From assembly GCF_009914755.1 (NCBI RefSeq), contig NC_060946.1: a DNA stretch of 64,000 nucleotides; one strand, given 5' to 3'. The position numbers and the translations under genes are program-made. Below, piece by piece: positions 1 to 64,000 of the stretch; position 1 is the stretch's first letter; each line of letters opens with the position of its first letter. The DNA comes from the human T2T-CHM13v2.0 reference genome, Homo sapiens. Below the pieces are notes generated by a model that saw only the letters and a program-made list of their open reading frames with translations, did not search any database and was not told where the DNA came from.

Positions 1-257
1 AGGAAGGGGCCTGGGCAGTCTGGACCTGGGAGGAGAGGCGCTGCCCCTAGCTAGATTATTTAGTTAGGAGACTGACTTCAGCTCTGCTACTTCCTTCCTG
101 GCTGTGTGATCCTGAGCAAGTTGGGCCACCTTTCCGAGAGAGAGAGCCCTCACTGCTCACCTTGGTGAGTGTTTTGGAGTGGTGGATGAAGGCCTGTAGG
201 TAGGGCTGGCTCAAGCAACCAAGCAAACCTGAATCAATTAAAAAAAAAAAAAAAAAA

Positions 258-1455
<1,198 letters not shown>

Positions 1456-2023
1456 GTGACAACTACAAAAACAAACATTTGCTGACATAATCACAATGTC
1501 ATTGTTACACTTTACATAATTGACAACAGTTCTCTGACATCAGCTGGTCATAGTCACCTCTCCTAGATGGGCCACAGAAGTCTTTCTAGACTTGGTTTGT
1601 CACCTCAGGACCCAGTGAGACTCACACATTCATTATGTTTGGCTGTTAGGCCTCTTAGGTTCCTTTTAACTAGGGTGATTGTATAATTAGTGTCTAAATT
1701 GGGAACCTTGTGAGAATGAAATGAAAGGGGGCCATATATGTGGCCACACAGGGGCAGCAAATGTACACTGGGATGGCCCTGGGTCCTTGGCCACTTCTGT
1801 TGAAGTCCCCTTTGAGGAGGGATAGCCTGTCTGGTGTCGTCCTCTGGCAAGTCCCACTTCCCGGGTTTGCGTCTGTTACGGTCTGCTGGTGGGTTGCTTC
1901 CTCCTCTGCCTGTATTTCTTGGACAGTTGCTCTAAAGCTCGATTGGATTCAGGCTCAGTTCCTTCAGTATATTTGTGTTCGTGGGTGCCTACACTAGTGT
2001 GGGGCTACTCACTTCTGTGTCAC

Positions 2024-2121
2024 ATGGAGAGGCCCAGCTTGCCTGGGGGTCCCACTTTCTGGAGCATTGAGAGTGAGCCCTCCACTGATTGTTGGACCAA
2101 CAGCACCTGTAGCCCCCCAAG
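2024..2121 (+). other. Candidate exon A of an unannotated upstream gene or pseudogene (MERPSLPGG...CSPPR)
   Basis: Lies in ORF 1889..2125. ATG at 2024; strong donor AAG|GTGAGG at 2121/2122 in phase 2, which joins in frame to candidate exon B. Confidence 0.4.
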
Positions 2122-2310
2122 GTGAGGTTGGTGAGATGGGGCATGTTGGCCCCTGTCAGCAGTGGCTCTAGGTATTGTTCATGGTGTTCTTTGGGGCCCC
2201 CTCCCTTTCCTGTTGGAGGGACTGCGTGAAGACCCCATACCACTGTGTCTGGCTCCCACTCTACCTGCTCCAGCTGCAAGGTAGGCACTCACTGGCACCT
2301 TTTGTTGCAG

Positions 2311-2668
2311 ACACCAAGAAGACGAGAAAGAAGCCAAGACAGAAGAAACCAGAACCCAACCTCTTGTGGGACCGGTTGACCTCCCCATGCCTGCCACCAA
2401 CCCTGCTGCCACCTCTGCCGCTACCACCACCATGGTCTCCGTGGTGACCTCATCACCCCCTGGCACCTGGGGCTGCCTTGCTTGCCTAAAGCCAAGTAGG
2501 TGGAGCCCCTTGGTGCCTTCAACCCCCACCCAACGCCTTAACCAGAGCAAACCCCGTTTATCTGCTTTGTGCATCAAGACCCTGTCTGCAAAGAGGGGTC
2601 TGCTGCTTAAAAGCAGAGGGCTGAGATCCACGGCTACAGGCCCAGGAGAGCCCCTGGGATTGTTCTGA
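2311..2668 (+). other. Candidate exon B of the upstream gene or pseudogene (HQEDEKEAKTEETRTQPLVGPVDLPMPATNPAATSAATTT...GLF*)
   Basis: Acceptor ccttttgttgcag| at 2310; purine-rich GAAGA-type exon start; frame open from 2312 to TGA at 2668 (same frame as ORF 2366..2668). Confidence 0.45.
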
Positions 2669-3714
2669 GCAGGGGGCACCCAGGACTGCCTGGAGTGGGG
2701 GAGGCTCCCACTGACCGACTTGCAGGGCAGTGGAGGGAAGGGACCAAAGACCGTAGGCATAGTGTAGACCAGACAGGATCCTGGGGCTCCCAAAGGACAG
2801 GTGGAAAACCAGGGGGCCCCTCCCACATCTCCAGCCCCACTCCTGCCTCTCCCTGTGGGCATGGCTCCCCATGCTACCCTCTGCCTGCAGTGCACTGGGT
2901 TAGAGCCAGGATGGTGTCTGGCCCCAGGGAGGTGCGGAGGCATGCTTACCAGGGGAAGCCAGGGCAATGGAGCTTGGGCAGGCTGTTTCCAGCCACATAT
3001 GAGAAATGGAAGCCTCCAGGGTTGAGAACCAAGGGAGTCAGATCAACCAGTCAGATCAACCATGTGGCTGCAAGACAGGGCAGAGAGGGGACGTCAGCCC
3101 CAGGCCCCTCCACACCTCATGTGCAGTTCTACAGCACGGGCACAGGCACTGCCTACACAGAGCCAACCTCTGAGCCCAGACCCCTCCACTGTAAAATGAG
3201 AATAAGCACTCAGGATGGTTGTGAGGATTCACTAACAGACTGAGAAGAAATGGTGACCTAGGCTGGCACATGGGACACTCCCCAAGATGCTCCTTTTTCA
3301 TTTCCCTCAAGCCCAGAGTAAACCCCTTCGACCTCCTTGGGTTTCGTGACAGGCCATTCCAGTTTAATTTCACTTCAGATCTTGAAATGTCCAAATTCTT
3401 CACCTGGAGGATAGAAAGGAAATCTCAGGATAAGTTTGTTGGCCTCATTTGAAGAAAAGTACCTTATAGAAGAGCCATAAGAATGACGTGGCTTTCATTC
3501 ACTCAGCAGATACATTGGGACCATCTCTTGTGCCCACCTTGAGCTTGGTTAGGGGTACAGGAGATGGGGTCGGGGGCGCTGGGAACTAAGGAGGTCTGAA
3601 CCCAGCCTGGGGGATGGAGGACTGCCTGGAGGTGGAGGCCAGACCTGAATGAGTCACACAGGCTAAGTGGGGAGTCAAGAGGTGCAGGCAGTTAGGCCAC
3701 CACACCTGGCCGCT

Positions 3715-3980
3715 CATCTTTTTCAGCATTGAATAATATTCCATTGCCTGGATATGCCACATTTTATCATTCGCCCAATGAAGGATATCCTGGTTGCCTC
3801 CAAGTTTTGCAATTATGAATAAAGCAGTATAAACATCTGTGTGGAGGTTTTAGAGTATACATAACTTTTCAACTCATTTGGGTAAATACCAAGGAGCATG
3901 CTTGCTGAATCATAGGGTACGATAGCCAAACTGTCTTCCAAAAAGACTGTACCATTTTGCATCCAGCAATGAATAAGAAT
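3715..3980 (-). mobile_element. Old L1 (L1M-type) fragment, antisense
   Basis: L1 3'-region motifs: aataatattccattg, tttgggtaaataccaagga, ctgtaccattttgcatcc. Confidence 0.65.
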
Positions 3981-3991
3981 TCAAAGGCCTT

Positions 3992-7900
<3,909 letters not shown>

Positions 7901-7982
7901 GTCTCTACCTCTTCCGTACTTCACGTCTCGCTGTGTTCTGGTTCATGCCTATCAGCCTGCAAACGTGCTGCAGAGCCTTCTA

Positions 7983-8534
<552 letters not shown>

Positions 8535-8632
8535 TCACCTGCTCTTTGTTTTCTCTCGACTTCAGCGGCCTCTCTTTTCAGGTTCCCAGCGACTTCTTGT
8601 TGCTAAATCTAGTATTCAATCCTCAGTCCTCA

Positions 8633-11280
<2,648 letters not shown>

Positions 11281-11388
11281 TAGGTATTTAGTAAGCATTT
11301 GCTGAGTAAGCAAAGATTACTCACTTCCAAAGACTTCGTCCTCTTTATAAAGGTGGTGGTGGTAGCATTATCTTCCTCTCTTCTTCAG

Positions 11389-11438
11389 GTACATTACCTG
11401 TGCTGAATACACTCACTTTTATGGTGGCAAGAAGCCAG
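11389..11438 (+). CDS. PPIL2: PPIL2 exon 2 (YITCAEYTHFYGGKKP)
   Basis: ttcttcag| ... CCAG|gtaagg; 50 nt; frame continuous. Confidence 0.95.
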
Positions 11439-12041
11439 GTAAGGCATGCAGTCTTTCTGTTCCCCGTTGGGGGAGTGGTATTAAGGAACTGTGTCTTCAG
11501 GATACAGTGAGCTGTAAAAATAGACAACAAGAACACGGAAACTATGGTAGACGAATGGGCTGAGGACACAGTTCATGAAAGAGAAATATACTCAAGATAG
11601 AAGAACCTGCTTCATCTTAGTGGTGATTTTTGTAAAATGTAATTTAAAATATTCCCCGATGCTGGGAGCTAAGTAAAAAATAAATAAGTAAATAAAATAC
11701 AAAATTACATGTACATTTAAATGTTTTTTCTCTATCAAGTTTATAAGGAATAAAAAGAATGATAATATTTTCAGCTGTCAAAACTATCAAGACTACAATA
11801 ACAAGAGCACTGTCATAATTTTAATGGAAGTAAAAAGTATGCACTTTTCCCAGTAAGTTCTTTTTTGATGTACCCCAAGTGTTTTGGTTTATCTGTTAAA
11901 AGGTTTTTAATCCACAGCAATTGCTGTACTTAAAAATTTGCATGAACTTTTTCATAAGCTGTAACTGAATTGCTAGCAGGTGCACATAGATGAAATACTT
12001 TACAGAGTAAGATTTCTGTTTTTTATTTCATTTTTAAACAG

Positions 12042-12087
12042 ATCTCCCACAAACAAATTTTCGTCGTTTACCTTTTGACCACTGCAG
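12042..12087 (+). CDS. PPIL2: PPIL2 exon 3 (DLPQTNFRRLPFDHCS)
   Basis: aaacag| ... CAG|gtaaga; 46 nt. Confidence 0.95.
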
Positions 12088-12472
12088 GTAAGAGTTTTGC
12101 GAGTTTACCTTTCCCTTGTAATTGTTCTCTGATCCTGTCTGATAGTGAATCTGCCCCTTGTGGATGTGGGGTTATGCGTAAAAGTGTGCCTTGAAGATGT
12201 GGCCCTTCAGTTCATGTTGGGAGAAGATGCAGAGTCCTCGTCATGATGTTAGGAGCTTGCCTTGGTGTTGGATCCTGCTCTAGACCTTCACCAGGGGTGG
12301 CACAAACACTATTGTAGTTGGAGGAGAAGGTTGGTGAGAGAGGGAGGTGGCCAGGCTGCCCAGAGAGGGCTCCCTGGGACAGCATTTCAGGAGGTCACCA
12401 TGCCAGTCTCAGCCAGCCCACATCCTGACCAGGGTGCGTGGCAACTCACCAGGAATGACTGTCCTTTTTCAG

Positions 12473-12535
12473 TCTCTCTCTGCAGCCCTTTGTCTACCCA
12501 GTCTGCACTCCCGATGGCATCGTCTTTGACTTACT
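12473..12535 (+). CDS. PPIL2: PPIL2 exon 4 (LSLQPFVYPVCTPDGIVFDLL), U-box
   Basis: tttttcag| ... CT|gtgagt; 63 nt; U-box-like pattern. Confidence 0.95.
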
Positions 12536-13225
12536 GTGAGTTTTTCCTTGAATTTTGATCTAACAAATGTGAGATTCTCAACACCCATTAAGGAAGGGGA
12601 CCCTTGGTACCCTTGGGTAGGGCTCTTGGGCACACAGAAGTAACAGCTAGGGCCTTGGGGACATGGCAGCAATGCTGCTGTGACCCTTGGGCAGGCAGCT
12701 CTAGTTGTCAGGTACTGCTGTCACTGCCTGGAATGGGGTAGACCACCCCCTACCCCTCCAAGTGCAGGCATGAGCCACTGCACCTGGCCTGAAAATGAAT
12801 TTTTAGGAAATTTCAGCCTTATTTTAGAAAAAGAAAATTTTACCACAGTCCCACTATCCAAGATAACCACTGTAAATATGCTAATTTTTTGTGAACTTAT
12901 TTGTAGTAACATGATTGAGATAACACTGTGAACACTGTGAAGTGTTGACAGGTAACACTCTGTGGATCTATTTATTCACTTGGTTGTGATGAGAGCTTTT
13001 TTCCCCGTGTGATTCAGAATTCTCTGAAAGTATAGTTTTTCTTTGTTCTTTTCTTTTTTTTTTATTTGAGACAGGGTCTCACTATGTTGCCCAGGCTGGT
13101 CTTGAACTCCTGCGCTGAAGCAGTCCTTCCACCTCAGCCTCCTGAGTAGCTGAGATTTCAGGCACACACCATCACCATGCCTGGCTTGAAAGTATAGTTT
13201 TTGATGCTAGCTTAGTATTTAATTA

Positions 13226-13378
<153 letters not shown>

Positions 13379-13805
13379 TTAGCCAGCCATGGTGGTGTGC
13401 ACCTGTAGTCCCAGCTACTTGGAAGCTGAGGTGGGAGGATCGCTTGAGCCCAGGGGTTGGAGGCTGCAGTGAGCCATGACTGAAACACTGCACTCCAGCC
13501 TGAGTGACAAGGCGAAACCTTGTCTCAAAGAAAAAAAACCCAAACCATTTACTTACTCATTTTCACCTGTAGTTTTTGTTGTTTATACATAACTACAGTA
13601 ATAACTCTGAACATATTTTGAAACCTATGTATCCACAAATATCCCCCAACTTCCTGAGACAAGATGAGGAGCTCTTCCTCTCCTAAAGTGAAGCAAGACC
13701 CCTTCACAGGCCTCTAACCTGGAAGCAGCCCTGCAAGACCACAGTGTTGTTACCAGGTGGCGCCTAAGCACCCTGGTGATGCTTTCTGTTCTGTCTTCCC
13801 TTCAG

Positions 13806-13857
13806 GAACATTGTTCCATGGCTTAAGAAGTACGGGACCAACCCCAGCAATGGAGAG
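13806..13857 (+). CDS. PPIL2: PPIL2 exon 5 (NIVPWLKKYGTNPSNGE), U-box
   Basis: ttcag| ... GAG|gtaggt; 52 nt. Confidence 0.95.
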
Positions 13858-14074
13858 GTAGGTGGCTGTGCAGGAGTTTCAGTGATGCTAGTGAATGCTA
13901 TCCTCTCACTTCTCCTTTTGTTCTGGTGGTTTTCATGAACACAGGAACATGGGAGAGAACCGTTCATGGGGCCCAGTGAGGAGGGACAGTCTTCCCCTCC
14001 TCTCCCCACACCCATTCTTTTCCAGAAATGCTTCCGGCCTGTGCACGTGTATATATGTGCATGTCTTTTCTTGG

Positions 14075-14205
14075 GCCATAGCTGTGACCTCGTCTTAACT
14101 TGATTCTATCTGCAAAGACCCTATATAAACCTTTGATTATATCCAAGTCAGGCCACATTCACAGGTTCCCAGTGAGCATCAGTTTTGTGGGGACATTATG
14201 CAGCC
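14075..14205. mobile_element. MaLR (MLT1-like) LTR fragment
   Basis: atctgcaaagaccctat...ggccacattcacaggttcc...ggggacattatgcagcc motifs. Confidence 0.55.
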
Positions 14206-16022
14206 TGGTTCCGAGGGAGATCTAGTGTATTTTACCAGTGACCTTGCCCTTCCTGTTGGAATTACTTGCATGTATTCCTCCACCTCTTTCCTATGGCCTG
14301 GGGCAAGAGCTCAAACTGTGCGAGACGGAGGGTCGGGACTCCGGTGGGCTCCCTGTGCTGGAGCCGCTGGGAGGGAGCTCCCTGGACAATATGACCCTCC
14401 CTACCGGGCCAGCAGGAGAAGCTGGCAGCCCATCTGTCTCAGCTCTTCTGGCCCTTGTGGTGTTCTGGGGGCTGCAGGGTTCTGGGGACTCTTTGTAGAT
14501 GGAGTTGGTGCTCCTCCAAGGCTTCCCTGCTCTCCAGTACAAGGGGAACTTGGCCAGGGGGCTGGTTTTTGAGTGTTCTTGGACCAGCGACTAAAGCCCG
14601 TGGCTTTTCTCTTTCAAATGCTTGGGTAGGGGGCTTGTGGCCTCACCTCCTTAGGGAGGGCACTCTTCTTCCTTGGTCTTTGTCACTTGAAGACTGTTTC
14701 TGTGATGTCTGCTGCTGGGAGCCACATTGGATCCCAGGGGCTTCCCCCAAGGTCCGTGCCCCAGTCTGGGAAGTCATTCTCTGTTGCTCTTCTCAGCAGA
14801 GGTTCCTGCTGCCTGCCTGTGCCCTGTGTGGCTGGGTGTCGGCCTCAGGGAGCAGCCTGGTGGCAAGGTGGGGGTAGGTGGGGTTTTCCTGTCCACAGCT
14901 GCCCTCATGGCCCCTGCTGTCCCAGTGGATTCTGTCATTTGGTTGCAGCTGGGATGCATTTTGCTACTTTGGGTGTTTTGCTTCACAGGTACTCTTTGGG
15001 GTTCCCAAACTTGTCGATTGTGCTGGCCCCCACACCCACAAAGTCTGATCTGGCAGTTAGCCACGCTGTTAGGGCTTACATCAGGGAGGTGTGGCCATTT
15101 CTTTGTTCCAGGCATCATGTTGGGGTGAGTCTGCAGGAGCGCCCTACACGTCTTTATCCTGTGCCTGCGCCTCTCCCTTGGCCTGCTCTGGAAGGGACCT
15201 TGCTGTGTGCTTGCTTGGCCAGACCTATGGGTGTCAGCAGAGCCTTGCTAGCCAAACCTCTGAGGAGAGTTCCTGGGCCAAGGGCTGGCTGGCCCATGTG
15301 ACTTTTGGGGGCTCAGGAGGAGCCTGTTGTGTTGGGGAGTCTCTCTGCTCAGGTCCTGTGTCTGAATAGGGACCCTGCTGGCCCTCTGGTGGTCTCCTCC
15401 ACACCTGTAGTGATGTAGGGAGGTGGGGGTAGTTGAATGACAAAGGAAGGAACGAAGGTGGTTAGAGGAGCAGATGCGGTCAGTTGGGTTGGCCAGCAGC
15501 AGGCAGGGCCCACGGAGGGCGGGGAGGGCAGCTTAAGGACCTGCTGCCAGCTTAGGGCCCAGCCCCAGGAGGCTCCCGCTGTGTCTCCCCTGGGCCTGGG
15601 TAGGCATAGCTGGGCCCAGCCCACACCAGGTGGCAGCAGCTGCTGGATTGTGGCCCTGAGTGAGGTGCTCCCCAGCAGCACATAGCTCTGCCTCCCTTCC
15701 AGGGTCTCCCCACAGCCCCGCCCCCAGCAGTTCCCACCTCCGGTTGTCCAGACTTTGTTTTATGGGAAAGTTTGCTGTGGAAGAGCTGTACTGCAGACAC
15801 ACCACAGAAACTGAAAACATTACCTGCCACCTGGGGTAGGGGAAATAAGAAAAAAGAAAAAACATCCAGAAACAGAAAAATAGAGTCCCATCTTCCCAAC
15901 ACAACCATTCTTAGCATTGGAGTGTATTTCTTACTTTCTCCCCACTTTTAATGTTTTGTTTTTCTTAAATATTCATATGACAGAGCACTTTGGGAGGCTC
16001 AGGTGGGCAGATCATGAGGTCA

Positions 16023-16325
<303 letters not shown>

Positions 16326-16539
16326 TCAGAGCGTGGTGGGGGTGCCACATAAACACAACTGCCCGACGCCATCCTGCAGCCCCCGTGAGGTCCTTGCAGG
16401 GTCTTGGGGCCTTCCCTTTTGTCCAGAGCTGCACAAGGTTGGCCTAGTCAGAGACTTTTCCTGCCTGTCTCTGACCCTAGCATCTCTGTGCATCAGTTAC
16501 TTATTCATTATCATTAATTATTAACTGTGCTTCTTCCAG

Positions 16540-16591
16540 AAGCTGGACGGGAGGTCCCTGATCAAGCTGAACTTTTCCAAGAACAGTGAGG
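16540..16591 (+). CDS. PPIL2: PPIL2 exon 6 (KLDGRSLIKLNFSKNSE)
   Basis: ttccag| ... GAGG|gtgagt; 52 nt. Confidence 0.95.
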
Positions 16592-16794
16592 GTGAGTGGA
16601 ACTATCACAGCCAATTCTGGGCTTGACCTGCAGACCCAAGGGCCCAGCTCTCACCAGTTTTCATACGGAATCAGTCATTGCTTTCTGACCAAGCTAGACA
16701 CCTGCTTTTAATTCCGCAAAAAGTGTCACAGGGCTGGGCACGGTGGCTCACACCTGTAAACCCAGCAGTTTGGGAGGCCGAGGCGGATGGTTCA

Positions 16795-17226
<432 letters not shown>

Positions 17227-17716
17227 TCATGCTGGGAACCAAGGCGGCAGCTGAGTAGGGGATGTGGGTGGTCTGGAGGGATTTGTCCAGTAGCTCTTGG
17301 GCTAGGCTTTTCTTTGCCACAGCTCATAGAGCCCAGCCCAGTGCTGCGGCTCCTGCTTCATGCCCATTACACACCTTCCGCTGTTCTTGTGGCCAGAGGC
17401 CCGGATGAGTTGTGCAGCCCACCCCTGCCCAGGTGGTGATCTTGTGCTAGGTTCTAGCCCAGGTCTTTTGCCTGTGGAGATGCTATGGCTTAGGGGTTGT
17501 CCTTGCTTACTGGGTGCATGCATTCCAGGGAGATGCTGTAGCACCTGAGGCCAAGGCCCTTTTGCCCCGCTTGTCTGAGCCCAGAGCCCGGTCCCCAGTC
17601 GGTGCAGCATTCGCAGGTGAATGAATGGGTGAACCTCAGCACGTCATTGACGTCGGTGGAGGACACGGCGCTCCACCCTGGTGGCCGAGGGTGGGCTGCC
17701 TCCCCTCCTGTGATCA

Positions 17717-17719
<3 letters not shown>

Positions 17720-17758
<39 letters not shown>

Positions 17759-17783
17759 TCATTCAGCAAATATTTATTTATTT

Positions 17784-17820
<37 letters not shown>
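17720..17820 (+). repeat. Two GT microsatellites: (GT)19 at 17720-17757 and (GT)16 at 17789-17820
   Basis: Directly visible. Confidence 0.95.
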
Positions 17821-17824
<4 letters not shown>

Positions 17825-19198
17825 GTTTATTTTTTATTTCTCCAAACCTCTTTTTTTTTTTATTGATCATTCTTGGGTGTTTCTCACAGAGGGGGATTTG
17901 GCAGGGTCATAGGACAATAGTGGAGGGAAGATCAGCAGATAAACAAGTGAACAGAGGTCTCTGGTTTTCCTAGGCAGAGGACCCTGCGGCCTTCTGCAGT
18001 GTTTGTGTCCCTGGGTACTTGAGATTAGGGAGTGGTGATGACTCTTAACGAGCATGCTGCCTTCAAGCATCTGTTTAACAAAGCACATCTTGCACCGCCC
18101 TTAATCCATTTAACCCTGAGTGAACACCGCACATGTTTCAGAGAGCACAGGGTTGGGGGTAAGGTCATAGATCAACAGCATCCCAAGGCAGAATTTTTCT
18201 TAGTACAGAACAAAATGGAGTCTCCTATGTCTACTTGTTTCTACACAGACACAGCAACAATCTGATTTCTGTATCTTTTCCCCACATTTCCCCCTTTTCT
18301 ATTCGACAAAACCACCATCGTCATCATGGCCTGTTCTCAATGAGCTGTTGGGTACACCTCCCAGATGGGGTGGCAGCCGGGCAGAGGGGCTCCTCACTTC
18401 CCAGAAGGGGCGGCCGGGCAGAGGCGCCCCTACCTCCCGGACGGGGCGGCGGCCAGGCGGGGGCTGCCCCCCACCTCCCTCTTGGACGGGGCGGCTGGCC
18501 GGGCGGGGGCTGCCCCCCACCTCCCTCCCGGACGGGGCGGCTGCCGGGCGGAGACGCTCCTCACTTCCTAGACAGGGCGGCTGCCGGGCAGAGGGGCTCC
18601 TCGCTTCTCAGACGGGGCGGCTGCCGGGCGGAGGGGCTCCTCACTTCTCAGACGGGGCGGCCGGGCAGAGACACTCCTCACCTCCCAGATGGGGTTGCAG
18701 CCAGGCAGAGGCGCTCCTCACATCCCAGACGATGGGTGGCTGGGCAGAGACGCTCCTCACATCCCAGACAGGGTGGCGGCCGGGCAGAGGCTGCAATCTC
18801 GGCACTTTGGGAGGCCAAGGCAGGCGGCTGGGAGGTGGAGGTTGTAGCTAGCCGAGATCACGCCACTGCACTCCAGCCTGGGCAACATTGAGCACTGAGT
18901 GAACGAGACTCCGTCTGCAATCCCGGCACCTCGGGAGGCCGAGGCTGGCAGGTCACTCGCGGTTAGGAGCTGGAGACCAGCCTGGCCAACACAGCAAAAC
19001 CCCGTCTCCACCCAAAAAATACGAAAACCAGTCAGGCGTGGCGGCGCGCGCCTGCAATCCCAGGCACTCGGCAGGCTGAGGCAGGAGAATCACGCAGGGA
19101 GGTTGCAGTGAGCCGAGATGGCAGCAGTACAGTCCAGCTTTGGCTCGGCATCAGAGGGAGACCCTGGGGAGCGGGAGCGGGAGAGGGAGAGGGAGGGA
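17779..19198 (-). mobile_element. SVA retrotransposon, antisense to PPIL2 in intron 6, with short VNTR (older subfamily likely)
   Basis: On the - strand: CCCTCT-type hexamers at about 19165-19198, Alu-like region about 18790-19160, GC-rich VNTR about 18350-18790, SINE-R about 17861-18350, then poly(A). TSD CAGCAAATATTTATT at 17764-17778 and 19199-19213. Confidence 0.95.
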
Positions 19199-19691
19199 CA
19201 GCAAATATTTATTGAGTGCCTGCCATGTGCAGAGAGCACAACAGGCTGTGTCTCTCCTGAATGAGAGGAGCATGCATTCTGGTGGGGGAGAACACCAGAG
19301 AGCAGCTCAGCAGGGTGTGCCAGAGGCTGCTTGTGTGTGGAGAGCACAGCAGGGGGAGGGGAGAGGGCCGCCCTGACCCGCTGCAGGGAGGGAGAGCCGT
19401 GTGGGCATCGGGGGAGTGCAGGGCCAGGCTGATGGCACAGCCAGTGCAAAGACCCTGAGGTGGGCGCACGCTCAAGGGTGTCTGTGCCCAGCTGGGAGTC
19501 CAATGTGGCTGGAACAGCGTGTGCTAGCGGTGGAAGCAGGGGATGTGGTGACAGAGGTCAGGGGTGGGGATGGTGTGCAGAGCAGTCCTGTGGGGCCTGG
19601 GAGCCACAGGAGGACTTGGGCTTCCGCTCCAAGATGAGAGCCACTGAGGGAGGAATGAGGTCCAGCCTTTTTTTTTCTTTTAAAACTTTGA

Positions 19692-22498
<2,807 letters not shown>

Positions 22499-22777
22499 CT
22501 AGCATGGTGATCACCCAGGGGTGGGCTGGAGGATCTGAGGAAGACGATGCCGGGATTGGGTCTTGCAGGATGAATAGGAGTTTCCTAACGGTGTGGAAGG
22601 GCTTGAGGGGGTGAGCAGCTGTCCCCATGGTTCCCTGCTCTGGCAGCTGACATGGGGTTCCACCTCCTCCCATCGCTGACTTTGGAGTTCTGTCCTGCCC
22701 TGGCCCTCTGCGGTCCTCACTGGGATGTTCACAGCCCACAGAGGTGACTGGCCTCCCTGTGTGTGCCTTCTCTCTAG

Positions 22778-22869
22778 GGAAGTACCACTGCCCAGTGCTG
22801 TTTACCGTGTTCACCAACAACACCCACATCGTGGCTGTGAGGACGACCGGCAACGTCTACGCCTATGAG
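22778..22869 (+). CDS. PPIL2: PPIL2 exon 7 (GKYHCPVLFTVFTNNTHIVAVRTTGNVYAYE)
   Basis: tctctag| ... GAG|gtgtgt; 92 nt; within ORF 22744..23187. Confidence 0.95.
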
Positions 22870-23915
22870 GTGTGTCCTCGCTCCGGGGCGTGGAGACAGC
22901 GGTGGGGAGATCTCTGCTGTGTGTTCCTAGTATACACTGGCTGGGCTGTGTGCTACGTGTACGGCCTGTCCTCGTGGGGTTTACAGTCACAGCCACAGGC
23001 ATGGTCATCTAGCAAAGCTCTGGCAGTGCAGCCTCCCCATTTTCAGGCAGGTCAAAAAAAGGGTTGGGGGAGGTGCATCCTTCGGAATCCAGGCAGTCCT
23101 GGCTGCCCAGCAGGGACCCTTAAACCCCAAGAGGTCCTTCCGCGTCTTCAGCAAAGCCCAGGTGCTGGGAAGGCACCCATGTTTTGAGGACAGGCCTCTA
23201 GGGCTGTGAGGGGAGTGCTCGCCCCGGATCTGGATGGAGTCACTTGCCCCCAGGAGGGAGCTGTCCCCTGGAGGAGTTCTGGCAGGGAGTGGGTGTAGGG
23301 AGAGGGGAGACAGCCGTGTTCACACATGGGTCCTCCTCTTGGGTGAGGCGGGGCAGGCCCCACATGGCGGGAAAGCCGACCTTTGCGCCGTTGTCAATCC
23401 TGCACCTGGACGTTTGTGGGGTGTAGGTGGCCAGCGCTGCTCCAGGGGCCTTGGGAGCCACTTCTTGCCAGAAGCCTGCACAAACTGGCATGGTCAGTCC
23501 TCGTTAGTGGAGTGAGGGCTCTGCTAGACCGCACCGCAGGAGTGCAGGCATCTTGTGTGCACAGCCCCTGCCCACGGGGGCCTGGCACCATACCTGTGCA
23601 TGGGAGGAGCTTGGCAAAGCCTGCAGCGAGTGGGTGGGTGACTCGCTGAGTCTTTTTGCTGATCAATGTGCAGACAAGAGCTTCCTGCAGGAAGGTTGCT
23701 GCGAGGGTGAACTGGCTCATCGTCTGAGGCCCAGCCAGCTCCGCCTCTGTGGGAGCCACTGCTTTCAGCCAGTGGGGTGTACACTGCTGTCTCTCTCATT
23801 CCTCATGCCTCTCAAATCGTGCCATGGTCGGGGCCAGCTCCAGGCCTCCCTGCTTGCAGTCCCCTGTGCCAAGGCTTGGGGCAGGCATCGTAAAACCACT
23901 TCCTCCTGGCTATAG

Positions 23916-24005
23916 GCAGTGGAACAGCTAAATATCAAGGCCAAGAACTTCCGGGACCTGCTGACCGACGAGCCCTTCTCCCGGCAGGACATCATCACCC
24001 TCCAG
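23916..24005 (+). CDS. PPIL2: PPIL2 exon 8 (AVEQLNIKAKNFRDLLTDEPFSRQDIITLQ)
   Basis: tatag| ... CAG|gtgagt; 90 nt. Confidence 0.94.
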
Positions 24006-24660
24006 GTGAGTGTCCCCTGCCTGCCTGCCCCAGCTGCCTTCAGCACCTGCAGCCAGCCCAGGCCTCTACAGGGCCCTACCCCCACGTCAGGGCCCCTCAT
24101 ATCTGTCCTCAAAGCCACCTGAGGCATCTGAATAGCCACTCTGCAGGCCTGGCTCTGCTTCAGCGCCTCGAGGGCAGGAGCTGGCATGAGCTCTGCAAAG
24201 ACCCTGTATCTGGCACAGGGTCCCTGCAGGTGTCAGAGAACCCCAAGTGAATTAATGAAAAACACTGACTTAGAAAAGCAGGTGCTGGCTGGAGCGTGGC
24301 CTGCTGAGTCAATCACCTCTGTGGCTTGTCCCATTCTAACCAGAGGTCGGCCCACGGCTGCCCACGTTCCGGTCCGATAGCTCCCTAACAGCAATGAATG
24401 CTCGTTAGCCATGTGCCTGGAGGAAGGTCACAGCTCAGCCAGCAGCTAGCGAGGCTGCGTCCCCGTCCCTGCCCCTGCCCCTGTTTGCTGCCCTGCCTGG
24501 GGCAGACCACCTCCTCCCTCATGCCCTGCTTGACTCCCCCAACCTCAGTGTAGCCCTGGCCTCTTCCACACCTCTGACAGCTGGCCGTCCTTTGCTGCAT
24601 GTGGCTGCCATTTGGCCGTAGGCTGGGTTCACTCTGCTGGGCATTCTCTTTTTGCCACAG

Positions 24661-24736
24661 GACCCCACCAATTTGGACAAGTTCAATGTCTCTAACTTCT
24701 ATCATGTGAAGAATAACATGAAAATAATAGACCCAG
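24661..24736 (+). CDS. PPIL2: PPIL2 exon 9 (DPTNLDKFNVSNFYHVKNNMKIIDP)
   Basis: ccacag| ... CCAG|gtatgt; 76 nt. Confidence 0.95.
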
Positions 24737-25364
24737 GTATGTACACCTAGGGGCTGGGCTAGGCGAGGGGGCTTTTGGATGAAATTGGGACAGTGCTCCC
24801 TGGGTAAAGCCCCCGCTTTCCTGGAGGTCAGGGGGTCCCAGCCCAGACAGGCCCTGCATTTTCTGAACTAGTGTTCAGAGAATCTGAGCCAACTGCAGCC
24901 TCAGAAACAATGGGCGGGATAGACTTGCTGCCCTGCCAGCACACCTGCTCAGGTTCCCCTGCTCCCTGCAGACTGGCCGGTGCTGTCAGTGGGCAGGTGG
25001 TGGGGTGATGGGGTCCTCCTGTTTCCCTGGCCTCTGGTGGCTGTCCTGCAGCCTTGGAGGAGCCAGCAGGACTCATGTTCAGAGGTCACTCGGCCTTGTG
25101 CTGCAGAGCAGTGGCCTGGGCACTTTGTGAGCATTGTTTGAACGGGTTTTAGGTAGGCTGAGCACGTGAACTGGGGAAGATTTGAGTCAGGAGAGCCTGA
25201 GGTCAGGGTTGGGGCTGGGCCGTGTCTGTGCTCTCTGCACAGGGATGCCGGCCCCTCTCCACAGGGTGGGCTGCTGTCCAAGGCCCAGTAGGCAGCAGGC
25301 ACCCTCCTGAGTCGGCAAGAATGGGTGATTTCACATCTGGAAAGACCCCCAAACACTTCTATTA

Positions 25365-25622
<258 letters not shown>

Positions 25623-26231
25623 CTACAGTGAGCTGAGATCTTGCAACCGCTTTCTAGCTGGGGCGACAGAGCTAGACCCTGTCTCAAAAGGCTGGGCGCG
25701 GTGGGTCACGCCTGTAATCCCAGCACTTTGGGAGGCTGAGGCAGGCGGATCACGAGGTTACAAGATTGTAACACAAAAAAATTAGCCGGGCGTGGTGGCG
25801 GGCGCCTGTAGTCCCAGCTACTCAGGAGGCTGAGGCAGGAGAATGGCGTGAACCTGGGAGGCAGAACTTGCAGTGAGCCGAGATTGCACCACTGCACTCC
25901 AGCCTGGACGATAGAGCGAGACTCCATCTCCACAAAAAAAAAAAAAAAAAAAAAGAAAAAAAAAGCAAAGCGTATACTCTAAAAAGATTAGAATATACAG
26001 ATAAATATAAAATATACAAATCAACCTGAAGTCCATCCTGAGACCCTTGTGAACTGCCTGGGGAGACCTTCAGGCCTGTAGCGGGGCACTGTGGCATTCT
26101 GTGGCTGGCAGTGGCACGGTGCCTGCGCCATGGCTGGACGGCCCTGGGCTATTCTAGATCTGTGTCCCCAGCACGTGTGTGGGGAGGCTACTGGGGGCTC
26201 GGCGGCTCAGGGCCATGCTACTGTTTTGTAG

Positions 26232-26392
26232 ATGAAGAGAAGGCCAAACAGGACCCGTCTTATTATCTGAAAAATACAAATGCCGAGACCCGAGAGACCC
26301 TGCAGGAGCTCTACAAGGAGTTCAAAGGGGACGAGATTCTGGCAGCCACCATGAAGGCCCCGGAGAAGAAGAAAGTGGACAAGCTGAACGCT
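26232..26392 (+). CDS. PPIL2: PPIL2 exon 10 (DEEKAKQDPSYYLKN...KKVDKLNA)
   Basis: ttgtag| ... GCT|gtgagt; 161 nt; within ORF 26111..26593. Confidence 0.95.
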
Positions 26393-27961
26393 GTGAGTGG
26401 CGGAGGGCACTCGGCCAAGCCCAAGCCCCGTCTTCCTGCCCATCTCATGGCCTCTTGGAGTGGTCCTGGGAAAGGGGCTCATGGGGGCCTGGGATACACG
26501 GCAGGGAGGCAGCCAGGATCCCCCAGAGCTGTGGTGCCCCTGATGGCTCTGAGTGCACAGCCCTGGGGCTGCCCTGAGGCAGATAGAATCTGAGAAGGCA
26601 GAAGGGGAGGGGCTGATGTCCACACTGGTCGTTGAAGAACCAAGGGGTGTGTGGGGGCATGTAGGGGAGATCCCTGCCACAGAAGGTCTGCCTTGTGCTG
26701 TGGTCCCAGCCTGAGCTCAGTAGCCAGGGCAGGCACGTTGAGCGGGCACATGTGGTTCTGTGGTGGCTGGGAGGGCAGGGCCCGATGTGCACTGGGGCCC
26801 AAAGCCATGCCAGGGAGAGTTGGGGCGTTTCATGGTCTGCTGCGGTGCTGAGGTGGATGGCATGCCTGGGACTGCACGGTGCCACCTGTCTGGGGCTGTC
26901 GTGTTTGCTTCTTCCTCCTGTCAGGCAGAGCATGGGGATCTGGAGCTAGGGGGAGGGCAGAGACATGGGCAGGTAGCTCTGAAGTTCTCCTTCTTAAAGA
27001 ATTATTCAAATTCTGGAAAATTTGAAAAAGAAAGCTTGTTGTCCAGTGTGTCCCTCCGTCTAACACACTGCCCTTAGCACTTTGATATATTACTTTTTTT
27101 TTTCTTTTGGAAACAGGATCTTGCTATGTTGTCTAAGCTGGTCTTGAATTCCTGGCTTCAAGTGAGAGCCTCCTGCCTTGGCCTCCGAAAGTGCTGGAAT
27201 TACAGGTGTGAGCCACTGTGCCTGGCTTGTATTTTCTTCTGATGGGAGAAACCCCTTTTTCTTCCTCTATGATAAAAAATAACATTTATTGGGGCTTTTC
27301 CCCGACCCCTGATTAAATATGTAATGTGTTTAGTGTAGAAAGTTTGAAACTTTTAAAAAGAAATGAGGCCAGGCGTGGTGGCTCACACCTGTAATCCCAG
27401 CATTTTGGGAGGCTGAGGCAGGAGGATTGCTTGAGGCCAGGAGATCAAGACTAGGTTAGACAACATAGTGAGACCTTATCTCTACAAAAAATCAGCCAGG
27501 CGTGGTGGCATGCGCCTGTCGTCCCAGCTACTCAGGAGGCTGAGGTCGGAGGGTCACTTGAGCCCAGGAGTTGGAGGCTGCAGTGCACCAGGATCACACG
27601 CCACTGCACTCCAGCCTGGGTACAGAGCAAGACCTTGTCTCATAAAAAAATTAAAATAAAAATAAATGAGAAGTCAGCCATACACTCCTAACCCTGAGGT
27701 GGCCAGTCCTGTGTGGTATTTTATCTCCAGGGTTTCACCTGATATCATAAGAGTCGGGATCCAGTGGAGGCCAGGGGACCCTGGCTTGGCCTAGCCTTGG
27801 CTTCTTCCTCCTGCTGGTTGGGGAGGCCCTCCTGGAGGAGAGGCACCAAGCAGGGCCTGGGGGGCAGGGGTGGCGTGTGGTTGGCTTCTAGGCAAGCGAC
27901 ACGTCCCCACCCAACTGCCTCCCATGGCACTGCTGAGGTGCCACCCTGGTTTCCTTGGCAG

Positions 27962-28037
27962 GCCCACTATTCCACAGGGAAGGTCAGCGCTTCCTTCACC
28001 TCCACCGCGATGGTCCCGGAGACCACACATGAAGCAG
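27962..28037 (+). CDS. PPIL2: PPIL2 exon 11 (AHYSTGKVSASFTSTAMVPETTHEA)
   Basis: ttggcag| ... CAG|gtagcc; 76 nt. Confidence 0.94.
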
Positions 28038-28370
28038 GTAGCCACCTTGGCCTCTGTAGCCACCTGCCATGTGACCCAAAAGTGGCAGGGGGTGGGTGTG
28101 CTCCCCGACTCCCACTTTATTGGTCTGTCAGGGGCTCCCACTGTCACCTGAGCCCCTAGTCCTCCCCCTCTTAGCTGCTGAACCCCTGCCAGCCCCATGA
28201 GGCTGGGGTGAGCCTGTGCGTGGCCTAAGCAGACCCTCGGCCTCCAGCTCCCCTGCTCTCCCCAGAGCTGGAGCCTAGTCCCCGCCTGTGTGTCTGAGGT
28301 CGGTGCTGCCTGGCATGGTGGGGCTGCCCCAGGGTGAGGGCAGGGGCTGAGCTGGGACCTTGGCTTGTAG

Positions 28371-28477
28371 CTGCCATCGACGAGGATGTGCTGCGCTACC
28401 AGTTTGTGAAGAAGAAGGGCTACGTGCGGCTGCACACCAACAAGGGCGACCTCAACCTGGAGCTGCACTGCGACCTG
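28371..28477 (+). CDS. PPIL2: PPIL2 exon 12 (AAIDEDVLRYQFVKKKGYVRLHTNKGDLNLELHCDL), start of cyclophilin domain
   Basis: ttgtag| ... CTG|gtgggt; 107 nt. Confidence 0.95.
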
Positions 28478-28823
28478 GTGGGTGTGGAGGCCAGCCACTC
28501 CCCATGCCCCAAGGTCATCTCTGGGTCATCTGACAGCCATGTCTTAAATATAGGGCTGCCACTGGTATGTGCTTGTTGTAGGAAATTCAGCCTGTCACTA
28601 GGCGGGACCCGCAGCAGTGCCCTGTGTTCTTCCTAGGGGGCCGCGTTGGCAGCATGGCCTGCGCACAGGTGCCAGTGTCTCAGAGAAGGGGCCAAGCCGC
28701 ACCTGCTGCTCTGCCCACACTTCTCCCATGCGCTGTACTCTGGGCCGTGCGGCTGCACGGGTCCTGTTGCTTAATGTTGTGGGTCCATCCGTGCCCAGTG
28801 TGGCTGGGCAGCTGACTCTGCTA

Positions 28824-29027
<204 letters not shown>

Positions 29028-29121
29028 TCAAAAAAAAAAAAAAAAAAAAAGCCTCCTGTGGCTGTGGTGAGCTGCCTTTGGCAGCTCTCTGCTTCATACA
29101 AGTATTGGGGCTATGTTGCAG

Positions 29122-29211
29122 ACACCAAAAACCTGCGAAAACTTCATCAGGCTTTGCAAGAAGCATTATTACGATGGCACCATCTTCCACAGATCCATCC
29201 GGAACTTTGTG
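29122..29211 (+). CDS. PPIL2: PPIL2 exon 13 ([30 protein letters not shown])
   Basis: Cyclophilin PKTxENF...FHRxI motif; ttgcag| ... GTG|gtgagt; 90 nt. Confidence 0.96.
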
Positions 29212-29551
29212 GTGAGTGACGAGAGTCACTGGCTGCACAGATGAGCTTGGTGGGACATCGGGGGCTGGGTGGGCTTGTCCCTGCCCCATCCCAGGGCCCT
29301 GGCCCATCCCACGGTGGCCAGGATGAGTCCAGTTGGTGATCCTCTGTTGGGGAACCCATAGACTGACCCTTGAGGCCCCAGCCCATCCAGAACTGGGTTC
29401 ACAAAGGGAGGTGGCTGGGAGGGCCCCTCATTATCACCAAGAGCCCAGCCCCTGTGTGGAGCCATCTGGCAGGAGGGGTGTCCTTCAGTCAGGCAGGCGG
29501 TGGGCCTCGGGTCTCAGAGTGTGACTTGCTCACTGGCTTTTGTTTTCACAG

Positions 29552-29585
29552 ATCCAAGGGGGCGACCCCACAGGCACAGGCACGG
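29552..29585 (+). CDS. PPIL2: PPIL2 exon 14 (IQGGDPTGTGT)
   Basis: Cyclophilin QGGDP motif; tcacag| ... ACGG|gtaggt; 34 nt. Confidence 0.96.
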
Positions 29586-30210
29586 GTAGGTACTGGTGCT
29601 GGGCCCCTCTCTGGGCACTTTGGCTGCTCCGTGGGGCATGAGGGGGTAGCTGGGCAGGGGTTGTGCACAGCTCAGACATGGAATCTGCTAGACCAGGGTG
29701 GAACGACTGGCAGCCATCAGTGCTGTGCCCCCTCAGGCCTGGCCCTCAGTTTTCTCATTTCCAGGTGGCTGTGAGGCCTGCATGGTAGAGGAGGCAAGAG
29801 TGTGTGGTCTCTTCCCTGGGCCCCTGGGGTCTGCCTCAGACTGAGGCCAGCCCTCCCTCCTGCAGCCTCTCCAAGCCCCTCAGCCTGGCAGCTGCTTGGG
29901 TCCAGATCCCCCAACCTCTGTATTCCCATAGCTTGAGTGATGATGATGGTGGCCTTGACTCTTTAATCCCTGTCCCGGGGCAGGCCCCAGGCGGGGCTGG
30001 GGTGAGTGGGCAGCAGCCTGCCTGTTTGGAGGCGTGGGGGCTCCAAGGGACCCAGGAGTTGGTGGCGTGGGGCTGGGAGCCTCCCTATCAAGTGCCCCTG
30101 CCCCAGGCTGGGCTCAGCAAGGCCCTGATGCCCCTCGGGACTCTGAGGTTTCTAGTTCTGCCTCGGCTGGGGCCCAGGCTTTCCTGCTCCCATGGGCCTT
30201 TCTCTTCCAG

Positions 30211-30328
30211 GTGGGGAGTCATACTGGGGGAAGCCCTTCAAAGACGAGTTCCGGCCCAACCTCTCGCACACGGGCCGCGGCATCCTCAGCATGGCCAACT
30301 CCGGGCCCAACAGCAACAGGTCTCAATT
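30211..30328 (+). CDS. PPIL2: PPIL2 exon 15 ([40 protein letters not shown])
   Basis: Cyclophilin LSMANxGPNxNxSQF motif; 118 nt; canonical splice sites. Confidence 0.96.
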
Positions 30329-30919
30329 GTGAGTCAGCTGGGCTTGCTGGGGTGGCCTGGGAGGTGAGCCGGCACTCTCTGCGGGTTCTTCCTCTTGGCC
30401 CTCTCTGAAGGGTGTGCTGGTTCTGAATCATACCCAGACGGTGTACGGCACACCTAGGCCAAGCATGTGCACCTGCGTTCAAAAGGGGGTCCCCAGAGTG
30501 AGTCAGCAGGGAGAGCTGCCCGCACCGGGTGTGTCCTCGAGAGACCAGAAGTCGGGAATTACTGGAGGTCCAGAAGGGCTTCTTGACAGGGACCAGGCAT
30601 TCGTGTGGGTGCCTGTGGCCAGGCAGTGCTGGGGGAGGTCAGCGTGTGGGAGGGGTTGTGCAGGGCACAGGCTGCACAGGGAGAGGCGCCTGGAGAGACA
30701 CAGGAGGTCTGGCCCTGGTGCATGTGGGGAGCAGTGTGCAGTCTGGTGGCAGGAGGCAGGGGATGGGGGGCCAGCAGGGCCATGCGCACAGGGGCCGGAT
30801 GCCTGTATTGTGGAAGAACAGAGGTGCCCTTTCCATCCCCAGACAGTGGCCTGATGTTATGTTTCAGTCTTTCAATCGTTTTCTTCACATGGGTCCTGTG
30901 ACTTCCGGGATAAAGCAAC

Positions 30920-34830
<3,911 letters not shown>

Positions 34831-35293
34831 GAGCATTTTCTTAGTCCATGTTTATTTATGTTACCCACGTTTCTTAATCCCTTGACTCCTGTTCTGGCTT
34901 TGTTGCCTCCTTTCTCCTCAGTCCTTCAACAGGTCCCTTGATGACATGGGGCTGGCTCTGGTTTTCCAGGTGTCCCCTCGTCCCAGCCACCTCCCACAGA
35001 GCTGCATGGCCAACCTGGTTCTGGGCACAGGGACCACCTGACAGGCAGTGGGCAGCAGCCGGGGCAGCAGGAAGACCTGGGGACAGCTGGAGTTCCGGGG
35101 TCCCCTGGGCAGCCTTGGGGGCTAATGACCTGCCCTGGTGGGCAGCGCAGGGAACCACGTGCACACATGCGTCCGTGGAAGCTGCAGGTTCCCAGAGCTG
35201 GCTGTAGAGGGTGGGCAGCTCCTGGTGTGCTCTTAGGCAGGCCAGGTGCAGAAGGTGCCATGCTCTCCCTAACCATCCAGCCCTCCTCCCCAG

Positions 35294-35350
35294 CTTCATC
35301 ACGTTTCGCTCCTGTGCCTACCTGGACAAGAAGCATACCATCTTTGGACG
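35294..35350 (+). CDS. PPIL2: PPIL2 exon 16 (FITFRSCAYLDKKHTIFGR)
   Basis: Cyclophilin LDxKHTxFG motif; ccccag| ... CG|gtaagg; 57 nt. Confidence 0.96.
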
Positions 35351-36070
35351 GTAAGGGAAGCGGCTGTGTGAAGCCTGGGGGGTCAGTGGGCTAGGTGGGT
35401 TCCTTCCCCACCTGAGGCCTCCTCACTGCCTTTTTCGTGGACCTGAGTCATGTGCCATGCTGGCCATCACTGCTGGGGGTTGAGGCTATGCAGAGCTGCG
35501 ATGGAGGGTGCTCCATGTGCCAGGGAAGTCTGGCTCTCTAGACCCACCGGGCTCAGGAGAGGAGGAAACTCGCCCATGTGGCCTGGACACTGCCCTGTCT
35601 CAGACCCAGTGGCGCGCCACTCGCAAGCCTGGCCACACCCAGCTCCCTTCACCCTCTAGTCCAGGGGTCTTTCCAGCGTTGTGGGCCACGTGGTCTCTGA
35701 CGCCCACCCAGCTGTGTGGAAGCAGCACGAAACAGGGTGGACGCAGGTGATGTGGTTCTGGCCAAGTGGAACTCTGTTTACCAAACCAGCGGGGAGAGCA
35801 CAAGCCACGTTTTGTGACTCCTATTTTTCCTGTGGGTGGGGGAAACCAAAAAAAAAACAAAAACAGAAAAAAACCCAGCTGGATATGCCCAGGGCCATGG
35901 TCAGCCGACCCCGCCCTTGCCACTCCCTCTCATCGCCTTCCTGGCTGCTGCCCAAGGAGCACCAGGCCAGCCTCGGGGCTCTCAACCCCTCTTCCCACGT
36001 GCCTTGGGGCTCAGCCGTGGGGGTGCCCTCCTTGAGCACACGCAGACCCACCTCTGTCTCCCTGCTGCAG

Positions 36071-36143
36071 GGTTGTTGGGGGCTTTGACGTACTGACAGC
36101 CATGGAGAATGTGGAGAGTGACCCCAAAACTGACCGCCCTAAG
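36071..36143 (+). CDS. PPIL2: PPIL2 exon 17 (VVGGFDVLTAMENVESDPKTDRPK)
   Basis: ctgcag| ... AAG|gtctgt; 73 nt. Confidence 0.95.
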
Positions 36144-36232
36144 GTCTGTGCCCAGGGAGGTGGGGCGTGGCGGCTGGGGGCCAGGCAGGCAGGGGGAGGA
36201 CCTGCCGTGCACTGAGCCCCCTTTGCTGCTAG

Positions 36233-36295
36233 GAGGAGATCCGCATTGATGCCACTACAGTGTTCGTGGACCCCTATGAGGAGGCCGATGCCCAG
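36233..36295 (+). CDS. PPIL2: PPIL2 exon 18 (EEIRIDATTVFVDPYEEADAQ)
   Basis: gctag| ... CAG|gtgagg; 63 nt. Confidence 0.95.
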
Positions 36296-36414
36296 GTGAG
36301 GGGGCACGATGCCACCACCTAGGAGGGTCTGGGCTAGTGCACTTTTCCACCCCAAGCCTAGCATCTGTCCTGCCCGAGGTGCTGCCGGTTAGCCAGCGCC
36401 CTGTTGTGCCACAG

Positions 36415-36548
36415 ATTGCGCAGGAGCGGAAGACACAGCTCAAGGTAGCCCCGGAGACCAAAGTGAAGAGCAGCCAGCCCCAGGCAGGGAGCCAGGGCCC
36501 CCAGACCTTCCGCCAGGGCGTGGGCAAGTACATCAACCCAGCAGCCAC
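36415..36548 (+). CDS. PPIL2: PPIL2 exon 19 (IAQERKTQLK...GKYINPAAT)
   Basis: ccacag| ... AC|gtgagt; 134 nt. Confidence 0.95.
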
Positions 36549-36871
36549 GTGAGTGCCGCGGGGCTGGCCTCCCTGTTTCCCATGGTGTTTCCTAGGGCTG
36601 ACTGAGGTCTGAGGGTCAGACCCAGAGGGGCAAGCAAGCTATGGGCACTGGTCCCGGCCGTGGGCTTGTGCTGTGTGGCCTCTGCAGCCGAGGGACTGCC
36701 TCTGAAGGCCTGGCCGGGGCCTCTGTGGGTGGAAGAGATCAAATTCAGGGGGATGTGGGAGCAGCAGGTGGGAGGGGTTGGGCCTACACCGGGAGGGCTG
36801 TATGGAGACACAGACAAGTCAGGAGGGGCTGAGGGAGGGTGTGGGCTCCCAGCGGCTTCTTCTCTTCCCAG

Positions 36872-36968
36872 GAAGCGAGCAGCAGAGGAAGAGCCCTCAA
36901 CCAGTGCCACTGTCCCCATGTCCAAGAAGAAGCCCAGTCGGGGTTTTGGGGACTTCAGCTCCTGGTAG
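36872..36968 (+). CDS. PPIL2: PPIL2 exon 20 coding part (KRAAEEEPSTSATVPMSKKKPSRGFGDFSSW*)
   Basis: ttcccag|; TAG at 36966-36968. Exons sum to 1563 nt = 520 aa plus stop. Confidence 0.95.
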
Positions 36969-37069
36969 CAGCAGGTTGGCCGCTGTGGACCTTGGTGGGG
37001 TTGCAGGGCTGGGGGCCCATGTCCACATCTCCATTTCCAGCCTTTCTAGCCTGCCCTCTGCTGCCAGCC

Positions 37070-37075
37070 AATAAA
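37070..37075 (+). terminator. PPIL2: PPIL2 proximal poly(A) signal AATAAA
   Basis: Canonical hexamer about 100 nt after the stop codon. Confidence 0.65.
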
Positions 37076-37264
37076 TTGCTTGCCTGCTGCCTGCATCCCC
37101 TTTCCTGGCCCCTGGGAGCCCACAGCCTTCCCATCCCTTAACCTGTTGCCAAGGGCCTTGGCCCTGTTTCCAGGACCTGGCCCAGCCAGAGCCCACTGCT
37201 GGGACCTTCAAGCACAAGGCCTGCCCTACACCCAGGCTGGTGCCTCAGGCCTCTCCTCTAGTAG

Positions 37265-37627
<363 letters not shown>

Positions 37628-38362
37628 TGACAAAACTTCAGGGGCTTCTGAAGGCTGGTGTTGGACGGCAGCATTGAGTTTCCTGCCGTGCCCTGCCTGA
37701 GCTCTCAGGGCCCTGCTCACCTGCTCTGGCTGTGAACCACCTGGGCTTCATCTCAAGCCTGCCTGGCGTCTCTGTGCCCCTGTGAGAATCTTGAGGGGAC
37801 CCACACTGGGTTGAGGCCAGTGTCTCCTGCTGTGAGAACAAGTGGATGTCCCTCTCCCCGCCCTCCTGCTGAAGTGGCCTTGCTGCTCTCAGGCCCGGCC
37901 ACTGGGCTCCAAGACACTGCTCCTCCTGTCAGTCACTGACTCTGATGGCCTTGGGCCGGCTGCATCAGCAGCCCTTAAAGAAAGACCCCTCCCTCAACCC
38001 CCATTTTTCTGTTAAATGTGCCCCTGGCTGGCTTTTTCTTCGTCTTCAGCCCAGGCCAGTGGTCAGTGTTCTCATGTCATGGACTCTCCTTGCCTGACAC
38101 TTGCCTCTTGGGCTCCCTGTTGCCCTCAGGCCACCCCCCACTTCTAGTTCTTCACACTAAGCCCTAACTTAGGCCTTGTTCTTGGTTTTCTCATTTTTGT
38201 TGCCCCAAATCTTGAACCTGTCAGCAACTTGCAGGCTGTACCTCTGCCCTTCCTTTTCTCATCAATCACTGATGCTGAAGCTGCAGGCCTGAGCCCTTTG
38301 TCTCCCTGGATGCTGGGTGGCGCCTCATCTGCATCTCTGCCTCACCCCATCCACTGCCACAG

Positions 38363-38381
38363 GCTGCCTGATGACCACTAG
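38363..38381 (+). CDS. PPIL2: PPIL2 alternative terminal coding segment (R-LPDDH*), 527-aa variant
   Basis: Reached via alternative acceptor AAG|36876, donor CAG|gttggc at 36974 and acceptor ccacag|38363. Total 1584 nt = 527 aa plus stop; matches the recalled second isoform ending SSRLPDDH. Confidence 0.75.
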
Positions 38382-39036
38382 AGGTATGTCTGCCCCTCGT
38401 CACCCTGCTGCACACCAATCTGTGGCCCTTCATCATGCTAAGAACAAGAACTGCGCCATGGCTGGCTCCTTCTCTTCTCCAGCCCATCCCTCTGCAGCCT
38501 GTCATCCCTGTCTGTGACCATTGGTCGGGCCCCTGGGCTCTAGAGTGACTTTTGACGCCCTCCATCCCTCCCGCCAGGCACTGTCCTCCGCAAGGCCTGG
38601 TGCAGCCCTGGCAGTAACTGGCTTGTAAGAGGCTCAGACACCAAGCTGGGCCTGCAGAGGAGGGGCACAGTAGGACACAGTGACTGCCCAGGTGTCCACA
38701 CACCTGTAGGCCTCTGAGCCAGCGTCCAGGGTACAGGTGCGGGTGGTGGGGATGAAGGCCTGACCAGGGAGGGAGAAGCAGGTTTGGAGAGGACCCTGTG
38801 CCCACCCTGACAGACACCCTGGCTGGCCCTGACTGACTGTATTCTCTGGCCACATTCAAGTCCCCCATTGGTGGGGGCAGAGAAGTAGGACCAGGCCGTC
38901 CTTGGCTCCAGAGCTCGAAGACCCCAAGACAGCCCTCTGCTCTCAGCGGCGCCACAGAGAGCCTGGGCTCAGCCTTCTGCATCAGGACATGGCCTCGTCC
39001 ACTGAGGGCACGATTTAAACATTTGACATCAGAAGC

Positions 39037-39042
39037 TTTATT
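39037..39042 (-). terminator. YPEL1: YPEL1 distal poly(A) signal (AATAAA on - strand)
   Basis: TTTATT on + strand; a second copy at 39546-39551. Confidence 0.65.
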
Positions 39043-39318
39043 TGTAAACCTCACACAGATAAGGACCAAGGGCTGGCGGTGTGGCCAGAGGACAGGGGAA
39101 GCTGAAGGCCCCGTGCTTGAGCTCGGCAGTCCTGCTCCTTGCAGTGAAGCCACCATGGGTGACCGTCCAGCCTCACCCGGTGGCCTGCACAGTGAGGGAA
39201 GGGCTTCAGGGCCATCTGCTCCCAGGGCAGGGGACAGGCCACCAAGGACCTTTGGCAAATGAAGGTTTACATTTCTGTAGTTTGTTTGTTTTAGAGCTTA
39301 ATTTGTAGTTTTTTAGCT

Positions 39319-39324
39319 ATTAAA
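39319..39324 (+). terminator. PPIL2: PPIL2 distal poly(A) signal ATTAAA (further AATAAA at 40977 and 41471)
   Basis: Hexamer in U-rich context with upstream TGTA motifs. Confidence 0.6.
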
Positions 39325-41613
39325 ACCATTTGAATTTTTAACGACCTGATGAGGGCATCAGGTAAATTAAAGGATTTTGGGAAGATTCTTATTTTCAATT
39401 CTAATATCTGACAGATGCCATCAAGAATAAGCATTAAGGTATAAAAAATACTGTGTGTATAAAACAATGCCAAACCACATTCCTACAGCAAATGCACTGT
39501 GCCATTTATAACCCTGACATCACCTCCCAAGGCTCTCAAGGAAGATTTATTTTAAATAACTTAAATAGAAGTCCTAGATGATATTGTTTAGGAATTTAAG
39601 AGGGTGGTGGATATGGTCCTGTGAATAGCACTTCCCCTGAAGCCAGCTCATGGTCTGTTCATTTGGTTTAAAAATGAGCTTGTATTTTGCAGAAGCCCAA
39701 CAAAAAAAAAGTGATAAAAGTGTTGTTGGTATAAATTACAAAAAAAAAAAAAAAAATACAAAAGTCATAAGACTACTAGTAAAAAATGTTCAATCAATGC
39801 CGTCACAAAAGACAGTACAAAAACCAAAGTGCCCAAATAGAAGGAGCAGCGAACTTGCCCAAAACAGAAAAGCTCTAAATAGAACTTTAGTATATACAAA
39901 AACCACTCGGTAGAGTTTTAGAAGTTTCTTCCATGTAAGTGAAGCATCTTGAGTCACTCAGGACTTGGCTGTCCTCGCACCCGTGGCAGGCTGGGGACGG
40001 CACGGACCTCCAACTGTTTCCCCTAGTCCCCGGGGCATCGGAGGCTGGGTTCCCACATGGGAGAGGAATGAAGACTCACTCAAAGGGAAGGGTCAGTTTA
40101 AGATAAGTTTTCAGTGAACTCCTTCTTCCACCCGGGAAGGTGTCTTTCAGCCTCTTCACAGTCTCAAGACAATTGACTGAAGCCACAGGCATTGCTAACT
40201 TCATGGGCCAGCTTGTGGGCGGAGCCTCTTCAGGCTTGAGACCATGGCAGCAAGAGCCCTGCAGCGTGCAGTGACCCCTGCGCTCTGGGTGGCTGCACGC
40301 GAGCTCAGGAGGACAGGATGTGCTGGGCCAGCCTAAACCCTCGGGGGAGACTAGCGCAGGGATAAAGCAGCTTGCAGGGCCATAGCCGGATGTGGAGGCT
40401 TCCAAGACAGTACAAAGATTTCCTTCCTTTCCTAAGTGGAAGATGTGCTTTAAAGGAACTTCTGCCTCTGTCACTCCTGCTGAGTGGATGCATCTCAGTG
40501 CCATGCCCACCAGGGCAGCGGCATTTCCCACCTGCCAAGGCTTCCAGGCTTGGGCAAAGAGATGGCACCCAAAGGCATGCTGTGTGTGGGCAGTGAGCTC
40601 GAGTGGGCACAGCCCAGTGCCTGCCTGGACCGCAGGTCTGGGTTTAGGAAGGGCTGAAGTCGGGGGAGGTGTGAAGCTGGGCAGGTGGCCACGTTCTTAT
40701 TGTCAGCCAGCTCGCACTCTTGCCCCTAGACTAGCCTTGTCTGAAGGCAGCTTCAGAGCCACTTGCCAGGCTGAGAACTATCCGGGCTCAGTGCTCTCCT
40801 ATCTGCTGCCCCTCGGTCCCCCTGCCTGCCCTCTGCCCTGAGACAAGTTACTAAATGTTGAAAACCAAACTTATCTGGGAGTGGTTTTTGACCTCCATCC
40901 TCTGCAAAGTGGCCTAAACCCTTATGGGGTGCCCACTCCTGGTGGAGGGCAGGTGGATGAGTGGATCGTAATTTATAATAAAATATATGGCAGAAACACA
41001 GGCCTTAGGAGATTGCACAGGCCCCTCTATCAGTTCAAGTGACATGGGACAGCACCACGCAGGGACGGGCGACACTTCTAGCAGGCCAGGCGTCTTCATG
41101 CACAAAGGCTAAACTTGTTGCTTTAACCTTTTCTGAACAAATTTTAAACATTCTGGCAAATGTCAAGTTTTGAAGTTTTTCCTGTGGGTTCTGGCCTCTT
41201 TCATATGCAAAAATAATTCTTTTTCTTCAAGTACATCCAGGGTAGAAAATGAAATCTGACTTTTCCTCGGTCCAGTGTGTTACTCTATAGACATGGACCA
41301 GCCACTCAGCAACTGCCTGACACCTAAGCTGCTGTCACTGCTGAGGGCACAACCCCTGGTACCAGACCCTGTGAGGCTGTCACCTCAGTAAGGGCACCTC
41401 TGCGGGCCCCGGGACAGCCTTCTCTAAGGGCTAGCTCACCTGCTTTCTAGATAAGGAATCTACTGGCTTAAATAAACATGTTCCACTAGACACCATTCTC
41501 AATTTAGAGTGTATCTAAAATGTCATCTGTGCTGGCCTCTGTTTTTGAACAAGCTAAAAACCAAAAATGCCCTTAGTGTATAAGTCTGTTGACTGCCTCT
41601 GGAAGATTCTTAA

Positions 41614-42079
<466 letters not shown>

Positions 42080-42609
42080 TGAGTAGCTAAGATTACAGGC
42101 ACTCGCCACCATGCCCGGCTAATTTTCGTATTTTTAGTAGAGATGGGGTTTCACCATGTTGGCCAGGCTGATCTAGAACTCCTGACCTCAGGTGATCCAC
42201 CCATCTTGGCCTCCCAAAGTGCTGGGATTACAGGCGTGAGCCACCGCACCCGGCCCCAGTTTGGTTTTCAACTGAACCTTAAAAAAGCAGAGCCCAACTA
42301 TATTGAAGACAAAGGTGAAAGGAAGATATTAACTAGGCAGGTAAGTCATCAGTTGGTTAATTCTTTCTCTAGAACTTGAGAAGTTAGAAAAAGCTCATTG
42401 AAAATTTTCAGAAACAACTGTGTACACGAAGAGGACAGATCCGAGGGACACCTTACCCACAGAGATGGCCGAGAGTGTCAAGAGCTATGCGCAGCTAGCC
42501 TTTGAGGTCAGAGGGCAAGAAAGGCTGTCACCAGATGCTCCTACGTTTCCATTACATTCACAGTTTCTTTCACAAAACAGCATTCAAAGGAGAAGGGAAA
42601 GTTCGCACA

Positions 42610-42699
42610 TTACTCCCAGCCATTGTCTTTGATCATATGAGCAAGCTCAATGATGAATTTTCCTTCCTTATATTTCTGACTGCTCTCAAAGGCATGCTC
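42610..42699 (-). CDS. YPEL1: YPEL1 last coding exon ([29 protein letters not shown])
   Basis: cttctttttcaag|GAG; 90 nt; Yippee C-terminal QKYKEGK motif; TAA. Confidence 0.95.
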
Positions 42700-42914
42700 C
42701 TTGAAAAAGAAGAGACAAAGGTTTCAGGACAGAAGGTTTCACTTTTCAATTTCATCACTCTTTTGGCAAAAAACCCCCCCAAGTCTATACTATGAACTAT
42801 ATACCCAGATGTTCCCTGAGCGGTGCACTCATCCGGCGCTGGGAGGGTCTGTTCCAGGTGAGTCCATTGAGGCAGTGTAGGTTTACTTTGCATTTGTTGT
42901 TAAAGGTTTTTCAT

Positions 42915-42944
42915 GTGCTCGCTTCGGCAGCGCATATACTAAAA
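42915..42944 (+). pseudogene. 3'-truncated (tailless) U6 snRNA retrocopy, U6 nt 1-30
   Basis: GTGCTCGCTTCGGCAGCGCATATACTAAAA equals the U6 5' end with one A>G change (42932). Flanked by direct repeat AAAGGTTTTTCAT at 42902-42914 and 42942-42954. Confidence 0.92.
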
Positions 42945-44850
42945 GGTTTTTCATTTGTTTGTTTGTTTTGAGATAAGGTCTCACTCTGTCACTCAGGCTG
43001 GAATGCAATGGTCTGGTCATAGCTCACTGCAGCCTTGACCTCCAGGACTCAAGTGATCCTTCCACCTCAGGCTCCCAAAGTGCTGGGATTACTTGTAGGA
43101 CAGTGTGAATGCAGATCTGTTTACTGAACATTTACTACATGTGGGACAATTTAAGAGGCTTGAAGAGATGCAAAAGACTACACTCCAGGAATTCCGTGCA
43201 TAACTAGCGTGAAGGCAAATACAGGGAGAGTGACATAAACAGGTCAAAGACATCTGGAGGCTGGGCGCAGTGGTGCACACCTGTCATTCCAGCACTTTGG
43301 GAGGCCAAGGAAGGAGGATGACTTGAGTCCAGGAGTTTGAGACAAGCCTACGCAACACAGTGATTTTCTTCTACAAAAATCAAAAACTTAGCTGGGTGTG
43401 GTGTGCCTGTAGTCCCAGGTACTTGGGAGGTTGAGGTGGGAGGACTGCTTCAGCCCAGAAGGTCAAAGCTGCAATGAGCTGAGATCGACCAAGACCCTGT
43501 CTCAAAAAACAACAACAAAAAACAGGATATCTGGAGAAGGTCCTTCATGGGGAGGAGTTAACATCTCTCCCACAGACACATCCTCATCATTTTGTTTTGC
43601 TGAGTGTGTGGCCTGGTGCTAGGGACACAGATGACCAAGATGGATCCTGCCTACCCAAGCGGCAGCCCCAGGTGTGGCAGACACAGGAAGGACTGTGCCA
43701 GCAGGAAGCGGGTGCAGCCATAGAGGGGAATGCAGTGTGGTGGCCATGCAGGGAAGGCACGGGTTTCTGGAAGTGGGGCCCACAGATGGGTATGGGGCTG
43801 ACTGACCAGGGGAAGGGCTAGGGATGCGTGCTAGTCTTGTGGAGCCCGTTTCCATGGTGTGAACTGTGGCCTTCCAAAACTCATGAGGAATCTGGGAGAC
43901 CAGAGATGATCAGGAATTCAGGAAAGAGGCAGAGCAGGTGGCCTGGACCCGAAGAACACCAGAGCCAGAATGGGAAAGCCTCCTTCAACAAAGGCAGGCA
44001 GGCCGGGCGCGGTGGCTCACGCCTGTAATCCCAGCACTTTGGGAGGCTGAGGTGGGTGGATCACTTGAGGTCAGGAGTTTGAGACCATCTCAAAAAACAA
44101 ACAAAAAAACAACAACAACAACTGGGGAAGGCATGGGAGCATCCAACAGAAGGCAGATGGCCAGGGGGTCAAAACCATGGAATCTCAGGTGGCCTGGGGG
44201 AGGGGAGGACTCGGCCACGAAGGTCAGAGAGAGTGGAGCCTGGAAGAGAGACTTCAGGGCAGCGTAGAGGAGGGAAGCGGGGCAGGAAGGTGCAGGGCCT
44301 GAGGAGGCCAGATCAGCCATGTGGTGGAGAGAGAAGGGAGCTAGAGGTGAAGGCTGGAGAGGAGGTGGCGATTGCAACCTTCAATTCAAGGTCCCTGAGA
44401 AAGAGGGATTTGGGGTAAAGAGCTCATGGGGCAGCTCTCTGTCTCTGACTCCAGCAGGTCTGGCGCTGAGGTCTTCTAGACTTGTCCCTGACAGTGGGCA
44501 CAGCCTCCCGCAGCCCCCTGCAGCCTCCTCGGCCTCCTCCCACACCAGGCTCTGCTCAGCGGGCCGAGGGCGGGCTGGGTGCAGAGAGCCTGGCTTAGGA
44601 AGAAACAGGGCTTGAAAACATGGTGTTTTTGTTTTTTGTTTTGGGTTGGGGTATCACTGTCACCCAGGCTGGAGGGCAGTGGTGAGACCATGCCTCACTG
44701 GAGTCTGGACTTCCCACCTCGGCTGAGGAACTGGGGTTTCTGAAAGTGCTGTGACTGGTACCATGGGCCACACTGCACGGGGAGGTGTGGCTCAGTGGCA
44801 ACTTAGTGCCACATCCCCTTGTGGCACGAGCATCCCCTTGTGGCACTCAC

Positions 44851-44959
44851 GTATTTCCACCCGAGCGTGGTCTTGCAGTTCTCGCAGTAGATGTCGGCAA
44901 CCGCATGCAGCCCGGTGAGAAGGACCCTCTCCTCTGCAGGGCCGCAGCCCACGTTCACC
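44851..44959 (-). CDS. YPEL1: YPEL1 coding exon 3 ([36 protein letters not shown])
   Basis: ccccgcag| ... TAC|gtgagt; 109 nt; second CxxC of the Yippee zinc site. Confidence 0.96.
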
Positions 44960-45319
44960 CTGCGGGGACAGAGGGGCCACTGCGCTGCAGGCCCGGCCCG
45001 CCCCTGACCAGGCCCTGCCCCCTCAGCGGGCCCCACCCCATCCTCCTAAGAGTTCCCCCAAAACAGGGAAACTCCCAGAGAGCAGTGCCGTGCCTCTCCC
45101 CCAGCCCTGCCCGCCACCACCATCAATGGGAAAGATCAGTGATGGGACAGGCTAGGGGGCAAGATCCTTAGCGCGTTTCAGAAACTCCCGGCGGGGGGAT
45201 GGTGGGTTCTTTCAGGACCCCTAAAGACCCAGGTGATTCTACACAGGGCACTGTGTAGGTGCCATCCAGGCCGTCCCAGGGCCCGTGCCACTCCCCCCGG
45301 GCTGAACCAGGGTACTCAC

Positions 45320-45363
45320 ACGGAATTGAAGAGGTAGGCGCGTCCCTGGCTCCCCTGAAAGGA
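45320..45363 (-). CDS. YPEL1: YPEL1 coding exon 2 (SFQGSQGRAYLFNSV)
   Basis: ttctttcag| ... GT|gtgagt; 44 nt; GRAYLF motif. Confidence 0.96.
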
Positions 45364-45842
45364 CTGAAAGAAGAAGGTCCCGTGAGATTGGCTGCGAGTG
45401 CTTTCTGGAACGAAGCGGTGCTGCCCAGAACCAGGGGAGTCCAGCCCCGCGGCTGTTAGCTGCGCCGGGACGCGTCACCGGGAGCAGACACCGGCGTCCC
45501 CCCTCCAGAACTCCACTTCTAATAACAGCCACTTAACGGAGCTGCAAGCTGTTTTTCATTGTAGACAGGAGTGGCTGATTCTGCTGCGTCAACATTCTGC
45601 AAGTGACTATTATTGGGAATCATGGCAAGATCAGTTTTTAAATGGTGAGCTTCATATGTCTGGACAACTTTACCTTAGAGGAGTTCTGAGAGGGGATCAC
45701 GAATGATTTTCTCTACCCGAAAACCCACAGATCCTCAAAATGCTCTCCTCGCCGCCTCTTCTGCAGCAGTTCAGATGTGCTCACGCTGCCAGATATTAGG
45801 GGGTAGGGGGAGGTGTCCATATTTTCCCACTGAAATGTTTTA

Positions 45843-50460
<4,618 letters not shown>

Positions 50461-50966
50461 AATTTTTAAAACAGCTCATTGATGACCTCCAGGCTGTTCA
50501 ACAGAAGCATCTCAAATTCCTTTTGACCATGTAGCAAGGAAACACACCTGGCATGCTTCCGAAACAAAACCATGCATGGGGCCGGACATTGACCACCTCT
50601 CAGTGCTCAGGTCACCTGCTTAGGTCATGGCCAACACACAGGTGTCACGGGGCTCCACAAGGCCACAAGCTTCACTGCCCCTACCCAGGGGCCCAGAGCA
50701 GCTCCGCCTCTCATTACCTCATGTCATTTTACACACTAAGCCTACCTCAGAAAACACCGAGGAAATGGGGTGCCTGGCTCCTTCCACTTCTCACCTCACA
50801 CTTCCCAGTGCACACAGGAGCCCCAGAGGCAATGAGAGAGCAGAAACTCTGCCTCGTTCAACAGTTTCTATCTCAGATGATGAACAGAAATGAGGAGCCT
50901 CTCACTATTACCTACTGAAAATACAAGCAGGTAAATGTTCTTCTCTTGAGTTAAACAGGAAACCTA

Positions 50967-51122
<156 letters not shown>

Positions 51123-51187
51123 CTATTTAAAAAAAGAAGAAAAGATTTCTGAAAGGCACAACTTCCTGACAAACTTTGTTCCCAAAG

Positions 51188-51458
51188 TGGTCGTGACCTG
51201 TGAAGATGGGGAGACGTCATGACCTGAGGATGGGGGGAGGTCATGGCCTGTGAGGATGGGGGGAGGTCATGACCTATAAGGATGAGTGGAGGTAATGATC
51301 CGTGAGGATGGGTGCAAGTCATGAATTGAGCATGGGGGAGGTCATGACCTGTGAGGATGTGGGAGGTCATGACCTGAGGATCGGTGGTCATGACGTATGA
51401 GGATGCGGGGAGTTCATGACCTGAGGCTGGGGGGATGTCATGACCTGAGGATGGGTGG
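51188..51458. repeat. Minisatellite of 11 units (about 21-26 bp), consensus AGGTCATGACCT(GT)GAGGATGGGGG
   Basis: Directly visible; perfect palindromes at 51264, 51339 and 51364. Confidence 0.92.
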
Positions 51459-52110
51459 AGAACACTGTCATTCCGACTGAGCATCAGCTCCTCCATGATG
51501 TTTGGCCTGTTTAAATGTTCACAACTGGTTGATGATCAACACCACACACTGCTAATGAGGAGCTCAGCACAGTAAGGAGGGGCCAGGGGATCTTGTTTAC
51601 ATCTTCAAGGCTGCTCATGGGTTCTATGCACAGAGACCAGCCAGAGCTTCACCCAGGGCTCCTACACACCCGACAAACGCAGCCACACCCTCTGGGGCAT
51701 TTTTCTGAGCAACCCCTTTCCTTCTTAACCATGCTGAGTTTTTAAAATGTCTTAATACCCTTATTATTAAACCATTTCCACAGATTTTTCTAGACTTCTT
51801 TTGCTCATTCAGTCCTCTCTGGCTTTCTGCTGTGAGTAACAAGTGATTCACCTTGCCCCTCGTAATCCCTGGGAGTGCCAGCTGCCTGGCCCTGGAAAAC
51901 CGCCCACCATGCCAGGATCACATCTGAGATCGTGGCACAGCCACACTTAACCATGCACAAAACGCTCACCAATGCTGCCTAGAAGGCTCTAGACGTTCAG
52001 GACACAGCAGACTCAGGAAGTCATGTGATGCTTAAATATTCTTCCACTATGTAGGTACCACAATGACAGATAATCATTGTGCCATCAATTTTTTGGCATA
52101 AGCCACTTGC

Positions 52111-52227
52111 CTTGGAGATGAGCTCGTCATGATTGGCCAGGTGTGCTCTGCAGTGGATACAGCTGTACGTTCGGTGACAGTTCGGCAGATACGCTTGGAA
52201 AGTTTTGGACTTTGTCATTTTCACCAT
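52111..52227 (-). CDS. YPEL1: YPEL1 first coding exon ([39 protein letters not shown]); exon begins at 52391
   Basis: Within ORF 52021..52410; first CxxC; donor AAG|GCAAGT; acceptor ttggcag| at 52392. Four exons sum to 360 nt = 119 aa plus stop. Confidence 0.95.
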
Positions 52228-53035
52228 CTCTCCTGGGCACTCCTCACTCAGCTCAGGGCTGGTTCTGGAAGAACCGTGGCTCTGCTGGCCTCTCTGACAA
52301 AAGCAACACTGGAAAATGCACGCAAGAGCCGTCGTTGTCCAGGAGGGCGTGTGGCACTGTCCACACAGCTGGGACGAGAGAAAAACGTAACCTGCCAACC
52401 AATCAGACAAAGTGGTGGGTTACAGAGAGAACATGCGTGTGAAGCAGGTACATATGGGATTCATGTGTTGTGAAGCAACACGCGGGGTGGGGGGGTGGCA
52501 GGACTAGAATTTTTTTTTTTTTTTGAGATGGAGTCTCGCTCTGTTGCCCAGGCTGGAGTGCAGTGGCGCAATCTCAGCTCGCTGCAACCTCCTCCTCCTG
52601 GGTTCAAGCGATTCTCCTACCTCAGCCTCTGAGTAGCTGGGATTACAGGAACACGCCACCAAGCCTGGCCTCCCAAAGTGCTGGGATTACAAGCACCACT
52701 GCGCCTGACCAAGATCCAACTCTTTAGTATCAATTGTAGACAAAATGAACACTGACACCATGCCACTGCTTAACCACTTTACATTTTGTTGGAAGTGAAA
52801 AAATGAACTCCTTTTACATGCAAATAATTTGAGAAAAACATTGATTCAAATTCTTCTTATACCAGGTTTGGCTTTGGAAACATGAAAGGAGAGGCAGAAC
52901 CAAGACGCCCGGTGAGTGGGCCCGGTGGCAGGGCTGGATGCACCCCACCCCGAATCCGGGAATTCACCACGCAGAGCACCAGGACATTGAGGAATGTGAG
53001 TGATGGATCCAGTATTATTTAATCTTTAAGAAATT

Positions 53036-55245
53036 CCAGTCCTGAAATAAACCCTTATGTATGGTCACATGATCTTCAACAGGGTGTCAAGACCATTCAA
53101 TGGGGAAAGGACAGTCTTTCAACAAATGGTGTCACAACTGGATATCCACCTGCAAAAATATAAAGTTGGACTCTTACCTAACACCGTATACAAATTAACT
53201 CAAAATAAAAGACCTAAATGTGAGAGCTAAGACTATAAAACTCTTAGAAGGAAACACAGGGGAAAAGCTTCATGACATTGGATGTGGCAATCATCTCTTG
53301 GATACGATACCAAAAGCATGGGCAGCAAAAGAAAAACAGACACATTAGACTTCGTAAAAATTCAAAACTTCTGGCTCGGTGCAGTGCTCACGCCTGTGGT
53401 CCCAGCACTTTGGGAGGCTGAGGTGGGTGGACCACTTGAGCCCAGGAACTCAAAACCAGCCTGGGCAACAAAGCAATACCTCATCTCAACTAAAAATACA
53501 CAAAATTAGCTGGGTGTGGTCCCTGTGCCTGTGGTCCCAGCTACTTGGGATAGCTGAGGTGGGAGGATGGCTTGAGCCTGGGAAGTTGAGGCTCAAGTGA
53601 GCTGAGATCGTCCAACTGCACTCCAGCCTGAGCAACAGAGTGAAACCCTGTCTCTAAATAAATAAATAAAAACTTTTGTGCTTCAAAGGATACTATCAAC
53701 AGAGGCAACCCAGAGAATGAGGGAAAATATTTTTAAATCATATACCTGATAAGGTGTTAATATCTAGAATACATATATTCTATATTCTCTCTATACATAT
53801 TCTCTATATATCCATATTCTCTATATATCCTAGTTATTGGAATATGTAAAAAAAAAAAAAAAAAAAAAAACAACTACAACTCAGCAAATCAAACAAACAG
53901 GTTAAAAAATGGATAAAGGGCCGGGTATGGGCCCGGCGTGGTGGCTCACGCCTGTAATCCCAGCATTATGGGAGGCCGAAGAAGGTGGATCACTAGGTCA
54001 GGAGATCGAGACCACCCTAGTCAACATGGCGAAACCCCGTCTCTACTAAAAATACAAAAAATTAGCCGGGCGTGGTGGCGGGTGCTTGTAGTCCCAGCTA
54101 CTTGGGAGGCCGAGGCAGCAGAATTGCTTGAACCCAGGAGGCAGCGGTTGCAGTGAGCCGAGACCATATCACTGCACTCCAGCCTGGGCGACAGAGTGAG
54201 ACTACATCTCAAAAAAAAAAAAAAAAGGAAAATGGATAAAGGACCTATGTATCTATATTCTCTATATATTCTAGTTGTTAGAATATGTTAAAAAAAACTC
54301 AGCAAAAAGAAACACAATCTGATTAAAAAATGGACAAAGGACCTATATATCTATATTCTATATAGTTATTAGAATATATTTAAGAAACTCCTACAACTCA
54401 ACAAAACAACCCCAATCTGATTAAAAATGGACAAAGGACTTATATAAACATTTCTCCGAAGAAGATATACAGATGGCCCACAAGCACGTGAAAAGGTGCT
54501 CCATGTCACTGATCCTGAGGGAGGCAGACAAGGACCACGTTGAGACACCACCACACACCCTCTAGGACGGCTACTATCAACGCGCACACACGGAAAATAA
54601 GCGTTGGTGAGGATGTGGAGGAATTGGAGCCTTGTGCATTGAGGGTAAAAATGTAAAATGCTGGAGGCACTATGGGAAACAGTATGGTAATTCCTCAAAA
54701 AACGAAATATAGAATTACCATGGGCTCCAGCAATTCCACTGCTGGGTATAAATCCACGAGAACTGAAAACAGGGTCTCAAAGCCATGTCTGCACACCCAT
54801 GCTCACAGCGACATTATCCACAACAGCCACGAGGGGGAAGCAACAGTGTGTCCCTCCACAAATGGGCATTCTCATGATCAAAATGTGGCGTCTGCATACA
54901 GTGGAATGTTATCCAGCCTTTAACAGGAGGGGGCTCCTGTCACAGCTACAGCATGGAGGAACCCTGAGGACACTATGCTCAGTGAAGTAAGCCAGTCACA
55001 AAGGACAAATATTGTATGAGGTACTTAGAGTAGTGGGACTCAGAGACAGAAAGAGCTGCCAGGGGCAGGGGAGTCCCCGCTTCATGGGTGCAGTGTTTCA
55101 GTTTTGCAACATGAAGAATTCTGGAGGTTGGAGGGTGGCGATGGCTGTACAAAAATGTGAATATATTTAATGTCACTGAACTGTACACTTAGAAATGGTT
55201 AAGATGGTAAGAGTTATGTGTACTGACTACAATTATTTTAAAGAA
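53036..55245 (+). mobile_element. L1 3' portion (ORF2 end plus 3' UTR, L1MB-like), split by two Alus
   Basis: aagaccattcaatggggaaaggacagtctttcaacaaatgg; gaactgtacacttagaaatggttaagatggtaa. Confidence 0.8.
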
Positions 55246-56697
55246 GAGTGTATCATTTTTACATTTCTAAGGTCTCATTAACAAAAGAAGGTTAAGTCCA
55301 TGACTGATGCTGCCATCATCAGCAACAGGACGTGCGCCAAGTTTTCCTGGTGGCACCACCCCAGCCTGGCCTGTGACAAGGGGCCTGCAGAGAGTCAGGC
55401 ACACCGGATTTTCTTTCAGGCCAAACAGAAGAGCAAGGGTTTCCCCAAATTCGAGAGCACGGGGCTGGGAAGAAGAGCCAAGCGCCAGCAGTGTCCTCAC
55501 ACCTGCTCCTCCTGAGATGCACCCCCCACCGCCCCCCACCCCATGTGACCTCTGCTCCGGCAGCAGCCTGTCCTGTGCCCTTCCATGGGATGACACCCAG
55601 GACGGCGTCTGCCCCCCACCTGCGCAGGCACGCCTGCATTAGAGGGTCACCTTCTCACATCTGGGACTGAAGATGTGTGTGGGCAGAACGCAGCGTTTGT
55701 AATCGTGTGAACGGAAGACACAAACGGCCGGTGGCGGCCACCCAGGATGGTACTGGGACCCGGTCACCACGGCGCTGCTGTGCCCTTCCTTGGTGCCCCG
55801 GCCTGAGATGCTGCCTAACTTGGACTTGGTGCTTCTTGGTCTTTGCTTGTCCTGATGGCTGTGCCCCGTGTGTGGCCCTGAGCCACACTGCTGCGTGTTC
55901 CGTGTTTTGAACTTGACACCGACGATGCTGTGAGACTTCTCTGCTGACGTGCAGCCAAGTCTGCCTCTGTCCCCATGTGCAGCTGGGCCCCCTTCACCTG
56001 GTGTCCCGTCAGATACACTGCATGCAGCCACTGACGGGGTGTGGATGTGTATCGGCTCCCAGGCTGGCTACTAAATGGTGCTGCTGTCGCTGTCACCTCT
56101 CCTGAGCCGCACAGGCAGGTGTTTCGTTGGAACAATCCCAGGAGCAGATGCCCGTGCACACAGCAGCACCTCCCAAGTGCCGGTGACAAGGTCATCCTGC
56201 CAGCAGCGAACATGAGTCCCTGCTGATCTTTATCCCGCCAACTTGATATGGTCAAATTTTAACACTTCTGCTGCCTGGCAGGTATAAGGCAGCAGCATCT
56301 CATTGTGGCTTTAATTTGCTTCAACCTGACCATACAGGTGGGCACCTTTTATGATTCCTCCTTTTCAAATCTTTGTCACATTTTCTATTAGCTGCTGGTC
56401 CTTTCCTTACTGATTCGTAGGAGTAAGTGATATATTCTGAAAACTAAAGCATACATTAAGCCATATCGGTCGTGGAATGATAAGCATTACTGGAATGTGG
56501 ACATGACTGTGCCTGTGATGTAAGCTTCAGGAAACTATAGTGTAAGGCATGTATGTATAGTATGTGGATAAATGGATATGCCATATACACACACACACAT
56601 ACATATACATATATGTGTGGATTATGTATGTACATGTGCATTAATGGGTTTCAAGTTCTCTAAAAGAAAAAGTGTAACTAGACAAAAAAACTATTAA

Positions 56698-64000
<7,303 letters not shown>

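What the first reader, a model, noticed from the sequence alone, without database searches (positions are those of the whole stretch)
51188..51458. Natural tandem array of the thyroid/retinoid palindromic response element (AGGTCATGACCT, IR0) in a YPEL1 intron
Seen: 11 units, each centred on a 12-bp palindrome. Three are perfect AGGTCATGACCT (51264-51275, 51339-51350, 51364-51375), one is AGTTCATGACCT (51411-51422), and most of the rest have 1-2 mismatches. G-rich GAGGATGGGGG spacers separate them. The array lies about 650 bp into the intron after the first YPEL1 coding exon. Established: AGGTCATGACCT is the classic TREpal, bound by TR homodimers, TR/RXR and RAR/RXR, and is usually multimerised artificially in reporters. 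Inference: this minisatellite may be a homotypic hormone-responsive enhancer or silencer for YPEL1 or PPIL2, tunable by copy number. G-quadruplex formation is also possible.
Basis: partly seen in the sequence, partly recalled or inferred. Interest (0 to 1): 0.8.

Follow-up and report, generated by a model that had tools for sequence, protein, structure and literature searches.

The report
Old intronic minisatellite carrying TREpal palindromes
An old, single-copy 11-unit tandem repeat in a YPEL1 intron does carry the classic thyroid/retinoid palindrome in its repeat unit, but the sequence looks like a neutrally decaying minisatellite, and any hormone response is untested.

Summary
Window 51188-51460 holds 11 head-to-tail units of 21-26 bp (TRF score 250-270). 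Each unit starts with a copy of AGGTCATGACCT: 3 perfect, 4 with one mismatch, 2 with two, 2 with three. The spacer is G-rich, (GT)GAGGATGGGGGG.

The array is single-copy in the genome. It holds 3 of the 116 perfect TREpal sites in the assembly. It is the only place where two GGTCATGACC lie 5-35 bp apart, but five control palindromes gave 3, 1, 0, 0 and 1 such places, so one tandem locus is what chance gives.

Within the array the palindrome decays as fast as the spacer (14/132 against 15/139 mismatches). Uniform decay predicts 2.9 perfect copies and 3 are seen. Units differ by 19% on average and neighbours are no more alike, so the array is old and not homogenised.

No G-quadruplex motif is present. 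Published TR ChIP-seq finds only DR4. A tandem IR0 reporter answered 9-cis-retinoic acid with RXR, not T3.

Most likely this is a neutral minisatellite with passenger receptor sites. A retinoid/rexinoid element remains possible, since YPEL1 falls with ATRA in MCF-7 cells. Occupancy, primate conservation and copy-number variation could not be tested here.

The parts
51188..51460 (.). Minisatellite array: 11 units of 21-26 bp, each a 12-bp palindrome plus a G-rich spacer (GT)GAGGATGGGGGG. G-rich on the + strand (G 119, C 35).
   Evidence: TRF; unit table; single copy in the genome.
51188..51199 (.). Unit 1 palindrome TGGTCGTGACCT, 2 mismatches; right half-site intact.
51214..51225 (.). Unit 2 palindrome ACGTCATGACCT, 1 mismatch.
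51238..51249 (.). Unit 3 palindrome AGGTCATGGCCT, 1 mismatch.
51264..51275 (.). Unit 4, perfect AGGTCATGACCT.
51290..51301 (.). Unit 5, AGGTAATGATCC, 3 mismatches; neither half-site fits RGKTCA.
51316..51327 (.). Unit 6, AAGTCATGAATT, 3 mismatches; neither half-site fits RGKTCA.
51339..51350 (.). Unit 7, perfect AGGTCATGACCT.
51364..51375 (.). Unit 8, perfect AGGTCATGACCT. With unit 7 it forms the only pair of GGTCATGACC within 5-35 bp in the genome.
51385..51396 (.). Unit 9, TGGTCATGACGT, 2 mismatches.
51411..51422 (.). Unit 10, AGTTCATGACCT, 1 mismatch; both halves still fit RGKTCA.
51435..51446 (.). Unit 11, ATGTCATGACCT, 1 mismatch.

Best explanation
This is an old, single-locus intronic minisatellite. 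A 24-26 bp unit that happened to contain the 12-bp palindrome AGGTCATGACCT was duplicated head to tail to about 11 copies. Strand slippage may have been helped by hairpins between palindrome copies (inferred). All positions have since drifted at the same rate. The nuclear-receptor sites are passengers of that duplication, not a selected hormone-response module. RXR-containing dimers would probably bind the intact copies in vitro, but the most likely effect on YPEL1 or PPIL2 is none or negligible.

Shown: array anatomy, uniqueness in the genome, equal decay of palindrome and spacer, and unit divergence. Inferred: the duplication mechanism, the age, and the lack of function.
For: 1. Equal decay. 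The palindrome has 14/132 mismatches to consensus and the spacer 15/139 (Fisher p = 1.0). The spacer also carries 15 gap positions.
2. The number of perfect copies is what uniform decay predicts: 2.86 expected of 11, 3 observed, P(>=3) = 0.58.
3. Mean pairwise unit distance is 0.19 over 55 pairs (JC 0.22). Adjacent units (0.189) are no closer than average. That gives roughly 50-110 My of divergence at 2.2e-9 to 1e-9 per site per year, with no recent homogenisation.
4. No genome-wide signal.
- Perfect TREpal occurs 116 times, against 145 for the reversed control.
- Pairs of the 10-bp core within 5-35 bp occur at 1 place. Five control palindromes of like composition give 3, 1, 0, 0 and 1 places.
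5. The array and its 640-bp downstream flank are single-copy. The unit is not a dispersed family: at <=2 mismatches there are only 4 hits in the array plus two lone sites, neither of them an array.
6. Literature.
- DR4 is the only motif enriched in pooled TR ChIP-seq, and the authors doubt IR0 (PMC9570117).
- A perfect natural IR0 at mouse Gbp3 +10643 gave 1.2-fold TRalpha1 enrichment, against 6-9.5-fold for Hr and Klf9 DR4 elements (PMC3346809 table).
- 'IP0' enrichment in human TRbeta peaks was 1.68, no more than a bare half-site at 2.10 (PMC3928038 Table 1). The pattern as printed there is tail-to-tail, so its bearing on TREpal is uncertain.
7. Single strands of the array fold better than shuffles (z -3.8 RNA, - strand; z -3.7 DNA, + strand) because any palindrome copy pairs with any other. 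This fits hairpin-aided slippage.
Against: - The within-array decay test has low power (11 units, about 270 cells). Gene conversion could blur position-specific constraint.
- 12 of 22 half-sites still fit RGKTCA, and 4 of 11 units keep both halves. That is a dense cluster of strong sites.
- The site spacing (9-14 bp spacers) resembles a 2xIR0 reporter with a 16-bp spacer. That reporter gave 1.7-3.2-fold activation with 9-cis-RA, with RXR alone or TR+RXR (PMC4074170).
- RAR-RXR is stated to bind IR0 (PMC7515732; PMC11959543).
- YPEL1 mRNA fell to <=50% with ATRA in MCF-7 and to 0.54 with siRARalpha1. No RAR site lay within 10 kb of the TSS (PMC3109587 Table 1). The array is 25.8 kb from the main TSS, so a distal element is not excluded.
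- No ChIP, accessibility, primate or population data could be consulted.
Confidence: 0.6

Rival explanations
1. The array is a working homotypic nuclear-receptor element. It would be bound mainly by RXR-containing dimers (RXR-RXR, RAR-RXR, perhaps TR-RXR or COUP-TF) and would modulate YPEL1, and possibly PPIL2, in response to retinoids or rexinoids rather than T3 alone.
For: - 3 perfect and 4 one-mismatch IR0 copies lie within 273 bp.
- 12 of 22 half-sites fit RGKTCA.
- It is the only multi-copy TREpal locus in the genome, holding 3 of 116 perfect sites.
- A 2xIR0 reporter responds to 9-cis-RA with RXR (PMC4074170).
- RAR-RXR binds IR0 (PMC7515732, PMC11959543).
- YPEL1 is ATRA-repressed and RARalpha1-dependent in MCF-7, with no RAR site within 10 kb of the TSS (PMC3109587).
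Against: - Palindrome positions decay as fast as spacer positions, and the perfect-copy count equals the neutral expectation.
- TR cistromes show DR4 only (PMC9570117).
- A natural perfect IR0 was not bound by TRalpha1 (PMC3346809).
- T3 alone was inactive on IR0 (PMC4074170).
- No paper links YPEL1 to thyroid hormone regulation (3 papers hold both terms; judged unrelated from listing titles and abstract starts only) or to an intronic receptor site.
- If the MCF-7 study used the internal TSS near 56730, the array at 5.3 kb would fall inside its 10-kb search window, and the '-' entry would count against RAR binding.
Confidence: 0.2
2. The array acts at the RNA level. On the YPEL1-sense (- strand) pre-mRNA each unit reads as a pyrimidine/C-rich tract followed by YAG|GTCATG. 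The array would then be a row of decoy 3' splice sites, or a platform for poly(C)- or polypyrimidine-binding proteins, influencing splicing of this GC-AG intron.
For: - 8 of 11 units end in YAG followed by G.
- The pyrimidine fraction at -20..-5 averages 0.76, against 0.74 for the 23 annotated acceptors in the window.
- The host intron starts with a non-canonical AAG|GCAAGT donor.
- An alternative GT donor at 51970 is annotated (hub table).
- Inter-unit hairpins are predicted in the RNA (z -3.8).
Against: - No annotated exon uses an acceptor inside the array (hub table).
- Pseudo-acceptors are common in introns.
- The abutting GTCATG is a poor donor compared with the 22 real donors listed.
- No RNA-seq or CLIP data were available.
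- The scoring was a crude pyrimidine count, not a splice-site model.
Confidence: 0.07
3. The array is a DNA-structure element (G-quadruplex, cruciform or hairpin) or a recombination-hotspot minisatellite whose role is structural instability rather than protein-coded regulation.
For: - Strong G/C strand asymmetry: G 119 against C 35, GC skew +0.32 to +0.39.
- Hairpin potential on single strands: z -3.7 (DNA, + strand) and -3.8 (RNA, - strand).
Against: - There is no run of four G3+ tracts on either strand, even with loops up to 25 nt.
- G4Hunter scores are modest: mean 0.79, best 25-nt window 1.36.
- There is no PRDM9 13-mer match on either strand.
- 12-bp stems are short for cruciform extrusion (general knowledge).
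- High unit divergence without local homogenisation argues against an active unstable array.
Confidence: 0.05

Closest known systems
Synthetic multimerised TREpal / IR0 reporters (for example 2xAGGTCATGACCT with a 16-bp spacer, Paquette et al. 2014, PMC4074170)
   Same: The 12-mer is identical. Copies are tandem at similar centre-to-centre spacing (21-26 bp here, 28 bp in the reporter). The reporter shows that such an arrangement can drive RXR/9-cis-RA-dependent transcription.
   Different: This array is natural, intronic and degenerate: only 3 of 11 copies are perfect. It has G-rich spacers and has not been tested. The reporter did not respond to T3 alone.
Classical G-rich minisatellites / VNTRs carrying transcription-factor sites (for example MNS16A at TERT, PMC5438627, listing abstract only)
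   Same: Head-to-tail units of tens of bp, strand asymmetry in G, and a transcription-factor site in every unit, so site number scales with copy number.
   Different: MNS16A is polymorphic and has been tested functionally. This array's units are 19% diverged with no sign of recent turnover. Polymorphism and function are unknown.
Alu-borne DR2 retinoic acid response elements (Laperriere et al. 2007, PMC1785376, listing title and abstract start only)
   Same: Repetitive DNA multiplies consensus AGGTCA-type receptor sites in primate genomes, mostly without selection for function.
   Different: Those spread by retrotransposition and number many thousands (recalled). They have DR2 geometry. Here the mechanism is local tandem duplication at one locus, with IR0 geometry.
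Natural single IR0 elements (mouse TR2-11 IR0 RARE, cited as ref. 20 in PMC4446430; IR0 component of the rat Gh1 TRE, as described in PMC4074170)
   Same: Inverted AGGTCA half-sites with zero spacer in a natural gene context.
   Different: Those are single, promoter-proximal and experimentally characterised. This is an 11-unit intronic array with no experimental data.

Membership tests
IR0 / TREpal hormone response element | Two RGKTCA half-sites in inverted (head-to-head) orientation with no spacer | tested here: met
   3 of 11 units are perfect AGGTCATGACCT and 4 of 11 keep both halves within RGKTCA. 12 of 22 half-sites fit RGKTCA.
IR0 / TREpal hormone response element | Binding by TR, RAR or RXR dimers (EMSA or ChIP) | not testable with these tools
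   No ChIP, EMSA or accessibility data were reachable.
IR0 / TREpal hormone response element | Ligand-dependent change in transcription of a linked gene | not testable with these tools
   Only indirect evidence: YPEL1 falls with ATRA in MCF-7 (PMC3109587). There is no link to this array.
IR0 / TREpal hormone response element | Half-site positions conserved better than neighbouring positions | tested here: not met
   Within the array: 14/132 against 15/139 mismatches, Fisher p = 1.0. Power is low, and the cross-species test was not possible.
Minisatellite (VNTR) | Head-to-tail array of units of about 10-100 bp | tested here: met
   TRF reports period 26, 11.0 copies, score 250.
Minisatellite (VNTR) | Copy number varies between individuals | not testable with these tools
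   Only one human assembly is held. Unit divergence of 0.19 with no adjacent-unit similarity suggests low turnover (inference).
G-quadruplex-forming sequence | Four or more G3+ tracts separated by short loops | tested here: not met
   There are 0 matches on either strand with maximum loops of 7, 12, 21 or 25 nt. G4Hunter mean is 0.79.
Interspersed repeat (transposon-derived internal tandem repeat) | Array or flanks present in many copies in the genome | tested here: not met
   The array and a 640-bp flank each hit only their own locus. The unit pattern is not dispersed. Very old, diverged families could escape these searches.

The most novel reading that the evidence does not exclude
The only natural multi-copy TREpal locus in the human genome is a working, retinoid/rexinoid-responsive homotypic element. 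Through RXR-containing dimers and their corepressors it would mediate the ATRA repression and apo-RARalpha dependence of YPEL1. It would also be the first natural test case showing that IR0 sites are used in vivo.
Probability: 0.12. Interest if true: 0.6.

Novelty: new member of a known kind. Interest (0 to 1): 0.3.

Why it matters
Whether IR0 (TREpal) sites matter in vivo is disputed. They work in reporters, but TR cistromes show only DR4. This array holds 3 of the 116 perfect TREpal sites in the genome plus 4 near-perfect ones within 273 bp, and it is uniquely mappable. That makes it the best natural locus to look up in existing RXR, RAR and TR ChIP-seq data. A clear peak would give a natural IR0 enhancer or silencer for a gene whose retinoid repression is unexplained. 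No peak anywhere would be good evidence that even ideal IR0 clusters are ignored in chromatin. As it stands the locus looks like an ordinary old minisatellite.

Tried and rejected
- Dispersed repeat or transposon origin. The array and the downstream flank hit only themselves. The unit pattern at <=3 mismatches gave 48 forward and 35 reverse hits against 22 and 27 for the control, but at <=2 mismatches only the array plus two lone sites on C16 and C23. Neither of those is an array.
- A 12th degenerate unit at either edge. Local alignment of the consensus to both flanks scored only 9-11, so this was rejected.
- G-quadruplex, PRDM9 13-mer and p53 half-site (RRRCWWGYYY): no matches.
- Structured RNA family. 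Rfam at E<=1 found only the neighbouring Alu monomer (SRP model, 50978-51094, 48.5 bits, below the gathering score of 70) and chance-level hits.
- One control search used a 12-bp rather than a 10-bp palindrome (0 and 0). It is comparable only with the 12-mer pair, not with the 10-mer series.
- Literature on the locus.
  - YPEL1 + thyroid hormone: 3 papers, judged unrelated from listing titles and abstract starts only.
  - TREpal + minisatellite: 0 papers.
  - YPEL1 + VNTR: 1 paper, judged unrelated from its listing only.
  - YPEL1 + nuclear receptor: 11 papers, none about this site judging from the listing; only PMC3109587 was read.
  - The 12-mer as text: 11 papers, none about YPEL1 judging from the listing and the two papers read.
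Peak lists that might cover this site were therefore not seen.
The within-array decay test was used in its place.

Full report
**Observation**

The sequence at 51188-51460 is a true tandem array. TRF reports 51189-51460 with period 26, 11.0 copies, 75% matches, 7% indels and score 250. It also reports a 50-bp higher-order period (5.5 copies, score 270).

The units are 26, 24, 26, 26, 26, 23, 25, 21, 26, 24 and 24 bp long. Each begins with a copy of AGGTCATGACCT. The copies start at 51188, 51214, 51238, 51264, 51290, 51316, 51339, 51364, 51385, 51411 and 51435, with 2, 1, 1, 0, 3, 3, 0, 0, 2, 1 and 1 mismatches. The spacer consensus is (GT)GAGGATGGGGGG.

The + strand is strongly G-rich: G 119 against C 35, with GC skew +0.32 to +0.39.

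In the window, 12 sites match the 12-mer at <=2 mismatches, against 3.46 +/- 1.77 (largest 8) in 100 shuffles. Nine of the 12 are in the array. The array ends 650 bp from the YPEL1 exon at 52111-52391.

**Uniqueness and chance**

The window's own assembly holds 3.117 Gb. In it the 273-bp array matches only itself, and so does the 640-bp downstream flank.

The consensus unit is not a dispersed family. At <=2 mismatches there are only four hits in the array plus single sites on C16 and C23. Neither of those is an array.

Perfect AGGTCATGACCT occurs 116 times genome-wide, against 145 for the reversed control. The motif is therefore not enriched, and 3 of the 116 copies lie here.

Two copies of the 10-bp core within 5-35 bp occur at exactly one place in the genome, which is this one. 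Five control 10-bp palindromes of similar composition give 3, 1, 0, 0 and 1 places. One tandem locus for any given palindrome is what the genome yields by chance. A 12-bp control pair gave 0 and 0.

The array is real. Its 11 palindromes are a single duplication history, not 11 independent events.

**Signs of selection within the array**

- Mismatches to the consensus are 14 of 132 in the palindrome and 15 of 139 in the spacer (Fisher p = 1.0). The spacer also carries 15 gap positions.
- The left half-site has 8 of 66 mismatches, the right half-site 6 of 66, and the central CATG 2 of 44.
- With 10.6% decay per site, 2.86 of 11 twelve-mers should still be perfect. Three are, with P(>=3) = 0.58.
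- Mean pairwise unit distance is 0.19 over 55 pairs (range 0.08-0.35; JC 0.22). Adjacent units average 0.189 and units two apart average 0.205.

There is no recent homogenisation. At 1e-9 to 2.2e-9 substitutions per site per year the units have been diverging for roughly 50-110 My. This is a rough inference that assumes no gene conversion.

The picture is an old array drifting neutrally. It argues against, but does not exclude, a copy-number-variable 'tunable' element. The test has low power.

**Other sequence-level readings**

- No G-quadruplex motif exists on either strand, even with loops up to 25 nt. G4Hunter scores are a mean of 0.79 and a best 25-nt window of 1.36.
- There is no PRDM9 13-mer and no p53 half-site.
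- Single strands fold better than shuffles: z -3.8 for the YPEL1-sense RNA and z -3.7 for + strand DNA. This follows mechanically from repeated palindromes. It could have aided slippage when the array formed (inferred).
- Rfam finds only the neighbouring Alu monomer.
- On the YPEL1-sense strand, 8 of 11 units read as a pyrimidine tract followed by YAG|G. Their pyrimidine fraction is 0.76, against 0.74 for the 23 annotated acceptors in the window.
- The host intron begins with a GC donor, AAG|GCAAGT.
- No annotated exon uses the array, so an RNA-level role is only a minor rival.

**Literature read here**

- In a pooled analysis of mouse TR ChIP-seq, DR4 was the only enriched motif. The authors question the physiological relevance of IR0 and ER6 (PMC9570117, passages).
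- In human HepG2 TRbeta peaks, 'IP0' was enriched 1.68-fold. A bare half-site was enriched 2.10-fold and DR4 patterns 17.6- to 26-fold (PMC3928038 Table 1). The IP0 pattern as printed is tail-to-tail, so its bearing on TREpal is uncertain.
- A natural perfect AGGTCATGACCT at mouse Gbp3 +10643 gave 1.2 +/- 0.23-fold TRalpha1 enrichment. DR4 elements of Hr and Klf9 gave 6-9.5-fold (PMC3346809, table passage).
- A luciferase reporter with two AGGTCATGACCT copies 16 bp apart did not respond to T3, with TR alone or with TR+RXR. It responded to 9-cis-RA, with RXR alone or TR+RXR (1.7-fold with TR+RXR and 9-cis-RA alone; 3.2-fold with TR+RXR and T3 plus 9-cis-RA). The authors suggest that IR0 behaves as an RXR element (PMC4074170, abstract and passages).
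- RAR-RXR is stated to bind IR0 (PMC7515732 discussion; PMC11959543 introduction; PMC4446430 introduction).
- YPEL1 is listed as down-regulated to <=50% by ATRA (1 uM, 24 h) in MCF-7. It is reduced to 0.58 by siER and to 0.54 by siRARalpha1, and has no RAR site within 10 kb of the TSS (PMC3109587 Table 1 and footnote).

The array is 25.8 kb from the main TSS and 4.2-5.3 kb from the internal first exon at 55651-56730. Whether the MCF-7 study's 10-kb search covered the array depends on which TSS it used.

No paper found links this array, or any YPEL1 intronic site, to a receptor.

**Conclusion**

The best-supported reading (about 0.6) is an ordinary, old, single-locus minisatellite whose unit happened to include the TREpal palindrome. 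The receptor sites are passengers.

The main rival (about 0.2) is a working element for RXR-containing dimers, responsive to retinoids or rexinoids rather than T3. The indirect support for it is the tandem-IR0 reporter result and the unexplained ATRA repression of YPEL1.

RNA-level and DNA-structure roles are minor rivals.

What would decide the matter could not be reached here: receptor ChIP-seq and accessibility at the site, primate alignments, and long-read copy-number data.

Noticed in passing
window 52105-52116 (- strand), donor of YPEL1 exon 52111-52391: The intron that hosts the array starts with a non-canonical GC donor (AAG|GCAAGT). The alternative longer exon ending at 51970 uses a canonical GTGAGC donor.
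   Followed up: partly
window 51188-51460, - strand: On the YPEL1-sense strand, 8 of 11 units look like 3' splice sites: a pyrimidine tract followed by YAG|G. Their pyrimidine fraction is 0.76, against 0.74 for the 23 annotated acceptors in the window. Each is abutted by a weak GT (GTCATG).
   Followed up: partly
window 50978-51094 (+), with an A-rich tail to about 51140: A lone Alu monomer lies about 45-90 bp upstream of the array. It matches the SRP RNA model at 48.5 bits, below the gathering score of 70.
   Followed up: no
window 18355-18791: A GC-rich 40-bp VNTR (10.9 copies; also periods of 46 and 77) lies inside a masked block in a PPIL2 intron. (GT)n and (TG)n runs precede it at 17720-17820. 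From memory it resembles the VNTR region of an SVA element.
   Followed up: no
window 39014-41495: According to the hub gene table, PPIL2 (+) transcripts and the YPEL1 (-) 3' exon overlap tail to tail over about 2.5 kb.
   Followed up: no
G000:C8:134253132 and G000:C8:134256556: Two perfect AGGTCATGACCT sites lie 3.4 kb apart on contig C8. This is the only other close pair visible in the part of the genome-wide list that was printed, which was truncated after C8.
   Followed up: no

What the first reader, a model, noticed from the sequence alone, without database searches (positions are those of the whole stretch)
52228..52391. YPEL1 5' leader is open in frame: candidate ACG-initiated, Cys-rich 35-aa N-terminal extension
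Seen: the 164 nt of exon upstream of the ATG contain no AUG and no in-frame stop. An in-frame ACG at 52332-52330 sits in ACA-ACG-ACG-G (A at -3, G at +4), exactly 105 nt before the ATG. It would give (M)[38 protein letters not shown]. Established: near-cognate starts in strong Kozak context yield N-extended proteoforms. I recall YPEL paralogues appearing in conserved non-AUG extension lists (unverified). Inference: the N-terminal CIFQCCFC cluster resembles an S-palmitoylation membrane anchor, which could relocalise the long form.
Basis: partly seen in the sequence, partly recalled or inferred. Interest (0 to 1): 0.72.

Follow-up and report, generated by a model that had tools for sequence, protein, structure and literature searches.

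The report
Known ACG-started YPEL1 N-terminal extension
The open, cysteine-rich stretch in front of the YPEL1 start codon is a real, deeply conserved extension that begins at an ACG codon, but it was published in 2011 and is already annotated in GENCODE, so only its function remains open.

Summary
In detail: 164 nt of exon 2 leader hold no ATG and no in-frame stop. ACG 52332-52330 (A at -3, G at +4) lies 105 nt before the ATG and gives a 35-codon extension.

On its own this is weak. 14% of shuffles are open in frame, and all three frames are open for about 135 nt. Comparison makes it strong:
- Human YPEL2 and YPEL4 keep the same ACG-Ala start, a shared CxxC core and in-frame stops upstream.
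- 102 gene models from shark to mammals keep the peptide. None has Met at the start position, and the frame varies upstream of the ACG.

It is already known. Ivanov et al. 2011 list YPEL1, YPEL2 and YPEL4 as conserved non-AUG extensions. GENCODE v35 carries ENST00000672036.1 with a 35-codon extension.

Translation of the human YPEL1 form is not shown: there is no Ribo-seq coverage, and PhyloCSF over 50 codons is negative. The palmitoylation idea is untested. Human Cys10 is not conserved, while Cys5, Cys9 and Cys12 are.

The parts
52330..52332 (-). ACG, the proposed non-AUG start codon (A at -3 = 52335, G at +4 = 52329)
   Evidence: The same ACG followed by an Ala codon, with A at -3, is found in human YPEL2 (L002 1402) and YPEL4 (L004 1746). 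The start position reads T in 51 of 52 YPEL1-type, 48 of 48 YPEL2-type and 2 of 2 YPEL4-type gene models, and never M.
52228..52332 (-). 35-codon N-terminal extension (ACG plus 34 codons), in frame with the annotated ATG
   Evidence: The length equals the 35 codons listed for ENST00000672036.1 in Supplementary Data 3 of PMC9789052. Invariant positions in alignment A1 are T1, A2, C9, C12, P26 and M36.
52333..52335 (-). Upstream tandem ACG (A at -3, A at +4); not the conserved start
   Evidence: At this position YPEL2 has ACC and YPEL4 has AAC.
52225..52227 (-). Annotated ATG of YPEL1 (RefSeq CDS start), context gagATGg
   Evidence: and the hub annotation.
52111..52391 (-). YPEL1 exon 2: 164 nt of leader plus the first 39 codons. 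The acceptor ttggcag|GTTACG is shared by all listed transcripts.
   Evidence: and the hub annotation.
52349..52366 (-). Conserved nucleotide element GUGUGG-ACAGUG-CCACAC (possible hairpin), ending 16 nt before the ACG
   Evidence: YPEL2 has the same stem with a different loop, ending 17 nt before its ACG. Other vertebrates' gene models read the element in different frames. Fold z-scores are about 0, so there is no thermodynamic or covariation support.
52248..52250 (-). TGA that ends the 60-codon upstream ORF opened by the second exon 1 AUG (a different frame from the extension)
   Evidence: The uORF runs from mRNA +142 to +324 and covers the ACG at +240. The main ATG is at +345. The exon 1 donor is inferred.
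55655..55657 (-). In-frame TGA in the alternative first exon (55651-56730), 171 nt before the ATG in the spliced RNA
   Evidence: No in-frame ATG lies between this stop and the annotated ATG.

Best explanation
Exon 2 of YPEL1 encodes a 35-codon N-terminal extension. It is translated when a scanning 43S complex starts at the ACG at 52332-52330 (A at -3, G at +4) instead of going on to the AUG 105 nt downstream. No AUG lies between the two, so most ribosomes leak past. The gene should therefore give a minor long form (154 aa) and a major short form (119 aa) with the same Yippee domain.

The extension is ancestral to the vertebrate YPEL1-4 group. Its conserved core is (M)-A-[LF]-x-x-h-h-[QR]-C-x-x-C, followed by a variable Ser/Ala/Pro-rich linker with an invariant Pro.

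Shown here: the sequence features, the conservation of start codon, frame and peptide, and the prior publication and annotation.

Inferred: that the human YPEL1 long form is actually made, and what the Cys-rich hydrophobic tip does. My ranking for the tip is S-acylation or membrane binding about 0.3, a metal-binding Cys module about 0.2, otherwise unknown.
For: 1. Sequence features are as described.

2. Human paralogues found in the same genome:
- YPEL2 has ACG-GCC 33 codons before its ATG, with an in-frame TGA 22 codons further up.
- YPEL4 has ACG-GCT 35 codons before its ATG, with a TGA two codons further up.
- All three have A at -3 and G at +4.
- In alignment A1, T1, A2, C9, C12, P26 and M36 are invariant.

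3. Codon pattern over the first 13 codons between paralogues:
- 3-4 codons differ synonymously, for example Ala2 GCT/GCC and Cys9 and Cys12 TGT/TGC.
- Differences are 7-8 at third positions against 1-4 at second positions.
- The 39 nt upstream show even differences: 8/8/8, 9/11/9 and 7/10/7.

4. A profile of the extension found 115 predicted proteins at E<=1 among the 8000 candidates scored. Of these, 102 carry the full motif. They include named models from sharks, sturgeon, teleosts, amphibians, reptiles, birds, marsupials and placentals. The start residue is T in 101 of 102 and never M.

5. Upstream of the start, the same nucleotide element is read in different frames. For YPEL1 the counts are 40 VWxVPH-type and 8 LCGxCH-type. 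For YPEL2 they are 20, 18 and 8 in three frames. The human YPEL1/YPEL2 DNA alignment has a 1-nt indel there. So frame constraint begins at the ACG.

6. In NM_013313.5 the frame is closed by a TAA at mRNA +66-68. In the alternative transcript it is closed by a TGA. Neither has an in-frame AUG after the stop.

7. YPEL3 keeps ACG-GCT-CTG, C9 and a WAAP motif, and has an in-frame AUG at codon 8 of the homologous region. That AUG lies 38 codons before the main ATG, which matches the 38-aa longer YPEL3 isoform described in PMC10804680 (passages).

8. Literature:
- PMC3105428 section 12 lists YPEL1, YPEL2 and YPEL4 among 10 cases conserved in all vertebrates.
- PMC9789052 puts YPEL1 among 24 genes already annotated with a non-AUG start in GENCODE v35. 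Its Supplementary Data 3 gives 35 codons for YPEL1 and 33 for YPEL2.

9. In the YPEL2 Ribo-seq source data there are 16 reads at ACG+4. This is the same offset as the 89-read peak at AUG+4 (hand reading).
Against: - There is no direct evidence that the human YPEL1 long form is made. PMC9789052 reports no Ribo-seq coverage of the whole YPEL1 mRNA.
- Its PhyloCSF score over the 50 upstream codons in 120 mammals is -756.58, against +521.84 for YPEL2. The authors blame the 15 non-coding codons included in the 50.
- Mammalian YPEL1 extensions do vary much more after residue 13 than those of fish and amphibians. Human differs from the majority at positions 3, 10, 14, 15, 19 and 20 and has lost Cys19.
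- The RefSeq-selected transcript has, in its inferred exon 1, a strong-context AUG (ggccggAUGg) at +142. Its 60-codon ORF runs over the ACG in another frame, so few ribosomes may scan to the ACG.
- The orthologue sample is biased. It holds only gene models that read the leader in frame and match the profile, so leaders with frameshifts or stops could not appear.
- Reads over the YPEL2 extension split about 47/52/45 among the three frames, so there is no periodicity (hand count).
- The human open frame alone is within chance at 14%.
Confidence: 0.8

Rival explanations
1. The leader is conserved as RNA, for example as a regulatory element or protein-binding site, and is not translated. The open frame is a by-product.
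For: A nucleotide-conserved element that is clearly non-coding does lie just upstream (GUGUGG-N6-CCACAC). There is no Ribo-seq coverage for YPEL1 and PhyloCSF over 50 codons is negative. There is no triplet periodicity over the YPEL2 extension.
Against: The frame and length class are kept from the ACG to the AUG in three human paralogues, while the frame is free upstream. Conserved Ala and Cys codons show synonymous changes. Stops are placed just upstream in YPEL2 and YPEL4. YPEL3 uses the homologous region with an AUG. The leader does not fold better than shuffles, z = -0.41, and there is no Rfam match.
Confidence: 0.08
2. An extension is made, but it starts at another near-cognate codon: the first ACG of the tandem (52335-52333) or the upstream in-frame CUG (52368) or ACG (52350).
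For: The frame is open to the 5' end of exon 2. In-frame CTG 52368, ACG 52350 and ACG 52335 (A at -3) exist.
Against: Only the second ACG is ACG in all three paralogues. YPEL2 has ACC and YPEL4 has AAC at the first. YPEL4 has a stop two codons before its ACG. The frame upstream of the ACG is not conserved among species. CTG 52368 and ACG 52350 have C at -3. GENCODE gives 35 codons.
Confidence: 0.07
3. The open frame is a chance feature of a stop-poor leader, with no conserved extension.
For: 14% of shuffles are open in frame. The other two frames are open for 45-47 codons.
Against: All the comparative evidence, and the published analyses.
Confidence: 0.02

Closest known systems
The YPEL1 non-AUG extension itself: Ivanov et al. 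2011 (PMC3105428) and GENCODE v35 transcript ENST00000672036.1 as listed in Fedorova et al. 2022 (PMC9789052)
   Same: Same gene and the same 35-codon length, which fixes the start at this ACG.
   Different: Nothing differs in substance. I could not read Table 1 or Supplementary Dataset 1 of the 2011 paper (not held as text, or PDF/.doc). The identity of their predicted codon is therefore inferred from the GENCODE length. RefSeq, per the hub annotation, still starts the CDS at the AUG.
YPEL2 and YPEL4 ACG-initiated extensions (same 2011 list)
   Same: ACG-Ala start with A at -3 and G at +4, a CxxC at residues 9 and 12, an invariant Pro, and 33 and 35 codons.
   Different: YPEL2 is far more constrained: 18 of its first 20 positions are at least 44 of 48 identical, and its PhyloCSF is positive. 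The fourth Cys sits at 16 in YPEL2, at 16 and 19 in YPEL4, at 19 in most YPEL1, and is absent in human YPEL1.
YPEL3 long isoform (157 aa, 38 extra residues; PMC10804680, passages)
   Same: The homologous region upstream of the main ATG keeps ACG-GCT-CTG, Cys9 and a WAAP motif.
   Different: It starts at an AUG that lies at codon 8 of the homologous region. The Cys-rich core is lost (C12 is Q) and the ACG has C at -3.
N-terminal S-acylated Cys clusters of peripheral membrane proteins such as GAP-43 and PSD-95 (recalled, no call)
   Same: Several Cys within the first 12 residues, in a hydrophobic setting.
   Different: No acylation or membrane data exist for any YPEL. There is no Gly2 for myristoylation. 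YPEL proteins are reported at the centrosome, nucleus and spindle (PMC8342551, passage). That paper's YPEL4 co-immunoprecipitations used tagged lentiviral YPEL4 constructs; their start site is not given in the passages I read.

Membership tests
[quoted passage not shown] 2011) | Near-cognate codon in good context, in frame with the annotated AUG, with no stop between them | tested here: met
   ACG 52332-52330, A at -3 and G at +4, 35 codons, no stop.
[quoted passage not shown] 2011) | Start codon and extension conserved in relatives, with no AUG at that position | tested here: met
   ACG in human YPEL1, YPEL2 and YPEL4. The start residue is T in 101 of 102 motif-bearing gene models and M in none. 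Caveat: orthologues were seen only as protein, so ACG itself cannot be told from ACN.
[quoted passage not shown] 2011) | Coding-type conservation downstream of the start that is lost upstream | tested here: met
   Synonymous changes and a third-position excess in the first 13 codons, against even differences upstream. The frame varies upstream. A 1-nt indel lies upstream in the YPEL1/YPEL2 alignment.
[quoted passage not shown] 2011) | In-frame stop upstream that rules out an upstream AUG start | tested here: met
   TAA at mRNA +66-68 of NM_013313.5 (exon 1 donor inferred) and TGA in the alternative first exon, with no in-frame AUG after either. TGA 2 codons upstream in YPEL4 and 22 codons upstream in YPEL2.
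[quoted passage not shown] 2011) | Direct evidence that the extension is translated | not testable with these tools
   The published aggregate Ribo-seq has no coverage of YPEL1. YPEL2 shows a 16-read peak at ACG+4 but no periodicity.
S-palmitoylated N-terminal membrane anchor | Cys residues close to the N terminus in a hydrophobic or basic context | tested here: met
   Cys5, Cys9 and Cys12 lie among A, L, I and F. Cys9 and Cys12 are invariant across paralogues. Cys10 is present in only 1 of the 52 YPEL1-type database sequences.
S-palmitoylated N-terminal membrane anchor | Thioester-linked acyl groups and Cys-dependent membrane localisation | not testable with these tools
   No paper on this was found. 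It needs acyl-biotin exchange or acyl-RAC and imaging.
Yippee/Mis18 domain protein (PF03226) | Match to the Pfam model above the curated cut-off | tested here: met
   Horse extended YPEL1 (P0007, 154 aa) scores 42.5 bits against a cut-off of 26.6 over residues 56-146. The extension itself matches no family. The only solved relative is YPEL5, matching residues 54-154.

The most novel reading that the evidence does not exclude
The ACG-started tip is an ancestral functional module of all four vertebrate YPEL1-4 genes. It is a hydrophobic segment whose Cys fall at positions 5, 9, 12, 16 and 19. It is either S-acylated or binds metal, and so gives the rare long proteoform a different location or partner from the short one. 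Its use would be tuned by a conserved element 16-17 nt upstream of the ACG and, in human YPEL1, by exon 1 upstream ORFs. None of this functional layer is in print as far as my searches show.
Probability: 0.25. Interest if true: 0.5.

Novelty: already known. Interest (0 to 1): 0.2.

Why it matters
YPEL1-4 are among the most conserved small proteins of vertebrates, and no common molecular function has been shown for them (PMC8342551, passage). Of the functional papers I read, the YPEL2 study embedded the first ATG of every construct in a consensus Kozak site (PMC10804680, passage), so it could not have expressed the long form.

As a discovery the extension adds nothing to Ivanov et al. 2011 or to GENCODE. 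What this check adds:
- an independent confirmation from the human paralogues and 102 gene models
- the point that RefSeq still omits the extension
- the homologous relic in YPEL3
- the caveats for human YPEL1: loss of Cys19, a non-conserved Cys10, and the exon 1 upstream ORFs

Tried and rejected
- **Structure prediction, first job.** AlphaFold2 on the horse extended YPEL1 (P0007) with a 51-row alignment (A3) gave mean pLDDT 38 and pTM 0.25. Even the Yippee domain was unmodelled, so nothing can be read from it.
- **Structure prediction, second job.** A deeper 115-row alignment (A6) was built from the representative search. No fold search was run.
- **RNA structure.** The whole leader folds no better than shuffles (z = -0.41). 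The three paralogue regions just upstream of the ACG give z = -0.01, -0.03 and -0.43. There is no Rfam match in 52100-52500 at E<=1.
- **Ivanov Table 1 and Supplementary Dataset 1.** Table 1's rows are not in the held text, and the supplements are PDF or .doc and cannot be read here. Their predicted codon, Ka/Ks and rank for YPEL1 could not be checked.
- **dN/dS across vertebrates.** This could not be computed because no vertebrate DNA other than this genome is at hand. Protein-level gene models were used instead, with the selection bias stated.
- **Helix idea.** The Cys positions 5/9/12/16/19 could line one face of a helix. I do not rely on this, because YPEL2 has Pro11 and Pro14 in 48 of 48 sequences.
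- **Literature for YPEL palmitoylation.** The search 'ypel' plus 'palmitoyl' found 46 papers (15 listed), none on the subject by title or abstract. The search 'ypel' plus 's-acylat' found 1 unrelated paper.

Full report
**Observation.** Read on the minus strand, exon 2 of YPEL1 (52391-52111) begins with 164 nt of leader. This leader has no ATG and no stop in the frame of the annotated ATG at 52227-52225. An ACG lies at 52332-52330 in the context acaacgACGg, with A at -3 and G at +4, 105 nt before the ATG. Reading from it gives (M/T)[34 protein letters not shown] and then MVKM, which is 35 codons.

**Is it more than chance?** Not from the human sequence alone.
- In 20,000 shuffles of the leader, 14.0% were open in frame, 10.7% had no ATG and 1.5% had both.
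- The other two frames are open for 47 and 45 codons, because the leader's only stops are three TGA near its 3' end.
- 'No AUG' holds only for the exon 2 part. I fetched the region of the annotated transcription start outside the window. The one strong donor there, GCGGCC|GTGAGT, lies 180 nt downstream of the start. Gene models of other mammals that begin MGAAG... and splice after the same 13 codons agree with it (P0005, P0026, P0070, P0103).
- With that exon 1, the mRNA has an AUG at +42 in the main frame (8 codons, then TAA). It also has an AUG at +142 in strong context (ggccggAUGg). The second AUG opens a 60-codon ORF in another frame that runs across the ACG (+240) and stops at +324, 21 nt before the main AUG at +345.

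**Paralogues in the same genome.** A search of the window's own genome found the matching exons of YPEL2 (chr17) and YPEL4 (chr11).
- YPEL2 has ACC-ACG-GCC 33 codons before its ATG, with an in-frame TGA 22 codons further up.
- YPEL4 has AAC-ACG-GCT 35 codons before its ATG, with a TGA only two codons further up.
- All three genes therefore share A at -3, ACG, and G at +4 as the first base of an Ala codon.
- The three peptides align with T1, A2, C9, C12, P26 and M36 invariant, also when seven mammalian YPEL1 sequences are added.
- Over the first 13 codons the paralogues differ synonymously at 3-4 codons (Ala2 GCT/GCC; Cys9 and Cys12 TGT/TGC). Differences number 7-8 at third positions against 1-4 at second positions. 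The 39 nt upstream differ evenly: 8/8/8, 9/11/9 and 7/10/7.
- The DNA alignment of YPEL1 and YPEL2 needs a 1-nt gap between a shared upstream element and the ACG, so the frame is not kept upstream.

**Orthologues.** The protein database holds automatic gene models that happen to read the leader in frame.
- The human extension alone found 7 mammalian models.
- A profile of ten extensions (A2) found 115 proteins at E<=1 among the 8000 candidates scored.
- Of the 115, 13 lack the full motif (truncated, differently spliced or degenerate). The other 102 split into 52 YPEL1-type, 48 YPEL2-type and 2 YPEL4-type.
- The start position is T in 51 of 52, 48 of 48 and 2 of 2. It is A once and never M.
- Three models begin exactly at that T: horse YPEL1 at 154 aa, cattle YPEL2 at 152 aa, and a finch YPEL2.
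- YPEL1-type extensions from teleosts, sturgeon and amphibians are nearly identical over about 25 residues (TAFACIFQCFFCQ[QR]VQQSCNSSSASPE). YPEL2-type extensions are nearly invariant from sharks to mammals.
- Upstream of the T the same nucleotide element is read in different frames. For YPEL1 there are 40 VWxVPH-type and 8 LCGxCH-type models. For YPEL2 there are 20, 18 and 8 in three frames. This places the 5' edge of frame constraint at the ACG.
- The sample is biased. A leader with a frameshift or stop would not appear as such a model, so these counts cannot give the fraction of species that keep the frame.
- The exhaustive representative search added further paralogue forms with the same T-A-L-T-C-V-L-R-C-F-P-C start. 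It also turned up forms that begin directly at MVKTFQAYL with no recognisable extension; that library carries no organism names.

**YPEL3.** The homologous exon on chr16 reads, upstream of its ATG, CCC-ACG-GCT-CTG (T-A-L). Cys sits at position 9, an in-frame ATG at codon 8, and a PWAAP motif matches SWAAP of YPEL2. That ATG lies 38 codons before the main ATG. This matches the YPEL3 isoform with 38 extra residues described in PMC10804680 (passages). I read this as the same ancestral extension, which in YPEL3 lost its Cys core and gained an AUG. That is an inference from the human sequence only.

**Prior knowledge.** The finding is already in print.
- Ivanov et al. [quoted passage not shown]
- Table 1's rows are not in the held text, and the supplements are PDF or .doc and cannot be read here.
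- Fedorova et al. 2022 (PMC9789052; passages and supplements) count YPEL1 among 24 genes whose non-AUG proteoform was already annotated in GENCODE v35.
- Their Supplementary Data 3 lists ENST00000672036.1 YPEL1 with a real extension of 35 codons and a PhyloCSF of -756.58 over 50 upstream codons. It lists ENST00000672916.1 YPEL2 with 33 codons and +521.84.
- RefSeq, as given by the hub, starts the CDS at the AUG.

**Evidence on translation.** The 2022 paper reports no Ribo-seq coverage of the whole YPEL1 mRNA. For YPEL2 I read the source data of its Supplementary Fig. 8.
- The ACG is at table positions 236-238 and the AUG at 335-337.
- There are 16 reads at ACG+4 and 89 at AUG+4, the same offset.
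- Reads over the 99-nt extension split roughly 47/52/45 among the frames by my hand count, so periodicity is not visible at this depth.

**Function.** The extension matches no Pfam family. The Yippee domain covers residues 56-146 of the extended horse protein. The only solved relative is YPEL5, which matches residues 54-154.

The conserved Cys are 5, 9, 12 and 19 in YPEL1; 5, 9, 12 and 16 in YPEL2; and 9, 12, 16 and 19 in YPEL4. Human YPEL1 has His at 19, and its Cys10 is present in only 1 of the 52 YPEL1-type database sequences.

The hydrophobic setting fits an S-acylated tip. Four Cys in 19 residues could also bind metal. I found no paper on either idea. Two structure jobs gave nothing: one had pLDDT 38 and one was not accepted.

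**Verdict.** The finding is a rediscovery of a published and annotated feature. What remains open is whether the human YPEL1 long form is made in useful amounts and what the Cys-rich tip does. Doubts about the first come from the exon 1 upstream ORFs, relaxed mammalian conservation and the absence of footprints.

Noticed in passing
window 52349-52366 (- strand); L002 about 1367-1384: GUGUGG-N6-CCACAC is shared by YPEL1 and YPEL2, with the same 6-bp stem and different loops (ACAGUG and AGCCUG). It ends 16-17 nt before the ACG. Other vertebrates' gene models read it in two or three frames, so it is conserved as nucleotides and not as protein. It might help position the scanning complex on the ACG. 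However, fold z-scores are about 0 and the stem never varies, so there is no structural evidence. YPEL4 has a different G/C hairpin ending 22 nt upstream of its ACG.
   Followed up: partly
L005 (G000:C22:22147001-22150000), minus strand, mRNA +42 and +142 from the annotated start: Exon 1 of NM_013313.5 (donor inferred) has two upstream AUGs. The first opens an 8-codon ORF. The second, in strong context, opens a 60-codon ORF that overlaps the ACG out of frame and ends at window 52250-52248, 21 nt before the main AUG. The layout recalls delayed-reinitiation leaders. In rhino and bear gene models (P0005, P0026) the MGAAG-type AUG reads in frame through the extension motif. A ground-squirrel model (P0070) joins it to the extension's C-terminal part.
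   Followed up: partly
L007 (G000:C16:30376392-30379508), minus strand, 1752-1606: YPEL3 keeps a relic of the ACG extension (ACG-GCT-CTG, Cys9, WAAP motif), with an in-frame AUG at codon 8 that lies 38 codons before the main ATG. This matches the 38-residue longer YPEL3 isoform, so all four YPEL1-4 genes appear to share the ancestral extension. YPEL3 is not among the genes the 2011 paper names in section 12.
   Followed up: partly
L003 / L009 (G000:C9: about 1152200-1155400): A processed YPEL1-like pseudogene. Spliced YPEL1 cDNA positions 90-568 align colinearly across three exon junctions at 70% identity, starting inside the extension. There are TGA and TAG stops in the Yippee frame, and 3'UTR pieces lie nearby.
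   Followed up: partly
YPEL2 transcript ENST00000672916.1, table positions 192-196 in source data of PMC9789052 Supplementary Fig. 8 (L002 about 1358-1362): The largest footprint peak in the part of the YPEL2 leader I read (table positions 37-334) is 34 reads at +4 of an AUC codon (gacAUCa), 44 nt upstream of the ACG and in another frame. This suggests a near-cognate upstream ORF start.
   Followed up: no
extension residues 5, 9, 12, 16, 19 (window 52318-52320, 52306-52308 and 52297-52299 for human Cys5, Cys9 and Cys12): Across the paralogues the conserved Cys fall at positions 5, 9, 12, 16 and 19, a 4-3-4-3 spacing that would line one face of a helix. Each paralogue uses four of the five. Pro11 and Pro14 in YPEL2 argue against a simple helix.
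   Followed up: no
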